From Candidatus Undinarchaeota archaeon (lineage in GTDB: Archaea > Undinarchaeota > Undinarchaeia > Undinarchaeales > UBA543): a stretch of DNA of 64,000 bases. Below the pieces are notes generated by a model. The model was not told where the DNA came from. It searched no databases and saw nothing but the letters and a program-made list of their open reading frames with translations. The DNA lies in assembly GCA_964567575.1 (NCBI GenBank), contig CAZMMZ010000007.1, positions 2,090 through 66,089 of the forward strand. Direction: 5' to 3'. Positions 1 through 64,000 of this stretch are shown piece by piece. Each line of letters starts with the position of its first letter. Within the stretch, counting starts at the first letter, position 1. The position numbers were made by a program, and so were the translations under genes.

Positions 1-795
1 TGATTTATTTTTTGTAAGTTCTTTTATTGCCATCAGTGTTTTCAATTTCCCAAATTCTTTTTCAACCCACCTGATTGAAAATGGAAGCTCTCCAAATTCG
101 TTTTTTGACATTTCCAAAAGTTTCCTTGCTTCCCGATTCCTTGTTGGCTTGTCTTGTAAATATTCATAAATGTAAACTTCTTTTGCATCAGTTACCATTC
201 CACCACCATTAGTTGCGAATGGTTCAATTGCAACTGCCATTCCATCTTCCAATGCAATATTCGATTCGTTTTTGATATTTGGAACTGATATTCCAGCATG
301 AAGTTTATTCTGCTCGAGCAAATGCCCAGTTAAATTTGCAATTGGCACAACATCGAATTCAGTAATTGCAGTTTCAATAGCAGTTCCCAATTCACCTAAT
401 GTAACTCCTGGCTTTGCAATTTCAAGAGCAGCATTCAATCCTGCTTCTGCAGCTTTAATCAAATTCTTATGCTCTGCACAATTGTTCATTGAATATGTAA
501 CTGCACTATCAGCAATATAACCGTCAACATGCACCCCAATATCAATCTTCACTAAATCCTCTTTTCCAAAAGTTAAACCACAATTCAAATCTGGAGTAAA
601 GTGTGCAGCGTTTTCATTAATAGAAACATTCAAAGGAAATCCAATTTTTCCACCATCTTTTATAATCTTGGCTTCAATTTTATCAGCAATCTCGCGAACA
701 CTAGCACCTGGTTTAACAAGGTCTTTCGCAAGCTCCTGAGCTTTCTTTAGGATTTCTCCAGCTTGTTTGTATTTTTGAATTATTTCTTCTTCCAT
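1..795 (-). CDS. map: Methionine aminopeptidase, archaeal type 2 (3' end runs off the window)
   Basis: Absent from the ORF track because no stop lies in the window. My minus-strand translation from ATG 795-793 gives MEEEIIQKYKQAGEILKKAQELAKDLVKPGASVREIADKIE..GFPLNVSINENAAHFTP..IDIGVHVDGYIADSA..AIEPFATNGGG, the pita-bread MetAP pattern. The start overlaps the stop of the upstream gene by 16 nt. Confidence 0.85.
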   Translation of the reverse strand, partial: MEEEIIQKYKQAGEILKKAQELAKDLVKPGASVREIADKIEAKIIKDGGKIGFPLNVSINENAAHFTPDLNCGLTFGKEDLVKIDIGVHVDGYIADSAVTYSMNNCAEHKNLIKAAEAGLNAALEIAKPGVTLGELGTAIETAITEFDVVPIANLTGHLLEQNKLHAGISVPNIKNESNIALEDGMAVAIEPFATNGGGMVTDAKEVYIYEYLQDKPTRNREARKLLEMSKNEFGELPFSIRWVEKEFGKLKTLMAIKELTKNKS

Positions 796-1337
796 GCTCC
801 TTCCCTCAAAATTTCAATACTATCAGTAACTTTAATCACAGTACTTCCTTCTTTATATTTTGTCGGTCCACTATCTATAATATAATCTACTTTGTCGCGG
901 ATGCTTTTTGGAATTTCTTCAACAGTGCTTGGAGATTTTCCTCCAGCTTTATTTGCACTTGTTGATGTTATTGGCCCGAATCTTGAAACCAAGTCATAAG
1001 CATCAGGGTGCTCCGGTACTCTCATCCCAACAAACTCAGTATCTGTAATCCAATCCGGCACATTCTTTTTCTTTGCAACAATTGTAATTGGTCCTGGTAA
1101 ACTTAATTCAAAATCTGCAAGTTGCGTATCTGAAACAACTGCATACTTATCCATATCCTCTCGTCTCATTGCAACTGAAAGCGGCTTGTCAAATTTCCTC
1201 CCTTTCAAAGCATAAACTTTCTTCACGGCTTCTTCATTGAAAATATTAGCACCCAATCCGTAAACAGTTTCCGTTGGGTAAATAATCACACCTCCTTCAC
1301 GGAGAACTTTGATTGCTTCGTATAATTTATCAACCAT
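780..1337 (-). CDS. tsaC: L-threonylcarbamoyladenylate synthase (YrdC/Sua5 family, YrdC domain only)
   Basis: 185 aa. GGVIIYPTETVYGLGANIFNEEAVKKVYALKGRKFDKPLSV is the YrdC/Sua5 signature. Confidence 0.85.
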   Translation of the reverse strand: MVDKLYEAIKVLREGGVIIYPTETVYGLGANIFNEEAVKKVYALKGRKFDKPLSVAMRREDMDKYAVVSDTQLADFELSLPGPITIVAKKKNVPDWITDTEFVGMRVPEHPDAYDLVSRFGPITSTSANKAGGKSPSTVEEIPKSIRDKVDYIIDSGPTKYKEGSTVIKVTDSIEILREGAWKKK

Positions 1338-3772
1338 TATCCAAAATATTCACTCAGCTTTCCTTGCTTCTTCCCAAGCAGTTCATCTTCTCCATAGCCA
1401 AGCGCCTCCATCACTCTTGAAACAGCAGGAACAATCTGATGCTCAATATAATATTTCTTATCATAATTTTTGATATTAAATCCTTCAAGTGGTTTTGCTC
1501 GGTCCGAAACCTTACCCCCACCTTCAGCAATAGCATATCCAATTGTTGAACCTGTGCGGATATCCTCTCCTTTACTTTTCAGAATTTTAGCAACAGCAAT
1601 ATGCGGTGCCGTCACTAAATATTTATCAAGTGGCCGCGTTAAGTCTGTGTAAACTGCAAGATCTTCAATTGTCACATCCCCTGCATTAATTTTTTTAATA
1701 ACTTCTCTAACAACTTTGAAAGCTTTTTCAACATCTCCTTCTTTCAAAAGAGTTTCAATTGTTTTCTTTTGTGTTTCTTTTGCAATTGGGGACCAATCCT
1801 TCCTAACAAATTCAAGTCCTTTGATTTTGAGTTCTCCTTTTTCATCAATCATTGCATAGCGTTTCTTTGAAACAAACACTCCGCGCGTGTATAAATCTTC
1901 GAATTCCAGTTCCATAACTCCTGGCAATTCTTTATTTGCACGAATTTGGAATTTCTTTCCAATTTCTTTTATTTTTTTATCTTCTGTTTTTGTTGTAACA
2001 AAAAGAGAATCAGTATCTCCATAAACTGCTTTCAAATCAAATTCTTTTTCTGCAATATCAACAATCTTTTTGATGTACTCTCTGCCAAGTGCAGTAACAC
2101 TACTTGCCCCCTCACGAGTGTACCACCGAGATCCGCGATATGCTAAATAACCATAAGATGAATTTGCAAGAATCTTGAGTGTGTATTGCATGTTGTTCAG
2201 TTTGGTATATTCATCAGAGTCTTTCTTGCATTTCTTCATATCCTCTTTTATTTTCACACGCTCTTCAAGAATATTTCTTAAAACTGCTGGCATTAATCCA
2301 ATACGCTTCTCGCAGAACCAGTGCCCACCTGCAACCACTTTTGCTTTGCCTTTGCAACAGTCGCAGTCGATTGTGCTTTGGTCGATGTTGTGAGAAATTA
2401 TAATTGTTGGATACAGTGATCTGAAATCGAAGAGTGCAATGTTCTCGTGCATTCCTTTGTCTGGTTCTAAAACAAAAGCACCTTCAAATGCTTCGAATTG
2501 CGCGCGAGCTTCTTTCTCTTCAGACATTGGACGATTTGGAATTAATTCATTTCTTTCAAGTGCATTCCACATCAAATACGCTTCAACAAGTTGGCCGTAA
2601 GTTGTTCTGCTTGCATCGAAAAGAGGAACGCGAACTTTTTTTGCAATTTCATATTCACGAGGAAGGAATAAATCTGAAAGTTTTTTTGTAACAACTGCAT
2701 CTATGAGAGAATATTCGTAAAGTTCATCAAGTTTTTTCTTGTCGCCTTTCCAATATATCGGTATCTTTTTCCAATCAAGATCTTTTTTCCCTTCACCTTC
2801 TTTTAGGAAGTGGCCTGCAACGCTTTTCAAAGTCCGTTTATTGACTTGCCCAAGTGCTCCGCGCAGAATAATATTAACATAATGGAAAAGATCAATGTGC
2901 TCTCGGCCAGTCATACCAGCAGAGTGGTACCGCCCTTTGCTTCTCTGTTTAATTCCTCTATCATCTCTCCCGAGTTTCAGTTTGTAATCAAACTTTTTCG
3001 CTCGTGTATTGATGAAAGGCATATCGAAATTATCAGAGTTGTAAGCTGTGAGTATGTCAATATCGTTTTCTTCAATGAATTTTTCAAATGCTTGAAGAAT
3101 TCCTTTTTCATCTTTCACAACTTCAACAAAGTCTGGGCCTTTTTTTGTTGAGAAAACTTTTTTTATTTTGTCAGTTGCAACACTGAGCATTATCATTGGG
3201 TCTGTTTCCGGTTGTGGAAGCCCACCTGGGCCATAAGCTTCAATATCAAAAGCAGCGACATTCATTTTTGGAATTTCATCATCAACTTGTTTTGGCTCGC
3301 CTTCCATTTCAATTGCAATTTCAACTTTGAGTGGTGAATCAAATGGAGCTCCTTTGACTTTTATCATAGTCATTGGCTCAAGCTTCTTATCCAAAATGTA
3401 TCTGCGCCCGAATAAAATATCTGCTTCAAAATAATTTTCAACACCTTTAATTCGCTTAACAGCTTCGCGCGCTTCGCGAACTTGTGTTGGATTTTTCGTA
3501 TAGACTTTTGCTAATTCTGTTTTTTTTGTTTTGTAATATCTCTCCACTTTTTCAACTTTTACAATTTCATATTCTGAAGTTTTCATTTCTAGTAATCGTT
3601 TCTTCACATCTTCAAAACCATCATCAAGCAGTGCATAGAAATACGGTTCAAAAGTCTTGTCAGTAACTAAGATACTTTTCCCCTCTTTAGTTCTGCCAAA
3701 CATTCGAATTACTGCTTTTCCATTCACAAGTTCGTAATCAATGTCCAGCAAACAGAAAGTGTATTCTGCCAT
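1337..3772 (-). CDS. polB: DNA polymerase, family B
   Basis: 811 aa. Exonuclease motifs (FDIE, YNSDNFDMPF) and polymerase motifs (SLYPTII, KILANSSYGY, YGDTDSLFV). No intein-sized insertion. Confidence 0.95.
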   Translation of the reverse strand: MAEYTFCLLDIDYELVNGKAVIRMFGRTKEGKSILVTDKTFEPYFYALLDDGFEDVKKRLLEMKTSEYEIVKVEKVERYYKTKKTELAKVYTKNPTQVREAREAVKRIKGVENYFEADILFGRRYILDKKLEPMTMIKVKGAPFDSPLKVEIAIEMEGEPKQVDDEIPKMNVAAFDIEAYGPGGLPQPETDPMIMLSVATDKIKKVFSTKKGPDFVEVVKDEKGILQAFEKFIEENDIDILTAYNSDNFDMPFINTRAKKFDYKLKLGRDDRGIKQRSKGRYHSAGMTGREHIDLFHYVNIILRGALGQVNKRTLKSVAGHFLKEGEGKKDLDWKKIPIYWKGDKKKLDELYEYSLIDAVVTKKLSDLFLPREYEIAKKVRVPLFDASRTTYGQLVEAYLMWNALERNELIPNRPMSEEKEARAQFEAFEGAFVLEPDKGMHENIALFDFRSLYPTIIISHNIDQSTIDCDCCKGKAKVVAGGHWFCEKRIGLMPAVLRNILEERVKIKEDMKKCKKDSDEYTKLNNMQYTLKILANSSYGYLAYRGSRWYTREGASSVTALGREYIKKIVDIAEKEFDLKAVYGDTDSLFVTTKTEDKKIKEIGKKFQIRANKELPGVMELEFEDLYTRGVFVSKKRYAMIDEKGELKIKGLEFVRKDWSPIAKETQKKTIETLLKEGDVEKAFKVVREVIKKINAGDVTIEDLAVYTDLTRPLDKYLVTAPHIAVAKILKSKGEDIRTGSTIGYAIAEGGGKVSDRAKPLEGFNIKNYDKKYYIEHQIVPAVSRVMEALGYGEDELLGKKQGKLSEYFG

Positions 3773-3874
3773 TCGTTTTATTAGGATGTGCGAATTTATA
3801 AAATAAGCGATTGAATCATAAAAAACTATATATTCCTATAACACACAAACATAATATGGAATTCAAATTTTCAA

Positions 3875-4636
3875 TTAGAATGGGATAATTAGGGTTCTAT
3901 CTATAATTCTTTTTATCTTTTCAAACTCACTATTCTTTTTACTGTATTCGTTTAGAAAAATATCGTGCATACTCACGTCTATTCTATAAAATATATCTAT
4001 TATTTCTTTGGCACACTTTTTTTCTTTCCCCCTTTTTGCACACTTTTTTAAATTATCTACATCAACAACAATAGGTATACCTGTTCTACCTTTTTTCATA
4101 AAAAAACAAATTCCCCATTGTTCATGTTCATTCACATATCCTGCTTGATGATACTTCCTTACTTCTGCTCCTAATTTTTTGTATGTTTCTTTATCAGTAA
4201 ATGGGAGCTTTTCTCCAACCCTCAAAGAAACAGGATCTACAAAATCTTCACCTTCTTCTCCAAAATATGAAAGAACAATTGCATTTTCTTCTTTTGCTCT
4301 TGCAACAATTGGTGGGAGTGTGCACTTTTCTTGTTGCAAGTTATTAAAAATCCTTAAACATCTGTTTGCTTCTTTTGCTTCCTTAAATTTTTTCACTACT
4401 AATTGTAGTGGTTTGTTTTCTAAAATTTCATATTTATCATTTATTTCCACTAGTTTTGAGAATTCATAATTACTACTCATCACTTTAGAAATAGTTGAAT
4501 CTAATTGTTCGTCGTCATCAGATTTTTTCTCCCCATCTCTCACACCTGAAATAATTTCATTTAATGGAATTCCTTTTTTGTAAATACGAATAATGTGCCC
4601 CTTCTCGCTTCGAATTTCTCTGTAGTCCTTTTTCAC
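3875..4636 (-). CDS. Hypothetical protein (weak protein-kinase-like pattern)
   Basis: 253-aa ORF, 4-nt overlap with tyrS. VVKKFK .. IVLSYFGE .. VVDVDNL loosely recalls a RIO/Kdo-type kinase fold. No firm family recognised. Confidence 0.5.
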   Translation of the reverse strand: MKKDYREIRSEKGHIIRIYKKGIPLNEIISGVRDGEKKSDDDEQLDSTISKVMSSNYEFSKLVEINDKYEILENKPLQLVVKKFKEAKEANRCLRIFNNLQQEKCTLPPIVARAKEENAIVLSYFGEEGEDFVDPVSLRVGEKLPFTDKETYKKLGAEVRKYHQAGYVNEHEQWGICFFMKKGRTGIPIVVDVDNLKKCAKRGKEKKCAKEIIDIFYRIDVSMHDIFLNEYSKKNSEFEKIKRIIDRTLIIPF

Positions 4637-5700
4637 AACTCTTTAGCTTTCTTTACTATTTCATATAACTCTTTCGCCTTTCCTTTCTCAAAATGTTTCC
4701 TAACTGGAGCTAAAATTTTATCCATAACTTCAGAAGTTGCGTTCTTCAAATCCATTGGATGCAGTTTCCCTGCAGAATATAGTTTCTCTAATTCAGCGTA
4801 ATTCTGAATTTCCAAATTGCCACCGAACTTCGCTGGTCTCTTGATTGTATAATCTTTAATTTTTCTGAAAATAATGTATCGCCACATTTCCATAACTGGG
4901 TTGTCGGCTGTCACTTTCTCTGGACAATGTGCCTTATTCAATTTTTCCTGAATTTCTTTTTTGGAATCGTGAATAAATATGCAAGAACCAACTTTTGATT
5001 TGCTCATTTTCAAATCAGCTTGCTCTTGTCCCATTCGTCCTTCTCCAGCGCCGTGCAAACCAGCAAGAAGATGGTGATGAATACAAACCTTTTTTCCATA
5101 ACCAAGTTTTGGTGCAACTTCTCTTGTCAATACTGTTGCACGCCTCTGGTCCATTCCCAATTGTAAAATATCAATATCAAGCCAGAACGGATCCCATGAT
5201 TGCATCATTGGGTAAAAGAGCTGAGAGGTGTATTGCATATCTGCTTCCTTTCGTCCCATTATTGTTCCAGCTCGAGTAGCTCTGTTTATAGTATTCTTTT
5301 TCGCAACTTCTAAAACACCTTTCCAATAATCTCCATTTTGAACTTCATCAGAAGCCCAACGGACTTCAACTTTCTTTGTGTCAACGCCACACGCTTTCCA
5401 GCCTTCTACAAGATACTCTCCACATTTTTTTATTAAATCAAGATCGCCGCCCATTTTGTTATTAATCCAACCGTGCCAATCAGCAACCCATAAAACAAAT
5501 TTCACTTTCGCTTCTTGAAGATCTTTGATTTTCTCAGCGCGCATCAACCCAGATGCCAAATGCAAAAGTCCAGATGGTTCAAAACCATCATAAGCTCGTG
5601 GTGAAGTTTTAGTTTCTAATAATTCTTTCAAATCCTCTTGAGTAATAACTTCTTCAATTGGTTCTCTTGTGATAAGCTCAATGCGCTTTTCTAAATCCAT
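4633..5700 (-). CDS. tyrS: Tyrosyl-tRNA synthetase (archaeal type)
   Basis: 355 aa. YDGFEPSGLLHLASG (HIGH-region equivalent), KMSKSK, and a C-terminal KRPAKFGGNLEIQNYAELEKLYSAGKLHPMDLKNA that closely resembles M. jannaschii TyrRS as I recall it. Confidence 0.9.
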   Translation of the reverse strand: MDLEKRIELITREPIEEVITQEDLKELLETKTSPRAYDGFEPSGLLHLASGLMRAEKIKDLQEAKVKFVLWVADWHGWINNKMGGDLDLIKKCGEYLVEGWKACGVDTKKVEVRWASDEVQNGDYWKGVLEVAKKNTINRATRAGTIMGRKEADMQYTSQLFYPMMQSWDPFWLDIDILQLGMDQRRATVLTREVAPKLGYGKKVCIHHHLLAGLHGAGEGRMGQEQADLKMSKSKVGSCIFIHDSKKEIQEKLNKAHCPEKVTADNPVMEMWRYIIFRKIKDYTIKRPAKFGGNLEIQNYAELEKLYSAGKLHPMDLKNATSEVMDKILAPVRKHFEKGKAKELYEIVKKAKEL

Positions 5701-5747
5701 GATTAAAATCTAGTAGCGTTTTTCTTATATATCTTATTATTGGTTTT

Positions 5748-6785
5748 TTATGGGAATAAAGCCTGTCTTAAGATTGTTTCCTCTAGTTTTTCTTTCAGCA
5801 TTTCTACTTTTTCTCTACCTGGATGATTTTTTGGTGTTAGTTCTAATGCTTTCGTCATACATGTGAGTGCTTCTTTGTATCTTCCTAAAGAGGCGAGTGT
5901 AACTGCTTTATTGTTCCAAACGCCTTCAAAATTTGGGTCTGCTTTTATTGCCTTATTATAAGATTCTAGTGCTTCCTCAGGTCTTTTAATATGATTGAGG
6001 AAATTTCCTCTGTTATACCATATTTCTGGAGCGGTTGGAATTAGTTTTGTTATTATGTTATAACATATTAAGGCTGCTTCATATCTTTCTAACTGGCGTA
6101 ACATGATTATTTGGTTTAGCCATATTGTTGCTGCTCTTTCTTTTTTTGTTTCTAGTTCTCCTTTGTGCTTTGTTCCTTCTTTTTCTAATGATACGTCATA
6201 CTGTTTGTTGTTTACTATTACATAAGCATGCCCGAATGCTCCCATCCCTTCAATTATTCCTCGTTCTTCTTTTGAAAACTTATCTAAATCCACTTGTTTG
6301 TAGCTACAGGTTTCAAATTGGATTTTGTAGTTAAGTGCTCGTGCTATTTCTCCAAAAACAGTTGACATTGCTAAACAATCTCCGTGCCGCGTTTGTCTGA
6401 AGTTTGATACTGTTTTTTCACCTGGAATTCTAAAGGACCGCATAAGTTGGTTTATTTGTCCTCCTAAATATTCTCTCAAATGCATCAGAATTTCATCATC
6501 ACTTATTTTCTTATTTTTCCGCACCCACGTTCCAAGCTCTTTAAGTGTTCCATCTATCCATTCTGGGAATTTTCCTGCTTTGGCGATTTTTAGCAGTCCT
6601 CTTGTTTTCTGTTGCCTTAGTTTTGGTTTTATTTTTTTGATTTTTTTCTCTAGGTCTGTTGGTAACACAGGAAACAGTTTTTTATTTTTGTAATAAAATT
6701 CTATTAAAAATAGTAATGTTGATGTTGGATTTATTGCTGCTTTAATGAATCTTTCCACTGGTATTTTATCTATATCTACAACCAT
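5748..6785 (-). CDS. Transglutaminase-like cysteine protease domain fused to TPR repeats
   Basis: 345 aa. Candidate Cys-His-Asp core (HGDCLAMSTVF .. FGHAYVIV .. YDVS), then three or more TPR-like repeats (AALICYN.., EALESYNKAIKADPN, EALTCMTKALELTP). Confidence 0.65.
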   Translation of the reverse strand: MVVDIDKIPVERFIKAAINPTSTLLFLIEFYYKNKKLFPVLPTDLEKKIKKIKPKLRQQKTRGLLKIAKAGKFPEWIDGTLKELGTWVRKNKKISDDEILMHLREYLGGQINQLMRSFRIPGEKTVSNFRQTRHGDCLAMSTVFGEIARALNYKIQFETCSYKQVDLDKFSKEERGIIEGMGAFGHAYVIVNNKQYDVSLEKEGTKHKGELETKKERAATIWLNQIIMLRQLERYEAALICYNIITKLIPTAPEIWYNRGNFLNHIKRPEEALESYNKAIKADPNFEGVWNNKAVTLASLGRYKEALTCMTKALELTPKNHPGREKVEMLKEKLEETILRQALFP

Positions 6786-6903
6786 ATCTGGGGTGTAGTT
6801 TGGAAAGTTAATAATGTTTACTATCCTATCTCTGCAAATATTTTACTAACATCTGCAACTTTTTCTTCCAGTTCGCAACCATTATTAAAACAAATTCCTG
6901 TGT

Positions 6904-7953
6904 TTGAGTATGAATGTGGGAATTGTTGGCTATGGTGCTTATGTTCCGTGCTATCGTATCTCTGTTGAGGAGATTGCGAAAGTGTGGGGCGGTTCAGCTG
7001 ACAGTATTAAGAATGGCTTAAATGTCCAAGAGAAGGCAGTTCCGGCTCCTGACGAGGATACAGCGACTATCTCAGTAGAGGCTAGCAGAAACGCAATGAA
7101 GCGGGCTCGGATTGAACCGGAAAAACTCGGAGCGATTTACGTTGGCTCTGAATCACATCCTTACGCTGTTAAACCCACAGCCACAATTCTCGCCGAAGCT
7201 CTTGAAGCAACACCGAACCTGACTGCAGCGGATTTCGAATTCGCATGCAAAGCAGGCACTGCTGCAATGCAAGCAATTACTGGTTTAGTAAAAAGTTGCA
7301 TGGTTGATTATGGTCTTGCATGCGGTGCAGACACATCACAAGGTGCACCTGGCAACGCACTTGAATACACTGCAGCTGCTGGTGGCGCGTCTTTTATTAT
7401 CGGCAGAGAAAACATTATTGCAAATCTTGATGAAACTCTTTCATTCACAACGGACACTCCAGATTTCTGGCGCAGGGAAAATCAAGAGTATCCACAACAC
7501 GGTGGTCGATTCACTGGCGAACCTGCATATTTCAAACACACAATTTCAGCAACTGAAAATATGCTGAAAAAAATTGGAAAATCCCCAAGCGATTTTACTT
7601 ATTTTATTCCTCATCAACCAAATGGAAAGTTTCCTATTCAAGTTTCAAAAAAACTCGGCTTTACAAAGGAACAAGTCGAGCCAGGACTTCTTTCTCCTCG
7701 AATTGGAAATACTTATTCAGGGTGTGTTCCGCTTGCGCTTTCTGCAGTTCTTGATGTGGCGCAACCAGGAGAGCAAATTCTTGTAACTTCATACGGCTCT
7801 GGCGCTGGTTCAGATTCTTTTGTTTTTACAATCACTGACAAAATCGATGAGGTTCGTGATCTCGCGCCTCGAACAATGTCTTACATTAACAAACGCAAAT
7901 ACATTGACTACGGCACATATGCAAAGTACAGGGGGAAGTTAAAACTCGAATGA
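6904..7953 (+). CDS. Hydroxymethylglutaryl-CoA synthase (archaeal)
   Basis: [24 protein letters not shown] and [12 protein letters not shown] are typical of archaeal HMGCS. The track start is TTG 6904; ATG 6910 (MNVGIVG) is more likely. The stop overlaps the thiolase start (ATGA at 7950). Confidence 0.9.
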
Positions 7954-9110
7954 AAAAAGAAGTTGCTGTAATCGGAATCGGAATTACACAGTTCGGAGAA
8001 CTTTGGGATGAATCGTTCCGAACCTTATTTGTCAAATCTGGTGCGGAAGCAATTCAAGATGCTGGAATCAAATCCGACGATATAGACGCGCTGTTCGGCG
8101 GTAACATGAGTGGCGGTCAATTCATTGGCCAAGAACATCTTGCTTCTTTAGCAATGGACCACACTGCTCTGCTTCCAAAACCAGCAATGCGAATTGAAGC
8201 TGCGTGCGCATCTGGTGGTATGGCGGTTGCTTCTGCTTACATGGCTGTGAAATCTGGAATGCATGATGTGGTTGTTGCAGGTGGAGTAGAGAAAATGACT
8301 GATGTTCTTACAAGTCACACAACCAGCGCACTTTCAACTGCAGCAGATCAGGAATGGGAAGCATTCCAAGGAGTAACTTTCCCAGCATTATATGCAATGA
8401 TTGCGCGCAGGCACATGTACGAGCACGGAACAACTGAGGAACAGCTTGCACAAATTGCTGTGAAGAATCACGACAATGGTGAGAAAAATCCTAAAGCACA
8501 TTTCCGTAAAAAAATAACAATTGATCATGTTCTTAATTCTGCGAAAATCGCAGATCCAATTAAATTACTGGATTGCTCGCCTGTAAGTGACGGCGCTGCT
8601 GTTGTAATTCTTGCAAGCGCAGAGAAAGCAAAAGAATTTTGCGATGATCCTATTTGGCTTGCTGGAACAGGCCAAGCAACTGGTTCAATTGCTCTGCACA
8701 ATCGAAAAGATATTTGCAGACTTGGTGCAACAGTTGAAGCATCACGCAAAGCTTATGAAATGGCAGGCATCACCCCAAAACAGGTAAGCTGCGCCGAAGT
8801 CCACGATTGTTTTACAATCGCTGAACTTTGTGCAATAGAAGATTTAGGATTTTGCGAGAAAGGACAAGGCGGAAGATTTGTTCAAGATGGAGAAACTGCA
8901 TTATCTGGTTCAATTCCTATTAACACATCCGGAGGATTGAAAGCAAAAGGTCATCCTGTTGGTGCAACCGGAGTTGCGCAAGTTGTTGAAGCAGTTCTTC
9001 AGCTCCGAAGCAAAGCAGGTCCTCGTCAAGTTTCTGGTGCGGAATATGTTCTTACTCATAATGTTGGTGGTAGTGGGGGTACTGCATCTGTTCATATCTT
9101 TTCACAATGA
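7950..9110 (+). CDS. Acetyl-CoA acetyltransferase (thiolase)
   Basis: 386 aa. Thiolase fold with catalytic Cys context ([10 protein letters not shown]) and C-terminal HPVGATG / NVGGSGG. ATGA overlaps at both ends. Confidence 0.9.
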
Positions 9111-9508
9111 ATAATGTACCACGCTTTTGGAGAGAAATACCGCAACGGTATAATTTCATTGGAAATAAATGCAAAGGTTGCGATTGGATTAATTTCCCTC
9201 CAAGAAGTATTTGCAAAAAATGCGGATCATCAGAATTTGAGCGATTTGATTTGAAAGGAGAAGGTAAGGTTATTACCTACTCTGTAATTAGGGCGGCGCC
9301 TCCTGGTTTCGATAACTTAGTTCCTTATGTTGTTGCTATAATTTGTCTTAATGATGGTCCACGAATCACTTCGCAAATTGTAGATTGCGATCCAGAAGAA
9401 ATTGAAATAGGAAAAAAAGTTAAAGTATGCTTCAGAAAGATTGTTGAGGACGGAAAAGCTGGTGCAATTTCGTATGGATATAAATTCAGGTTATTAGATG
9501 AACAGTGA
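9107..9508 (+). CDS. DUF35 OB-fold/zinc-ribbon protein (thiolase-HMGCS scaffold subunit)
   Basis: 133 aa. CxxC..CxxC rubredoxin-like ribbon (CKGCDW..CKKCGS) followed by an OB fold. The position between thiolase and HMGR matches the known archaeal thiolase/HMGCS/DUF35 complex. Confidence 0.85.
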   Translation: MNNVPRFWREIPQRYNFIGNKCKGCDWINFPPRSICKKCGSSEFERFDLKGEGKVITYSVIRAAPPGFDNLVPYVVAIICLNDGPRITSQIVDCDPEEIEIGKKVKVCFRKIVEDGKAGAISYGYKFRLLDEQ

Positions 9509-10697
9509 ACCAATTTCTAATCAGGGCTTCGCGAGTAAAACGAGCGAATGCCCTCGGCCATCGTCCGCGGCCAGGCGGACTTCACGAGTTTCCAAATTTT
9601 ATGAGCGCTCAATTGAAGAGCGACTTGAATTTGTTAAAGAATTCGCAGATTTATCTGATGAAGAAATCAATTTATTGAAATCTAGCCCTGATCAGAACAC
9701 ATCTGACAAAATAATTGAGAATGTTATAGGGAATTATTCACTTCCAATTGGAATTGCAGTGAATTTCCAAATTAATGATAAAGATTATTTGATTCCAATG
9801 GTTTTAGAGGAGCCATCAGTTGTTGCAGCTGCTTCAAATGCTGCGAAACTCGCTCGAGAGTGTGGTGGGTTCACTACATCAGCTGATGATCCAGTGATGA
9901 TTGGGCAGATTCACGTTTTCGATAGCAAGCACCCAAATGTAGTGCAACACATTTTAGCAAAAAAAGAAGAGTTACTTTCTGTTGCAAATTCAAAAGATCC
10001 AATGATGATTGAACGCGGAGGTGGTGCAAAAGATTTGGATGTGAAAATTATTAATGATAATCATATTCGCATACATCTTTATGTTGATTGTCGCGATGCA
10101 ATGGGTGCAAATGCAGTAAATACCATGGTTGAAGCAATTGCGCCATTAATTACTGATGAAATCGGGGGGAAAGCAGTTCTTAAGATTATTTCTAATATGG
10201 CAGATCGTAGACTTGTACGTGCAGAATGCACATTCAGTAGAGATCTTCTTGGAGATGATACAATTGATCTTATTCACAAGGGTCAATTAGCTGCTGAAGC
10301 AGATTCTTATCGCGCAGCAACACATAACAAAGGAATTATGAATGCAATCTCAGCAATTTGCGTAGCAACTGGAAATGATTGGCGCGCAGTTGAGGCAGGG
10401 GCTCACGCTTTTGCCGGGCGCGGCGAAGGATATAATCCTCTTACAAAATATCAAATATTAAATCATGGTGATTTACTTGCAAGCATTGAGCTTCCACTTG
10501 CTGTTGCAACTGTTGGCGGCTCAACAAAACTTCCACAGGCGCGAGTGAATCAAAAAATTATTGGTGCGCAAACTTCACAAGAACTTGCTCAGGTAATGGC
10601 TGCAGCAGGATTGGCGCAAAACTTCGCAGCTCTGAAAGCAATTACAACAGAAGGAATACAGAAAGGGCATATGCGATTGCACGAGCGGAAAAACTAA
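9498..10697 (+). CDS. hmgA: HMG-CoA reductase, class II, with an unusual about 30-aa N-terminal leader encoded by a GC-rich repeat element
   Basis: ENVIGNYSLPIGIAVNF, LEEPSVVAAASNAAKLAR and DAMGANAVNTMVEAIAPLI are class II (P. mevalonii / S. aureus type) motifs. The only ATG/GTG/TTG upstream of the conserved FYERSIEERL region is ATG 9498, so the ORF reads through element copy C. Confidence 0.9.
   Translation: MNSEPISNQGFASKTSECPRPSSAARRTSRVSKFYERSIEERLEFVKEFADLSDEEINLLKSSPDQNTSDKIIENVIGNYSLPIGIAVNFQINDKDYLIPMVLEEPSVVAAASNAAKLARECGGFTTSADDPVMIGQIHVFDSKHPNVVQHILAKKEELLSVANSKDPMMIERGGGAKDLDVKIINDNHIRIHLYVDCRDAMGANAVNTMVEAIAPLITDEIGGKAVLKIISNMADRRLVRAECTFSRDLLGDDTIDLIHKGQLAAEADSYRAATHNKGIMNAISAICVATGNDWRAVEAGAHAFAGRGEGYNPLTKYQILNHGDLLASIELPLAVATVGGSTKLPQARVNQKIIGAQTSQELAQVMAAAGLAQNFAALKAITTEGIQKGHMRLHERKN
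9506..9580 (+). repeat. GC-rich two-hairpin element, copy C (inside the hmgA 5' end)
   Basis: TGAACCAATTTCTAATC / AGGGC-TTCGC..GCGAA-T-GCCCT / CGGCCATC / GTCCGC-GGCCAG-GCGGAC. The core is near-identical to copies A and B. Its first 3 nt are the DUF35 stop codon. Confidence 0.8.
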
Positions 10698-10731
10698 AAC
10701 TATTTATTCTCTTTAAACAAATCACTATCTA

Positions 10732-11211
10732 ATGTCAAAAGATAAAATAATTTGTGAAAAAAAGGGTATGTTTCTTAAATTAGCTAATTCTCCTTCTTCT
10801 TATTCACGAATCTCTGATTTTTCAAGAGAATACACGCAGCTCATACAAACAGCTCCGCATTTAAGAAATACGCAGGCAAGTCCTGTTGGCATTCAATGTT
10901 TTATTGAAAATAAAGAAAAAGAGATTCTTGCAGTTGCAGTGCTTGCAGTTGATAATGACGAGTGTGGGGTTGAAATATCTTATTTTTTTGTCAAATCCAA
11001 AGAAAGAAGAAAAGGTGTCGGCTACTTTTTCCTTGAGAATTTAGTAAAATACTGTCAACACCAATATTCAAAGTTAGCTGTAATTAGTATAACTGTTATT
11101 GAAGGTAGTGATTGGATAAAAGAAGGTGGTTCTATTCGTCTCTTTACTAAATTTGGTTTTCATCCTATTCTTACTATGCATAATTATTACGAGCTTGTTT
11201 TAAGAGATTAA
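10732..11211 (+). CDS. GNAT-family N-acetyltransferase
   Basis: 159 aa. The acetyl-CoA binding motif A-like segment ERRKGVGYFFLENLVKY follows a beta-strand (EISYFFVKSK). Confidence 0.6.
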   Translation: MSKDKIICEKKGMFLKLANSPSSYSRISDFSREYTQLIQTAPHLRNTQASPVGIQCFIENKEKEILAVAVLAVDNDECGVEISYFFVKSKERRKGVGYFFLENLVKYCQHQYSKLAVISITVIEGSDWIKEGGSIRLFTKFGFHPILTMHNYYELVLRD

Positions 11212-11261
11212 TTTTTAATATGAAATTGCATGAGCGCAAGAATTAGCCAAAAATATTAACA

Positions 11262-11368
11262 GTTATGCTGCGGCATAGTGGTGTGAGGTTAACCTCACAC
11301 TCTGAAAGGATTCAGAGGCCATCCGCCCTGCATTCGCTTCGCGAAGCAGGTCAATTGAAATTTGGTAA
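11262..11368 (-). ncRNA. Candidate structured RNA / divergent enlarged member (copy D) of the GC-rich hairpin family
   Basis: Minus-strand reading: TTACCAAATTTCAATTGA / CCTGC-TTCGC-GAA-GCGAA-T-GCAGG, then GCGG..CCGC enclosing two perfect hairpins (CTCTGA/TCAGAG; TGTGAGG-TTAA-CCTCACA). It shares the leader and the hairpin-1 architecture with copies A-C, with compensatory changes. It lies between convergent genes. The strand is inferred only from similarity to A-C. Confidence 0.45.
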
Positions 11369-11371
11369 TAG

Positions 11372-11830
11372 TTATTTGTAAATAAAATTCAATGTCTGAC
11401 TTGTTGATGCAGTTAATCCAGATGTTTCACCTGTGCAAGTTATATCATATCTCACGGTGTTTGGTTTCAAAGCTGCTTCATATTCTGTGTTAAAACTCAG
11501 AATCAAATAATTTTCCCCATTGTCTTGGCAAGTTATTGAACGCAGTTGCGCATTATTAATTCCAATTGATTTCTCTCCATAAAATTCTTCAATATCACAA
11601 TTAACACTCTCTTCTTGCAGTTTCATATACACACCAATAGAAATTCCAGAATATATTCCAGCAATGTTTTTAGTTAATTCAAATGAAGTTCCTGGAACCT
11701 TCTTGCAAAAAGCGCTATCAGTTGTCATATCGTTCTCGCTCGCATAATTCTTTAATACAAAAGTTTCTCCAAGACAACCACTGCTAAGTATAATAGCTAA
11801 CAATATCAAAGTGATAATTATTTTTTTCAT
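11372..11830 (-). CDS. Secreted/lipoprotein-like hypothetical protein
   Basis: 152 aa. N-terminal signal peptide ending in SSGC (lipobox-like). No recognised domain. Confidence 0.55.
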   Translation of the reverse strand: MKKIIITLILLAIILSSGCLGETFVLKNYASENDMTTDSAFCKKVPGTSFELTKNIAGIYSGISIGVYMKLQEESVNCDIEEFYGEKSIGINNAQLRSITCQDNGENYLILSFNTEYEAALKPNTVRYDITCTGETSGLTASTSQTLNFIYK

Positions 11831-11860
11831 AAAATCTATTTGGTTTGGTTAGTTAAATAT

Positions 11861-12730
11861 CTAACCAAGTAATGTGATTATAACAACCCCAGCTAACATC
11901 AAACCAGCGCCAATCAGATGCTCAGTAATATGATCTTCTTTGAAAATAAAATAAGCCAGAACAGTTGAGAGCAGGATACTTGTTCTTTTAACAGAAATCA
12001 TGTATGCAGCATCAACCATACTAATTGCTGTGAAATGCAAAACTGCAGTTAAAGCAAGCAGCACGCCCATAATAACCAATAGTCCTGGCTTTTTGAAAAG
12101 TTTTTTTATATTACTGGATTTTTTTATTGCAATCGGGAACATCAGTAATGCAAGGAGCGGAATATAAAAACCTGCAAAGAATAATGGGCTTGATGCTACT
12201 ACAGCTTTTTTCCCAAGAACCGATGTTATTGAAAAAATCACAGCTACCCCTAAAAGATACACTGATCCAATTTCATCTTTAATTGCTTTGAATGGGGCAA
12301 GAATTCCTTTCCGCCAGTTTTTGATATTAAGAATGTATGTCCCCAAAACAATAAGCAGAATCCCGCTTATCCCATACAACGTAAGGGTTTCTCCAAGAAT
12401 AACAAATCCAGTAAGAATCATGAAAGCCGGAGTGAACGCGAGAAACGGCACAGTCAAAGCAATTGGGGATTTGGAAAGCCCTTTCATAAAAAGAATTGCT
12501 GCAAGAATTTCAAGTGGAGTAAGAATAATTAACGAACTCCAAAAACCTGGTCCAAATTTTGGAATTCCTGAAATCAAAAGTATTGGCAAAAGCAAAGGTG
12601 CTGCAAAAAGCATTCTGCCCAGAACAACAATATATGGGTCATCTTCTTTTAGAACATGCTTTGCTATAATATCCATAATCCCAATGCAAATCGCACTTCC
12701 AAGTGAAAGCAAGAACCAAAGCGGTATCAT
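11861..12730 (-). CDS. EamA/DMT-family transporter
   Basis: 289 aa, about 10 TM segments arranged as two EamA-like halves. Confidence 0.7.
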   Translation of the reverse strand: MIPLWFLLSLGSAICIGIMDIIAKHVLKEDDPYIVVLGRMLFAAPLLLPILLISGIPKFGPGFWSSLIILTPLEILAAILFMKGLSKSPIALTVPFLAFTPAFMILTGFVILGETLTLYGISGILLIVLGTYILNIKNWRKGILAPFKAIKDEIGSVYLLGVAVIFSITSVLGKKAVVASSPLFFAGFYIPLLALLMFPIAIKKSSNIKKLFKKPGLLVIMGVLLALTAVLHFTAISMVDAAYMISVKRTSILLSTVLAYFIFKEDHITEHLIGAGLMLAGVVIITLLG

Positions 12731-13238
12731 AACAAACCACCTTTCAATAGCAGTATCAGTGTCATAGCAAATACAAACACATCAAAAAGCAATTCATCAA
12801 TATATACAGGATAAAGTAATTTCCGCACTTCGAAAGTGAATGGTGGCAAATTTCCATAGAATTTCAATTTTGTTAAGTTGTCAGAAAGTATGTGACTGTA
12901 ATAACCAGCATAAGCAATTGCTGCAATATCCACGCGCCACCAGAAAAGCGGAGCGAAAAGAACTGAAATTATTATAATACCTGGCCAATAATGCACAAAC
13001 CGACTTTTGTAATGCGGATCTTCTTTGTGATCTTTGTAATGATCATTAAAACACCGCTTCCACATATTTGTAACATGCAAATCTTTTGTTTTGAAAATGT
13101 GGCAAGCAAAGTGGTCAAGATCAATAAGCACCGCCAGTACGCCAGCAGCAAGAACATGCAATAGTGTAATGTCTTGAACAAAAAGAGATACAACTGCTCC
13201 TGCTAAGAATCCAAACAGCAAATGAGATCTTGGCATCA

Positions 13239-13239
<1 letters not shown>
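12727..13239 (-). CDS. Membrane protein, possibly DUF457/YdjM-type metal-dependent hydrolase
   Basis: 170 aa, multi-TM, starts MMPRSHLLFGFLAG with later His-rich segments. The assignment is tentative. Confidence 0.45.
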
Positions 13240-14644
<1,405 letters not shown>

Positions 14645-14698
14645 TTAGAACTAGAAATAATAACAGATTTATGTTCCTTATATATTTTTGTTAAAAAT

Positions 14699-14941
14699 TT
14701 ATTTTGTGTAGTATCCAATCACAAGCGCCATAAGGCCAATGACTAAATACAATCCGCCTGAAATCATATCTTTTGCTATGAAACCGACATACGCCAAGGC
14801 AAAAGCACCAACTGCATAGATTACAAGAAAGCGAACATCAAAGGTCTTTTTCTTTTTTGAAGAGACCATGTAGAATTGTACTAACCATGCAATTGTTATG
14901 AATCCAAGTCCAAGAATTGGTAGTGCTGTCATATTAATCAA
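14699..14941 (-). CDS. Small membrane protein (3 TM), unknown function
   Basis: 80-aa hydrophobic ORF in its own intergenic slot. Confidence 0.45.
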   Translation of the reverse strand: MINMTALPILGLGFITIAWLVQFYMVSSKKKKTFDVRFLVIYAVGAFALAYVGFIAKDMISGGLYLVIGLMALVIGYYTK

Positions 14942-14970
14942 TTTTTATATGTTATTTAGAAGTTTTAAAC

Positions 14971-15774
14971 CTATCTTTCGTCAATAACTTTCTTCTTTCC
15001 GTCCTTGTCAATAATTACAAATCTAACAACATATTCCTTTTTTCCTTTCAACTTTTTGTATATATATTCTGCATGTGTTTTCCCAGTTATTACTACTGTC
15101 TTATTATCTAAAACTTTCATCAGGTTTTTGTAAATTGGATAATTGCGTTTTCTCGCAGATTTTGCAATAATCAAAAGCGTCTTTTTTCTATTTTCTAAAT
15201 CAGCCCTTATTCTTTTCTGCTTTCTGATCCTCCTCCATCTAAAAACACAATCTATAATGGTGATCTTTTTTTCTTTTTCAATTCTTTCTCGAAAGTAGTC
15301 ATCAATCTCAAAAAGAAAGCGAATGAATGAACCTGATGTATCAATAAATTCAAAATCCCTCACACGACAAAGGCCGACTATTTCTAAAATAATATAAGTT
15401 TTTTTGATAGCTAAACCTCGCTCTTCTCTTCCCTGTCTTATTCTTTGAACTACCCCAGCAACATACTCTCTTATCTTTTCTTTCTCTTCTTCTGTTACTT
15501 TTATAAAATATAATTTGTGATTTTTAAACTGTTCCAAATTTTTAACAATAGAGTTATCAAAATACTCTTTTAATTCCTTTTGAAGTTTGTCTGGGTTCCA
15601 CCCGGCTGTTTTAATACTTTCACATATCTTTATCCCATGTTCTGTTCTTGGCATTTCAAGACACACTTTTTTGCCATTAAATTCTTTTATTTCTGTAACA
15701 TAGTGATTACTAACTTTAGTAAAGTGTTCCCCTTTGGGATGACTCTCTCCAATCAACAATAAGTGCTTTTTCAT
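14971..15774 (-). CDS. Hypothetical protein (Lys/Arg-rich)
   Basis: 267-aa ORF. N-terminal LLLIGESH faintly resembles ChaN/Tiki-type GxxH motifs, but this is unsupported beyond that. Confidence 0.5.
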   Translation of the reverse strand: MKKHLLLIGESHPKGEHFTKVSNHYVTEIKEFNGKKVCLEMPRTEHGIKICESIKTAGWNPDKLQKELKEYFDNSIVKNLEQFKNHKLYFIKVTEEEKEKIREYVAGVVQRIRQGREERGLAIKKTYIILEIVGLCRVRDFEFIDTSGSFIRFLFEIDDYFRERIEKEKKITIIDCVFRWRRIRKQKRIRADLENRKKTLLIIAKSARKRNYPIYKNLMKVLDNKTVVITGKTHAEYIYKKLKGKKEYVVRFVIIDKDGKKKVIDER

Positions 15775-15831
15775 TACTAGAAATAATGTCGCCCTTTACC
15801 TTTAAATATTACTTATTCAGTATAAAGAGCC

Positions 15832-16716
15832 GTGGGAATTAAAGATTTTAAACTTACTAGGAAGAATCTTCGCAAGCTAATTGTTATTCCGCTCGCACTT
15901 TTAGCAATTGCCTTATTCTTTATTGGATCTTCATATGTTCAAGAAGGCCAATTCCTGAAACGAGGAATTGATTTGGAAGGTGGAGTTCAGATAACTGTGC
16001 ATCACTCCCAGAAAACCGATCTTGATTTAGTTAAATCAAAAATCTCAGAAGAACTCGGCACAACTGATCTTGATATTGTAACAACTACAAATCCAGCAAC
16101 GCGCCAGCAAGAAACAATTATAGTTTCTGTAGGTGGTGAGATTGCTGAAGAAAAAATCTCAACTGCAATTGAATCAGCACTTGGAATCACACTCTCTCCA
16201 CAAACATATTCAATCCGCGTACTCGGTCCTGCGCTTGCAAGCTCTTTCTGGAACCAAGCAAAATGGGCATTCATGTTCGCATTCCTTTTCATGGCTGGTG
16301 TTGTAGCATTCTACTTCCGCAAGCCACTTCCAACAGTTGCAATTCTTGTTTCAACAACTTACGACCTTTTGATAATCTTTGGATTCATGGCACTTACTGG
16401 CATGCATTTATCCCTTGCAACAATTGCAGCAGTTCTAATGATCATTGGTTACAGTGTTGACACAAACATCCTTCTTACTAATAAAATATTAAGAGAACGC
16501 GACGGCGATCTTTTCGAGCGCATTAACCGCGGTCTCAAAACTGGATTGACAATGAGTGCATCAACAATCTCTGTGCTTCTAGCACTATTCCTTGTTGGTG
16601 GAGCCTACTCAATTGTTCTAAGACAAATTTCAACAATCCTATTAGTAGGACTTCTAGCAGACATTCCTAACACATGGCTGCTCAACGCTAACATACTAAC
16701 ATGGCATCGAGAATAA
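15832..16716 (+). CDS. secF: Protein-export membrane protein SecF
   Basis: 294 aa, GTG start. GIDLEGGVQITV, and a C-terminal 6-TM RND-like domain (IGYSVDTNILL). Confidence 0.85.
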   Translation: MGIKDFKLTRKNLRKLIVIPLALLAIALFFIGSSYVQEGQFLKRGIDLEGGVQITVHHSQKTDLDLVKSKISEELGTTDLDIVTTTNPATRQQETIIVSVGGEIAEEKISTAIESALGITLSPQTYSIRVLGPALASSFWNQAKWAFMFAFLFMAGVVAFYFRKPLPTVAILVSTTYDLLIIFGFMALTGMHLSLATIAAVLMIIGYSVDTNILLTNKILRERDGDLFERINRGLKTGLTMSASTISVLLALFLVGGAYSIVLRQISTILLVGLLADIPNTWLLNANILTWHRE

Positions 16717-18281
16717 AACGCATCATAAAGCAACCAAGAGTAATGGTTCTTCTAATATTCCTAGTTATAGCTGTTTTAGCAATTCCAAGTTTCAAACCTG
16801 ACGGAGTTGCAGTAGCATATGTTGCACCAGATTCACAATTCTTTGAAACTCTTCAACCTGGTTCAATGATTAATTCAATCAACGGAGTTACTATAACAAC
16901 ACTTGATGAATATGCTGCAGAATTTTCAAAATTAAAAATCGGAGAAAATGTCACACTCGATATTGAAGGAATTCAATATAAAACCCCTGTTGAGCCAAAC
17001 CCACGCAATCAAGAGATGGGATATATTGGCATCAATGTAATGACAACAAAAAGCACAAAGCTTGAGCAAGGTCTTGACTTGCAAGGCGGTGCAAGAGTTG
17101 TGCTCCGACCCGTTCCTGCGAATGAATCAGCTATTGTTGATGACGAACTTATTGACACAACAACCAGTGTTCTTATGGCTCGTATGAATGCATACGGTTT
17201 GAAGAACGTTGTAATCAGAAAAATTCAGGATGTCAATGGACTCACATATGTTGAAGTTGAAATGGCAGGCGAAGGATCTGAAAATGTTGTTGATATTGTC
17301 AAAAGTGTTGGATTATTCGAACTCAAAGTTTTGAATGAAACCATAATCACTGGGGATTCCATTGTTCCTCCAATTGGAGAGCCACAACGAGATTCACGAT
17401 CAGGATTGTGGCAAATTGCATTTGCAATAAACAATGATGGTGCAAGAACACTTCGAGAATCTTATGTTGAAATGGCACCCCAAACTCCAACAGTTTGCAC
17501 AACCGATGAAGATTGCGAACCTTCATATGCATGCTCACGCGGTGCAGCAGCTGGATCATGTTTACCAAAAATTGAAATGTTCTTAGATGATGCTCTTCAA
17601 TATTCAGCTCCACCTGCACAAGCACTTTTCGAGACATGGAAATACGGAGAAGAGTCAAAGAACCTGCTTGTTCAAACAAATAAATTCGAAGATGCACAGA
17701 AAGTCAAGATTGTTTTAGAAGCTGGACGTTTACCAAAAGATGTAAAAGAACTCAGAGTATTTTCACAAGATTATGTTGATTCAAAACTCGGAGCAGGATT
17801 TGTTCGCGGTGCAATATACGCAGGACTTGCAGCAATTATTGCTGTCTTCCTTGTTGTTCTTATCCGTTACCGTAAAATGAAAGTTGTGCTTCCAATTATA
17901 TTTGTGGATGTTGCGGAATTAGTAATCATCATTGGATTCGCAGCAATGATTAAATGGTCAATTGATTTACCGGCAATTGCAGGAATGATTGCAGTTCTTG
18001 GAACAGCTGTCGATCAACAGATTGTCATTACTGATCAAATCCTGTCTGGCGAATATGAGCAGTCGTATAATCTAAAGAAGAGTGTTAAGACAGCTTTCAA
18101 AATCGTGATAATTGCAGCATCAACAACAATCGCAGCCATGATTCCTCTTGCATATCCTGGTTTCACCGGATTGTATGCGCTTCGAGGATTCGCAATTGTA
18201 ACAATTCTCGGTGTGCTTATTGGTCTTTTAATTACAAGACCTGCATTTGCGAGAATGATTGAGATTCTGCTAGGTGAGTAG
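16701..18281 (+). CDS. secD: Protein-export membrane protein SecD
   Basis: 526 aa. GLDLQGGARVVL, a large periplasmic-type domain, and a C-terminal TM bundle (LGTAVDQQIVITD). Overlaps secF by 16 nt. Confidence 0.85.
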   Translation: MASRIKRIIKQPRVMVLLIFLVIAVLAIPSFKPDGVAVAYVAPDSQFFETLQPGSMINSINGVTITTLDEYAAEFSKLKIGENVTLDIEGIQYKTPVEPNPRNQEMGYIGINVMTTKSTKLEQGLDLQGGARVVLRPVPANESAIVDDELIDTTTSVLMARMNAYGLKNVVIRKIQDVNGLTYVEVEMAGEGSENVVDIVKSVGLFELKVLNETIITGDSIVPPIGEPQRDSRSGLWQIAFAINNDGARTLRESYVEMAPQTPTVCTTDEDCEPSYACSRGAAAGSCLPKIEMFLDDALQYSAPPAQALFETWKYGEESKNLLVQTNKFEDAQKVKIVLEAGRLPKDVKELRVFSQDYVDSKLGAGFVRGAIYAGLAAIIAVFLVVLIRYRKMKVVLPIIFVDVAELVIIIGFAAMIKWSIDLPAIAGMIAVLGTAVDQQIVITDQILSGEYEQSYNLKKSVKTAFKIVIIAASTTIAAMIPLAYPGFTGLYALRGFAIVTILGVLIGLLITRPAFARMIEILLGE

Positions 18282-18852
18282 AATGACTAATTTAACAAAA
18301 ACTCAAGGCGATTTTCTTCTCAAATTAGCTCGCGATACTTTAACTGCGCATCTGTCTGGAAAGAAATCAGAAAAACTCAAAGAGCACGTTCCCCTTCTTG
18401 ATGAGAAGCGCGGAGTTTTTGTTACACTTCATACAAAAGACGGACATCTTCGCGGATGCATTGGCTACCCAGAACCAGTTGAGCCGCTTATCAAAGCAGT
18501 TTCAGAATGTGCAATTCACGCAGCAGCCAGTGATCCTCGATTTCCAAAAGTTACTGAACCTGAATTGAAAGATTTGAAAATTGAAATCACAGTTCTAACA
18601 GTTCCTGAATTCCTTGATGCAAAACATTATGCTCATTATAATTTTGATATTGTTCTTGGAGATGATGGATTGATTGTTGAGCAGGGGTCTCACAAGGGTC
18701 TCTTGCTTCCACAAGTTGCAACTGAATGGGGTTGGAACGAGAAACAATTCCTAGAACACACTTGCGAGAAAGCTGGATTACCAAAAGATGCTTGGAAAGA
18801 TGTTGAGAAGACTAAGATTTACAAATTCCAAGGACAGATTTTCAAAGAATGA
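18274..18852 (+). CDS. AMMECR1 domain protein
   Basis: 192 aa. LRGCIGYPEP and DPRFP motifs. Confidence 0.85.
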   Translation: MSRMTNLTKTQGDFLLKLARDTLTAHLSGKKSEKLKEHVPLLDEKRGVFVTLHTKDGHLRGCIGYPEPVEPLIKAVSECAIHAAASDPRFPKVTEPELKDLKIEITVLTVPEFLDAKHYAHYNFDIVLGDDGLIVEQGSHKGLLLPQVATEWGWNEKQFLEHTCEKAGLPKDAWKDVEKTKIYKFQGQIFKE

Positions 18853-18927
18853 GCTTTTTTTCATTATGCGTCGCCACAATAATAATCTATTTAACCTATG
18901 GCGCCACTTTTTATTTAGGGGAGATAA

Positions 18928-19854
18928 ATGGTTGATCAATTAGATCTTATTGCAGTTGGAAACATTTCTATCGATACTATTAAGATTGATAATATTGGTC
19001 AGAAAACTGTCCCTGGTGGTTCTGCAGCCGGAGTTTTAACAGCAGCTTCGTCTTTCGGTGTCAAAACTGGAGCAGTTTCAAGAATTGGAAATGATTACAA
19101 GAAGCGCTGGCTCATGGAATTGGATGAGCGCGGAATTGATTTGAGTGGTGTTTCCACTCAGAAAACATCGTGCCGGTTTGAATTGCAATATGACAAGGCA
19201 CATAATCTAAAACAATTCAGTGAAATTTTTACAGTTGATGATGCACTTGCAAAAAAAGATTTTCCCTCTCAATACAAAGGGGTTAAACACATTCACTTGT
19301 CTGCTGCACATCCTAGAAACCAAGTCAAATTCTTAAAATATCCAAATCCTGGATCAACTCTTTCTCTCACTCTCTGGCCAACATACGAATCTGAATATGA
19401 TCAAGAGTTCGCAAAGCTTCTCACAAAAGTCGATATCTTATTCTGCAATAACCACGAGGTCAAACTATTATCAAACAAAGAGAATGTCTACGATGGTGTC
19501 AAGGAAATCCATAAACTCGGTCCAAAAATCATTGTCTTGACAAAAGGAGCCAAAGGTTCAGCAGTTTATCATAAAGAGCGTTTCTATTTGTATCCAAGTC
19601 TTCGCACATCAAAGATTGATGCAACAGGATGTGGAGATGCTTTTGCTGGAGGATTCCTTGCAGAGTATTTAACAAATGGTGATCCAGAGAAAGCAGGATG
19701 GGCCGGCGCTGCTATGGCATCATTCACACTTTCAAAAATGGGATCGTGGTTCCCGCGCGAAATCACAAAGAAACAAATTGAAGAGCGAATCGAGCGTGCT
19801 AAAAAATATTCAGAGAAGAATGTAAAGAAAGGAACTCTTCTGGACTTTTTCTAA
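18928..19854 (+). CDS. PfkB-family carbohydrate/nucleoside kinase
   Basis: 308 aa. N-terminal GG (VPGGSAAG) and C-terminal DATGCGDAFAGGF signature. Confidence 0.8.
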   Translation: MVDQLDLIAVGNISIDTIKIDNIGQKTVPGGSAAGVLTAASSFGVKTGAVSRIGNDYKKRWLMELDERGIDLSGVSTQKTSCRFELQYDKAHNLKQFSEIFTVDDALAKKDFPSQYKGVKHIHLSAAHPRNQVKFLKYPNPGSTLSLTLWPTYESEYDQEFAKLLTKVDILFCNNHEVKLLSNKENVYDGVKEIHKLGPKIIVLTKGAKGSAVYHKERFYLYPSLRTSKIDATGCGDAFAGGFLAEYLTNGDPEKAGWAGAAMASFTLSKMGSWFPREITKKQIEERIERAKKYSEKNVKKGTLLDFF

Positions 19855-20081
19855 TGACAAAATTACTTGTTTTTACTGTTGGCATTCCATTGATTGTATT
19901 CGGTATTGTATATATTCTCTATCCTGAAAAAATGTTTAATTTTGATCGTGGAACTATTCATAAAAGAAATCGTGGAGAAACCCCTGAAATGGATTCAACA
20001 TGGATAGAAAATGCCAAAAAGAAAGGAATGATTTTTTCCGCTGTCGGCTTGTTGGTCTCTATATTTTTTTGGTTTTATTAA
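19854..20081 (+). CDS. Small 2-TM membrane protein
   Basis: 75-aa ORF. Its start abuts the pfkB-like stop. Confidence 0.4.
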   Translation: MTKLLVFTVGIPLIVFGIVYILYPEKMFNFDRGTIHKRNRGETPEMDSTWIENAKKKGMIFSAVGLLVSIFFWFY

Positions 20082-20094
20082 TAATAAATTTCTT

Positions 20095-20961
20095 CTAAAT
20101 TAAAATATTCATAAGCCAGAATGTTATATCCCCAAAGAACACACTTACCAAAATTGTTATTGGGAACACTGGAATCATTGGGATTCCCCATTTAACAACA
20201 ATCTTTTTCCTAATCCTTCCTTCTTTTGCAAGCTTTCTACATTTCCTCAACACGTTCAAATCAAATCCATTTGGATCTTTTGTGCCTTGCAAAATCTTAT
20301 CTCTATATTTCACATTCTTCACAGGCACATCAAATTCAACAACATCTTTCCAAGCCCGCGTTCGAACCAAACAAATTTTCTCAACACTTTTCATGTAACG
20401 CATTACAAGCCATAGTATTGAAAAGATTGGGAACAAGATGAATAAGGAATCATAGAACGTGCCAATACATCCTGCAAGGAAAACAATAATTGCGATTTTT
20501 TTCTCATGGTGTCTCATTGAGTTTTGAATATCAGCGTAAACTTTTTTGTTTCCAATTGAAATCACAAAACCATAACCCATCGAATAAATTGCTGTGATTA
20601 AAAGGAAATTAATGAACAATGTTAATCCAAATGGCCAACCTCCTTTGAAAGCAGGACTGAAGGGTCCAATCAGACTCCCAAAGCCAATTCCAAATGCTGT
20701 GAGGATTTTCAAATCCGCGCCACCCCATTGCCTGGAAAAGAACATCATAAATCCAAAGATTAAAAACAATCCTCCTGTCACAAAAGAGTAAACAAGCGTC
20801 ATCTGGTTTCGAGTTATGAAGTAATATATTAATCTAAAAAGAACCATTGATGCAATTAAAGAATATGATAACCAATTCGGAACTTCGCGAATTTTAATAT
20901 CTGTGTAACTACCGTAAATTGTTGCAGCTATTGCAACCACAAGGATTATTATTCCAATCAT
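20095..20961 (-). CDS. A24-family prepilin/preflagellin peptidase
   Basis: 288 aa. The two catalytic Asp contexts are YTDIKIREVPN and WGGADLKILTAFG. Confidence 0.75.
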   Translation of the reverse strand: MIGIIILVVAIAATIYGSYTDIKIREVPNWLSYSLIASMVLFRLIYYFITRNQMTLVYSFVTGGLFLIFGFMMFFSRQWGGADLKILTAFGIGFGSLIGPFSPAFKGGWPFGLTLFINFLLITAIYSMGYGFVISIGNKKVYADIQNSMRHHEKKIAIIVFLAGCIGTFYDSLFILFPIFSILWLVMRYMKSVEKICLVRTRAWKDVVEFDVPVKNVKYRDKILQGTKDPNGFDLNVLRKCRKLAKEGRIRKKIVVKWGIPMIPVFPITILVSVFFGDITFWLMNILI

Positions 20962-21014
20962 TAAATCACTTTAACATCTAACTCTTTTTATACTTAATCA
21001 ACTAACCACTTTTA

Positions 21015-21830
21015 ATGAAAGTTGAAATCTCAACCAATCACTGGCTTCGACCTAAGCAAACTCCTGCTGACATTGCAGTTGAGAAAGCAGTCCAGTTAGG
21101 TTTCAAACACATTCAAATTGGGACTCCACATTTCACTGGTGATTTGGACAGAATTGTTGAGCTTCGCAAAAAACACAAACTCACTTATTCTGTTCACTCT
21201 CCGTTCTTCGCAGAGAAAGGTTTCATTGCAACTCCTTCTTACAAAGATTCAAAAAATCTTGATAGGAGCAGAAAAATTTACATGGAATCTTTAAAGAATT
21301 CACATTTTGTTGGCGCAAAGAAAATGGTGATTCACGCATCAGAACCTCACCATCACGAAGGTGTGCCGCAGCTTATCGAATCTCTTGACATTCTTGCACC
21401 AAAAGCAGAGGAACTTGGAATTACATTATGTTTGGAAAATAAATTTCAACCATCAGAAGTTGGATACACTGAGCACGATCTTTGGGGGGTTTTGAAAACA
21501 GTTGAGCATCCTAATGTGAAAATGTGTTTTGACACAGCGCACGCAGCGGCGGCGCTTGGTTCAATTACACAAATGCTTGACTTCCTAAAAGACATGGCAC
21601 CATTCATTGCTGATGTTCATTTAGTTCCAGTCAGCACTTACAAGAGAACTGATGTTCACATGGCTCCTGATCCAGATGAATATTATTATGATAACGTCGT
21701 CAAGATTTTGAAAGATGCGAAATACAAAGGCGATTTAACTTTTGAATCTGTTTACGATACTGACCAGCATATTTTGAAAGGAATGAAATACATTCAGGGC
21801 TTATTAAAGAAATACGGAGTAGACAAATGA
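21015..21830 (+). CDS. Sugar phosphate isomerase/epimerase (xylose isomerase-like TIM barrel)
   Basis: 271 aa. LCLEN .. FDTAHA pattern of the AP-endonuclease-2/TIM-barrel family. Confidence 0.7.
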   Translation: MKVEISTNHWLRPKQTPADIAVEKAVQLGFKHIQIGTPHFTGDLDRIVELRKKHKLTYSVHSPFFAEKGFIATPSYKDSKNLDRSRKIYMESLKNSHFVGAKKMVIHASEPHHHEGVPQLIESLDILAPKAEELGITLCLENKFQPSEVGYTEHDLWGVLKTVEHPNVKMCFDTAHAAAALGSITQMLDFLKDMAPFIADVHLVPVSTYKRTDVHMAPDPDEYYYDNVVKILKDAKYKGDLTFESVYDTDQHILKGMKYIQGLLKKYGVDK

Positions 21831-22684
21831 GGGGCTATACTTCTGTTGTATTGGGTTCTATCTGTTTTGCATTTATTGGGATATTCACAAACTTGGTCGG
21901 CACTTCAGTGCATCCATTAACACTCAGTTTTTATCGAGTTTTTTTCGGAGTTATCTTTCTTGGGATTATTATGTTTCGTCTTGAACCAAAATTTCTTAAA
22001 GTAAAAATGAAAGACTTGAAACATTATATTGTTGTTGGATTTATCATGGCCATTGCTATTGGTTTTTTTGTTTCTGCATTCTTTTTCACCCCAATTGCAA
22101 ATGTGGTTCTTCTGGATTATTTGTATCCTGTTTTTATAATCCCCCTTTCAGTATTTTTCCTTAAAGAAAAAATTACAAGAAACGAAACTTTTGCTCTTCT
22201 CCTTGCTCTTCTGGCAGTTTTTATAATAAATCCACTTTCTTCTGGTTACATGTTTGGTAATATGCTTGCAGTACTTGGTGCTGTTTTTATGGCAATTTTA
22301 ATGGTTTATATGCGCTTTGAAGATCGCACACATTCTATTGGTTCTGTGTTTTGGTTTCTACTTTTCGCTACTGTTTTTTTGTCACCAGCTCCAATAATTT
22401 TCGGTCTTGGTAATTTTCTCCCTAAAATTCACTGGATTATTCTACTTGGTGTAGTATCAACTGGTCTTGCATATATTTTCATAAATTATGCTCTTGAAAA
22501 ATTAAATGCTGAAAGGGTTGCTGTTATTGATCTTACTCTTGTTCCACTATTTGCAATTATTATGGGTACTCTTTTTATCAAACAAATTCCAAGTTTAAAT
22601 GTTATTGTCGCTGGTGTTATTCTTATTGGTAGTTCTCTTATTATTAAAAAACATAAACATCACAGAATTTTAAAAAAAGGTTAA
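21827..22684 (+). CDS. EamA/DMT-family transporter (second copy)
   Basis: 285 aa, 10 predicted TM segments, two EamA-like halves. 4-nt overlap with the upstream gene. Confidence 0.7.
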   Translation: MRGYTSVVLGSICFAFIGIFTNLVGTSVHPLTLSFYRVFFGVIFLGIIMFRLEPKFLKVKMKDLKHYIVVGFIMAIAIGFFVSAFFFTPIANVVLLDYLYPVFIIPLSVFFLKEKITRNETFALLLALLAVFIINPLSSGYMFGNMLAVLGAVFMAILMVYMRFEDRTHSIGSVFWFLLFATVFLSPAPIIFGLGNFLPKIHWIILLGVVSTGLAYIFINYALEKLNAERVAVIDLTLVPLFAIIMGTLFIKQIPSLNVIVAGVILIGSSLIIKKHKHHRILKKG

Positions 22685-23184
22685 ACTACATTTCCGCCTT
22701 GATACCGACCATCATATTCTTTTCCCGCACTAGACATTCTTGAGAAAATTATTTGTCCAACTCGTGCTCCGCGTTGAAGTTTAAATGGATGCTCTCCGAA
22801 ATTCCTTAAACCGAAAGTGAGTGTGCCATTATAACCCGGATCAATCAATGCAGTAAGTAATCCCACTCCACTTCGTTGCAAAGTGCTACGGTGTCGCATC
22901 CAAGCTGCAATATCTGTTGGCATATTGACTTTCTCCATAGTTTCAATAAGAATGTATTCACTTGGTTTTACTGTAATCCAATCATCAGCAAGTTCTTCAA
23001 TTACTGGAAGCTCCCTTTCTGTAACTCCAAGTTTTGCCGGACTTTTGATTCTGTAATAACGTCCAACTCGCAAATCAACTCCGGCTCCACCAATATTTTT
23101 ATCTTCGTGATTCTCTAGAAGTGATTTCTCTTGCACTAGTTTTTTTATTTCTTCATTGGATAAAATCATTTTGTTTTCAATCAT
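22681..23184 (-). CDS. dcd: dCTP deaminase / dUTPase-fold protein
   Basis: 167 aa. GAGVDLRVG .. LIDPGYNGTLTFGLRN .. RVGQIIF. Confidence 0.75.
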   Translation of the reverse strand: MIENKMILSNEEIKKLVQEKSLLENHEDKNIGGAGVDLRVGRYYRIKSPAKLGVTERELPVIEELADDWITVKPSEYILIETMEKVNMPTDIAAWMRHRSTLQRSGVGLLTALIDPGYNGTLTFGLRNFGEHPFKLQRGARVGQIIFSRMSSAGKEYDGRYQGGNVV

Positions 23185-23635
23185 CTCCTAATACATTAAC
23201 TTCATTTTTATTTAACTTTCTTATAGAATCATTTTGAGAAAGGTCTCTTTCCATTATCGCTATCACTACTTTTTGTAATCCCCTTCCAACCCAACAAAAG
23301 TGATGTTTATAATTTTTATTCCAAGCCAGTAATGCACAATTTATAATACCTTTTGTAATAACCAGATAAGGGCCAAAAGTATGAAATATTAAGTCAGAAT
23401 ATCTTGTGCGAATTGCTCTTACTAATTTTAGAAGCCAAGTTTGATCATATCCTCCAAGAGCACAAACCTCATCAACCAGTCTTTGTTCGTCTATCTTCAT
23501 TTTTTTAAAGAAACCCACGCTCATCTTATATTCGATTAAACCAGGTATCTTCCTATTTATGGAAAGTCTTTGGATTTCCTCCTCACGCAAACTCTCATAC
23601 CATTCCACTAACAAATCAAGCTTTTCTCTATTCAT
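23177..23635 (-). CDS. Hypothetical protein
   Basis: 152-aa ORF overlapping both neighbours by 8 nt, which suggests an operon. No family recognised. Confidence 0.5.
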   Translation of the reverse strand: MNREKLDLLVEWYESLREEEIQRLSINRKIPGLIEYKMSVGFFKKMKIDEQRLVDEVCALGGYDQTWLLKLVRAIRTRYSDLIFHTFGPYLVITKGIINCALLAWNKNYKHHFCWVGRGLQKVVIAIMERDLSQNDSIRKLNKNEVNVLGDD

Positions 23636-25019
23636 TCTTCAATAACTCCTCTTCAAACTCAGCAATAAACTTTTCCTCTTTACCTTCTGGGATATTAGCT
23701 CCACATGCAACCATATGTCCGCCCCCAGTTCCTCCAACTGTTGTTGCAGCAGCGCGCATTGAAGTATTCAAATCAATTCCACTTAGAACAAGTAATCGAG
23801 AGCATCTTGCAGAAACTTTAGTTCCGAATGGCGTTCTCGCCATTCCAACCATAGGTTTGTACGGATCAGTTCCATCGCTTCCTAAAGTCATTCCAGTAAT
23901 TGTTCCAATAATTTTTGGACTGATTTCATTTTCAGCGTCAAAATATTGAACATGATTCTTTGGTCCAAGCGTCACACCTTTCTCTTCAGCAAAACCAATA
24001 GACTGCGCGATATTTCTTCTGTGCTTTGTGAGTATTCGCATTAGATCTGCATGATACTTTTCTTTATTTCCTTTTGCAATTTCCAATCCAATCTCTGGTC
24101 TGTCATTTCTTCCTGTTGCATTAAGGCAAGTTGAGAATTCTTGTGCGCCTCGATATTCTGTTTTTGGTTTTTCTTTTTCAAGAGTATATTGTTCACCAAT
24201 AACAATTCCAGGAATATATGAAAGCAATTCCTTTGGAACATCTTGCATAGCTCGATGAATTAATTCATCTGCAAGTGCCCGCTTTTCATCCTCATTCAAA
24301 TCACTTGGAGTTCTCCAAACTCCATTTTCTTTGAAAGGAATATTCAACATATCAAGAAGTCCAATTGCACCAGGTTCGCTATTTGATACACCAGGGACAT
24401 AAGGATCAGTAAAGTATTGCAGTGTTTTGAAAATCGGCCGAGTGTGTCTTCCAAAAAACAACAAATCTTTTTCCATTGACACAACTCCTGCTTCAATTGC
24501 ATCATCTAAAATCTCTGCATTCATCCCTTCAAGTTTCCCCCAGAAATTTTGAATATCTCCAACAGCTCCAACAATTGCAAGATAACTTAAATCAACATTC
24601 TCTGCACTCATTGCAATTGCAAAATGGTATGCAACCCCTGCTCCTGAAATTTCTCGTGAGCCATCCTTTCCAACTAAATGCGGATTAATTTGGGTGAGCT
24701 TGCTCCATGTTTGGCCAAATGGTTTGTGATGATCAAGAATCAGAACATTCTCATTATTGTAATGCTTGTGAAGAAGATCCATTTGTCCAGATCCTAAATC
24801 AGAAAAAATAGTCAAGTCAGCACTTGGTAAGTTTCCAGCATTTTCTTCATGAATTCCTGGTACTGCTAGAATCTCATAATCTTTCCCTACACGTTCAAGG
24901 GTTTGCGAAATAATTCCTCCAGCAGAAAGTCCATCAGCATCCAAATGAGTAATAACCTGTATGCTCTTTGCATTTTGAACAAGTTGTGTCGCTTCCCCAA
25001 GCTGTTTCTTCATAAACAT
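23628..25019 (-). CDS. RecJ-like DHH-family nuclease (archaeal GAN/Cdc45-like)
   Basis: 463 aa. ITHLDADGLSAGG, FSDLGSG, ILDHHKP (DHH), and C-terminal GGGHMVACG (DHHA1). Confidence 0.85.
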   Translation of the reverse strand: MFMKKQLGEATQLVQNAKSIQVITHLDADGLSAGGIISQTLERVGKDYEILAVPGIHEENAGNLPSADLTIFSDLGSGQMDLLHKHYNNENVLILDHHKPFGQTWSKLTQINPHLVGKDGSREISGAGVAYHFAIAMSAENVDLSYLAIVGAVGDIQNFWGKLEGMNAEILDDAIEAGVVSMEKDLLFFGRHTRPIFKTLQYFTDPYVPGVSNSEPGAIGLLDMLNIPFKENGVWRTPSDLNEDEKRALADELIHRAMQDVPKELLSYIPGIVIGEQYTLEKEKPKTEYRGAQEFSTCLNATGRNDRPEIGLEIAKGNKEKYHADLMRILTKHRRNIAQSIGFAEEKGVTLGPKNHVQYFDAENEISPKIIGTITGMTLGSDGTDPYKPMVGMARTPFGTKVSARCSRLLVLSGIDLNTSMRAAATTVGGTGGGHMVACGANIPEGKEEKFIAEFEEELLKNE

Positions 25020-25071
25020 TTTTGTAAATTGTTATCTCACTCCTTATTATAATTTTCTTAACTCTAGAACC

Positions 25072-25731
25072 TTATTTCTTTTTCCGATTAACCAGCGCAA
25101 CCCCACCAATTGCCAACATAACTGCAATTATTATCAATTTATATGATGTTGGGAAATGTGGCAGTGGCTTGAACAATCCCATTGCCCAATCCTCAAGCGC
25201 ATATACATACATCAAGTTTGTCAAATAAGCAAGAAGTAGTGATATGATTCCAAGCCGAACTTCTTCAAAAAATTCTCCTGTTGTTACAAATAAGGTCATA
25301 ATCCCATGACTTACAAAAAGAATTGCAGTGTATGCATATAATGTCCAAAGCAAATTCTGATTAAACACATTGAAATAGAAAATCGATGACAAACCAACTG
25401 CTATGAAGGTACTTATCCCAGCGAATATAGAGAAAGTTGGTTTCCACATTCTACTATAAAGTGGCATTATCCAACAGTGAATTGCTCCAAGCAATCCTCC
25501 TATAATACCACCAAAATGTATTGCTATCAAAACAAGGAAAAATTCCGATATGTTTATTTCATTCAGATTGATATTAATGAAACCAGGTATTTCACTCCAC
25601 ATTGAAATCAACATAATCCAGAAAACAAATGATAATGATTTGTTGAAAATTCCTGTTAACAGTCCAAGACAAACATAAACAACACTCCCATAAAATATTC
25701 TATCCCATGAGACAATTCCCTTCTCAGACAT
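25072..25731 (-). CDS. Multi-TM membrane protein (member P4 of a putative paralogous family)
   Basis: 219 aa, about 6 TM segments. Shares an xNEI..-x10-HFGG pattern with ORFs 30854-31423, 54535-55071 and 59833-60507. Confidence 0.55.
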   Translation of the reverse strand: MSEKGIVSWDRIFYGSVVYVCLGLLTGIFNKSLSFVFWIMLISMWSEIPGFININLNEINISEFFLVLIAIHFGGIIGGLLGAIHCWIMPLYSRMWKPTFSIFAGISTFIAVGLSSIFYFNVFNQNLLWTLYAYTAILFVSHGIMTLFVTTGEFFEEVRLGIISLLLAYLTNLMYVYALEDWAMGLFKPLPHFPTSYKLIIIAVMLAIGGVALVNRKKK

Positions 25732-25811
25732 AAGTTCTAGTAATATCTAGTACTTTAACAATTTTTCCGTTATCAAAAATTTTATTAATAGCAAGCTACA
25801 CGCATATTCCT

Positions 25812-26291
25812 ATGGCAATCGGATTATTCATTGGCAGGTTCCAGCCGTTTCATAATGGGCATTTGCATGTAGTAAAGCAAATGGTTAGTGAATGTTCTGA
25901 AATAATTATTGGAATTGGCTCAGCCAATTGCGAGCGCTCAGCAAAAAATCCATTCATAACTTCAGAACGTGAAGAAATGATTGAGCAAGTTTTAAATGAA
26001 GCAGGAATTGAAAATTATAATATTGTTTCTATAGAAGATCAAGAGACGCACAAGGATTGGGTTAAGGAAGTTAAGGACAAGGCATCTCCGTTTGATGTTG
26101 TTTATGTTTCAGGAGATAATATTCGATTAGATTTTATCAAAGCATGTGGGTTTAATGTAAAAATTGTTGATTTTGTTGATGGAATATCTGCAACAAAAGT
26201 TCGAGAGCTAATAAAGAACAACGAGCCATGGGAACAACTTGTTCCACCAGCAGTTGCTAATTACGCTCCTTCAAAACCTATTCTTTCTTAG
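25812..26291 (+). CDS. Nicotinamide-nucleotide adenylyltransferase (archaeal)
   Basis: 159 aa. GLFIGRFQPFHNGHL, and ISATKVR near the C-terminus. Confidence 0.9.
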   Translation: MAIGLFIGRFQPFHNGHLHVVKQMVSECSEIIIGIGSANCERSAKNPFITSEREEMIEQVLNEAGIENYNIVSIEDQETHKDWVKEVKDKASPFDVVYVSGDNIRLDFIKACGFNVKIVDFVDGISATKVRELIKNNEPWEQLVPPAVANYAPSKPILS

Positions 26292-26334
26292 ACAAAACTT
26301 TTTATACCTCAAAGACTATCCTTCTAATTGAGAG

Positions 26335-26901
26335 GTGGTTGATATGACAAATTCGAAATTACCAGTTAGAGATGTAATGGTTTCCCCAGTGATTACCATT
26401 GATGTTAATGAAAATGTAAAAAATGCAGCTACTATCATGCTAAAAAATGGTATTGGTGGTCTTGTTATTCTTGAGGATTCAGTTCCTGTAGGGATTATAA
26501 CTGAGCGAGATTTTGTTGGTCTTCTTGCGAAAAAAGAAAATCCTGCTGAGATTCCTATCAAGAGTGTGATGAGTAAGAAACTCATAACCATCTCCCCAAA
26601 TGAAGGTGTTCTTGATGCTGCTCAACTAATTGTAAAATCCGGCAAAAGAAAAATTCCAGTTATGGAAAACGACAAGCTTATTGGAATCATAACTGCAGAT
26701 GATATTGTCAGAGCTGCTCCAGGTGAAATTGAAACGCTACGCGAACTTACAAAAATAAAAAGTGAAGATATATTGTTCAACGAAGACGCTTCAACAGAAG
26801 GCGAGTGCGAGTCTTGTGGGAATTATGCAAAAACTCTCATCCAAGCCGGTGACCAATATGTTTGCGAAGAATGCAGAAGGGCATTAGAAGACGGGTCTTA
26901 A
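26335..26901 (+). CDS. CBS-pair protein with C-terminal zinc ribbon
   Basis: 188 aa. Two CBS motifs (GIGGLVILED.., KIPVMENDKLIGIIT) and CESCGN..CEEC. ATG 26344 is a likely alternative start. Confidence 0.75.
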   Translation: MVDMTNSKLPVRDVMVSPVITIDVNENVKNAATIMLKNGIGGLVILEDSVPVGIITERDFVGLLAKKENPAEIPIKSVMSKKLITISPNEGVLDAAQLIVKSGKRKIPVMENDKLIGIITADDIVRAAPGEIETLRELTKIKSEDILFNEDASTEGECESCGNYAKTLIQAGDQYVCEECRRALEDGS

Positions 26902-27051
26902 CCCCTAAAAACACCTACTACGCAAACCTTTTATACTCAAATTAAGCCATTATTATATGCTTTTATAGCCCGGTGCGAGGGTTACTCAGTGGAGTACGAC
27001 CTTGTCAATCTGTGAATCTGGGTGTTAGTACCGGTGCTTAAGAGCATTTCC

Positions 27052-27327
27052 ATGAAAATTACAGTCATTGCCAAACCAAACGCAGCTTCTCAAAAAGCTG
27101 AGGTTGTTGGCGATCACAAAATCAAGGTTTGGATAAAATCCAAGCCAATCAATGGAAAAGCAAACACGGAAATCATTCAGTTCCTGAAAAAACTCCTACG
27201 GAGCAAAACAGGAACAACTCACAAAATCGACATCATCCAAGGCACTACGTCAGCATCAAAAGTTGTTGAAGCGACGTGCACTTGGTCACAAATCAGGACA
27301 GCTTTAGAAGCTGTATCACAAAAGTAA
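27052..27327 (+). CDS. DUF167 (YggU/UPF0235) family protein
   Basis: MKITVIAKPNAASQKAEVVGDHKIKVWIKSKPINGKANTEIIQFLKKLL matches the DUF167 pattern. The track start at 27022 is an upstream TTG/GTG-type extension. Confidence 0.7.
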   Translation: MKITVIAKPNAASQKAEVVGDHKIKVWIKSKPINGKANTEIIQFLKKLLRSKTGTTHKIDIIQGTTSASKVVEATCTWSQIRTALEAVSQK

Positions 27328-27419
27328 AAACATACTCACAAACTGCAATAGTTTGAAAGACTTGTTTATTAAACAAGTTAGTGTAATGTCGATTTCTAAG
27401 TGATTTCCCGGAGGAAAAA

Positions 27420-28814
27420 ATGGGAAAAATTGGTATATCTGCCACAAAATACATAGTTAAAGCAAAAATAGAAACAACTGGAGTTGTTGAAAAACCAGAT
27501 GCTATCGGTGCGATTTTCGGCCAGACAGAAGGTTTGTTAGGCCGGGATTTAGAGCTCAGAGAACTTCAAAAGAGCGGACGCATCGGAAGAATCGAAGTTA
27601 AGGTTTCTTCAGCGAACGGAAAAAGCACAGGAACTATTGAAATTCCAACATCTCTAAGTAAAGAAGACACTGCTCTTATTGCAGCAGCACTTGAGACAAT
27701 CGAGCGGATTGGTCCATGCGATTCAAAAATTGAAATTATAGAAATCGAAGATGTAAGAACTGCAAAACGTGATTATGTTGTTGACCGTGCAAAATCTCTT
27801 CTTGAGAGACTTGGTCAGAAAACTCCTGGTACTGATGAATTGAGTTCTCAGATTAAAACTGATATTCGAGCCGGAGAATTAAAAGATTACGGCCCTGCAA
27901 AACTCGCAGGTGGTCCTAACATTGAAGCTAGCAAGGATTTGATTTTAGTTGAAGGTCGTGCTGATGTTATTAACATGCTAAAAATGAATATTCCAAATAT
28001 TCTTAGTGTTGGCGGAACAAATATTCCCGCTTCAATAAAGGATCTTTGTGCTGGAAAAGAAATCACAGTTTTCCTTGATGGAGACCGTGGTGGAGATCTT
28101 ATTCTAAAGAGCTTGATGCAATTTGTCAAAGTTGAATATGTTGCTCGTGCTCCTATGGGAATGGAAGTTGAAGAGCTTTCTCAAAAAGATTTAATTAAAG
28201 CACTTCGAAATAAAACAACAATTGAATCTGTTTTAAGAGGCCAACAAATTCGATCAGCTTCTCGTGCTCCACGCTATGAGAAGAAAACATATGATCGAAG
28301 GTCCACGCCACGCGGAAGAAGTGATAGGGATACTCGACCACGAAGAGATTCAAGATCTTCTCCCCGAGCGCGAACAGCTATTGTTCCACCAGAACTTACA
28401 TCAGGCACTGTAGAATTCAAAACTGATTTCAAAGTTCTTGGTAAAATCGCTTCAGGGATGGCAGGCAGTGGAACTGTTTGTATTCTGAAGAAATCTGGAA
28501 ATAGTTATCGTGAAATGGGTAAAGTTCCAAAAGCAGAGATTGCAAGTGTTATGCGAAATCTTCAGCAAGGCACAGCCCAAGCGATGATTGTCGATTCTGC
28601 TCTTGACCAGTCTTTAATTAATCTTGCAGTTAGCAAGGGAATTAAAATTTTGCTTGGTCATAATAAACCATACGGTTTGAAGAGAAGCGCTGGTATCAAT
28701 GTTCTTGCAGTAAAGGATATTGTTGATTCTACAGCTAAAAAAGCAAAGATTCCACCAGCACCAGCTCCTCCAAAACCTAAAAAGGTTGAGACAAAAAAAG
28801 AGGTGAAAAAATAA
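27420..28814 (+). CDS. dnaG: Archaeal DnaG primase (TOPRIM)
   Basis: 464 aa. N-terminal AIGAIFGQTEGLLG, TOPRIM LILVEGRADV..FLDGDRGGDLI, and an Arg/Ser-rich linker. Confidence 0.9.
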   Translation: MGKIGISATKYIVKAKIETTGVVEKPDAIGAIFGQTEGLLGRDLELRELQKSGRIGRIEVKVSSANGKSTGTIEIPTSLSKEDTALIAAALETIERIGPCDSKIEIIEIEDVRTAKRDYVVDRAKSLLERLGQKTPGTDELSSQIKTDIRAGELKDYGPAKLAGGPNIEASKDLILVEGRADVINMLKMNIPNILSVGGTNIPASIKDLCAGKEITVFLDGDRGGDLILKSLMQFVKVEYVARAPMGMEVEELSQKDLIKALRNKTTIESVLRGQQIRSASRAPRYEKKTYDRRSTPRGRSDRDTRPRRDSRSSPRARTAIVPPELTSGTVEFKTDFKVLGKIASGMAGSGTVCILKKSGNSYREMGKVPKAEIASVMRNLQQGTAQAMIVDSALDQSLINLAVSKGIKILLGHNKPYGLKRSAGINVLAVKDIVDSTAKKAKIPPAPAPPKPKKVETKKEVKK

Positions 28815-29155
28815 TGTTACCTGGAATGAATTTAAACCCAAAAAAGATGCAGAAAATGATGCAACAACTTGGTATGAGTGTCGATGATATCGATGCTTCT
28901 GAAGTTATCATTAAGAAAACTGATGGTTCTGAAATCCGAATTCAGAGCCCACAGGTTTCTAAGATGAATGTTCAGGGAAAAGAAATGTACCAAGTTTCTG
29001 GAAATGCTTCTGAAGGAGAAGCAGTTGAAACTAGTCCTGAAGATGTTGAAATGATTACATCTCAGACTGGTGTTTCAGAGGAAGATGCTAAAGCTGCACT
29101 TCAAGCAGCTAGCGGAGACCTTGCAAAAGCGATTCTAAATCTGCAAGAAGAATAA
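28814..29155 (+). CDS. nac: Nascent polypeptide-associated complex protein (NAC + UBA)
   Basis: 113 aa. NPKKMQKMMQQLGM, a NAC beta-barrel, and C-terminal EEDAKAALQAASGDLAKAI (UBA). Confidence 0.9.
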   Translation: MLPGMNLNPKKMQKMMQQLGMSVDDIDASEVIIKKTDGSEIRIQSPQVSKMNVQGKEMYQVSGNASEGEAVETSPEDVEMITSQTGVSEEDAKAALQAASGDLAKAILNLQEE

Positions 29156-29554
29156 TTACAAATTTTTGTAATGATCTACATCCCACATAGGGTGGACTCT
29201 AGTTTCTGGTTCAACAGGAGTTAGTTCAAGATTTTTCAAATACTCAACTTGCACTTCTTTCCCATGTCGTAGTTTTTCCAATTCTTTCTCCTGCTTATCT
29301 AGGAGTTTATTCATTGCTCTTTTCTGAGTCATTCCATGATACTCGCGAGGCTTTGCATAGTTGTATGTTACAAATCCTTTGTCTTCCAGACTTTTCAAAA
29401 CCTGGTAGATTTTTGTCTGCCGTATTCCTCCGTATTTGCAGATTTCTTTTGCTGTGGTTTCTCGCTTGCAGAACAGTACAATCATAACTCGTGATTGGTA
29501 TTCTGTAAGGCCAAGATTTTTGAGGTAGTTTACCATTTCTCTCATTTTAATCAC
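29156..29554 (-). CDS. TrmB-like winged-helix transcription regulator
   Basis: 132 aa. LGLTEYQSRVMIVLF..TAKEICKYGGIRQTKIYQVLKSLEDKGFV. Track start is GTG; internal ATGs lie 3 and 6 codons in. Confidence 0.7.
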   Translation of the reverse strand: MIKMREMVNYLKNLGLTEYQSRVMIVLFCKRETTAKEICKYGGIRQTKIYQVLKSLEDKGFVTYNYAKPREYHGMTQKRAMNKLLDKQEKELEKLRHGKEVQVEYLKNLELTPVEPETRVHPMWDVDHYKNL

Positions 29555-29778
29555 AGTACCTTATTTGTGCCGGGCAATTACTTAATACTTCACTGGGAAA
29601 ACACCGGGAAAACCAGTTCGCATGGTATTGGTTTTATTTTAGGCGTTTGCGTGAGTAAAAGGGGGTTTATATATTTTACTAATCAAAACCGGCACCTAGC
29701 GTTATAGATATACTTATATATGCTTAGAGCGTAGTGCTTTTAATTATATTTTACAATTCCAATGGAGGTGGATAAAAA

Positions 29779-30087
29779 ATGGCAAAGAAAAAAAGATCAC
29801 GAACAAAAAAGACATACGTTTTGAGGAACAAATCTGGTGACCTAGAACGCGTTTTCACCGGTTCATCCCCAAGACAAGCAGCACTTAAGGCAGCTACACG
29901 AGGCGTTACTGACATTAAACTCAGACAACGTGGCCGAAGAAACGCAGATGGAACTTATTCCATTCACGTTTTCAAAGGTTCAAAGAAGATCGTTAATGCA
30001 CCTGAGAACAGACCAGACTGGTTACCTGCTAAAGTCAAAAAACCTTTCGTGAGCAAAGTTCGCGTTGAGCGAATCAACAAGATCTAA
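29779..30087 (+). CDS. Chromosomal protein MC1
   Basis: 102 aa, basic. VLRNKSGDLERVFTGSSPRQAALKAATRG resembles the MC1 family N-terminus as I recall it. A strong GGAGGTGG Shine-Dalgarno sequence precedes the ATG. Confidence 0.75.
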   Translation: MAKKKRSRTKKTYVLRNKSGDLERVFTGSSPRQAALKAATRGVTDIKLRQRGRRNADGTYSIHVFKGSKKIVNAPENRPDWLPAKVKKPFVSKVRVERINKI

Positions 30088-30146
30088 GACTTACGAATGT
30101 GCTAGCACATTTACTGGGCGCTGCTGTAAAAAGCGCGACCCGCTCT

Positions 30147-30857
30147 TTATTTTTTTGTTTTAATCAGTTCTTCTGCAGCATATCTGAAAACCCAAATACT
30201 ATGATGTTCCATAAAAAGTTCATCAATCTCTTCTGGAGAACAGTTCTCATCTAATTTTTCAAGCAAATCCTTCACTTCTTCCAGCTTTTTTATTGTTTTT
30301 TCATTACCCTGATGATAAGCTATCTGTAACATTGTCTTAAACCGAGACCATTTGTCTTTCCTCATATCAACATCTGCGGCAAAAAACTCCCCTAATATTC
30401 TTTCATCAAAAGATTCTTGCAAAAACCCTCGTTGATCAGCATAAAGTTGATGTCTTTGTTCATGAATAGCACTTACCATTAAATCATGTTTATTTTTATT
30501 CTCTGGGACCATTCCAATTCCAAATTCCTTAAATAATTCAGTTTCTTCATCAATCCCACAAAAAAATCCTAAGTTTCCGTGCATGTTTACTTTCTTTTCA
30601 TACATTTCCCACGCTTTCCTCGTCAGCACCAACGCATATGGATTGTACCTGTTTTTCCAGTACTTTTTAGAATGCATTACATCCTTAATCTCAATTCTAA
30701 CATAACTACACCCGTCAAGATTTTCTTTATTAAATTTTGGCTTATACCACCCATGTGGATTTAATGACTCTGCCAATTTTTCTCTATATTTCGGCTTATC
30801 TAAATTATAAAAAACAATCCCTAATTCTTTTACTGCTTTTGCAACTTTCTTTTTCAT
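30147..30857 (-). CDS. Hypothetical protein with HExxH motif (possible zinc metallopeptidase)
   Basis: The track ORF (to 30950) overlaps the upstream gene by 97 nt. The internal start MKKKVAKAV at 30857 abuts that gene's stop. AIHEQRHQ is the only motif seen. Confidence 0.5.
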   Translation of the reverse strand: MKKKVAKAVKELGIVFYNLDKPKYREKLAESLNPHGWYKPKFNKENLDGCSYVRIEIKDVMHSKKYWKNRYNPYALVLTRKAWEMYEKKVNMHGNLGFFCGIDEETELFKEFGIGMVPENKNKHDLMVSAIHEQRHQLYADQRGFLQESFDERILGEFFAADVDMRKDKWSRFKTMLQIAYHQGNEKTIKKLEEVKDLLEKLDENCSPEEIDELFMEHHSIWVFRYAAEELIKTKK

Positions 30858-31423
30858 AGTAACATTCCTAACAACTTCGGCGCGAGCCAGATTATTATGA
30901 AATAATTTACTGGAATATGCACAGCTGAGAATCTTAAAGATCCAATCCAACTATGTCCTGACAACGCGTAGAAAATTCCTGTAAATAAATCATAAGCAAT
31001 TGTTAATCCAAGTGCGCAAGTTCCTAATCCAAAATTACTGTAGAGCCAAGGCGCGAATATTCCCATCATTGCAAATCCTAAACTCATTGCCATAATATCT
31101 TGTGGTCGTTCAATTGTGTAAAATCCAGAAAGTGCCGAAGCAGCAACTCCTACGAGCGCTCCAACAAGTCCGCCATATAAAATCGCAGAAACAATTGTAA
31201 CAAGGGAAACCAATTCAATACCAATTGAAACTGGTGCTAATCTTTGTGGAAGTCTTGATACAGCTCCAATCAGGATAAAACCGAGAAGCATCAATATAGC
31301 TTTGAAATTGATTTTCAAAAAGAAAATACCATACAGAACTAATATTACTAATCCGCAAAAAACTGCAATGTATTTGAAAAGGTCTTTCGGTAGTTGCGGT
31401 TTTATTTGATTTGTTTTGCTCAT
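30854..31423 (-). CDS. Multi-TM membrane protein (family member P1)
   Basis: 189 aa, 5-6 TM segments. The VSIGIELVS..ILYGG pattern is shared with three other ORFs in the window. Confidence 0.55.
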   Translation of the reverse strand: MSKTNQIKPQLPKDLFKYIAVFCGLVILVLYGIFFLKINFKAILMLLGFILIGAVSRLPQRLAPVSIGIELVSLVTIVSAILYGGLVGALVGVAASALSGFYTIERPQDIMAMSLGFAMMGIFAPWLYSNFGLGTCALGLTIAYDLFTGIFYALSGHSWIGSLRFSAVHIPVNYFIIIWLAPKLLGMLL

Positions 31424-31437
31424 AATAAACTGAAAGA

Positions 31438-31515
31438 TGGTAGCGGGGGGTGGACTTGAACCACCGACCTCCGGGTTATGAGCCCGACGGGCACTCCAGG
31501 CTGCCCTACCCCGCT
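31438..31515 (-). tRNA. tRNA-Met (CAU), initiator type, CCA encoded
   Basis: Hand-folded: AGCGGGG-TA-..-CGGG CTCATAA CCCG-..-GGTGG TTCAAGT CCACC-CCCCGCT-A-CCA. A1:U72 and three G:C pairs in the anticodon stem are archaeal initiator hallmarks. Confidence 0.9.
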
Positions 31516-31568
31516 ATAACAAATTTCTGAAAGCCCCGGTATTTAAGTTTTAGGTATACGATTTATTC

Positions 31569-33176
31569 TTAAACTTCAAGAGCTTCCATAATTCTATCAA
31601 TTTTTTCTTCAATTGTGTCTAACCGATCTTCAACATTATCTGTTGAAGGTGTTGTCACAGTTGAAGCTGGGGATGAAACTTCTTCTAATGGTTCTTCAGT
31701 TACTTTTCCTGAAAACATTTTTGCTAGAAGTGCTTCATGCGCTGCATCCAAATTATCATAGTCTGAAGTTTTAATTACATATGCTCGCTCTTCATCACTT
31801 AGAAGATTAACACCAGCAAGCGCCATGATTCTCTGACCGCTTCCAGCTCCACTTACAATTGAAGATAAAGCATACAAGTTTTGTCCATCTTGATAAATCT
31901 GAACTTGTTGAGGTATCCAGCCTTCAAAGTTCTGAACTTCTGCGCGTGCGAATCGCAGAATCTTGTTAACTCCTGGTAAATTTCTACCAAGTTTATCGAA
32001 CTTGAGCATTTTAATTTCACCAGCATTTGTATTATCTGCACCAATCAATAAAATCGAAGCGATTCTTGCACCGCTAATTTCTCCTCCAATTGGTTCGTAA
32101 ACAGTAACCCAGTAAGCGTTATTATTATAGACAGTTAGGAAAGGATATTTCTGCCAAGTGCCGTATGATCCCCCAATTTGTCCTCCTGGAATTTCATAAA
32201 GTGATTCTCCATCTCCAGATCTTCCGGTTACAAACTTCGCCCACCATCCGAATCTGTTTGATCCATAAATGTATGCTTGCTGAAGTGCAAGACTTTCTGG
32301 ATAAACTCTGGCGGTTTTTCCAAGGAATTCTTCAAGTTCACCCATCTGGGTTTCACTGTAATGTTTTGCTTCATCAGTTTCTGCGCTGACCAGTGTAACT
32401 CCTTTGAATTCTTTTTTGTAAGTGAATAAAGCCCATTTTATTGAAACTCTTGGATAAACCCACCAATAGTTTCCATCCTTTGCAAGTGTGATATAACCAT
32501 CCTCAACAAGCAACATTCTGTTTTCATACCAGGCTCGTCGCATTGAGAATTGTGTTAATAATTTTGCTTCTGTATATTTCAAATCTTTTTCTGTCACAAC
32601 TGGACTTGTTTCAACTTCTGCAGAAGTTTCTCCAACTCCTGGTGCGCTTTTTGTAATCTGATTAATCAAACCATGCGGTTCAATAACTGCGCGCCAAAGA
32701 AGTTCTCCATCTTCAAATACAGGATCTGTATCTAAAACATCTGCCCACCCAAAACGGTTAGCCCGCAACCTAATTTCTCCAGTGTTGTGTGGAACTTTTC
32801 TTATTATATCTGTCTGGAAATTTGTCATTGTATCAAAATCTGCAAGATTTACTTCATGCGCTTCAAAATTTTCACCTTCAGCTATACCATAAAATCCTGA
32901 TGACATTGTAATCCATGCAAAATTCCAAACAATTCCTATAGCTACTGCGATTGCAAAATAAAATGCAACTTTCTTAGAGAAGCCACTTAATTGGAATGGC
33001 ATTTTCCCTTTTCCGCGCCATGTGAATGCGTTCATAAACAAAAGCGCTGCCGGGAGCACAAAGAACAAGTTTGTGTAAACAACTTGAACATTAAGGGATT
33101 TCCACCAAGAGAAGTATGTGAAAATTGCTATTACAACAATTATTTGCACGTTTCGTACAATGTTTTTACTATCCAT
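31569..33176 (-). CDS. Membrane-anchored large hypothetical protein with C-terminal Thr/Ser-rich and coiled segment
   Basis: 535 aa. Three or so N-terminal TM segments, then a Trp/Tyr/Gly-rich extracytoplasmic domain. No family recognised with confidence. Confidence 0.6.
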   Translation of the reverse strand: MDSKNIVRNVQIIVVIAIFTYFSWWKSLNVQVVYTNLFFVLPAALLFMNAFTWRGKGKMPFQLSGFSKKVAFYFAIAVAIGIVWNFAWITMSSGFYGIAEGENFEAHEVNLADFDTMTNFQTDIIRKVPHNTGEIRLRANRFGWADVLDTDPVFEDGELLWRAVIEPHGLINQITKSAPGVGETSAEVETSPVVTEKDLKYTEAKLLTQFSMRRAWYENRMLLVEDGYITLAKDGNYWWVYPRVSIKWALFTYKKEFKGVTLVSAETDEAKHYSETQMGELEEFLGKTARVYPESLALQQAYIYGSNRFGWWAKFVTGRSGDGESLYEIPGGQIGGSYGTWQKYPFLTVYNNNAYWVTVYEPIGGEISGARIASILLIGADNTNAGEIKMLKFDKLGRNLPGVNKILRFARAEVQNFEGWIPQQVQIYQDGQNLYALSSIVSGAGSGQRIMALAGVNLLSDEERAYVIKTSDYDNLDAAHEALLAKMFSGKVTEEPLEEVSSPASTVTTPSTDNVEDRLDTIEEKIDRIMEALEV

Positions 33177-33339
33177 GTGCAGTGCTAATCAACAGGTTGT
33201 TAAATACTTTATGGGAATCATTGTTTTTTGTAACAACTCTTTGCTGAATTGTATATTGCTATATTTCCAGGAAGATTTTCAATATGATCATAAACATATT
33301 TTCCTTTGAACGGCAGGCCCTTCCCTCGTTTGAAAATTT

Positions 33340-33534
33340 TTATACAGCAAAACTCCGAATCCCAAACGGCCATTTTGATATTCCCTCATGAGTAAAACCG
33401 CTAGCATCATTGTAGCCGTCAACTCCAAGAACATCATGAACCCGGTTCCCCATACTTACCGTTATGTGACTGAGGATGTTCATTGCAACACCTGTTTCCA
33501 GGCTTTCATCTAAAATAGCTACGAATTTTTTCAT
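33340..33534 (-). pseudogene. Possible truncated DUF2000-family gene
   Basis: MKKFVAILDESLETGVAMNILSHITVSMGNRV..DASGFTHEGIS matches the N-terminal half of DUF2000 as I recall it, but the ORF stops at about 64 aa. A 40-codon open stretch in another frame follows (..NIAIYNSAKSCYKKQ). Confidence 0.35.
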
Positions 33535-33601
33535 TGTCCTATCTATTCTCATTAATACAAAACTAAATAAACACTTCTAATCACATTTATTCTGAGGGGA
33601 A

Positions 33602-34270
33602 ATGGCAAAGCTTATTCTCGGTATTGATGAAGCAGGGCGTGGCGCAGTAATTGGTCCACTAGTTATAGCCGGTGCTATGATTGATGAAGACAAATTAAAA
33701 GAAATAATCAAGCTCGGTGTTCGTGATTCAAAGAAACACACCCCATTGCAGAGAGCTGATCTTTATCACAGAATTCGCTCAAAAGTAAAATCTCGAATTA
33801 TTAAAATTTCAGCTGAAGAAATTGATGCTAATAAAAAAGCTGAAGGAAATCTTAATCTTCTTGAGCTTTCTCACATGGCTAAAATCATTAACGAGCTCAA
33901 ACCAGATGTAGTTTATCTGGATTCAATTGAGGCAAATACAATGGCTGTTGTTGCAAAACTTACTCCACAACTTAAAGTGGATTGTAAGATAGTTGCAGAA
34001 TGCGGTGCAGACGACACTTATCCTATTGTCTCTTCAGCTTCTATTCTCGCAAAAGTCGATCGCGATGATGCTGTTGCATCACTTAAGCATCTTTATGGGG
34101 AAATTGGTTCAGGATACCCTTCTGACCCACGTACACAAACCTTTTTAAAGAACTGGCTTAATGAACACAGTAAATTTCCGAAGATTGTGCGTAATTCATG
34201 GGAAACTGCGCAAAATCTATTGAGAAATGTTAAACAAAAACAACTTGGTGATTTTACAAATGAAATTTAA
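33602..34270 (+). CDS. rnhB: Ribonuclease HII
   Basis: 222 aa. GIDEAGRGAVIGPLV, DSKK, and the SASILAKV motif. Confidence 0.92.
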   Translation: MAKLILGIDEAGRGAVIGPLVIAGAMIDEDKLKEIIKLGVRDSKKHTPLQRADLYHRIRSKVKSRIIKISAEEIDANKKAEGNLNLLELSHMAKIINELKPDVVYLDSIEANTMAVVAKLTPQLKVDCKIVAECGADDTYPIVSSASILAKVDRDDAVASLKHLYGEIGSGYPSDPRTQTFLKNWLNEHSKFPKIVRNSWETAQNLLRNVKQKQLGDFTNEI

Positions 34271-34571
34271 TTGGGATTTTGATTTGAAATGGACTCCAGA
34301 GCTTAAGTCCACACTAACACACGCTTTTATGGGTGGTGTTATTGGTCTTGTTTCAAGCTTTGTTACTAGCGGTAAGGTAGCGCTTATAATGATGTTTGCA
34401 TTTGCATGGGTTACTGGTAAAGCTCTTCAACACTTCACAAAATGGCAGCCAAAAGTTACACAAGCTGACGGCACTGAAAAATACGAAATGAAATGGTGGC
34501 TCGGCAATGGACTTTATCCATTCTTTGTATTTTGGATTTTCGGATGGATTTTGTTCTATAATATCTTATAA
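34260..34571 (+). CDS. Small 3-TM membrane protein
   Basis: The track ORF starts at 34227 inside rnhB. ATG 34260 (MKFNWDF) gives an 11-nt overlap. Hydrophobic and Trp-rich. Confidence 0.45.
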   Translation: MKFNWDFDLKWTPELKSTLTHAFMGGVIGLVSSFVTSGKVALIMMFAFAWVTGKALQHFTKWQPKVTQADGTEKYEMKWWLGNGLYPFFVFWIFGWILFYNIL

Positions 34572-35881
34572 TGACTGACGCAATCTCTGACTGGAGCAAA
34601 ACGCACTTCACATCTGAAATAGTTCCAGCTCTAGACGGAAAGAAAGTAACACTTATGGGATGGGTTCGAGATGTTCGTCTACATGGCAATCTTGCGTTCA
34701 TAGTTCTTGCAGATCGTGAAGGAGATTCTCAAGTCACAGTTTTGAAAAAGAATTCTGAAAAAGCTTTCAAGAAACTCGGAGACATCACTCGTGAAAGTGC
34801 TATTGCAATTAAAGGAACAGTAAAAAAGACTGATAAAACAAATCGCGGTGTTGAAGTAATTCTTGAAGATATCAAACTCTTAAACAAATCTAAAACTCCA
34901 CTTCCACTTGAAGTGAATGAGAAAGTTCTTGCAGAACTTGACACTCGATTGGATGCGCGAGTTCTTGATTTGCGAAAACCAAGAATCAGCGCCATATTCA
35001 AAATCCGCGCGCAAGTTCTTCAAAGTGCTCGAAATTATTTAACAGAAAGCAAATTCGTAGAAGTTGAAACACCAAAGATGATTGCAACTGCAACTGAAGG
35101 TGGTGCAGAACTTTTCCCAATCAAATATTTCGAGAAGAAAGCGTTCCTCAGGCAGAGTCCACAAATCTACAAAGAATTAATGACTTCTTGCTTTGAGAAA
35201 GTTTTTGAAATTGGTCCTGTGTTCCGAGCTGAGCCAAGCGACACAACTCAGCATTTGTCTGAAGTTACACAACTTGATATTGAAATGGGATTCGCAACTG
35301 AAAAAGATACTTTGGATGTTTTTGACAAAATCCTAAAACGAATTTATTCTGATGTTGCAAAGAATTGCAAACGCGAGCTTGAAGTTTTAGATGTAAAACT
35401 CAAACAACCAAAAGATATTGTTATTAAAACTTACACTGAAATTTTAAAAGAATTAGGAAAGAAAGGTTTCAAATTAAAATGGGGTGATGATATCCCTCCA
35501 GAAGGAGAGCGCTTGATAACGGAAATATTCAAAGCACCAGTTATAATTTCTGAATATCCATATGCACTCAAACCATATTATATTCATCAACACGAGACAG
35601 ATAAGAAATTATCTTATGGATTTGATTTGATTCTTGAAGGAATGGAACTTGCTTCTGGCGGACGTCGTGTTCATGATCCAGATGATTATGTTGCTGGTTT
35701 GAAAGCAAAGGGAATGGATCCAAAGGGTTTCGAACCAATTACTGAATTCTATCGATATGGAATGCCACCACACGCTGGATGGGCTATTGGAGTTGACAGG
35801 CTTGTAATGGTTATGCTTGGTCTGCCAAATGTGCGTGAGGCTGTATTATTTCCAAGAGATGCTAAAAGATTGACACCTTAA
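34571..35881 (+). CDS. aspS: Aspartyl-tRNA synthetase (archaeal type)
   Basis: 436 aa. N-terminal OB anticodon-binding domain and class II motifs ([22 protein letters not shown]). Confidence 0.92.
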
Positions 35882-35939
35882 GTTTGACATAACTCTTAAA
35901 TATTCTACTATCCTACTGTTTCTAAGGTGAATTACAACA

Positions 35940-38678
35940 GTGATTAAGAGTTTAGAGATGCAGGGGTTCAAATCCTTCAATAAGAAGGTCGTTATCCCGC
36001 TTTCTGAGGGGCTGACAGCGTTTGTCGGACCAAACGGTTCTGGAAAGTCGAATGTTTGTGACGCCATTTGTTTTGTTCTTGGCCGATCCTCAGCTCGAAG
36101 TATGCGTGCAGAACGAATGTCACATCTCATATATAATGGTGGAAAAGGAAATGACCCAGCGCGAGTCATGGAAGTCACGTTAGTTTTAGATAATAAAAAA
36201 AGAGAACTTCCTTTTGAAACTGATGAAGTTCGCATCACTCGCCGCATCACACGAAACAGTACAATGTCCTATAAAGTCAATGGGAACAAATGTACAAAAC
36301 AGCAAATGGTTGACCTACTTTCTTCTCACATGTTCAAAGCCACAGGGCATAATATAGTTCTGCAAGGTGATGTTACAAACTTTATTGAAATGGATCCAAT
36401 TGGCAGAAGACAGGTTCTTGATGAAATCTGTGGAATTTCTGAGTATGATGAAAAACGAAATAGAGCTCAGAAAGATTTGGATGTTGTTGAAACGCGAATC
36501 AAAGAAGTTGTTATTGTTATGTCCGAGCGCAAGAAGCAACTCACTTCTCTGAGAAAAGAAAAAGATGATGCACAGAAATACAAAGCACTCAAAGACGAAG
36601 GTTCAGAAATTGAAGGGCGGCTTGCATTTACTAAATTAAAGAACGCAGAGAAAGAAGAGGATAAGTTTTTGGAAAAAATTTCTGCTCAAGAAAAAATTGA
36701 AACAGAGTTCGCTGCTGAACTTAAATCTTCTTCAACAAATCTTGACCAGAAACAATCCAGAAAAAAAGATATTGATACTAAACTTATCAAAGAAGGAAGC
36801 ACAGAACAAGTTGGAGTCAAATTCGAAGCTGAAAGAATAAAGGGACGCATATCGATTAACGAGAGCAAGATAGAAAATAAGCAATCTGAAATTTCTCAAA
36901 TCGATTCAATGATTGAAAAACTTCAGGAGCGAAGTTCAACTCCTGCTCGTTTTATTTCTAATTTAAAAAATGAAATTGAAGGAATTCACGGAACAATTTC
37001 AGAGCTTATGGAGCACGATACAAAATATGCAAGTGCACTTGAATATTCTCTTGGTCGCAGAAAAGATTTTGTTATTGTAGATTCTGATGAAACCGCAATC
37101 CAGTGTGTTAATTATCTTCGTGATAATGGAATGGGTCGCGCAACTTTCCTTCCACTTAATAAAATCAAACCACCAAAAGAAATCAATGAAGTTAATGGGC
37201 AAGGAATAATCGGTCTTGCACTTAATCTTGTAAAGTATGATAATAAATTTGATAAAGCATTTTCTTATGCTTTCGGAAATACTCACATTGTAGAATCTAT
37301 TGACAAGGTCAAGTCGCACATTGGAAAAATACGAATGGTTTCTCTTGTCGGAGATATTGCTGAGAGAGCCGGAGCCATCACTGGTGGTGTCCAGCGCAAG
37401 AAAGGTGGAAAAGGATCAACAGGTTCAGAAATTGAAGAGTTTATGAAAACTCGTGACCAGCGTTTGGATGAGATTGAAGATTTACAACTTGGCAATGAAG
37501 CGTTGAAAAAAGAACTTGAAGATTATCTCAAAAAGGATAAGGAAGTTGGGAACACAATGGAATCTATGCAAAGAGATAGTGAAGTTCTTGACTTGGAAAT
37601 CGAGAAGCTCCGAACCAAAGTTGATAATGTTAGGACACAACGTGATACTGCAACTCGGGCAATTGCAGATATCAGAATTCAAAAAGCTCAGATCGACGCA
37701 AAACTTACTGACATCCGATTGAACATGCAAAAGTATGTTGATATGGAATTTGAAGAAGGGGATGTTGATAAACTTGGAGAGCGCCTTCTAAAAATAAATC
37801 AAACTGTTATCAAACTCGAGCCTGTAAATATGAAAGCAATTAAACTTTATTGTGAGCATTACAAAGCGTATCATGTTTTTGAGCAGAAGTTTGATACTCT
37901 CAAAGGCGAGCGAAATTCTATTATTGGTTTTATTGAGGATATTGAAACTCGAAAGAAAGGTGTGTTCTTTGAAGTGTTCAATAAAGTTTCAAATGAATTT
38001 GGAGAAATCTTCCCACACCTTTCACCAAATGGTGAAGGTCGTTTAATTATTGAAGATCCTGAAGATCCTCTTGCTGGTGGTTTATTTGTTGAGGCAAAAC
38101 CAGCTGGGAAAAAAGTTCTTAGTATTGACTCACTTTCTGGTGGTGAAAAAACAATCACAGCTCTTGCATTTTTAATTGCTTTACAAAGTTACAAACCATC
38201 TCCTTTCTATGTTCTTGATGAAGTTGATGCTGCTCTTGATCAAGCCAACTCTATGCGGTTTGTCAAGTTAATGCAAGAACGTGCTATGAAGTCTCAGCTT
38301 CTAATTATCAGTCACAATAATTCTGTTGTTAAAAGTGCAGAAAGATTATTTGGTGTTTCCATGATGGCTGACGGCACTTCAAAAATTATTGGAATTGAAC
38401 TTGGAAAAGATGATTCAGTTAAAGAAAAAGAATTGGAAGAACCAAAAGAAGAAGAAATAATTGAGGAAGAAGTTGTGGAAGAATCAACTGAACCAATGCT
38501 TGAAGATGTTCCTCTAGAGCTTTCTAATGTAGGGCCAGAAAATCCAGCTGAGACACCAATTGAAGATCTTAATGTTCCTGATTTAGAAGAGATTGAAAAA
38601 CCACCAGAAGCAGTTCCACAGGATCCTAATGGAACTCTGGATTTAGGCGAGAGTCCTGAAGCGCCTAAGGGGGAGTGA
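35940..38678 (+). CDS. smc: SMC chromosome-segregation ATPase, short-armed, with acidic C-terminal tail
   Basis: 912 aa, GTG start. Walker A FVGPNGSGKSN, hinge GIHGTISEL..GRATFLPLNKI..GAITGG, signature LSGGEKT, Walker B FYVLDEVDAALD. About 100 aa of Glu/Pro-rich tail follow the head. Confidence 0.9.
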   Translation: MIKSLEMQGFKSFNKKVVIPLSEGLTAFVGPNGSGKSNVCDAICFVLGRSSARSMRAERMSHLIYNGGKGNDPARVMEVTLVLDNKKRELPFETDEVRITRRITRNSTMSYKVNGNKCTKQQMVDLLSSHMFKATGHNIVLQGDVTNFIEMDPIGRRQVLDEICGISEYDEKRNRAQKDLDVVETRIKEVVIVMSERKKQLTSLRKEKDDAQKYKALKDEGSEIEGRLAFTKLKNAEKEEDKFLEKISAQEKIETEFAAELKSSSTNLDQKQSRKKDIDTKLIKEGSTEQVGVKFEAERIKGRISINESKIENKQSEISQIDSMIEKLQERSSTPARFISNLKNEIEGIHGTISELMEHDTKYASALEYSLGRRKDFVIVDSDETAIQCVNYLRDNGMGRATFLPLNKIKPPKEINEVNGQGIIGLALNLVKYDNKFDKAFSYAFGNTHIVESIDKVKSHIGKIRMVSLVGDIAERAGAITGGVQRKKGGKGSTGSEIEEFMKTRDQRLDEIEDLQLGNEALKKELEDYLKKDKEVGNTMESMQRDSEVLDLEIEKLRTKVDNVRTQRDTATRAIADIRIQKAQIDAKLTDIRLNMQKYVDMEFEEGDVDKLGERLLKINQTVIKLEPVNMKAIKLYCEHYKAYHVFEQKFDTLKGERNSIIGFIEDIETRKKGVFFEVFNKVSNEFGEIFPHLSPNGEGRLIIEDPEDPLAGGLFVEAKPAGKKVLSIDSLSGGEKTITALAFLIALQSYKPSPFYVLDEVDAALDQANSMRFVKLMQERAMKSQLLIISHNNSVVKSAERLFGVSMMADGTSKIIGIELGKDDSVKEKELEEPKEEEIIEEEVVEESTEPMLEDVPLELSNVGPENPAETPIEDLNVPDLEEIEKPPEAVPQDPNGTLDLGESPEAPKGE

Positions 38679-38679
38679 T

Positions 38680-39444
38680 ATGTCAGACATTGAATCTAAT
38701 ATTGAGCAAATGCTTCAAAGCGAGCGCGCATGGGAATTTATTCTTCTTGATATTGTAAAGTCTGAGGATCTTGATCCTTGGAATATTGATATTACAAAAC
38801 TCACAGAGAAATATACTGAGAAGGTTAACAACATGAAGAAATTTGATCTTCGTGTTCCTGCTCGTCTTATCCTCACAGCCGCAATTCTTTTGAAAATGAA
38901 ATCAGATCGTTTGTTGTTTGAAGGAGACGCTCCTGGTTATGGTGAAGAAGAATTTGGTGAAGGTTTTGAAGATGACGATATGTTTGATCAGCCAGATACT
39001 GACAAAGAATTACTTGGTGATGTTCCTGATCTTAATATCAGCGTGCGCAGAAAACATATTCGAAAAATTACATTAGGTGATTTGATTGACAAGCTCAAGA
39101 AATCTATGGAGCCGCCCAAACCAAGAGGCCGCGCCTCTAAAAAATTCAGATTAGAATTGCCTGATGAAGATATAACTCAACAATTGGATGCGCTTTACAA
39201 AGAAATTATTGAACATAATATTGAGAAAGTTCCATTTTCAAAATTAACTAAGGAAAAAGATCGCCGTGGTGTAATTGAAACTTTCCTTCCTCTTCTTCAT
39301 CTTGCAAATGAGCACAAAGTTGATATTCATCAGGAAGAATTTTTCCAGGAAATGTTTATTCAAAAAGTTTCTGAAGATGAATTTAAAAGAAGAATGAGTC
39401 TTGGTAAGGAAAAGGAAGAAGAAACAAAAACTAAAGAGGATTAA
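38680..39444 (+). CDS. scpA: Segregation and condensation protein A (kleisin)
   Basis: 254 aa, immediately after smc. DPWNIDITKLTEKY.. N-terminal and winged-helix-like C-terminal (VIETFLPLLHL). Confidence 0.8.
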   Translation: MSDIESNIEQMLQSERAWEFILLDIVKSEDLDPWNIDITKLTEKYTEKVNNMKKFDLRVPARLILTAAILLKMKSDRLLFEGDAPGYGEEEFGEGFEDDDMFDQPDTDKELLGDVPDLNISVRRKHIRKITLGDLIDKLKKSMEPPKPRGRASKKFRLELPDEDITQQLDALYKEIIEHNIEKVPFSKLTKEKDRRGVIETFLPLLHLANEHKVDIHQEEFFQEMFIQKVSEDEFKRRMSLGKEKEEETKTKED

Positions 39445-40529
39445 GTTTTGTAATTCCTAAGTCGTTTGTATAATTTCTCGTTTGTTTTGTATCCAAGACA
39501 CATACATTTCGCAGTCACGCTGTTTTTATCCATACAAACAAGTATTGGCAAGTTTTTACCGTATTGCCTACGATTTATGAAGAATGTTTTGCTTCCTTTC
39601 ATTATTTCATCAATTTTTTCAAATTGTTTATTATCAAAGAACAGGAATTTTGGAATTGTTTTTTCAATATTGCATTTTGTTTTTAATTCATCTAGTTTTT
39701 TCTCTAATTGTTTTGCATTTAATTTTGTTTTCAGTTTTGTAGTATTCATTTTTTTCAAGATATCTTCTTTTTTCCATGAATGCTCAAGAAGTTCTGGCTC
39801 GTAATAATAAGTTCCCAAAAATTTATTTCTTAAATAAGGTATCTTCTTCCACCGGTTTTCTGTTAAACTTTTCCACACACCAGTTCTTGTAAAATTTACT
39901 AATTCTTTCTTCGCCATGCTAATTTTTTCTTTTGATAATTTTACACCATCTTTTTTCGACAAAAGCAAATGAATCGCAGTTCTGACATCCTTTTCTTTTG
40001 GCCCGTGAAGTGATATTTTTTGAAGCACATTTTTTAATTCAGTATCTTTCTTTTTTTCTTTTCCTCTTTTTTTTCTGTAAGGGCCTTTGAATTCATCAGG
40101 CAAAGTATCAAGATATTTATCCAAAACTATTCCAAGTTCTTTTGCAGGCAGTATTGCTTCAATTGTTATGTGGTTGTCCTTGCGGTCTCCGAAAAGAAAT
40201 CCGAATTTTGGTGTTTCATCTTGTATTACGCTTTTAAGAAAATTTTCAAAAACATCAGTTGGATCCCAGTCACTCACCTTCCTTGAAAATTCATAAGAAT
40301 ATTTCTGGTCATCTTTTCCTCTTCTCCATAATGGAATGTAATTATATTTATCATAAATATTCTTTTTCAAAATTTGACCAATTGTAATTAAAAAACCAGC
40401 AACACCTAACCAACCAATTACTCCTACTGCACCCGATTCATCTGTGCGAATATTTTTTGTATGTTCTTTACAAACACTTTGCCCTACTTGATTCTCAAGC
40501 CATACGTCCAAACTGTTCTCTACAATCAT
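39441..40529 (-). CDS. Hypothetical protein (Lys-rich, one predicted TM)
   Basis: 362-aa ORF. No recognisable domain. Confidence 0.5.
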   Translation of the reverse strand: MIVENSLDVWLENQVGQSVCKEHTKNIRTDESGAVGVIGWLGVAGFLITIGQILKKNIYDKYNYIPLWRRGKDDQKYSYEFSRKVSDWDPTDVFENFLKSVIQDETPKFGFLFGDRKDNHITIEAILPAKELGIVLDKYLDTLPDEFKGPYRKKRGKEKKKDTELKNVLQKISLHGPKEKDVRTAIHLLLSKKDGVKLSKEKISMAKKELVNFTRTGVWKSLTENRWKKIPYLRNKFLGTYYYEPELLEHSWKKEDILKKMNTTKLKTKLNAKQLEKKLDELKTKCNIEKTIPKFLFFDNKQFEKIDEIMKGSKTFFINRRQYGKNLPILVCMDKNSVTAKCMCLGYKTNEKLYKRLRNYKT

Positions 40530-40674
40530 TTTTATTATGGCGTCTTCATTTCCTTCTGCTTCTAACTTCTCTAGCTTATCAACATACTTCTCTAACCTAT
40601 CTAAAACATCTTGTGTATTCGCGTATCTTCCTGCTATACTTTTTTATGGTATTACAGCTTTAAACTGTTTTTGT

Positions 40675-41757
40675 TTATAGAATATCTACAATTTCAAGCT
40701 CACCTGTGTATTCATTTCCTACAAGCCCTTTTTTTATTCGATGCATACAAAGAGTATAATCTGGTTTTACAAAAGTGTCTGACCTTTCTCCCGTATCCGG
40801 ATTTATTCCAGATGGAACATCAATTGAAATTTTTGGAACTTCCATTGTGTTTAACCAGTTAATTACAGAAGTCATTGGCTCTCGCATTACACCTTTTAAT
40901 CCTGTGCCAATCATTGCATCAACAATTATATCAGCGCTGAAATTTCCTGCACTTTCTGGAGTTACTGTATAAAATCTAACTCCGGCTTCTTCAGCTTTCT
41001 TGAAATTCTTTTTGCTTAATTCAGTTTTTTGTTCAGTGAATCCAACAAGTTCTGTATGAATCCCAGCTTCCTGCAAATATCGCGCAGCAACGAATCCATC
41101 TCCGCCATTGTTTCCAGCTCCACAAACCACTAGCACGCTAGGGTCTTCTAATTTGAAATTATCTTTGATAAATTTGCCGATTCCTTTTCCAGCATTTTCC
41201 ATAAGTTCTTCAGTTGTTTTTCCAGAAGTTTTCTCAAGCTCTTTCATTTCTTTGCTAGTAATATAATTTTCAAGTTCTTCATGTTGGAGTTTCAATCGTT
41301 GGGCTTGTTTTGATTGTGGTCCCCATCGTTTTCTCCAGTTTTTTAATTCTTTTTCAAAAGGAATTATTTTATTATTGTCTGTGAGATTATCTGCGTAAGA
41401 AACTATTTTCTGTTCAATAGTTGTTGGCATAAAATCTTCTTCTGGCAATCCAAGTTTCTTTGTTTCTTCTTTTCTGATTCCTGAGCCAACGTGGTTCCGT
41501 GCAATTAATGCAATTTCTTCAGATAATCCAAATTCTTTGCACTTCTCATAGCTTACAATACCGTGTTGAATGTTGTGCTTCACACCACGTCCAATATCGT
41601 GAAGCAGCGATCCTTTATTCACAAGCTCTCTATCAACAGTAATACCATCAGAAATTAAATTGTCAGCAATCTCCAATGCTTTTGCATTCACAGTAAGGCA
41701 ATGCTTTCTGAGTTTTTCAGGATAATTTATTTTATCCCATATCTCGCCAACTTCCAT
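40675..41757 (-). CDS. Fusion protein: N-terminal HD(IG) phosphohydrolase domain + C-terminal NAD(P)H-hydrate epimerase (YjeF_N)
   Basis: 360 aa. LLHDIGRG..ARNHVG (HD) followed by VVCGAGNNGGDGFVAARYL..DAMIGTGL..SIDVPSG (YjeF N-terminal domain). Confidence 0.8.
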   Translation of the reverse strand: MEVGEIWDKINYPEKLRKHCLTVNAKALEIADNLISDGITVDRELVNKGSLLHDIGRGVKHNIQHGIVSYEKCKEFGLSEEIALIARNHVGSGIRKEETKKLGLPEEDFMPTTIEQKIVSYADNLTDNNKIIPFEKELKNWRKRWGPQSKQAQRLKLQHEELENYITSKEMKELEKTSGKTTEELMENAGKGIGKFIKDNFKLEDPSVLVVCGAGNNGGDGFVAARYLQEAGIHTELVGFTEQKTELSKKNFKKAEEAGVRFYTVTPESAGNFSADIIVDAMIGTGLKGVMREPMTSVINWLNTMEVPKISIDVPSGINPDTGERSDTFVKPDYTLCMHRIKKGLVGNEYTGELEIVDIL

Positions 41758-41842
41758 GTTTCTATTAATTCCGTAAAAATAAGCATTATAATAAGTTTGT
41801 GTTTATGGAAAAACCTTTAACTTCTTAAAACAATCTTTAATC

Positions 41843-42259
41843 ATGGATTGGGTTAAATTTGAACAAGAAATGTGGTCACTATCTGAACGAATAGATTTTG
41901 ATCCAGATGTAATTATCGGAATTTCAAGAGGTGGACTAGTTCCAGCTCTTTACCTTTCAAAACATTTGGGAGTTAACGAACTACACGGCATGTCTGTTAC
42001 AAAAGAAGGAAAGAAACGTCGTGTATTTACTGAAATAACTAAAAGTCTTAAACATAAACGAGTATTGTTGGTTGAAGATATGCTTGAAACGGGGGAGAGT
42101 TTGATTGTTGCAAAAAAACATTTGGAAGAAGATAAAGATGCAATTGTAAAAACTGCGTGTCTGTATACAATGCGTATTACTAAACCAAGTGTCCCAGATT
42201 ATTTTATTAAACAAGTCAAAAAAGTTGTTGACTTCCCTTGGGAAGATTGGAAAAAGTGA
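41843..42259 (+). CDS. Phosphoribosyltransferase (purine PRT-like)
   Basis: 138 aa. PRPP-binding loop VLLVEDMLETGESL. Confidence 0.75.
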   Translation: MDWVKFEQEMWSLSERIDFDPDVIIGISRGGLVPALYLSKHLGVNELHGMSVTKEGKKRRVFTEITKSLKHKRVLLVEDMLETGESLIVAKKHLEEDKDAIVKTACLYTMRITKPSVPDYFIKQVKKVVDFPWEDWKK

Positions 42260-42263
42260 TGAT

Positions 42264-42908
42264 TTATTTATTGCAAACTTCACTTAGTTTTTCGTAAGAT
42301 CTGTTTATACTATTCAAAGCATCTACTAAATGTGGCATGTACTTGAATCCTGGTGTTGCTCCGAAATCTGAATAAATCAAAATGTAATGAAGTTTAAGCA
42401 ATCTTTCTGTTTCTATTTCTTCAACAGCTTGTTCTAATGTTACTGGTGCTTTTATTTTCAGTCCGCCGCCTTCTAATCCTTTTGACAGGCGCGCTAAAAG
42501 ATCATGAGTTTCAGCTAGTTTTAGAATGTCATGTATTTCCTCTTCAGAATATCCCATTTTTTCAACATGCTTCTGTGCGAGTTCTGCTGATTTGAATCTG
42601 TGGTTCGTATCCAAAGCATCAATTCCTTTTCCTATATCATGATAAAGTGTACCGCATCTCAAGATTTCTTTATCGTGTTCATTCAAATCTCTTGTATCCA
42701 TAACTGCTCCTTTATCCTTTACTTCACCAAGCAGTCCCATAACATTAAAAGTGTGATCAAGCGGGTCTATATCTTCATGCGGTTCAGATTGTTTAATCCC
42801 TTTCATTACAAGCATTTCTTCAGGAAGATTCTCTTTAATCTTATCAAAATTATTTTTGAAAATTAATTCATTACCTTTCAAAAGTTCTCGTAATATTTTG
42901 TAATCCAT
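42264..42908 (-). CDS. HD-domain phosphohydrolase
   Basis: LYHDIGKG motif. I place the start at ATG 42908 (MDYKILREL). The track's longer ORF (to 42974) starts at an ATG inside hairpin 1 of repeat copy A. Confidence 0.7.
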   Translation of the reverse strand: MDYKILRELLKGNELIFKNNFDKIKENLPEEMLVMKGIKQSEPHEDIDPLDHTFNVMGLLGEVKDKGAVMDTRDLNEHDKEILRCGTLYHDIGKGIDALDTNHRFKSAELAQKHVEKMGYSEEEIHDILKLAETHDLLARLSKGLEGGGLKIKAPVTLEQAVEEIETERLLKLHYILIYSDFGATPGFKYMPHLVDALNSINRSYEKLSEVCNK

Positions 42909-42932
42909 TTTGAAATTAGTAGCCCCGAGCAG
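42909..42932 (-). repeat. Second copy of the tRNA-Gln 3' end (tRNA nt 61-73 plus trailer)
   Basis: 42915-42932 is an exact 18-nt copy of 43033-43050 (attagtagccccgagcag). Similarity extends to 24 nt with 2 mismatches. Confidence 0.9.
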
Positions 42933-43011
42933 TTCCGAACGTCCGCCTTGCCGCGGACAATGGCATGAGGGCATTCGCCTACGGGCGAAGCCCTGGTTTG
43001 AAATTGGTTCA
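42933..43011 (-). repeat. GC-rich two-hairpin element, copy A (downstream of tRNA-Gln)
   Basis: Minus strand: TGAACCAATTTCAAACC / AGGGC-TTCGCC-CGTA-GGCGAA-T-GCCCT / CATGCCATT / GTCCGC-GGCAAG-GCGGAC / GTTCGGAA. Confidence 0.85.
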
Positions 43012-43037
43012 GATCTGTCTAAGTTATTTGTGATTAG

Positions 43038-43110
43038 TAGCCCCGAGCAGATTCGAACTGCTGTCCCAAGCTCCAGGGGCTCGGATGATTGACCACTACA
43101 CCACGGGGCT
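43038..43110 (-). tRNA. tRNA-Gln (CUG), no encoded CCA, apparent C at position 33
   Basis: Hand-folded: AGCCCCG-TG-GTGT..-CGAGC CCCTGGA GCTTG-GGAC-AGCAG TTCGAAT CTGCT-CGGGGCT-A. The acceptor and D region match archaeal tRNA-Gln. Confidence 0.8.
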
Positions 43111-43151
43111 ATCGCTGGTTTTTGATAACTATATCTCTTTATAATTGTTTC

Positions 43152-43982
43152 TTAACCCAACTCCTTTGTCTTGCACCAGCTAATTCCTAACTCGTCCAAA
43201 ATTTCAACTGCTTTATTTCGTGGTTCAGAATTCATTCCATCCCAATCAAAAACAGCTTTCTTTGCAGTGCTTCCTGCAAGCATTTGTTGAATAATATCTT
43301 TAGTTACATTATCCTGTTGGTACTTTGGCAAAATATGGCCAATTGCAATATCTTCATTCTCAATAAGTTTCTTTGTAAAACTTGGAGCATAATGCGGTCC
43401 ACCGAAGCCGATGTAATTGGTTAAGGGTTTGGGGTTGGAGGTTGAAGGTTTGAGGTATTCAATAATTTCCTTCATTGCATTTGCAATAACTTTTCCAGCT
43501 TCTTCATTTCCCCATTCTTTTTCTGTTGAACCAATTTCAATAAACACTAATGGAGTTTTCAAAGTAGGACCATGGTGAGTAACTTCTAAACAAACTTCGT
43601 ATCGGGTATCGGGTATCAAGGATCGGGTATCAGGATTAGTGTAGGATCCCTGTTGCCTGTTGCCAGACACCTGCTTTGCCATACTACGAAGTCCAATTGC
43701 AATTGCTTCTGGATTTGTTGGATTTAATTTCTTTGGCTCTCCACCATAATCCGCATTCCCAAAATTTCCAGTAGCGTGAATTGTTAATGACTTTTTATTT
43801 GCAGCACTCTTGTGAGTACTTGGGATAATCAGCAAATCTGCTTCCGGCACATCTTCTTTTTCCAAATACAAAAAATCCTTCTCTGTTTCAAATACTGGCA
43901 CATCCATTCCCAGCTCATTGAATTGTTTCATAATATTCTGAGCTGCTGGGTTCTTAGTCCAGTAAAGAATTTTCGTGTTCAT
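43152..43982 (-). CDS. dtdA: D-aminoacyl-tRNA deacylase, archaeal type (DtdA/DTD2)
   Basis: 276 aa. HATGNFGNADYGG, EVTHHGPT, FIEIGSTEKEW, GGPHYAP and GHILPKY match the archaeal DTD2 family. Confidence 0.85.
   Translation of the reverse strand: MNTKILYWTKNPAAQNIMKQFNELGMDVPVFETEKDFLYLEKEDVPEADLLIIPSTHKSAANKKSLTIHATGNFGNADYGGEPKKLNPTNPEAIAIGLRSMAKQVSGNRQQGSYTNPDTRSLIPDTRYEVCLEVTHHGPTLKTPLVFIEIGSTEKEWGNEEAGKVIANAMKEIIEYLKPSTSNPKPLTNYIGFGGPHYAPSFTKKLIENEDIAIGHILPKYQQDNVTKDIIQQMLAGSTAKKAVFDWDGMNSEPRNKAVEILDELGISWCKTKELG
43419..43460. repeat. Six tandem heptamers GGTTNNN inside dtdA
   Basis: GGTTAAG GGTTTGG GGTTGGA GGTTGAA GGTTTGA GGTATTC on the + strand. Encodes EYLKPSTSNPKPLTNY on the minus strand. 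Confidence 0.8.
43599..43664. repeat. Degenerate heptamer tract (GTATCGG-type x7, then CCTGTTG-type) inside dtdA
   Basis: GTATCGG GTATCGG GTATCAA GGATCGG GTATCAG GATTAGT GTAGGAT, then CCCTGTT GCCTGTT GCC. Encodes ..NRQQGSYTNPDTRSLIPDTRYEV. Confidence 0.8.
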
Positions 43983-44003
43983 CTTAACTATTATATACTA
44001 TAA

Positions 44004-44636
44004 GTGCCACATAAAAACATTATGGGTTCAAAAGATCATACATATGTTGTAGTTCACCCGAATACGGGCTCTCCTAATCTGTCAAAGTCAGATTATAGTG
44101 ATCAGGTTCATAAATTAGAGGAGTTGATTAATTCTAACAACTCAACCTTTGTTTTGCTTAGTAGTAAAACAAAAGACTTCAAAAATATTAATGCTTACAA
44201 GTCTGTACTTCTTAAATTCTCAAAGAAAAATAGAGAACCAATTCTTCTAGATTACACCACACTCAGTAAAAATCGTGGCGCTATTCATTGTGAAAATAAA
44301 GGTAAAGAGGTAATGGTTAACATAGAAACTCGTGTTGCAGCTGAGAATCGGATTTATATTACTCATCCTACTGCCTTGGGCTATGGTGGTAGGGCTCAGT
44401 ATGAAGTTGTTGTTGATGCAATCAGAAAAAATAATGAACTCCTTCCACAAGATCATATTATCCACATTGTTGGGCGACAGTTCAGTGCTGGCGTTGCGCA
44501 GTATGCGTTCGAGTTTAATAAACAAAAATTTAATGTTGTTGTTGACTTGGAATATACAGACTTTAGTGAGGATTCTAATATTGACGCTCAAACGCTTGTT
44601 AAATTCAAGGAAAAAGGAATCGAAGTAAAGAAGTAA
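44004..44636 (+). CDS. Hypothetical protein
   Basis: 210-aa ORF (GTG in the track; ATG 44022 is likely). No recognised domain. Confidence 0.5.
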   Translation: MPHKNIMGSKDHTYVVVHPNTGSPNLSKSDYSDQVHKLEELINSNNSTFVLLSSKTKDFKNINAYKSVLLKFSKKNREPILLDYTTLSKNRGAIHCENKGKEVMVNIETRVAAENRIYITHPTALGYGGRAQYEVVVDAIRKNNELLPQDHIIHIVGRQFSAGVAQYAFEFNKQKFNVVVDLEYTDFSEDSNIDAQTLVKFKEKGIEVKK

Positions 44637-44672
44637 TTTTTTGTATTATTCCTAAAACTCTTTAAACCCAAT

Positions 44673-45728
44673 TCACTTTTTCAAGTGCACATCCATTTGC
44701 GGGAACGGTATCTCTATTCCTTCTTTGTTCAGTGCATTGTATATTCCTGTATTCACTTTGTCTTTTACCATAAACCGTTCTTTGTAATCATCAAGCCACA
44801 TATACGCCTTGAATTTCAGTGCTGATTCTCCCATTTCCAAGAAGCGGACATATGGTTCAGGGTCTTTCCTCAGTTCTTTTATTTTCTTCATCTCATCAAG
44901 AACAATTTTCTTGACCTGGTCAATTTTTGAACCGTAAGCAACTGAGAATGTCACTACCAAACGGGCTGAGAGGTCCGGTCTTGCGAAGTTTTTTATCCTC
45001 ATATCTGCGAGTTTTCCGTTCGGGAGTATTATGAGCTCGTTGTCAAAAGTTTTTATTTTCGTGCTTCTCACTCCAACATCAACAACTGTTCCCATGGTTT
45101 CCTGATCCAGTTGTATCACATCCCCGACGCGCAGTGAGCGGTCTATTATAAGCGACATTCCGCCGAAAATATTTCCAAGAGTTGTTTGGAGTGCGAATGC
45201 AACTGCAATACCTGCGACTCCCAAACTCGCGAGCAGTGGAGTTATGCTAACTCCCCAAACATCTAGCAGATACAAAATCCCCACAATCACTGTTATTAGT
45301 TTTGAAACTTTGTGCAGGAGAGTTACCAAATTGTCATCCACATGCGACTTTGTCTGTTTTGCCCAGTTTCTCCCCCAATTGTCTATAAATATTTCTATTA
45401 TTGATATCACAATCCACATTCCAATAATCACCGTTATGCTCGATAGGATATTAGCGAAAATACTTAGTGCGCTTCCTAGGATTGGTATTTGCCCGCCTGC
45501 AAGCCGGAATCCAATAAGAATGATTATCAACACTATTGGCTTCTTTGTTTTTTGTATTATCAAATCATCAACCTTTGTTTTTGTCTTCTTGGCAAATTTC
45601 ATCAGAACGCGTTCTATTACAAGAGCGACAAGCTCTGCTATTACAAAGTAGAATAGGAAAACCATACCTGCTCGCAAGTATCCATTATCTGGTAGTATTG
45701 AAAGAAGATTCAAAAGCGCGGTGTTCAT
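44673..45728 (-). CDS. Mechanosensitive ion channel, MscS family
   Basis: 351 aa. N-terminal TM helices, pore helix ..GVAGIAVAFALQTTLGNIFGG.., beta-domain VGDVIQL. Confidence 0.85.
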   Translation of the reverse strand: MNTALLNLLSILPDNGYLRAGMVFLFYFVIAELVALVIERVLMKFAKKTKTKVDDLIIQKTKKPIVLIIILIGFRLAGGQIPILGSALSIFANILSSITVIIGMWIVISIIEIFIDNWGRNWAKQTKSHVDDNLVTLLHKVSKLITVIVGILYLLDVWGVSITPLLASLGVAGIAVAFALQTTLGNIFGGMSLIIDRSLRVGDVIQLDQETMGTVVDVGVRSTKIKTFDNELIILPNGKLADMRIKNFARPDLSARLVVTFSVAYGSKIDQVKKIVLDEMKKIKELRKDPEPYVRFLEMGESALKFKAYMWLDDYKERFMVKDKVNTGIYNALNKEGIEIPFPQMDVHLKK

Positions 45729-45763
45729 AAAGATTTAAAACACAGTGTGCCTATTTAAATTTA

Positions 45764-46108
45764 ATGCCTATCAAATATCACCGCGCGCCAGATATTAAAT
45801 TGCGAATAATAGAATTAGCTAAACAATTTAATAATGTGAATTCGGATCGCGTTTTCTGCTTCCGCAGTACTGGCTCTGCAGCAGAGCGAGTGCTCGCACG
45901 CATCTGGTCTTTCCCGAAAATCTGGCAGCTTGCACTTTATATGGAACCACGATATGTGATTGAAGTTATTAGCGAGCGGTTTGACAATCTTCCAAAAGAA
46001 AAACAAGACGAAATTCTAGTCCACGAACTTCAACACATTCCAAAAAAATTCACAGGTGGTTTGAGAAAGCACGACAAGAAGAAACTTCCAAAGTACATAA
46101 AATTATAA
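45764..46108 (+). CDS. Small archaeal predicted metallopeptidase (HExxH; COG4900-like)
   Basis: 114 aa. LVHELQHIPKKFTGGLRKH. The family assignment is from memory and tentative. Confidence 0.5.
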   Translation: MPIKYHRAPDIKLRIIELAKQFNNVNSDRVFCFRSTGSAAERVLARIWSFPKIWQLALYMEPRYVIEVISERFDNLPKEKQDEILVHELQHIPKKFTGGLRKHDKKKLPKYIKL

Positions 46109-46179
46109 ACAACTTGAACTATCTTATAATATATGAGGCACGGAATATTTGCAATAACGCACGCTAAGAAAAAAATAAT

Positions 46180-48108
46180 TTAGTTCCCAGTGAACTTCGG
46201 TCTTTTAGAAAGTGAACGAGACATTGATAAGTTCTTAAATGGCATTCCTTCAGTTTTCTTTTTAATTTCCTTCACAAGATCATCCAAACTCATTTCTTCA
46301 ACTTTTCCAGATTCGCGAATTCTAACATTAATCTTTTTTGCTTTTGCTTCTTTGTCTCCAATAACTAAAGTATAAGGAATCCATTGCTTCTCAGATCCTG
46401 ATATTTTCTTTCCAACAGATTCACTCCTGTCATCAACATCAACTCGAACATTTTCTTTTTCAAGTTCATCAGCCATTTTCTCGCAAATTTTTATATGAGC
46501 ATCTGAAACTGCGCAAATCCGAATCTGTGTTGGTGAAAGCCAAAGCGGAAGTGTACCTTTCTTTCCTTGTTGTTGATCCATGTAAGCTTTCTCAAGCAGA
46601 GCATACATTGCTCGCTCTATTGCTCCACCAGGGGACATGTGAAGAATAACTGGTCTGTGTTCTTTACCATCTTCACCAATGTATTTCAAATCATAAGTCT
46701 CGCCATTTTCAACATCAATCTGATCAGTTGTGAGTGTTGCTGCTTTGTCTAAAGCATCAACGAAATTAATTTCATATTTCATTACAAAGTAGAAGAATCG
46801 TTTGTCCCAAACTTCTACAAGCATTGGGCGTCCCCACTTCTTTGCAATTTCTTTAATTACTTCTGGTTGCTCTTTTTCAAAGGAATCAACCCACCGTATA
46901 GCAAATTCAAGATCCTTTTTCTTGTCAAAACCGTAACCCTTCAACACTTTCTCAGCGAGGTTTAATCTATTCAATAATTCTTTGCTTGCACTTTTAACAT
47001 CAGCACATAATGCATGAACATCTGGCATTGTAAAAGCGCGCAATCTTCTAAGTCCTGCAAGTTCTCCTCGCTTCTCAGTTCTGAAACTGTAGCGAGTCAT
47101 TTCATAAATTTTGAGTGGAAGATTTTTGTAAGAAATTGTAGCGTCGTGTGCTATTAGGAATTGTCCGAAGCACGCGGAGAATCTCAAGAAGCAGTTTTTG
47201 TTTGGGGTGTTTACAATATATTGTCTGGATGGGAATCGATTCAAATATTTTTTCAGAACTGGCTGTTCATAATCATACATTACTGGAGTTTCAACTTCCA
47301 TTCCTCCATAATCAACAACTTCTTGTGTTGTGTAATCTTCAAGCAGTCCTTTCATCAAACGACCATTTGGATAGAATCGCAAATTACCAGGATCTGAACC
47401 AGGTTCATAATCAACAAGTTCCAGTTTTTTCATTAATTCAATATGCGGTGGCTGTTTGTCAACAACTCGGTTCTTTGCAAGTTCATACAAACACATTTTC
47501 TCAAGCTTCGGATATTTTGCAAAATTATAACCATTAATTTTTCCATTGTCGATTTTAATTTCGTGTTTCTTTCCAGTTGGTTCAAGAATATAGAATTTAG
47601 ATTTGAGCTGTTCCTCTTTCTTAACAGCATCTGAAACCTTTTGTTCTTCTGCACCTTTCTTTTCAAGTCCAGAATCTTCACCAGCGCGAATAATACGAGA
47701 CCACTCACTTAATGGATGGCCTTTACATTTCATTTCAAATTCTTTATACCAACCAAATGGTGAGAGCTTGACTTTGAACCCATTTTTCTTTAAGCCAGCT
47801 TCAACAAGGTTTTGAATTTCAATTGCCGTCTTTGGTTTTGATGGTTTTGCACCATAAAGCAAGTGAACATATGGATAGAACACAACATTCTTTGTTTTAA
47901 GTTGGTCTGAAATTTTTATAAGATCTTCAACTGTTTTCTTTGCAACTTCTTTCTCATGCCCCTCATCCTCAACTTCAGTAGCAAAGCGCGCGAATAAACA
48001 TTCTTCCATACGGCCTTTCTTTTGTTCGTCTTTCAGTTCCACAGCTAGCTTAGTCTTCTTCTTTGCCTGCCATTCCACGTAATCAACGTGTTGGATGAGT
48101 TCTTTCAT
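46180..48108 (-). CDS. thrS: Threonyl-tRNA synthetase (archaeal type with N-terminal editing domain)
   Basis: 642 aa. Archaeal editing-domain N-terminus, class II core (FRTEKRGELAGLRRLRAFTMPDVH), and a C-terminal anticodon-binding domain. Confidence 0.92.
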   Translation of the reverse strand: MKELIQHVDYVEWQAKKKTKLAVELKDEQKKGRMEECLFARFATEVEDEGHEKEVAKKTVEDLIKISDQLKTKNVVFYPYVHLLYGAKPSKPKTAIEIQNLVEAGLKKNGFKVKLSPFGWYKEFEMKCKGHPLSEWSRIIRAGEDSGLEKKGAEEQKVSDAVKKEEQLKSKFYILEPTGKKHEIKIDNGKINGYNFAKYPKLEKMCLYELAKNRVVDKQPPHIELMKKLELVDYEPGSDPGNLRFYPNGRLMKGLLEDYTTQEVVDYGGMEVETPVMYDYEQPVLKKYLNRFPSRQYIVNTPNKNCFLRFSACFGQFLIAHDATISYKNLPLKIYEMTRYSFRTEKRGELAGLRRLRAFTMPDVHALCADVKSASKELLNRLNLAEKVLKGYGFDKKKDLEFAIRWVDSFEKEQPEVIKEIAKKWGRPMLVEVWDKRFFYFVMKYEINFVDALDKAATLTTDQIDVENGETYDLKYIGEDGKEHRPVILHMSPGGAIERAMYALLEKAYMDQQQGKKGTLPLWLSPTQIRICAVSDAHIKICEKMADELEKENVRVDVDDRSESVGKKISGSEKQWIPYTLVIGDKEAKAKKINVRIRESGKVEEMSLDDLVKEIKKKTEGMPFKNLSMSRSLSKRPKFTGN

Positions 48109-48136
48109 TATGATTCCTTCTTTTTATTCGTCATAT

Positions 48137-48265
48137 TTAAATCATGGCATTTACTAGTGTAATTGCCACGCGTGTCATTACACATACTGCTACTATAATT
48201 ATGAGTGAAGTAACAACTCCAAGTTTAAGGGCTGCAGAATTTTCATCAATATCACCTAAGCTCAT
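48137..48265 (-). CDS. 42-aa single-TM peptide
   Basis: My translation: MSLGDIDENSAALKLGVVTSLIIIVAVCVMTRVAITLVNAMI. Its ATG overlaps the TGA of the upstream HTH reading frame (ATGA). It falls below the track's size cut-off. Confidence 0.35.
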   Translation of the reverse strand: MSLGDIDENSAALKLGVVTSLIIIVAVCVMTRVAITLVNAMI

Positions 48266-48532
48266 TTTAGGCACCTCATTATGCAGCTTCTTGATACATT
48301 GAAAATTTTTGCAAGTTGTCTGATTGAGTAGAACTCTCTAATCTTGAAAATTTCTTCCTTCTCTTGCGGACTAAGTTTTGATGGTCTTCCACTTCTGTTC
48401 TTAAAAATAGTACCCTCTCTACAACAGATGTTTCGGTGCTGTTTCGCACTCCCTTCTATCTTGACGAACAGGCCATTGGCTCTCCCCTCTTTCTTCGGGA
48501 TAAACCTGCCTCCTTGTAGAGTTATTGTTCAT
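48262..48532 (-). pseudogene. Small helix-turn-helix protein gene with disrupted or unconventional 5' end
   Basis: An 88-codon open frame ends ..NRSGRPSKLSPQEKEEIFKIREFYSIRQLAKIFNVSRSCIMRCLK (resolvase/IS630-type HTH) but contains no ATG, GTG or TTG. ATG 48532 opens a different frame that stops after 37 codons. Confidence 0.4.
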
Positions 48533-48587
48533 TGTAGACTATCCTAGTACTAAATAATATATAAATCTGGTGTCACGAAACACACAA

Positions 48588-48953
48588 CTATTTCCTTTCA
48601 ATAATATGCTTTACAAGTTCGTAAGGAATTCTAAAATCTATAGCTAACTGCTCCATGCTTTTGTGTCCCATGTCATACAGTTCCCTAATTTGTTTTTGCA
48701 AATAATCTGGAACATCATGTGAAATAACATCTCCTTGAATTGCTACATGAAAATTTTCTTGTAGATATTCTTTAACAGCTGGTTCAATTAGGGAATAAGC
48801 ATGCCCATCTATTACAAGCCGGTGAAGTTCTCTGCAACGTTTCACAAGTTCATGTGCGCCGTGCATTGAGATTTGATATTTCAAAGTAATAATCTGAGCA
48901 TCTGCTGGAACACGCCATAAATCCTCTTTGTATTCAAGAAGTATTTCTTTCAT
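48588..48953 (-). CDS. Hypothetical protein
   Basis: 121-aa ORF. No domain recognised. Confidence 0.5.
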   Translation of the reverse strand: MKEILLEYKEDLWRVPADAQIITLKYQISMHGAHELVKRCRELHRLVIDGHAYSLIEPAVKEYLQENFHVAIQGDVISHDVPDYLQKQIRELYDMGHKSMEQLAIDFRIPYELVKHIIERK

Positions 48954-48990
48954 AGCTACTGCTATTCTATACCTAATCTTAGTTTAAAAC

Positions 48991-49836
48991 TTATTTGATT
49001 CTCTCAAGCAATGTTTCCGCAGCAGCTGCAAGGTCTGTTTTCTCTTTCCCAACAAGTCCTTTCCCTAACTTCTCAACAATATTTGTGAGTTCCATTGGGA
49101 ACACAATCTTTGTTGCCCTTCCATTTGCCATATCTTTTAATGCTCTGATATAAAGATAATTTAAAGTAGGAGCTGTTAATTTTCCTGCAGCATCTTCAAT
49201 TGCATTGATTCTAATCTTTGTGGTTTCTGCTTCTTGAAGTTCTGCACGTTTGTATCGCTCTGCAATTTCCTCAGCTTGCATCGCATCAATCATTTCTTTT
49301 GGTGGTGTAACACTGATCAATTCGACATTGACAATCATAACGCCCCACTCAATTGCAAGTTTTTGAACATCTTCTCGAAGCTGATTATTAACTTGATCAA
49401 TTTTACCATAAAGGTCATCAATATCCATGCTACCGACTAAGTTACGAATACGACCTTTTACGTGCTCTTCAATAGCTTTTCTATAATCTTCTTCAACATA
49501 AAGTTCAGCTTTGACTGGATCGTCAACTCTGAGATAAATAATAGCATCAATTTTTAATTTAACTGCGTCTTTTGTGATGACTTCCTGTGGTGGAATATCA
49601 ATAGTTTCTGTACGCAAATCGTATTTTACAAAAGTTTCAATCACAGGGATAACGAATCGCCATCCAGGTTCTGCAACACGGTGGTATTTCCCGAAACGAT
49701 AAACAACGCCACGTTCATATTCCTTGAATTCGAACATAATTTTTCCAAGAATAAGATTCTTAGGAGACTTAACAATAAGCCCTAGACCCCCGAAGACGAG
49801 GATTACTGGAATTGCAACTAACATCCACATGACCAT
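48991..49836 (-). CDS. SPFH/band-7 (stomatin/prohibitin-like) membrane protein
   Basis: 281 aa. N-terminal TM, then VYRFGKYHRVAEPGWRFVIPVIE..TKDAVKLKIDAIIYLRV and a coiled-coil tail. Confidence 0.88.
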   Translation of the reverse strand: MVMWMLVAIPVILVFGGLGLIVKSPKNLILGKIMFEFKEYERGVVYRFGKYHRVAEPGWRFVIPVIETFVKYDLRTETIDIPPQEVITKDAVKLKIDAIIYLRVDDPVKAELYVEEDYRKAIEEHVKGRIRNLVGSMDIDDLYGKIDQVNNQLREDVQKLAIEWGVMIVNVELISVTPPKEMIDAMQAEEIAERYKRAELQEAETTKIRINAIEDAAGKLTAPTLNYLYIRALKDMANGRATKIVFPMELTNIVEKLGKGLVGKEKTDLAAAAETLLERIK

Positions 49837-49868
49837 TTGTTTTACCCTACATCAGTCAGTCTAAGTTT

Positions 49869-49879
49869 ACATATGTCAC
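49869..49879. promoter_or_regulatory. ACATATGTCAC motif, site 1
   Basis: 33-43 nt upstream of the SPFH start codon. Part of a 4-site intergenic motif family. Confidence 0.3.
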
Positions 49880-49934
49880 TGACCTTTGTCACTCCTTTCC
49901 AGTGGTATATTTGATATATAAGTGTTTTGCTACT

Positions 49935-50219
49935 CTACATCCCATCACATGCGTGATCCTCAGGCAACCGATGCTCATCACAATAAAGGCCTTTGCAGAA
50001 CTTGCATTTGAACGGCATTGTAACTTGTTTCCCACACATACCGCATATACCAGTAACGGGGGCTGCTTCCTTGCCACTTGGTTTTATTGGCTCAACAATA
50101 TGTGAAAGACTTGGATGTTTTGTAACTATTTTGAATGGATCTTTCTGGAAATAAATCACATAAGCTAGAACAGCAACTACTACTGCAATTCCTATAAAGA
50201 AAGCCAATCCCCAACTCAT
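49935..50219 (-). CDS. Membrane-anchored AN1-type zinc-finger protein
   Basis: 94 aa. N-terminal TM, then CGMCGKQVTMPFKCKFCKGLYCDEHRLPEDHAC (AN1 pattern). Confidence 0.75.
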   Translation of the reverse strand: MSWGLAFFIGIAVVVAVLAYVIYFQKDPFKIVTKHPSLSHIVEPIKPSGKEAAPVTGICGMCGKQVTMPFKCKFCKGLYCDEHRLPEDHACDGM

Positions 50220-50224
50220 TTAAA

Positions 50225-50986
50225 TCACTTCTTGAATACTTTAAAGAGGTTCTTAAACATATCTGTAAATGTTCCAGGCAGTTTTTGCGAGACATCTCTT
50301 ATTTTTGTGAGCCAAATACTTGGTCCAGTTCCTGTCCATTTTACTTCAATTGCATCAAGTTCTACTGAAGTAATATCAATACAAGAAACAGTTCCATCTG
50401 ATAATCCACACCCATTTGGTGAAGAAACAATCGCGCTTCCAGGTGGAAGAGTTAATTTATAATCAATTTCATTTACTGGTAAAACAGTTTCAGTAACTCC
50501 GGTAGTAACAATAGTTACTTTTGGATTTGAGCCAAGACCGTTTGGATTTACTGTGTAAACTTTTTGATTACTAGTTACAAGTCGTTCGCTCTGGAATTTC
50601 AAAATAAGTTTGTATCCTGTTGTGTTACTAGGTTCAAAAACAACAGCTTTTCTGAAGAAACTACCAACAGTTGAATCAATATCACTACTTGTTGCAGATG
50701 CATATGACGGGCCTTCAAACACTTTCATAACTCCAAGCCCATCTTCAGCTTCAACATTATAAATATCTGGATATGGAACTGTTACAACCATCTTATTCAT
50801 TTGACCAGCATATGCTGCTGCATCACACTCGAAAAAATAAGTCATCTTAGCTGTAGTTGTAGTTTCAGTTGCAATGGTTTCGATATCAAGTTTGTCAACT
50901 TCACAAAGATCAGCAGGTGATGCGCTAACAGTGCTGATTAATAGTATTGAAAAAATCGCAAATGCGATAAACGCCATACTTTTCAT
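50225..50986 (-). CDS. Secreted hypothetical protein
   Basis: 253 aa. Signal peptide (..ISTVSASPA), Thr/Val-rich and beta-rich. Confidence 0.55.
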   Translation of the reverse strand: MKSMAFIAFAIFSILLISTVSASPADLCEVDKLDIETIATETTTTAKMTYFFECDAAAYAGQMNKMVVTVPYPDIYNVEAEDGLGVMKVFEGPSYASATSSDIDSTVGSFFRKAVVFEPSNTTGYKLILKFQSERLVTSNQKVYTVNPNGLGSNPKVTIVTTGVTETVLPVNEIDYKLTLPPGSAIVSSPNGCGLSDGTVSCIDITSVELDAIEVKWTGTGPSIWLTKIRDVSQKLPGTFTDMFKNLFKVFKK

Positions 50987-51057
50987 GTTAAATTAAGTGT
51001 ATACTGGAGTATTTATATTTAGCCGATGTGTCAGAGTAAACTATTTAAGACTACCTA

Positions 51058-51068
51058 ACATATGTCAC
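51058..51068. promoter_or_regulatory. ACATATGTCAC motif, site 2
   Basis: 4-14 nt upstream of ATG 51072 and about 72 nt upstream of the divergent gene start at 50986. Confidence 0.3.
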
Positions 51069-51071
51069 GAC

Positions 51072-51302
51072 ATGGCAAAAAAGAAGTCCAAGATTTCGAA
51101 AGCAGAACGACGTATCATGTTCGCTGTTGAGGAGATTGTCCTCAGCTTCGTTGGTGCGCTTGTTATGGCTTTCGGAGTTATGGTGATAGCAAGCCCAGCT
51201 AACGGCTGGCTCGCAAATTTCGTTCTAGGCGTATTCATTGTCTGGCTCGGACTATTGCTATTCACTGTACCGTTAATCAGAAAAATAGAACAGCTTATGT
51301 AA
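51072..51302 (+). CDS. Small 2-TM membrane protein
   Basis: MAKKKSKISKAERR.. followed by two TM helices. The track start at 50997 is an unlikely upstream extension. Confidence 0.45.
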   Translation: MAKKKSKISKAERRIMFAVEEIVLSFVGALVMAFGVMVIASPANGWLANFVLGVFIVWLGLLLFTVPLIRKIEQLM

Positions 51303-51339
51303 GCATGTTTAACTGTTTCTCACTTAGGGTGGGGTCTCA

Positions 51340-51675
51340 ATGAAACCAGTAATTAATAGTAGTGAATATGAGTCAATTATAATTAACAGTAAAGAATTCA
51401 AGAATCATGTTGTTATCTATTCTTCTGGAGAAATTATTGAAGCTAATATTAGGCATGAGCTTCATCGCGATTTTGTTGAAAAATACTTGAAAGAAGATAT
51501 AGAACTTTTAATTATTGGCACTGGTACAAGTGGGTGTGTCAAAGTTTTTGAGGGTGTCAAACATTTGGCAGAAGAAAAAGGAATAGAATTAATTATAGAT
51601 GAAACTCCTGAAGCTTGTTACCAATTCAATAAATCTTCAAAGAGAGCTGTCGCTCTCATACACATAACTTGCTGA
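51340..51675 (+). CDS. Mth938-like domain protein (DUF498)
   Basis: 111 aa. LLIIGTGTSG .. IELIIDETPEACYQFN .. VALIH fits the Mth938/NDUFAF3 domain pattern. Confidence 0.65.
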   Translation: MKPVINSSEYESIIINSKEFKNHVVIYSSGEIIEANIRHELHRDFVEKYLKEDIELLIIGTGTSGCVKVFEGVKHLAEEKGIELIIDETPEACYQFNKSSKRAVALIHITC

Positions 51676-51676
51676 A

Positions 51677-53023
51677 TTATTCTTTCTTCACAAACTTTTC
51701 AATAAATTCATCAATGATTGTCTCGAGATTTGGTTCTCCTTTTTCTTCAAGTTCATAACCTACTCGCACAACTGGTTTGTTCACATTCAATAGTTTTCCA
51801 AGATCAATTGGAGTTCCACTCACAACAACATCAGCTTCAGTATTGTTAATTGCATCTTCTAATTCTTTCAACTGAGCATCGCTGTAACCCATCGCAGGAA
51901 TCATTTCACCAAGGTGTGGGAATTCCTCATAAACTTTCTTCAAATTCGCTCCACAATTTGGTCTTGGATCAACAATTGTTACATCCATATCTTTTACAGA
52001 AACTTTTCCAGCTCCGAAAGCCATATTCCCGTGAGTTAATGTTGGTCCATCTTCAACAATTATAACTCGCTTTCCTCTAACTGCTTCAGGATCTTCTAAT
52101 TTTACTGTAGAATTTGCATGAACAATTTTTGCATCAGGATTTATGTCTTTAATGTTCTTTTCAACAGTGGCGATGCCTTCTGGTTCTGCAGAGTCTTCTT
52201 TGTTTATAATAACATAATCTGCAAGTTTTGCATTTGTTTCTCCAGGGTAATAAGCAATTTCATGTCCTGGTCTAAGTGGATCAGCAACTACAAGGTGCAT
52301 GTCTGTTTGATAGAATGCAACTTCATTGTTCCCCCCATCCCATACAATAATGTCTGCTTCTTCCTCAGCTTTTTTAATGATGGTGCCATAATCAACACCA
52401 GAATAAATTACAAGACCGCGTTCAATATAAGGTTCGTATTCTTCGCGTTCTTCAATTGTAGATTTGTATTTTACAAGATCATCATAATCTGCAAAGCGCA
52501 TACATTCTTGTTGGACAAGATCGCCGTATGGCATTGGCTCTCTAATTGCAACAACTTTGTATCCGCGCTTCTTTAGAATCTCAACAACTTTTCTTGATGT
52601 CTGACTTTTTCCACAACCTGTTCGAACAGCATCAATTCCAATAACTGGTTTGTTAGATTTGATTTGGGTTTGCCGTGGACTTAGTAATTTGAATTCAGCA
52701 CCAGCAGCCTGCGCCCGTGCACACTTTCTCATAACTGTATTATAGGAAGAATCAGAATACGCCATTAAAACTTGATCAACTTGATTTTCTTTTACAAACT
52801 TTTCAAGATCTGCTTCTGGAATTGTTTGTATTCCATTTGGATAAAGATTGCCTGCAAGTTCAGGTGGATATTTTCGTATTTCTCCTTCAACAGTTCCAAG
52901 ATTCTGCTCTCCAGCCATTGTGAAAGCAAGAACGTCATAATTTTCGTTGTCACGATAATATGTGTTGAACGCGTGGTAATCAAACCCAGCGGCTCCAATA
53001 ATTACTACTTTTTTCTTTGCCAT
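51677..53023 (-). CDS. Predicted P-loop GTPase, COG2403 family
   Basis: 448 aa. KKVVIIGAAGFDYHAFNTYYRDNENYDVLAFT and the P-loop VRTGCGKSQTS. The family is recalled from archaeal homologues and its function is unknown. Confidence 0.6.
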   Translation of the reverse strand: MAKKKVVIIGAAGFDYHAFNTYYRDNENYDVLAFTMAGEQNLGTVEGEIRKYPPELAGNLYPNGIQTIPEADLEKFVKENQVDQVLMAYSDSSYNTVMRKCARAQAAGAEFKLLSPRQTQIKSNKPVIGIDAVRTGCGKSQTSRKVVEILKKRGYKVVAIREPMPYGDLVQQECMRFADYDDLVKYKSTIEEREEYEPYIERGLVIYSGVDYGTIIKKAEEEADIIVWDGGNNEVAFYQTDMHLVVADPLRPGHEIAYYPGETNAKLADYVIINKEDSAEPEGIATVEKNIKDINPDAKIVHANSTVKLEDPEAVRGKRVIIVEDGPTLTHGNMAFGAGKVSVKDMDVTIVDPRPNCGANLKKVYEEFPHLGEMIPAMGYSDAQLKELEDAINNTEADVVVSGTPIDLGKLLNVNKPVVRVGYELEEKGEPNLETIIDEFIEKFVKKE

Positions 53024-53137
53024 TTTATCCCTTAAATTGCATCTCTGTTTATTCTTTAAGTGTTTTTCGGGAAATGTGACATTTGTACAGTAAAATTATT
53101 TAAACAAGAACGAATTAGTGTTCCTGAGGGATTAAAA

Positions 53138-54067
53138 ATGGTAAGACACTTATTGAAAGTTAGCGATTTTTCTAAAGAAGAATGCCTTAGCATCATTGAC
53201 AAGTCAATTGAAATCAAGGCGAACATTTCATCGCATACTAGCGATTTAAAAGACAAAACTCTTTTGATGCTTTTTGAAAAACCATCGCTTCGAACAAGAA
53301 CTTCTTTTGAAGTTGGTATGACACAACTTGGTGGTCATGCGATTTTCTATTCAATTAAAGATTCACCTCTTGGAAAAAAAGAAAATATTGAAGACACTGC
53401 AGGATGCCTTTCAAGATATTGTGATATTATAATGGCTCGCGTTTTCAAGAAAGAAGATTTACAAAAACTTTCAGAGAATTCTACAATCCCTGTGATAAAT
53501 GCGCTTGATGATTTCGCACATCCTTGCCAGATTCTCGGAGACTTCCAAACAATCAAAGAACATAAAGGAGATTTGAATCCACGCAAGATGTCTTACTTCG
53601 GTGATTGTCACAACAATGTCACTTATGATTTAATGCGGATGTGTGCAATACTCGGTTGGGAAATGATGGTTGCTTGTCCGGAAGGAACTGAGTATGAACC
53701 AGAACAATCAGTGCTTGACGAAGTTGCAAAACTTTCTGAAGGAACTGGTGCAAAAATTTCTGTGACCCACGATGCACAAGAAGCTGCAAAAGATTCTGAT
53801 GTAATTTACACAGATTCTTGGATGAGTTATGGAATTCCTGAAGATGAGGAACAGAAACGCGTTGACACATTCAAACCTTATCAAGTTACAACTGAACTTT
53901 TGAATGTTGCAAAGCCGGATGTTATTTTCATGAACTGTTTGCCTGCTAAACGCGGATATGAGCAAACTGCTGAAGTTATTGACGGTGATAAAAGCATTGT
54001 CTTTGATGAAGCCGAAAATCGTTTGCACATCCAAAAATCTATAATGTTATTCCTATTAGAAAAATGA
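53138..54067 (+). CDS. argF: Ornithine carbamoyltransferase
   Basis: 309 aa from ATG 53138. FEKPSLRTRTSFE, HPCQILGD, DSWMSYG, NCLPAKRG. The track start at 53060 is an upstream extension. A putrescine carbamoyltransferase cannot be excluded. Confidence 0.85.
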   Translation: MVRHLLKVSDFSKEECLSIIDKSIEIKANISSHTSDLKDKTLLMLFEKPSLRTRTSFEVGMTQLGGHAIFYSIKDSPLGKKENIEDTAGCLSRYCDIIMARVFKKEDLQKLSENSTIPVINALDDFAHPCQILGDFQTIKEHKGDLNPRKMSYFGDCHNNVTYDLMRMCAILGWEMMVACPEGTEYEPEQSVLDEVAKLSEGTGAKISVTHDAQEAAKDSDVIYTDSWMSYGIPEDEEQKRVDTFKPYQVTTELLNVAKPDVIFMNCLPAKRGYEQTAEVIDGDKSIVFDEAENRLHIQKSIMLFLLEK

Positions 54068-54200
54068 CCTATCATCACTTCAAAGGAGACAACTTGTCCC
54101 GCTCTGAAAAAATTGAACAACTTGTTGTAACTCGGATTCTTATTCTAAATGACGGTGATTCAGTTGAAGTTAATGCAAATCTCGGATTTGTGAAAAAGAT

Positions 54201-54359
54201 TTAACCTGAAATTAATTTCACAACACCAACAACAATTAGATAAACTGCAATTAATGTTGTTAAAAGATTTGGCCAAATTAAAATTGTTACACCAACAGCT
54301 ATCATTAGAATAGCGCTGATTGTTTCACTTATTCCGAATCGTTTTAGGAAATTTACCAT
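54201..54359 (-). CDS. DUF3096-like small membrane protein
   Basis: My translation (52 aa): MVNFLKRFGISETISAILMIAVGVTILIWPNLLTTLIAVYLIVVGVVKLISG. The ILIWP..AVYLIVVG pattern is typical of DUF3096. Confidence 0.5.
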   Translation of the reverse strand: MVNFLKRFGISETISAILMIAVGVTILIWPNLLTTLIAVYLIVVGVVKLISG

Positions 54360-54412
54360 TGTTATCGTTTTTGATAGTTATCTGCCTATTAAAAATTTTT
54401 CCTTTTTGAGAG

Positions 54413-54489
54413 TGGCAGGCCCGCCGAGATTTGAACTCGGGACTGCGGCTCCGCAAGCCACCATGATATCCAAGCTACACCACGGGCCT
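54413..54489 (-). tRNA. tRNA-Arg (GCG), CCA encoded
   Basis: Hand-folded: AGGCCCG-TG-GTGT..-GTGGC TTGCGGA GCCGC-AGTC-CCGAG TTCAAAT CTCGG-CGGGCCT-G-CCA. Confidence 0.88.
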
Positions 54490-54534
54490 AATTTAGCTTT
54501 AGAATTCTAATTCTATGTCTTTATATTATTACCG

Positions 54535-55071
54535 TTATACTACCCTAAGCCAGTTTATGAAAAGGTATGGGAATTTGCTAAGTGCAAACCATGCGAGAGT
54601 CATGTAAAATGTTCCCATTATAATATACTTTATTGGATTTTCATGAAATGTGAAAAATCTGCTGATTTCCCTGAAAACTTCTGCTAATATAAATATGACA
54701 ATTCCCCAAACCAAGAAATTACTAAGTGTTAAAAAACTGGCAAAAATCGCTATAAAGATCATGTGAATCATATCCATCCCAACTAAAATCGGGTTGTAGA
54801 TTCCTATTTTTGCACTTAATATCTTTGATGGCCATGTTGATAATATTGCTACTAATATTGCTATCCACGGTCCATAAATTATTGCCAAGAATAATATCAA
54901 AATGCTGTGTACTTCAAGATTCACTGTGTGATATACTAAATTTGATCTGCTGAGAATACAAAGAACTATTGTCCAAATTAGCATCCTTGAAGCGCCTGGA
55001 AGAACAATTGGTGCGAGAACGAGAATTAAGACTAGCGACATCACTCCCATGAAATATTTTTTTATATCCAC
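54535..55071 (-). CDS. Multi-TM membrane protein (family member P3)
   Basis: 178 aa, 5-6 TM segments. VNLEVHS..IIYGP pattern. Confidence 0.55.
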   Translation of the reverse strand: MDIKKYFMGVMSLVLILVLAPIVLPGASRMLIWTIVLCILSRSNLVYHTVNLEVHSILILFLAIIYGPWIAILVAILSTWPSKILSAKIGIYNPILVGMDMIHMIFIAIFASFLTLSNFLVWGIVIFILAEVFREISRFFTFHENPIKYIIMGTFYMTLAWFALSKFPYLFINWLRVV

Positions 55072-55138
55072 ACTAATCCCCTCTCTTGTTTGCTATTACT
55101 ACATTTAGCCGTTTATTAATTTTTGTATTAAAGTAAAA

Positions 55139-55154
55139 AAGCACCACCGGAGAG
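55139..55154 (-). repeat. Second copy of the tRNA-Arg(CCU) 3' end (tRNA nt 61-73 plus trailer)
   Basis: A 16-nt exact copy of 55229-55244 (aagcaccaccggagag). The adjoining AT-rich 15-17 nt (55126-55140 vs 55214-55230) are also similar. Confidence 0.9.
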
Positions 55155-55214
55155 TTCCGAACGTCCGCCTGGCCGCGGACAATGGCCAAGGGCATTCGAC
55201 TTCGTCGAAGCCCT
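55155..55214 (-). repeat. GC-rich two-hairpin element, copy B (downstream of tRNA-Arg CCU)
   Basis: Minus strand: AGGGC-TTCGAC-GAA-GTCGAA-T-GCCCT / TGGCCATT / GTCCGC-GGCCAG-GCGGAC / GTTCGGAA. Confidence 0.85.
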
Positions 55215-55231
55215 ATTAAAAATGTAAGAAG

Positions 55232-55306
55232 CACCACCGGAGAGATTTGAACTCTCGACTTTTTCCTTAGGAGGGAAACGCCTTATCCAGACTAGGCTAC
55301 GGTGGT
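55232..55306 (-). tRNA. tRNA-Arg (CCU), no encoded CCA
   Basis: Hand-folded: ACCACCG-TA-GCCT AGTCTGGATA AGGC-G-TTTCC CTCCTAA GGAAA-AAGTC-GAGAG TTCAAAT CTCTC-CGGTGGT-G. Confidence 0.88.
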
Positions 55307-55316
55307 ATTTTGAAAT

Positions 55317-57059
55317 TTACATCCTGTCCGGGACTTCGATTCCAAGAAGATACAAGCATTTCTTTAATGTTTTAAATGTTGCGTTAACCAATCCCAACCG
55401 AGCGTCTCTTACTTCAGTGTCTTCAGCATCTAAAACAGGATTTGTGGTGTAAAATGAGCTAAACTTGTCTGCCAATGCGTAAGCATAATTAGCAATAATA
55501 TGTGGTTGATAAGTTTCTGCGGATTCTGCTATAACACTTGGAAGTTTTCCAATTTGTTTTATTAATCTCTGTTCATCTTTATTATTCAAATGTTTGAATT
55601 TAATACTAGCAAGTGCTGGTTTCTTTTTTGCTTTTTCCAAAATTCTTTTTGCCCTAACTGCAGCGTATTGAATGTAAGGTCCAGTTTCTCCTTCAAATTC
55701 CAATGCAGTATCCCAGTCAAAGAAAATTGTTTTATTATTTCCAACATTTAGCATACTAAATTTCATAGCTGCAATTGTTATTTTCATTGCAAGAGCTCTC
55801 TGTGTTTTTTGATCAAGTTCTGGATTTCTTTGAATAATTTCACCCATTGCTTTTTTTAGCATTTCATTTTTTAATTCTGAATAAAGAATTGCAGTTCCTT
55901 CACGCGAAGACATTTTTCCACCTTTCAAACTTACGAGAGCATAAGCCAAATGATAACATTTCTTTGCTTGTTTGAAGCCCATTAATTCAAGGGTTTTGAA
56001 TAATTGCTGAAAGTGAAGTCTTTGTTCAGATCCAACAACATAAACTGAGCGATTAATTTTGTATTTCTTAAATTTCTCTTCAGCTAGTGCAAGATCTTGT
56101 GTTGAATATAAAGTTGTTCCATCAGTTTTCAATAAGAGCCAAACCGGTAGCCCGTGCTTCTTTAGATCAACAATTAATGCTCCTTTACTTTTCTTTGCTA
56201 GTTTCTTTTTTCTAAGTTCTTCAGTTAATTCTCTTCCTCTATCAAGTAAATCACTTTCATAAAAATCAACATCAAAATTTGCACCAAGTTCTTTGTAAAT
56301 TTCTTTAAATTCATCAATACTCCATTTTCTAAATTGTTTCCAAAGATCAACAAGCTCTTTATCGTCTTGAGCTTCAAGGTGTTTCAGAATTTCAGTTACT
56401 TCTTCTTTTTTGTCAGGAGTTTCATTTAGTTTTTGTACAGCTTCTGTGTAAATGCTTCCTATCCAATTTGAAAGATTTCCTTTTGGTTTTTCTCCGTCAT
56501 GGAAATTCTTGTAAGCCCAAATTGTTTTTGCAACATGCATTCCTACATCATTAAATAGATTTGCCTGAACAACATCGTATCCTGCTTCTTTAATAATTCT
56601 TGACAAACTTTCTCCAAGTGTTGTGTTTCTCAAATGTCCAATATGAAAAGCCTTGAGTGGATTAGGTTGACTGTACTCAATCATTATCTTGTCTTTCTTT
56701 TTCTCACCTTTTCCAAATGAATCAGTATTCGCTTCAGTTACAACAGCTTTTGCGAATTCTCCGAATTTGAGGAAGAAATTAACATAAGCTCCTGCAAGTT
56801 TGATTAGAAAAACACTTCGCGGCCTTTTGATTTTTTCAATAATTTCTTCAGCAATTTTGCGAGGACTTACTTTTTTGATTTTGCCAAGTGGGAAAGAAAT
56901 ACTACAAGCCAAATCTCCCATTTTGTAACTTGGGGGTTCGTCAATATGATTTTTTAATTTTATTTTTCCTAGTGGAGTTTTTGCGATTCCTAATTTTGGT
57001 AGAACCTCAGCTATTGCTTTTGTTACATCTTCTTTTGCTTTAATCCATGGATCTTTCAT
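55317..57059 (-). CDS. argS: Arginyl-tRNA synthetase
   Basis: 580 aa. Class I HIGH region (NPLKAFHIGHLRN), KMSSREG, and a C-terminal DALR anticodon-binding domain. Confidence 0.93.
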   Translation of the reverse strand: MKDPWIKAKEDVTKAIAEVLPKLGIAKTPLGKIKLKNHIDEPPSYKMGDLACSISFPLGKIKKVSPRKIAEEIIEKIKRPRSVFLIKLAGAYVNFFLKFGEFAKAVVTEANTDSFGKGEKKKDKIMIEYSQPNPLKAFHIGHLRNTTLGESLSRIIKEAGYDVVQANLFNDVGMHVAKTIWAYKNFHDGEKPKGNLSNWIGSIYTEAVQKLNETPDKKEEVTEILKHLEAQDDKELVDLWKQFRKWSIDEFKEIYKELGANFDVDFYESDLLDRGRELTEELRKKKLAKKSKGALIVDLKKHGLPVWLLLKTDGTTLYSTQDLALAEEKFKKYKINRSVYVVGSEQRLHFQQLFKTLELMGFKQAKKCYHLAYALVSLKGGKMSSREGTAILYSELKNEMLKKAMGEIIQRNPELDQKTQRALAMKITIAAMKFSMLNVGNNKTIFFDWDTALEFEGETGPYIQYAAVRAKRILEKAKKKPALASIKFKHLNNKDEQRLIKQIGKLPSVIAESAETYQPHIIANYAYALADKFSSFYTTNPVLDAEDTEVRDARLGLVNATFKTLKKCLYLLGIEVPDRM

Positions 57060-57096
57060 TGTTCACCTGTATGTTTCTGCGGTTTTTAAATGTAAG

Positions 57097-57170
57097 TGGG
57101 CCCGCAGGGATTTGAACCCCAGTTTGGAGGTCCGAAGCCTCCCGTGATATCCAAGCTACACCACGGGCCC
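57097..57170 (-). tRNA. tRNA-Arg (UCG), no encoded CCA
   Basis: Hand-folded: GGGCCCG-TG-GTGT..-GGAGG CTTCGGA CCTCC-AAAC-TGGGG TTCAAAT CCCTG-CGGGCCC-A. Confidence 0.85.
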
Positions 57171-57212
57171 ATTTTAACCTTAAATGTAGGGTATTAGCTT
57201 ATTTAATAATAT

Positions 57213-57225
57213 TGTCATATGTCAC
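57213..57225. promoter_or_regulatory. TGTCATATGTCAC motif, site 3
   Basis: 43-55 nt upstream of the tRNA-Arg(UCG) 5' end, just past the alaX stop. Confidence 0.3.
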
Positions 57226-57228
57226 TTT

Positions 57229-57867
57229 TTAGTGGTCTAGCATAATTTCAATACGTTCTTTGCCTGCACCAATATTTTTCCTCTTAAGCCGGATTTTTCC
57301 AATTTCTCCGGTCCGCTTGACGTGTGTTCCCCCGCAAGGCATTTTCCATTCTCCTAATTCCCACCATCTTTTTCCAGGTTCTTCAGAATCTTCATAAACT
57401 TTTATTTCTAAATCTTGTGCAATTATTTCATCAACTTTTTTTTGTATTTCGTCAAAATAATTTACAACTGATTCTTCCATTTCATAATCAATTCGAGCTT
57501 TTTCTGGATGCATATTGGAACCAATTAGTTTTGACTGTCCACTAATGTCTTTGAAAATGTAATAAATAATATGCGCTGAACTGTGAAGACGCATTAATCT
57601 AAATCTGTTTTCCCAATCCAATTCTACTTTGACAGTGTCGTCTTCTTTAAAATCCGGCGCGCTTTCCAAAGTGTAAACAATATCATCTCCTGTTTTCAAA
57701 GCCTCAGTAATTTGGATTCCAGTAATAGTTCCTTTATCTGATGCCTGTCCACCAGAAAATGCAAACAAAACAGTCTTATCTAAAACAACATTGTTTCCAT
57801 CCAGTTTCTGAACCACAGCATCACATTCTTTCAAATATGGATCTTGCCAAAATAATTTTTCTGTCAT
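57229..57867 (-). CDS. alaX: Alanyl-tRNA editing protein AlaX (SAD-type)
   Basis: 212 aa. HSSAHIIYY (HxxxH) and CGGTHV (CxxxH) zinc motifs of the Ala/Thr-RS second additional domain. Confidence 0.85.
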   Translation of the reverse strand: MTEKLFWQDPYLKECDAVVQKLDGNNVVLDKTVLFAFSGGQASDKGTITGIQITEALKTGDDIVYTLESAPDFKEDDTVKVELDWENRFRLMRLHSSAHIIYYIFKDISGQSKLIGSNMHPEKARIDYEMEESVVNYFDEIQKKVDEIIAQDLEIKVYEDSEEPGKRWWELGEWKMPCGGTHVKRTGEIGKIRLKRKNIGAGKERIEIMLDH

Positions 57868-57874
57868 ATGAATA

Positions 57875-57952
57875 TGGTGGGCCTGAAGGGATTTGAACCC
57901 TTGATCTACAGCTTAGAAGGCTGTCGCCTTATCCAGACTAGGCTACAGGCCC
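57875..57952 (-). tRNA. tRNA-Arg (UCU), CCA encoded
   Basis: Hand-folded: GGGCCTG-TA-GCCT AGTCTGGATA AGGC-G-ACAGC CTTCTAA GCTGT-AGATC-AAGGG TTCAAAT CCCTT-CAGGCCC-A-CCA. Confidence 0.9.
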
Positions 57953-57996
57953 ATAGCTAAATATCCTAAAACTACTCGCTTTTATTTGTTTTGTTT

Positions 57997-58506
57997 TTAC
58001 TTGAAAGCTTCTGGTGGCTTGTTATAGTCCATGCTGAATCTTTTGCTAAATTGTTTGTGTATAACAAACTGCACCAAACTCATTGCAATGAACAAAATAA
58101 GTATGTTCATCAATGCTTTTGAGAATGGATAATAATACAACATGAATCCCATTAATCCGATTGGGACTATTGTCACAATCGCCACTGCTATTTTTGCAAT
58201 AATTCGGGCATATGGATCTTTACAATTTCCTGTTCTGTAAATCTCTGCTGCTACAATTCCCCAAGCACTTGAATATCTTTTTCCAAAGCAGAATACTTTA
58301 GAATTCTTATGTAACCAGGTAAGAGTCAGCACTAAAACAATAGCACAGGACACATAAACAATCGATGCAATGGGCGATCCTTTATATCTGAGACTTGATA
58401 TTCCGTAAGCTCCAAGCCCAAGATAAAAAAGAATGAAAATATTTTCAATATCGACCCACAAATCAGCCATATGTTTATACCGTTCTTTTATCTTTTTCAT
58501 TTCCAA
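57997..58506 (-). CDS. Membrane protein, unknown function
   Basis: 169 aa, about 4 TM segments. Confidence 0.5.
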   Translation of the reverse strand: MEMKKIKERYKHMADLWVDIENIFILFYLGLGAYGISSLRYKGSPIASIVYVSCAIVLVLTLTWLHKNSKVFCFGKRYSSAWGIVAAEIYRTGNCKDPYARIIAKIAVAIVTIVPIGLMGFMLYYYPFSKALMNILILFIAMSLVQFVIHKQFSKRFSMDYNKPPEAFK

Positions 58507-58606
58507 AAAATTAGATTTTGATGGTTTATAAATCCTCTGTTTATCACCCCTTTAGAATTATTTTTAGTAATCCTTTATAACCCCCGATTAGAGTTCTCTT
58601 TCACTA

Positions 58607-59836
58607 ATGAAGATTACAAAAGCGTTAATCCTTGCTGCCGGGGATGGCAAGAGAATGAGGCCGCTTACAGATACACGGAACAAATGTTTACTTCCTGTAG
58701 CTAACAAGCCAATTATTCTTCGCAGTTTAGAAGCATTACGCGAAGCAGGAATTACAGAAGTCGTCGTCGTTGTCAGCAAGGAAAGTACTATTCCTGGTTT
58801 TCTTGAAGTGAATAATGAAGAGCTTGCAATCTCTTTTACAATTCAGGAAGAGCATTTAGGAACTGCTAATGCAATTGCAACTGCTCGCGAAAAATTGCCT
58901 GAAGATTTTATTGTTTTAAATGGAGATGATTTCTGCACTTCCGATCACCTTGAAAATATTATTTCAAATCACAATTCAAAAGCTACAATGTCTGTTATAA
59001 AAAAAGAAAATCCTGTTGGTCTCGGTGTTGTTGAAGTTGAAGGAAATAAAGTTCGAAAAATTGTTGAAAAACCTCCAAATGTTCAAGGAGAAGTTTTTGT
59101 TAATATTGGAATCTATGCATTCTCCCCAGACATTTTTGACATAATTGATAATCTCAAACTATCAGAACGCGGAGAATATGAAATCACAGATGCAATTCAA
59201 ACTCTTGTTGATTCTGGTGAACAAGTATCCTCAGTTGAAGCTGAGATGTGGATGCCTGTAAATTATCCGTGGGATCTTCTTACTGCAAATAAAAAATTCA
59301 TCAACGAGGAACCTGAAGAAATCAAAACAGAATTTGATCATGGAGTTACTGTAAAAGGAAAACTAATAGCAGGCGAAGGTACTTTTATCAAGGCCGGAGT
59401 TTATATTGAAGGTCCTGTTATGATTGGGAAGAATTGCATTATTGGTCCTAATGCTTTCTTACGTCCTTACACTTGCATTGGAGACAATTGCAAAATTGGT
59501 CAAGGTGTTGAAGTTAAAAATTCTGTTATCATGGATGGGACTTGTATTCCTCATCTTTCTTACATGGGCGATTCAGTTGTCGGTCGGAATGTAAATTTCG
59601 GGGCTGGTGCAATAATGACAAACTTACGTCATGATAATAAAAACATTCTTGTAAATATGAAAGGAAAGCAAGTTGATTCTGGGTTAAGAAAACTCGGCGG
59701 TCTTGTTGGCGACGATGTCAAATTCGGATCAAATGTTGTTGTCAATCCTGGAAAAAAGATTGGTTCAAAAGCAAGAATCTGGCCAGGTGTTGTTGTTAAT
59801 AATGATGTTGAATCTGGTGAAGAATACAAAGGTTAA
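58607..59836 (+). CDS. Bifunctional sugar-1-phosphate nucleotidyltransferase / left-handed beta-helix acetyltransferase (GlmU-like)
   Basis: 409 aa. ALILAAGDGKRMRPLTDTRNKCLLPV (NTP-transferase), then hexapeptide repeats (IGPNAFL..IGDNCKIG..VGRNVNFG..). Confidence 0.85.
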   Translation: MKITKALILAAGDGKRMRPLTDTRNKCLLPVANKPIILRSLEALREAGITEVVVVVSKESTIPGFLEVNNEELAISFTIQEEHLGTANAIATAREKLPEDFIVLNGDDFCTSDHLENIISNHNSKATMSVIKKENPVGLGVVEVEGNKVRKIVEKPPNVQGEVFVNIGIYAFSPDIFDIIDNLKLSERGEYEITDAIQTLVDSGEQVSSVEAEMWMPVNYPWDLLTANKKFINEEPEEIKTEFDHGVTVKGKLIAGEGTFIKAGVYIEGPVMIGKNCIIGPNAFLRPYTCIGDNCKIGQGVEVKNSVIMDGTCIPHLSYMGDSVVGRNVNFGAGAIMTNLRHDNKNILVNMKGKQVDSGLRKLGGLVGDDVKFGSNVVVNPGKKIGSKARIWPGVVVNNDVESGEEYKG

Positions 59837-60507
59837 CTCAGTGTCATTAAATATCTAAGAATTTGGTATCCAATTAATTTTGCAACATATATGTTTATTA
59901 TAACATCTAAAGAGTGAAGTATGAAAATTTTCATTGGAGCCGATGGGCAAAACATTTTTGAAAGTATTCCATCTGTTACTTGAACAAATACGATTGCTAT
60001 CACAAATGCAAGGAAAAATTGACTTGCAGTTATTGCAGGTCCATAGACGAATTTCATTATTTGCGCCACACCAATCATTAAACACATTGTTACAGATTGA
60101 ATCATAATCCCTGTTCCTTCATCTGGTCTGACTTTCCAAACTCCTCCAAAACCAATTATGAAAAGTGAGAATGCAAACAGTGGACCTAAGGTATAACTCA
60201 CATAAAACATCAAAGGAAAATGGATTTCAATTCCCATTTTCCACAAATCTGTTTTTCTTGTGAAGAAAATTGCCATTGCTACAATAAGCCAATAGAAAAG
60301 AATGGTGTATTTTCCCCAAAGAACCATAAAAAGTACTGATAAAACAAAAATTGCAATTATAATACCACTTACGAAAATCCAAGTTTCTTTTTGCAGTATT
60401 ATATTTTTCCCACTTTTTTTCGCAGGTTTTGTGTGAGGGTATAATTTTGAGTGAGAATAGTCTGCCTTGTGTTCTTTCTTTTTATTTCCTTCAGCTTTCT
60501 TCTCCAA
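59833..60507 (-). CDS. Multi-TM membrane protein (family member P2) with basic N-terminal tail
   Basis: 224 aa. KMGIEIHFP..YTLGP pattern. 4-nt overlap with the convergent glmU-like gene end. Confidence 0.55.
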   Translation of the reverse strand: MEKKAEGNKKKEHKADYSHSKLYPHTKPAKKSGKNIILQKETWIFVSGIIIAIFVLSVLFMVLWGKYTILFYWLIVAMAIFFTRKTDLWKMGIEIHFPLMFYVSYTLGPLFAFSLFIIGFGGVWKVRPDEGTGIMIQSVTMCLMIGVAQIMKFVYGPAITASQFFLAFVIAIVFVQVTDGILSKMFCPSAPMKIFILHSLDVIINIYVAKLIGYQILRYLMTLS

Positions 60508-60622
60508 TGTATTTTCCTAATCTAGCTATAATAAGCTCAAAGATTTAATTTCTCTCTGGTTATAAGTTTTTCCTGGATTTTTTCCCTAAAGTTTATAACT
60601 AACTTCTCCCTAGCTTTGAATT

Positions 60623-61246
60623 ATGGGAGAAAAACGTGGTAAATTTATAGCTATTGAAGGGATTGACGGCTGTGGTAAGTCGGGGCATGCCGGTTTTATT
60701 ACTGATTATCTACGTCGTCGTGGTTATACTGTTCATTATACAGAAGAACCATCTCGTGGAAGAATCGGTCGTCTTCTTAGAGAATATTTGAAAGATGAAT
60801 CTACACTCTCACTTGCTGATGCATTTCTCTTTGCTGCAGACAGAGCAGAACATTTACAATTTGAAATTGAGCCAGCACTTAAAGACGGGAAAATTGTAGT
60901 TTGTGAGCGATACAAATATTCCAGTTTCGCTTATCAATCTGCGCAAGGTCAGGATTTGCAAATGCTAAAAGACATTCACTTCTTTGCTCCTGATCCAGAT
61001 CTTACTATTTATCTTGATGTAACTCCAGAAGAAGGATTAAGTCGGTGTGACCGTGGAGAAAAATTTGAGAATATTGAATTTTTAACAAAAGTTAGAGATG
61101 TTTATGAAAAGCTCGCACATGATGAAGCAAACAATTTCAAACGAATCGATGCAATGCCAGATAAAATGGCTGTAAAAGATTCTGTAATTAAAGCAGTGCA
61201 AGATTTTTTAAATGGTAATGGCCATCCAATTCCTGAGAAAGAATGA
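60623..61246 (+). CDS. tmk: Thymidylate kinase
   Basis: 207 aa. FIAIEGIDGCGKS P-loop, and DRYKYSSFAYQ (DR-Y motif variant ERYKYS). Confidence 0.88.
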   Translation: MGEKRGKFIAIEGIDGCGKSGHAGFITDYLRRRGYTVHYTEEPSRGRIGRLLREYLKDESTLSLADAFLFAADRAEHLQFEIEPALKDGKIVVCERYKYSSFAYQSAQGQDLQMLKDIHFFAPDPDLTIYLDVTPEEGLSRCDRGEKFENIEFLTKVRDVYEKLAHDEANNFKRIDAMPDKMAVKDSVIKAVQDFLNGNGHPIPEKE

Positions 61247-61317
61247 TAATTCTTCACCAGTTTCTCATTATTATCTAAATAACAAAATTTAAAAACCACA
61301 GGGCTAACTCTAAACCT

Positions 61318-61488
61318 ATGTCAAAAAAGAACACAGTTAACATTCCAAATGCAGGAGGCGGAATCTTCCACGTTGCTAGTGAGGAGAGTAAAGGTTTCCA
61401 TTTTAAACCAATGCACATCATTGGATTTACAGCAGCTGTTGTTGTAATAGAAATCATTCTGCATCTGTATGGCGGCGCGATTTTCTAA
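61318..61488 (+). CDS. secG: Preprotein translocase subunit Sec61-beta (SecG, archaeal)
   Basis: My translation (56 aa): MSKKNTVNIPNAGGGIFHVASEESKGFHFKPMHIIGFTAAVVVIEIILHLYGGAIF. This is the tail-anchored pattern of archaeal Sec61-beta. It falls below the track's size cut-off. Confidence 0.6.
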   Translation: MSKKNTVNIPNAGGGIFHVASEESKGFHFKPMHIIGFTAAVVVIEIILHLYGGAIF

Positions 61489-61495
61489 AACCATC

Positions 61496-61572
61496 GGGGG
61501 TGTAGTCTAGCTTGGTATGATACTTGCTTTGGGAGCAAGTGGTCCCCAGTTCGAATCTGGGCACCCCCACCA
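61496..61572 (+). tRNA. tRNA-Pro (UGG), CCA encoded
   Basis: Hand-folded: GGGGGTG-TA-GTCT..-CTTGC TTTGGGA GCAAG-TGGTC-CCCAG TTCGAAT CTGGG-CACCCCC-A-CCA. Confidence 0.9.
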
Positions 61573-61637
61573 CTTTCTATATTTTTTTCAATAAACTTTA
61601 AATAAGTTCAATTTATCCTACTCTTTAGTGAACTATT

Positions 61638-62882
61638 ATGGCAGACAATCCATTTGAAAATCAATTACAACAACTTGAAAAAGCGCAGAAGATTGCGCAG
61701 ATTGACAAGAATATTTACGAAGTTTTGAAAACTCCGCAAAGAGTTACAGAAGTCTCTTTTCCAATTGAGATGGACAACGGTGAAACAAGAACCTTTGATG
61801 GTTTTCGCGTATTGCACAGCGATGTCCGCGGTCCAGGAAAAGGTGGCATTCGTTTCCACCAAAATGTTTCAATTGAAGAAGTCAAAGCTCTAGCTGCATG
61901 GATGACTTGGAAAACTGCAGTTGTTGGAATTCCAATGGGTGGGGCAAAAGGTGGTGTTGTTTTTAATCCAAAAGAAATTTCACAGCACGAACTTGAACTA
62001 ATTTCTCGTGGTTTTATTCGTGAAATTGCTGAGTTTGTTGGAGTGGATAAGGATGTTCCTGCTCCTGATGTTTATACAACTCCTCAAGTAATGGCTTGGA
62101 TGCTTGATGAATTTGAAAAATTGAAAGACAGGAAAGAACCTGGAATGATTACTGGAAAGCCAATTGAAATTGGGGGTTCTCAAGGACGTGGAACTGCAAC
62201 TGCGAAAGGTGGTGTATTCACTGTTTTAGAAGCAGTCAAACACGTTGGTATAAAACCAAAAGGTGCAACTGTGGCTATTCAAGGTTATGGGAATGCTGGT
62301 CACAATATGGCTATTCTTCTTCATGAACTTGGTTTCAAAATTATTGCTGCAAGTGATTCCAAAGGCGGAATTTATTCAAAAGCTGGATTTGATCCTGAAA
62401 AAGTTTTCGAACATAAACAAAAAACAAAATCCGTTTCCGGCTTTGCAGGCACTGAACCAATTACAAATGAAGCTCTACTTGAGCTTGAATGTGATATTCT
62501 TGTTCCAGCAGCTCTTGAGAATCAAATCACTGCTGAAAACGCAGGAAATGTTAAGGCAAAAATAATTGCTGAGCTTGCAAATGGTCCAACTACACCTGAA
62601 GCAGATGAAATCTTGAACAAGAATAAAGTTTTCATTATTCCAGATATTCTTTGTAATGCTGGTGGAGTAACTGTGAGTTACTTTGAGTGGATTCAGAACC
62701 GCACAGGCGATTATTGGACAGAAGATGTTGTGTTCGAACGACTTGAGAAGCGAATGATAACTGCCTTTGATGATGTGTTCTCTATTTGCAAGGAAAAGAC
62801 ATGTAATATGCGTACTGCAGCGTTCGTGCTGGCTATGCAGAGGGTCTCAAAAGCAATAGAACTGCGTAGTTGCCATCGCTAG
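61638..62882 (+). CDS. gdhA: Glutamate dehydrogenase
   Basis: 414 aa. GPGKGGIRFH, GGAKGG, and the Rossmann motif GYGNAGH. Confidence 0.93.
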   Translation: MADNPFENQLQQLEKAQKIAQIDKNIYEVLKTPQRVTEVSFPIEMDNGETRTFDGFRVLHSDVRGPGKGGIRFHQNVSIEEVKALAAWMTWKTAVVGIPMGGAKGGVVFNPKEISQHELELISRGFIREIAEFVGVDKDVPAPDVYTTPQVMAWMLDEFEKLKDRKEPGMITGKPIEIGGSQGRGTATAKGGVFTVLEAVKHVGIKPKGATVAIQGYGNAGHNMAILLHELGFKIIAASDSKGGIYSKAGFDPEKVFEHKQKTKSVSGFAGTEPITNEALLELECDILVPAALENQITAENAGNVKAKIIAELANGPTTPEADEILNKNKVFIIPDILCNAGGVTVSYFEWIQNRTGDYWTEDVVFERLEKRMITAFDDVFSICKEKTCNMRTAAFVLAMQRVSKAIELRSCHR

Positions 62883-62965
62883 AATCAGTTAAAAATTTCA
62901 ATGTGGAGTGGCGGTTTAAGCCACACCACGTGTATTATTATATTTTGTATGTAATGTAAATTTAT

Positions 62966-63121
62966 TTATGCGTCTGCTTTCATAAATCTGCAAACAGTTG
63001 TTTTACAGTTAGGGCATGGACCTTTTGCGATGTTTCTTCCATTCTTTGTTTTAGACATTTTGCCACCTGTTACTTTAACTGGTTTTTTGCATTTCATACA
63101 TCTTGCTTCATAATCTACCAT
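62966..63121 (-). CDS. Small zinc-ribbon protein (DUF5679-like)
   Basis: MVDYEARCMKCKKPVKVTGGKMSKTKNGRNIAKGPCPNCKTTVCRF. CxxC..CxxC. A GGAGG Shine-Dalgarno sequence lies 9 nt before ATG 63121. The track start at 63151 is probably too long. Confidence 0.5.
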   Translation of the reverse strand: MVDYEARCMKCKKPVKVTGGKMSKTKNGRNIAKGPCPNCKTTVCRFMKADA

Positions 63122-63179
63122 TGTAATAAGCCTCCTAGTTATCTCATACATAAAAAGAGTATTTATGTGTTATCTCTGC

Positions 63180-63191
63180 TGACATATGTCA
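63180..63191. promoter_or_regulatory. Perfect 12-bp palindrome TGACATATGTCA, site 4
   Basis: Lies between the trxB stop and the zinc-ribbon gene, upstream of AT-rich TATA-like sequence on the minus strand. Confidence 0.3.
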
Positions 63192-63193
63192 TT

Positions 63194-64000
63194 TTACCAA
63201 TCTATAATATCAACTTTCTTTCCTTCTTGTGCGCGAACGTACTTGTAAGCCATTAAACCAGCCGTAGCACCGTCTCCACATGCTGTAACAATCTGTCGCA
63301 CGCCACCGGTTATGTCCCCAGCTGCGAACACTCCTGGCACATTCGTTTGCATGTTCCTATTCACGTTCACATACTTATCTTCACTTAATTCAACTCCAAT
63401 ACTCATTGCAACTGCACTTGTTGGAGCAACTCCAATACGGATAAAAACACCATCAACAGTCAAATCCTTACTTTCTTTTGTATTCACATTCTGTATAGTT
63501 AATCCAGTTACAACCTTGTCTCCTTTCACTTCAACACCAACACTGTCAAGAACTTTCTCAACACCTTTTGCATCAATTTTCTTAACAAGTGCTTCTGAGC
63601 CTCGGAATTCTGCTCGTCTATGAATAATATATACTTTCTTTGCTAAAGCTGATAAAAATTCTGCAGCTGATAAAGCGCTGTTTCCACCACCAATCACAGC
63701 AACTGTTTTACCTTTGAAGAAAGGGCCATCGCAAGTTGTGCAGTATGAAACTCCACGTCCTACAAATTCAGTTTCTCCTGGAATTCCTAAATTCTTATAC
63801 TTTGATCCAGTTGCAATAATCACTGCTTTTGATTTGTAATCAGTACCTTTCCCTGTTATAACATCAATTACGCCTTTTCCTTGTACAAGTTTGACAACAT
63901 CACAGGTTTTAATTTCTGCTCCGTGTTTTTTAGCCTGATTTGCCATGTTTGTGATAAGCTCTGGACCATTGATTGTTTCAAAACCAGGATAATTCTCAAT
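63194..64000 (-). CDS. trxB: Thioredoxin reductase (5' end outside the window)
   Basis: CTTCDGPFF redox centre, GGGNSA NADPH motif, GDITGG. The frame stays open upstream of the track's Met to position 64000 (..IENYPGFETINGPELITNMANQ..). Confidence 0.9.
   Translation of the reverse strand: MENYPGFETINGPELITNMANQAKKHGAEIKTCDVVKLVQGKGVIDVITGKGTDYKSKAVIIATGSKYKNLGIPGETEFVGRGVSYCTTCDGPFFKGKTVAVIGGGNSALSAAEFLSALAKKVYIIHRRAEFRGSEALVKKIDAKGVEKVLDSVGVEVKGDKVVTGLTIQNVNTKESKDLTVDGVFIRIGVAPTSAVAMSIGVELSEDKYVNVNRNMQTNVPGVFAAGDITGGVRQIVTACGDGATAGLMAYKYVRAQEGKKVDIIDW

Follow-up and report, generated by a model that had tools for sequence, protein, structure and literature searches.

In prokaryotes, insertions are found most often at transfer RNA genes. 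In the stretch of DNA analysed here (the window: 64 000 nucleotides, positions 2090–66089 of contig C7 of the source genome, G000), a tRNA-Gln(CTG) gene is followed by a short insert without an open reading frame and then by an exact second copy of its own 3' end, which stands just before the next gene. What is the sequence enclosed by the two copies, and by which route did it come to lie there?

The source genome has a size of about 0.9 Mb; its assembly of 745 kb, in 18 contigs, is about 82 per cent complete. On the basis of the adjacent DtdA protein, its closest named relatives are the Candidatus Undinarchaeota MAGs binchicken_co48_198 (G001) and UBA543 (G002). Both are congeneric with the source genome and were used for comparison, together with a genome from another family of the same order, Undinarchaeales (G004). 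The metagenome runs containing the window locus are all of marine or vent origin. Judged from these sequences, the host organism is a marine DPANN archaeon of the Undinarchaeales.

The insert at tRNA-Gln(CTG) and its family

The order on the minus strand is the gene for DtdA (43982–43152; assigned by PF04414), tRNA-Gln(CTG), the insert and a gene for an HD-domain protein (PF01966), the ATG of which (42908–42906) is found 6 nt after the right repeat. The positions of the individual features are given in table 1. The insert (42933–43032, 100 nt) is bounded by two exact 18-nt direct repeats, CTGCTCGGGGCTACTAAT. An exact 18-mer repeat at a spacing of 118 nt would hardly ever arise by chance (about 4^-18 per position pair), and a repeat search stretches the similarity to 32 nt with 88 per cent identity (42909–42940 versus 43027–43058). 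The sequence AATTTCAAA is also present twice at the locus, at 43005–42997 and 42917–42909.

An earlier note on this locus had described the same layout, and all of its coordinates proved correct when the sequence was re-read, including the exact 18-nt repeat, the tail, the spacing to the ATG and the AATTTCAAA pair. It had divided the stretch after the tRNA into an AT-rich trailer of 26 nt and a 79-nt element. The trailer is not native to the tRNA: it is the 5' module of the insert, conserved in other copies and at the G002 locus, and for this reason the insert is taken to extend over the full 100 nt.

Table 1. Positions of the features at the two occupied tRNA sites of the window, in minus-strand order for each site.
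Feature	Position	Strand	Basis and remarks
tRNA-Gln(CTG), target gene	43037..43110	-	ARAGORN; identical tRNA at the orthologous G002 locus
Left 18-nt repeat (tRNA nt 61–73 + 5 nt of trailer)	43033..43050	-	exact match to 42915–42932
5' module of the element (CACAAATAACTTAGACAGATCTGAACC), the earlier 'trailer'	43012..43032	-	alignment of copies; 5' region of the G002 insert at this tRNA is homologous; base-paired to the 3' tail when folded
Hairpin 1 (GGGCTTCGCCCGTAGGCGAATGCCC)	42969..42993	-	alignment fold; compensatory pair changes across copies, 0/500 shuffles
Hairpin 2 (GTCCGCGGCAAGGCGGAC)	42941..42958	-	alignment fold and pair counts
T-loop-like 3' tail GTTCGGAA (part of GACGTTCGGAA)	42933..42940	-	common to tRNA-associated copies; closing helix with the 5' module
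Right 18-nt repeat (duplicate of the tRNA 3' end)	42915..42932	-	exact sequence match
HD-domain gene, directly downstream	42264..42908	-	Pfam; without counterpart at this place in G002
tRNA-Arg(CCT), target gene of the second instance in the window	55231..55306	-	ARAGORN
Left 15-nt repeat CTCTCCGGTGGTGCT (tRNA-Arg nt 61–75)	55230..55244	-	sequence match
Second element copy (5' module 55213–55229, hairpin 1 55190–55213, tail GACGTTCGGAA 55155–55165)	55155..55229	-	
Right copy of the 15-nt repeat	55140..55154	-	G002 ortholog: single copy, then directly native sequence (empty site)

The cloverleaf predicted by ARAGORN for tRNA-Gln(CTG) is normal, but with C33 in the anticodon loop, and even at E <= 1 the Rfam model for tRNA gave the gene no score. 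Because the same tRNA is present in G002, we take it as a genuine tRNA-Gln(CUG).

The surroundings of this tRNA differ between the congeneric genomes. In the source genome, the HD-domain gene and a PRTase-like ORF (41843–42259, plus strand) lie between the tRNA-Gln insertion and a YjeF-N/HD gene. Both are missing in G002, in which the YjeF-HD ortholog (61% amino acid identity) comes straight after an element of a second type (type B, see below). In G001 (loci L031/L012), tRNA-Gln(CTG) and 40 nt upstream of it are inverted relative to DtdA, about 720 nt away, and free of the element, so that sequence close to the target has been rearranged.

The insert is one member of a family of repeated sequences. 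A self-search of the source genome with BLAST and nhmmer revealed about 11 full copies in addition to partial ones. The covariance model of the element (type A), built from 11 copies, has 13 matches in the source genome, 6 in G001, 12 in G002, 21 in G004 and a single weak one in G003. The scan of metagenomes for the element led mainly to the same or related Undinarchaeota.

A bulged 10-bp hairpin and a second hairpin of 6 bp make up the core of the element. Of the 16 base pairs, eight have changed on both sides with pairing kept; none of 500 shuffles reaches the observed level, and slid controls remain far lower. About 7 complementary nucleotides join the conserved 5' module (..TGAACCAATTTC..) and the 3' tail in a closing helix, and one copy taken with its flanks folds compactly (z = -3.58). 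Conserved hairpins and a compact fold are expected of a structure recognised by a mobilizing protein; with such covarying hairpins, a functional RNA module, as considered in the earlier note, is also possible. The element contains no ORF and falls outside the curated Rfam RNA families, a scan of every copy having matched none even at E <= 1. A tRNA-derived (SINE-like) insert was considered and rejected, since the fold is made of two hairpins and a closing helix, with no cloverleaf.

Pairwise identity of the cores is 70–85 per cent, which argues that the copies do not derive recently from one master copy. Nor do the tRNA-associated copies constitute a distinct core subfamily, as the pairwise core identities do not separate them.

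The type-B subtype (approx. 170–230 nt) carries a GCAGT(A/G)CGCGCTGCACTCTGGAGCGCCA segment, is missed by the type-A model and is found at tRNA 3' sites just as type A is. It was found at C5:21167–21245 in the source genome, at the tRNA-Arg(CCT) site in G001 and at the tRNA-Gln(CTG) site in G002. A larger insertion of about 1.1 kb (C5:23630–24721; L078) is specific to the source genome when compared with G002. Besides an element copy with a flank repeat of about 35 nt (C5:23877), it includes palindromes, the start of a second, partial element and an ORF of 204 aa, the similarity of which to winged-helix proteins is weak (PF13601, E = 6.5e-4).

Occupied and empty tRNA 3' ends

Three copies of the element in the source genome are located immediately 3' of tRNA genes, in the orientation of the tRNA: at tRNA-Gln(CTG), tRNA-Arg(CCT) and tRNA-Ser(CGA). 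Each is followed by an exact copy of the 3' end of its own tRNA, 17 nt long in the case of tRNA-Ser(CGA). The tRNA-Arg(CCT) gene, which bears the second instance in the window, is one of four tRNA-Arg genes within 3.5 kb (54413–57952, minus strand).

Similar sites are present in the other genomes. In G002, exact repeats of 16 nt and 15 nt accompany the insertions at tRNA-Gln(UUG) and tRNA-Leu(UAA), respectively. In G001, the repeat at tRNA-Leu(GAG) is degenerate and the copy after tRNA-Ala(GGC) is without one. The tRNA-Pro(UGG) gene of G004 is followed by a tandem: an element, an exact 16-nt copy of tRNA nt 61–76, a second element and a partial copy. The same layout is found after an intron-containing tRNA-Ser on a metagenome contig from another Undinarchaeota species (L105).

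The left boundary of the repeat falls at the same place at all seven exact sites, namely nt 61 of the tRNA, with which the 3' strand of the T-stem begins (nt 60 at tRNA-Ser). The right end is the CCA end or a position 2–5 nt past the discriminator, for a total of 15–18 nt. The T-loop-like tail GACGTTCGGAA adjoins the right repeat and is found only in tRNA-associated copies. We considered whether this tail is copied from the T-loop of each target; this was rejected, the tails being identical at the Gln and Arg sites, the T-loops of which differ. The target tRNA is left intact by the insertion.

Positions at tRNA 3' ends are clearly overrepresented: 3 of the 11 copies in the source genome, versus about 1 per cent expected for random intergenic placement (P ~ 3e-4, a rough estimate). 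Across the genomes, the targets comprise six or more tRNA species, suggesting that the target is recognised by features shared among tRNAs and not by one att sequence.

Comparison of orthologous sites revealed both occupied and empty states. The tRNA-Arg(CCT) site is occupied in the source genome, with an exact 15-nt repeat, and empty in G002, where the tRNA end is directly followed by sequence matching that beyond the right repeat; in G001, it carries a different insert of about 190 nt, of type B. The tRNA-Ser(CGA) site, also occupied in the source genome, is empty in G002 and has another AT-rich insert in G001. Conversely, tRNA-Gln(UUG) and tRNA-Leu(UAA), occupied in G002, are both empty in the source genome, in which these two tRNAs are 8 nt apart. 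Among the intergenic copies, the one at C4:1613 of the source genome, just after a stop codon, corresponds to an empty site in G001. The element-bearing loci of G001 and G002 are non-orthologous to those of the source genome. The repeats are exact (18/18, 16/16 and 15/15) while the flanks of the source genome and G002 are about 77 per cent identical, so that the insertions are younger than the species split.

The tRNA-Gln(CTG) site itself has no empty ortholog in G001 or G002. As described above, the tRNA is rearranged in the former; in the latter, the type-B insert has the same 18-nt repeat span, with three mismatches, and a 5' module homologous to that of the insert in the source genome. This site may have been occupied for longer, or an exchange of cores may have taken place. 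In Logan contigs of four metagenome runs, which as contigs drop rare variants, no joints, excision circles or empty alleles of the window locus were found, and the spanning contigs carry the same allele.

The earlier note had treated the element and the duplication as coupled features. This holds for the tRNA sites, where empty orthologs are without the element and without the duplicate, but not for 6–8 non-tRNA copies of the source genome, for which an automated search detected no flanking repeats above the shuffled background. The repeats of the latter may have decayed if the insertions are old, or these copies may have arisen by another, tail-less route without duplication.

On the basis of these genome comparisons, we consider it likely that the family is a recently mobile, non-coding and non-autonomous element of marine Undinarchaeota, which targets the 3' ends of many tRNAs and generates a target duplication of 15–18 nt. 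Its copies lie just 3' of tRNA genes, in the direction of the tRNA, and at some intergenic positions behind protein genes. The non-tRNA copies without repeats, the lack of an empty ortholog at tRNA-Gln(CTG), the contigs without excision circles or empty alleles and the modest identity of the cores count against this view, as does the failure to find a mobilizing enzyme (see below).

Possible routes of insertion

Pfam searches were conducted for genes that could mobilize the element. The source genome yielded no tyrosine integrase (PF00589), Y1/IS200 transposase (PF01797), reverse transcriptase (PF00078), Cas1 (PF01867) or serine recombinase/resolvase (PF00239), and the genomes G001, G002 and G004 yielded neither PF00589 nor PF01867. 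Exact-motif scans of viral contigs did not find the element. Because the element has no ORF and the searched families are missing, it is non-autonomous, with any mobilizer encoded outside these genomes, which are about 80 per cent complete. The absence of a mobilizer from the carrier genomes suggests machinery from a virus or from the host or partner; plausible sources are viruses, plasmids and the organism on which these DPANN symbionts depend. Dehalococcoidia and marine group II/III archaea are among the putative partners named in the Undinarchaeota genome paper (PMC7414124).

Beyond what is observed directly (the anatomy of the element, the repeats and their boundaries, the empty and occupied sites and the many tRNAs used), we tentatively propose staggered cutting by a trans-acting enzyme. 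This enzyme, encoded by a virus, a plasmid or a partner cell, would recognise the conserved T-arm and 3'-end (acceptor) region of any tRNA gene rather than a specific sequence. It would make two cuts about 15–18 nt apart, one at the junction of T-loop and T-stem and the other at or near the 3' end; the element would be joined to the cut target, and gap-filling repair would yield the direct repeat. Owing to the T-loop-like tail, each insertion would rebuild a T-loop-like sequence followed by a tRNA 3' end, which could again be targeted and would permit serial tandem insertion; the tandem at tRNA-Pro of G004 can be explained in this way. The variation of the repeat length between 15 and 18 nt counts against this mechanism, as one transposase with a fixed stagger does not usually give such a range. 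We prefer staggered cutting to the other routes considered, but in the full form given here, with an outside enzyme and repeated targeting, it is possible rather than probable.

Insertion could also be guided by homology, with no staggered cut: the T-loop-like tail would match the T-loop of the tRNA, the AT-rich 5' module would match what lies past the end of the tRNA, and the apparent duplication would be the target segment between these two anchors. The tail is indeed restricted to copies with repeats, every repeat starts just after the T-loop, and the tail-less non-tRNA copies are also without repeats. The 5' regions moreover resemble the downstream sequence (the AATTTCAAA pair at tRNA-Gln, and TCTTACATTTTTAATAG versus TTTTTACTTTAATAC at tRNA-Arg). 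This resemblance is, however, weak and AT-rich; the identity of the Gln and Arg tails, despite different T-loops, indicates that the tail is not copied from the target; and no dedicated recombination or replication machinery was identified. We regard homology-guided insertion as unlikely. Less likely than either staggered cutting or homology guidance are three further explanations. According to one of them, the inserts would be remnants of larger tRNA-integrating elements (of the tyrosine-integrase/att kind: SSV/pNOB8-like plasmids, or the ICE/CIME type) that were deleted down to an end of about 100 nt beside attR, the repeat being the att core. A repeat of a tRNA 3' end is the classic attL/attR footprint, and archaeal SSV/pNOB8-type proviruses as well as bacterial ICEs, CIMEs and IMEs share with the present family the insertion in tRNA genes, the direct repeat of the 3' part and the intact tRNA. 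The 1.1-kb insertion specific to the source genome, with its element copy and winged-helix ORF, and the block of HD and PRT genes missing in G002 could be understood in the same way. Unlike these integrative elements, the family is about 100 nt long and non-coding, starts its repeats at nt 61, has a tail mimicking the T-loop and uses many tRNA species. The repeats match their own targets and differ among the Gln, Arg and Ser sites of the source genome, the Gln-UUG and Leu-UAA sites of G002 and the Pro site of G004, so that the copies have no att core in common. Neither a tyrosine nor a serine recombinase was found in the source genome, and no tyrosine recombinase in G001, G002 and G004, all about 80 per cent complete; and such uniformity, copy number and tandem arrangement would be unexpected of remnants. 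An origin from integrative remnants is thus improbable.

Still less probable is mobilization by a casposase-like (Cas1-family) enzyme from elsewhere, in the manner of non-autonomous elements derived from casposons, the self-synthesizing transposons mobilized by Cas1. Family-2 casposons use 3'-distal tRNA-Leu targets in Methanosarcina and have target site duplications of 14 bp and up to 35 bp (PMC4779613). The repeats of 15–18 nt, the 35-nt flank repeat at C5:23877 and the targeting of tRNA 3' regions are all in line with this; the repeats of 15–18 nt likewise fit the earlier note's reading of a long, casposon-like target duplication of 14–15 bp. What does not agree is the absence of Cas1 from the genomes G000, G001, G002 and G004, and also that of PolB and of long, casposon-type terminal inverted repeats from an element of about 100 nt; casposon duplications, furthermore, carry a sequence motif, whereas the repeats described here are anchored at a structural position of the tRNA across many tRNAs. 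We give as little credence to an immobile and conserved RNA module that acts in cis, for example a structure serving the processing or regulation of transcripts downstream of tRNAs and in 5'-UTRs. As this module spread by recombination, the tRNA 3' end would have been duplicated locally in tandem. The covarying hairpins, the compact fold and the position of many copies 7–100 nt upstream of same-strand gene starts would suit such a module. It is largely refuted by the several tRNA sites that are empty in some and occupied in others of the congeneric genomes, and the non-orthologous placement across genomes and the exactness of the repeats at insertions also argue against it.

Relation to known short elements and wider occurrence

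We found no description of the element in the Undinarchaeota genome paper (PMC7414124), the census of MITEs in DPANN (PMC11602168), the casposon paper (PMC4779613) or other literature found. The genomes of DPANN are rich in MITEs (PMC11602168), and the family resembles these prokaryotic, IS-derived non-autonomous elements in being small, non-coding, intergenic and multicopy (about 11–13 copies), with structured hairpins and, as the empty and occupied sites suggest, mobilization in trans. It differs from them in having complementary ends of only about 7 nt instead of terminal inverted repeats of at least 10–15 bp, duplications of 15–18 nt instead of 2–10 bp, and a strong preference for tRNA 3' ends. 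Among the readings put forward in the earlier note, that of a miniature non-autonomous element mobilized in trans is supported by the empty and occupied orthologs, the exact duplications and the non-orthologous copies, but neither of its two sub-labels finds support: 'integrative' or 'CIME-like' disagrees with the lack of an integrase and with duplications that match their own target, and a strict 'MITE' with the ends, which form the closing helix of about 7 nt and no inverted repeats of 10 bp or more.

Like REP and BIME sequences, the copies are short intergenic repeats, often just after genes, with GC-rich hairpins maintained by compensatory changes. No REPs are known that duplicate their targets or are polymorphic at tRNA ends; the insertion polymorphism with exact duplications observed here sets the family apart from them.

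Transfer RNA genes also serve as landmarks for TRE3 and TRE5 of Dictyostelium and Ty3 of yeast, eukaryotic retroelements that encode a reverse transcriptase, are targeted through Pol III factors and insert at a fixed distance from the tRNA gene. This is an analogy of working only, as the present element is archaeal and lies right at the tRNA 3' end, and no reverse transcriptase was found in the source genome. With a two-hairpin core in place of a tRNA-derived body, and no PF00078 match in the source genome as a source of reverse transcriptase, the family does not correspond to a SINE-like retroposon of Archaea or Bacteria either. A likeness to integron attC sites (structured single-stranded DNA hairpin, GTT-containing end, position after genes) was set aside, as the searches gave no integrase and duplication of the target is not a feature of integrons.

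The element is thus best described as a non-autonomous mobile element targeting tRNA ends, possibly by a mechanism of a new type. If this is true, tiny non-coding elements spread in one lineage of ultra-small symbiotic archaea via the 3' ends of many tRNA genes, and the boundaries of the duplication are set by tRNA structure (nt 61) and not by one target sequence. The mobilizing enzyme, once found, would reveal a new kind of target choice at tRNA genes and show the uptake of mobile DNA by gene-poor DPANN genomes. Because congeneric MAGs provide sites that are empty in one and occupied in another, these predictions can be tested in population data.

Part of the element also occurs in other settings. 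Metagenome contigs unrelated to the source genome (L097/L099 and L103) contain an exact 22-nt hairpin motif, GGGCTTCGCGAAGCGAATGCCC, within other palindromic contexts, and contig L103 carries a CCAATTTGAAT motif in addition.

Follow-up and report, generated by a model that had tools for sequence, protein, structure and literature searches.

A candidate small insertion element, truncated at its 5′ end, beside tRNA-Arg(CCU) in marine Undinarchaeota

The genomes of DPANN archaea are tiny and tightly packed, and their mobile DNA is poorly known. Casposons, which use a Cas1-family integrase, integrate at tRNA 3′ ends, and the target duplication that they generate holds the 3′ end and leaves the gene intact; they have terminal inverted repeats, a fixed 14–15-bp duplication, and Cas1 and PolB genes. 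SINEs, the non-autonomous retroposons of eukaryotes, are made by target-primed reverse transcription, usually with duplications of 7–20 nt; to our knowledge, SINE-type retroposons have no known representative in archaea or bacteria. MITEs carry inverted repeats at their termini together with a short duplication whose length is fixed; REP and PATE sequences have neither, and the PATE/REP sequences derived from IS200/IS605 bear similar subterminal hairpins at both ends, insert 3′ of a fixed 4–5-nt motif and make no duplication. Elements mobilized by tRNA-targeting tyrosine integrases are arranged as an intact tRNA, the element and then a partial repeat of the tRNA 3′ end, and these repeats typically begin in a loop and extend past the 3′ end (PMC9897764, PMC3293823). 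Such integrative elements (archaeal pNOB8 and SSV types, genomic islands) are kilobases long, encode an integrase, are specific for one tRNA and bring a ready-made tRNA 3′ end with them. Transposed non-canonical tRNA introns of archaea, known from Thermoproteales, are related sequences at equivalent positions of different tRNAs (PMC4090602); they lie within the tRNA and are spliced out at a bulge-helix-bulge motif.

Here we analysed a 64,000-nucleotide stretch of an Undinarchaeota contig (the window), in which a short GC-rich block and a second tRNA 3′ end follow a complete tRNA-Arg(CCU) gene. We propose with moderate confidence that this feature represents a 5′-truncated copy of an insertion element that is small, structured, non-coding and specific to the marine Undinarchaeota among the DPANN archaea. 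The family to which it belongs is previously undescribed, and was characterized by comparing ~0.3 Mb of related sequence. As in integrative elements, direct repeats of the tRNA 3′ part flank the insert; however, our elements measure 52–210 nt, are non-coding, occur at four tRNA species as well as at non-tRNA sites, and have a duplication that derives from the local target. With casposons they share insertion at tRNA 3′ ends and a target duplication that includes the tRNA 3′ end, but none of the other casposon hallmarks is present here and the duplications vary from 22 to 41 nt. They resemble SINEs in being small, structured, RNA-like and non-coding and in forming subfamilies, in their precise 3′ end, variable 5′ truncation and duplications of variable length (occasionally none), and in the microhomology at the 5′ junction; they differ in having no A-tail or simple-repeat tail and in the greater length of their duplications. 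Like MITE/REP-type repeats, they are short, GC-rich, hairpin-forming and multi-copy, sit wedged in the spacers of compact genomes, and are often co-oriented and probably co-transcribed with their neighbours, but they have no inverted ends, and show long variable duplications and polar truncation. In contrast to PATE/REP sequences, their two hairpins differ in sequence and their duplications are long. Last, they share with transposed tRNA introns the recurrence of related short sequences at structurally equivalent places of different tRNA genes, yet they stand after a complete tRNA, without the splicing motif, and are also found away from tRNAs.

The tRNA-Arg(CCU) gene (55232–55306, minus strand) begins 10 nt after the stop codon of the arginyl-tRNA synthetase gene. 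ARAGORN and Rfam (tRNA model, 66.4 bits) alike call a complete, canonical tRNA with no encoded CCA, starting at 55306 and with its 3′ boundary at 55231/55232. On the minus strand, it is followed by a 17-nt trailer (CTTCTTACATTTTTAAT), a 60-nt GC-rich block (AGGGC...GCGGAC GTTCGGAA, 55214→55155) and an exact 16-nt repeat, a layout that had been proposed in the original prediction and that coordinates and shuffles confirmed. The 16-mer CTCTCCGGTGGTGCTT (55154→55139) is identical to tRNA nt 61–73 plus 3 nt of the trailer; it has two exact occurrences in the window (55229–55244 and 55139–55154), and two matches were found in 0 of 100 shuffles (0.01 expected). The duplication had been said to start at nt 61, which is true of the exact identity but not of the aligned duplication: local alignment of the flanks (score 36, matched by 0 of 300 shuffles) extends it to 36–38 nt, comprising tRNA nt 53–73 and 17–18 nt of trailer, with the trailer part diverged. 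The upstream copy of the duplication (55215–55252, minus strand) consists of tRNA nt 53–73 (GTTCAAAT CTCTCCGGTGGTG) and the 17-nt trailer, and adjoins the element with a 0-nt gap. The core of the element, copy B (55163–55214, minus strand; nhmmer E = 2.8e-16; covariance model 84.9 bits), is a 52-nt, 5′-truncated short form that ends, as the constant element does, in ...GCGGAC, and the 5′ leader of the other copies is absent. A T-loop-like octamer, GTTCGGAA (55155–55162, minus strand), separates this core from the downstream duplication copy (55127–55154, minus strand), which contains tRNA nt 61–73 and trailer, and is exact over 55154→55139 and diverged in the remainder. Eight assemblies, made independently from different samples, show one and the same sequence at the locus, which is therefore not an assembly artefact.

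The block had been regarded as a constant 60-nt element, and this description had to be abandoned, as it is a truncated member of a larger family with a leader and a long form. At least seven distinct short copies, with core identities of 83–98%, consist of a 52–57-nt core and a leader of up to ~40 nt; three of them lie in the window, at tRNA-Gln, at tRNA-Arg and at the 5′ end of the HMGR gene. Copy A (42941–43032, minus strand; nhmmer E = 1.7e-16; covariance model 91.5 bits) is a full-length short form with leader (CACAAATAACTTAGACAGATCTGAACCAATTTCAAACCA) and core. It follows tRNA-Gln(CUG) (43037–43110, minus strand; ARAGORN), where the upstream duplication copy spans 43058→43033 and the downstream copy (42915–42940, minus strand) reads GTTCGGAA followed by CTGCTCGGGGCTACTAAT. 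The latter 18-mer occurs twice (0.00 expected from shuffles), in agreement with the parallel that had been drawn between the two tRNA loci. Copy C (9506–9580, plus strand; nhmmer E = 1.7e-11; covariance model 77.1 bits), overlooked in the original prediction, is a 75-nt short form made up of core and leader, the latter from TGAACC onward. It lies in frame directly 3′ of the HMG-CoA reductase start codon, where it encodes a 25-residue N-terminal insert, and has no stop codons and no target duplication; orthologues of this enzyme begin MK(T/S)SRVS without the insert.

The long form, X, is 130–210 nt in length and was found in sister genomes, also at the orthologue of the tRNA-Gln site (copies at L022:5708, L020:1536, L080:2516, L085:11022, L088:2466 and L088:12621). 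Short form and X have the 5′ leader GAACCAAYTTC in common, the short form is without the 3′ third of X, and the P2 helix of the short form looks equivalent to that of X. No nhmmer match links short to long forms, and the proposed homology rests on position, leader and architecture. Copy A is the positional orthologue of the long copy X2 in L085: their trailers and leaders align, both stand after tRNA-Gln(CUG) and adjoin the D-aminoacyl-tRNA deacylase gene, and each continues into the T-loop-like octamer and tRNA nt 61–74. In a third lineage (L088), X is followed by GTTCGGAG and CTGCTCGGGGCTAC; there the contig stops before any tRNA and the neighbouring genes differ. The same architecture is present in other genomes at tRNA-Gln(UUG), tRNA-Leu(UAA) and tRNA-Ser(CGA).

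This recurrence at five tRNAs, in the window and in other genomes, excludes a one-off rearrangement, as had been argued, and likewise gene conversion between copies A and B as its sole source. In a census of 17 tRNAs at related loci, narrower than the genome-wide one that had been suggested, a copy of the 3′ end followed all five tRNAs that carry the element and none of the 12 that do not (Fisher p = 1.6e-4). A supposed restriction of the element to tRNAs without encoded CCA failed, as tRNA-Gln(UUG), tRNA-Leu(UAA) and tRNA-Ser(CGA) encode CCA yet have the element, and tRNA-Arg(TCG) in the window has neither. Searching 210 kb of related sequence with the short-form covariance model returned no further, more divergent copies. 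Rfam searches gave tRNAs only over the whole window at the gathering threshold, nothing credible beyond tRNAs at loci B, C and X2 (E ≤ 10), and tRNA matches only at another X copy, that of L080 (E ≤ 0.1). A genome-collection scan with a pseudoknot/T-loop pattern matched at least 13 loci, 12 of them by chance; the chance matches lay in GC-rich bacteria and in one haloarchaeal coding region.

Copy B (minus strand), for which an MFE fold was computed, has a P1 hairpin at 55213→55190 (GGGCTTCGAC GAA GTCGA-A-T-GCCC, with a bulged T), a P2 helix between GGCC at 55187→55184 and GGCC at 55174→55171, and a pseudoknot-type helix between GTCCGC at 55180→55175 and GCGGAC at 55168→55163. Compensatory changes were found in P1 (C-G to A-T or the reverse, two versus two copies) and in P2 (T-A to G-C or the reverse, four versus three copies); neither helix has pairing violations, and the two changes are spread incongruently over the copies. 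In the consensus fold of X, 7 of 26 pairs show compensatory changes; X also contains a single-stranded stretch of 40 nt that is poor in G. We further considered whether the leader (NNGAAC) and the octamer (GTTCNN) form a closing helix: this helix pairs in copies A, U1, U2 and seemingly C, and is missing in B, L014 and L015. Its 3′ partner in copy C is ancestral HMGR coding sequence, and the helix was excluded from the structure.

Comparison with sister genomes, as the original prediction had advised, revealed presence/absence polymorphism. Empty sites were found at tRNA-Arg(CCU) in L020/L021 and L022–L025 and at HMGR in L026 and L028, and the window itself is the empty site for the long copy X1 (58500–58610) and for the copy at the threonyl-tRNA synthetase (ThrRS) gene. 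At tRNA-Arg(CCU), the trailer of the empty sites is homologous to the trailer after the second 3′ end in the window; for the flank downstream of copy B, this homology was seen with L022/L024 and L020. By sequence comparison, the insertion of copy B is a recent, lineage-specific event. Direct target duplications of 22–41 nt flank 7 of 12 copies, far above 300 shuffles, and one further copy, tested separately, likewise has a flank duplication; the downstream repeat begins 0–4 nt past the element 3′ end. At tRNA sites, the duplications run from the T-loop to a few or ~20 nt beyond the tRNA, and at non-tRNA sites, they comprise a promoter region (X1) or the last codons and stop codon of ThrRS. The proposal of a mechanism specific to the T-loop/T-stem boundary of tRNA genes is contradicted by these promoter and ThrRS duplications, and by the insertion, without a duplication, inside the HMGR reading frame. 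Together, the duplications at tRNA and non-tRNA sites indicate that the second tRNA 3′ end is the downstream target duplication: the insertion left the tRNA intact, and the orphan 3′ end stands after the element. No duplication was detectable in five copies (C, L015, L080-X, L020-X1 and the L085:6365 remnant, the last judged by eye), and thus duplication is either not obligatory or decays.

The two ends of the element behave differently. All copies have precise 3′ ends (..GCGGAC in the short form, ..GCRGAG in the long form), whereas the 5′ ends, measured from GAACC, lie at about −20 (A, U1, X1), −10 (U2), −1 (C), 0 (L015), +6 (L014) and +17 (B), a truncation series that we count as ~8 independent events. 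A 38-nt X fragment after ThrRS (L085:6365) was dropped as evidence of truncation, since a full copy occupies this site in L088 and the fragment is better understood as an orthologue that decayed later. Inspection by eye revealed no inverted terminal repeats, the 5′ end ACA(A/G)(A/T)TAACT.. not being complementary to the 3′ end ..GCGGAC or ..CAGCRGAG.

The octamer is the same or nearly so (GTTCGGAA, GTTCGGAG or GTTTGGAG) behind copies at four tRNAs that have different T-loops of their own (TTCGAAT, TTCGAAC, TTCAAAT). Two changes, A58 to G and N60 to a purine, recur in the octamers behind these four tRNAs, and the octamer is absent from solo copies. It looks like a decayed T-loop (G53–N60) from an older tRNA-linked copy, and such a carried-over T-loop would account for the identity beginning at nt 61. 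Copies B and U2 have a common P1 apex and stand at tRNAs with the same T-stem (GAGAG/CTCTC); copies A and U1 have another apex in common, with the T-stem CTGCT. As far as the sequences can tell, the junction is best explained as homology-guided, and the start at nt 60/61 need not reflect an enzyme cutting there.

These observations allow us to propose how copy B may have arisen. Insertion would usually copy ~22–41 nt of the target and, beside a gene, the copied stretch would hold the 3′ end of that gene. The most likely source of copy B is an older copy linked to a tRNA that has the same T-stem, of the tRNA-Leu(UAA) type; copy B would have brought the already mutated T-loop (GTTCGGAR) of that source along and been joined to tRNA-Arg(CCU) through short homology starting at nt 61 (CTCTCC). 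Copying, which we infer to be anchored at the 3′ end, could proceed by replicative template switching between loci or by a retroposition-like, target-primed process. A bolder and distinctly speculative possibility is that the family is an archaeal counterpart of SINEs, with X as master gene and 3′-anchored copying, or alternatively a guide-bearing, self-retaining RNA made up of element and orphan copy. On the SINE-like reading, X RNA would be copied into DNA, giving rise to long target duplications, 5′-truncated copies and subfamilies. None of the 50 window ORFs scanned encodes a reverse transcriptase, integrase, transposase or Cas1; the PolB at 1340–3772 is a conserved chromosomal gene, also present in L026.

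The family illustrates insertion hard against an essential single-copy gene without lethality, at a tRNA and at an aminoacyl-tRNA synthetase, where the gene survives because the duplicated target regenerates its 3′ end. It also accounts for orphan tRNA 3′ fragments, which annotation pipelines may misread, and adds a compact folded RNA motif, made of a hairpin and a pseudoknot, that has no Rfam match. Should the polar truncation and the long, variable duplications stem from copying through RNA or by template switching, sequences would be spreading in a way so far undocumented for archaea, and a SINE-like or guide-bearing element, if real, would likewise represent a type of mobile element new to these organisms. 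Ocean metagenomes and metatranscriptomes already contain these archaea, and the copying idea is testable there.

The best-surviving alternative, to which we give a small chance, is that the orphan tRNA 3′ end has a function within an RNA, the tRNA and the element (or X) sharing one transcript. The copy of nt 61–76 might then serve as a processing handle, as an alternative pairing partner for the tRNA 5′ strands, which would make the tRNA a scaffold with the element in its T-loop, or as a guide-like tail. At tRNA-Gln, orphan nt 61–74 were kept in three lineages, with 1 of 14 sites variable compared with 9 of 14 in the adjacent flank (p = 0.004), which counts against a pure by-product unless the adjacent tRNA maintains the sequence by conversion. 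All short copies are co-oriented with an upstream gene or tRNA, the element helices show the compensatory changes described above, and read-through is plausible at tRNA-Gln, since no T-run precedes copy A. At copy B, however, a T5 run separates tRNA and element. The orphan sequence has lost 1 nt at tRNA-Leu (U2) and has a substitution in L085, the tRNA piece is missing at solo copies and at several X copies, and the variable positions of the element do not follow local tRNA identity. Moreover, duplications of the same type flank copies at a promoter and at the 3′ end of ThrRS, sites that leave no room for a tRNA-related function.

It is rather improbable that the copies are decayed att remnants of integrase-driven viruses or plasmids, with the 52-nt core as the arm left beside attR after a deletion. 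An intact tRNA with a displaced partial 3′ copy is the usual footprint of archaeal integration (PMC9897764; PMC3293823), and the repeat starts in the T-loop region and runs variably beyond the tRNA, as this explanation would have it. By contrast, the cargo is merely 52–210 nt at all 13 loci, with no larger relative found, and both ends of the element directly adjoin the repeats. Four tRNA species (Gln, Arg(CCU), Leu(UAA) and Ser(CGA)) carry one and the same element, and non-tRNA targets have comparable, target-derived repeats. Five patterns searched against the 2.9 million viral contigs of IMG/VR gave chance matches only, which, with the lack of an integrase among the window ORFs, further disfavours such an origin.

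Disruption of the tRNA gene itself, by a bulge-helix-bulge T-loop intron at 60/61 (the first tRNA 3′ end lying inside the intron) or by a split-tRNA 3′ piece with a structured leader, is very hard to sustain: the upstream tRNA is complete and scores normally, solo copies sit outside tRNAs, and a strict motif sought by hand at B, A and C gave no register with both a central helix and a T-stem, the 4 nt before each putative splice site not being complementary in the register that keeps the T-stem. Copy C, as an exact 75-nt, in-frame and stop-free insert, is tolerable without splicing. What speaks for disruption comes from L081 (ArgRS 66% identical), where tRNA-Arg(CCU) has a D-loop insert and a T-loop insert at 59/60 and the next tRNA has the same D-loop insert; non-canonical, apparently mobile tRNA introns therefore exist in the Undinarchaeota phylum.

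Three further identities were rejected. The junctions at copy C do not fit an integron attC-like site with crossover at G^TT, and the differences between repeat copies are not adenine-specific, as a diversity-generating retroelement would require. An IS200/IS605 or IS91-like single-strand or rolling-circle mechanism is hinted at by a loose TTC/GTTC flank but opposed by the long duplications and the dissimilar hairpins. The flank past the 3′ end of the element is loosely T-rich, reading TTCAC, TTACA, GTTCG, TTATG or TACCA.

On the minus strand, tRNA-Arg(CCU) (55306->55232; called by ARAGORN and Rfam) starts 10 nt past the stop codon of the arginyl-tRNA synthetase (ArgRS) gene. It is followed by a trailer that reads CTTCTTACATTTTTAAT, by element copy B with its octamer, a T-loop-like 8 nt (55214->55155; AGGGCTTCGACGAAGTCGAATGCCCTTGGCCATTGTCCGCGGCCAGGCGGAC GTTCGGAA), and by a second tRNA-Arg 3′ end, the 16-mer CTCTCCGGTGGTGCTT (55154->55139). 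This order of tRNA, trailer, 60-nt block and repeated 3′ end matches the original prediction, with the 16-mer present exactly twice in 64 kb versus 0.01 expected, and the parallel tRNA-Gln(CUG) locus with copy A (42941..43032, minus strand) was also as described (18-mer twice versus 0.00 expected). Because eight independent assemblies (JGI, ENA and Logan samples) are base-for-base identical at the tRNA-Arg locus, the arrangement is real and fixed in the population. At the orthologous ArgRS–tRNA-Arg(CCU) loci of sister genomes (ArgRS 79–81% identical; L020/L021 and L022–L025, L-numbers denoting related loci compared with the window), a trailer directly follows the tRNA and is homologous to the window trailer after the second 3′-end copy. 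The tRNA-Arg(CCU) block is an insertion and represents a truncated copy from an undescribed Undinarchaeota family of small, structured insertion elements. The family falls within a known kind, small non-autonomous elements that insert with duplication of their target. The window (GC content ~37%) belongs to a marine archaeon of the DPANN phylum Undinarchaeota; its ArgRS and HMG-CoA reductase show 100% identity to Candidatus Undinarchaeales MAG proteins and 53–58% identity to Naiadarchaeum/Undinarchaeales entries.

In a scan of a genome collection, the same core turned up in archaeon UBA543 (L006), which holds two copies, after tRNA-Gln(UUG) (U1) and tRNA-Leu(UAA) (U2). A metagenome scan added one after tRNA-Ser(CGA) (L014) and a solitary one lying between a convergent gene pair (L015), and a profile search gave a third window copy, C. 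A covariance model recovers seven distinct short copies, with 83–98% core identity, plus Tara duplicates of the UBA543 locus, and no further short copies in 210 kb of related sequence; an Rfam search of the short form gave no match. The core is predicted to fold into a 10-bp hairpin with a bulged T (P1) and then a short hairpin, whose loop is predicted to form a pseudoknot-type pairing with the core 3′ end (GTCCGC/GCGGAC). Compensatory changes occur in P1 (C-G<->A-T, two copies versus two) and P2 (T-A<->G-C, four versus three), each with zero violations, and are spread incongruently among copies. The GTCCGC/GCGGAC helix is invariant in all copies and is therefore neither supported nor contradicted by covariation.

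Copy C (9506-9580, plus strand) lies in the HMG-CoA reductase gene (9498-10697) as an exact 75-nt in-frame insert directly past the start codon, bounded by ATGAACAG on one side and TTCACGAG on the other. Orthologues start MK(T/S)SRVSGFYK without the insert, and the 25 added residues (EPISNQGFASKTSECPRPSSAARRT) are absent in all of them; the insert-bearing 399-aa protein is also on deposit under Undinarchaeales.

A longer structured sequence, X (130–210 nt), was reached through the leader motif GAACCAATTTC; sister Undinarchaeota genomes carry several copies each (L022:5708-5848, termed X1; L020:1536-1740; L080:2516-2709; L085:11022-11150; L088:2466-2661; L088:12621-12734, minus strand). Its predicted structure has a terminal stem joining leader and 3′ end, P1 and P2 with variable apices, compensatory changes in 7 of 26 pairs and a conserved, apparently single-stranded G-poor stretch of ~40 nt. 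X had no match in Rfam and no copy in the window. In L085, from a UBA543-like population, tRNA-Gln(CUG) lies downstream of the same D-aminoacyl-tRNA deacylase gene as in the window; its trailer and leader align with those of copy A and are followed by a full X, GTTTGGAG and CTGCTCGTGGCTAC. Given this shared context, copy A is the positional orthologue of an X copy, so the arrangement of tRNA, element and orphan (the second 3′ end, nt 61 onward) was in place before these species diverged. A third lineage, L088, has X, GTTCGGAG and CTGCTCGGGGCTAC on a contig that ends before any tRNA. Two further lineages have tRNA-Gln(CUG) on the opposite strand relative to the deacylase gene and lack the element (L083:11537-11610 and L087:4835-4908, both minus strand); the L083 trailer (CTCTTTCAAAATC) is similar to the window trailer past the duplication, which fits either a never-occupied site or precise loss via recombination between the repeats.

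For every copy, the 70-nt flanks on either side were aligned to each other, with shuffled controls. Direct repeats flank each of the five tRNA-linked short copies and score far above shuffles; the upstream repeat ends at the element 5′ end and the downstream one begins 0–4 nt past ..GCGGAC. At tRNA-Arg(CCU) the repeat spans 36–38 nt (GTTCAAAT/GTTCGGAA, then CTCTCCGGTGGTG, then CTTYTTAC..TTTAAT), and the second tRNA 3′ end is the downstream copy of the target duplication. The same holds away from tRNAs: X1 lies between two 30-nt copies of promoter-region sequence, which the window has once and without X (58500-58610), and the L088 X after ThrRS is bordered by a duplicated stretch of ≥22 nt holding the last codons and stop codon of ThrRS, for which the window is an empty site. 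The general principle is that the duplication restores the 3′ end of the gene upstream of the insertion. Among 17 tRNAs from related loci, a 3′-end copy occurs in 5/5 with the element and 0/12 without (p = 1.6e-4). The observation behind the original prediction stands and its interpretation does so only in part. The proposed link to tRNAs lacking CCA fails, since three element-bearing tRNAs encode CCA and the window tRNA-Arg(TCG) has neither CCA nor element. In the tRNA-Gln orphan, 1 of 14 sites (nt 61–74) varies over three lineages versus 9 of the following 14 (p = 0.004); conversion from the neighbouring tRNA or selection must be at work, which counts against a purely passive copy. Orphans are not intact everywhere (1-nt deletion at U2, substitution at L085).

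Every copy ends in ..GCGGAC (short form) or ..GCRGAG (long form), and 5′ ends vary. Full-length X1, A and U1 start ~20 nt before GAACC, with ACA(A/G)(A/T)TA(A/G)CT abutting the upstream repeat; relative to GAACC, U2 starts at -10, C at -1, L015 at ~0 and L014 within the leader, where the leader CCA overlaps the tRNA CCA. Copy B starts at the first base of P1. A 38-nt X 3′-end fragment after ThrRS (L085:6365-6402) was rejected as a 5′ truncation, since L088 has a full X with flanking duplication at the same site; it is probably a decayed orthologous copy.

The octamer past the element is GTTCGGAA in A, B and U1, GTTCGGAG in U2 and L088, and GTTTGGAG in L085, and differs from the local T-loops (GTTCGAAT, GTTCAAAT, GTTCGAAC). 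Two changes, A58->G and N60->purine, are shared at four tRNAs; because independent decay to them is implausible, the octamer must have been passed from copy to copy. Element sub-lineages follow tRNA T-stem type: B and U2 share a P1 apex and T-stem GAGAG/CTCTC, and A and U1 share another apex and T-stem CTGCT. An early insertion at a tRNA may have duplicated its target from G53 onward, after which the orphan T-loop would have mutated; later copies, for which such a locus with its 3′ flank served as template, would have joined the new tRNA at nt 61, where homology resumes. From these sequences we infer that an inherited octamer and a homology-guided junction caused identity to start at nt 61. 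The L014 octamer (GGGGCAAGT; local T-loop GGTTCAAAT) differs and appears to come from a separate event, with a decayed T-loop of its own.

The footprint (fixed 3′ end, variable 5′ ends with microhomology, duplications of 22–41 nt and some insertions without duplication) fits 3′-anchored copying, which could proceed by replicative template switching between loci or by a target-primed, retroposition-like process. The element resembles SINEs in the sequence-level hallmarks of retroposition, a process defined by an RNA intermediate and a reverse transcriptase. The mechanism may, with modest probability, be new to archaea. A transposase producing a ~30-bp stagger may instead account for the duplications. 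Comparison by eye of the element ends revealed no inverted terminal repeats, 50 scanned window ORFs included no reverse transcriptase, integrase, transposase or Cas1, and the viral contigs searched held no element copy. Integrase-mediated integration into tRNA genes leaves a known, similar footprint (PMC9897764, PMC3293823), but the element lacks an integrase and single-tRNA specificity. Casposons integrate at tRNA 3′ ends with a like footprint, whereas the element lacks Cas1, inverted repeats and a fixed short duplication. MITEs, IS200/IS605-derived elements and bulge-helix-bulge introns were rejected on the criteria for each class.

The window (54413-57952) and L020, L022 and L080 share a conserved cluster of ArgRS and four tRNA-Arg isoacceptor genes (TCT, TCG, CCT, GCG), an unusual neighbourhood of synthetase and cognate tRNAs that adjoins arginine and pyrimidine biosynthesis genes. 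Another GC-rich hairpin (TTCCGAGGTTCCGGGGCGCAGGAGCGCCGCGGGGCTGAG), absent from the window, separates the ArgRS stop codon from tRNA-Arg(CCU) at L020:11750-11795 (ArgRS 81% identical). At L081:11760-12100 (also L082; ArgRS 66% identical), where ARAGORN called no tRNA, tRNA-Arg(CCU) shares a 37-nt D-loop insert with the tRNA that follows it and has an additional 21-nt T-loop insert between nt 59 and 60; these inserts look like transposed non-canonical introns. A tRNA-Arg(TCT) with a ~110-nt intron at the canonical 37/38 position (L080:284-468) was called by Rfam and missed by ARAGORN. Adjoining intron-bearing tRNA genes, tandem 67-nt repeats at L081:9530-9700 include TAACCAATTTC in reverse complement together with a fragment similar to a tRNA 5′ end (GGGCCCGTGGTC).
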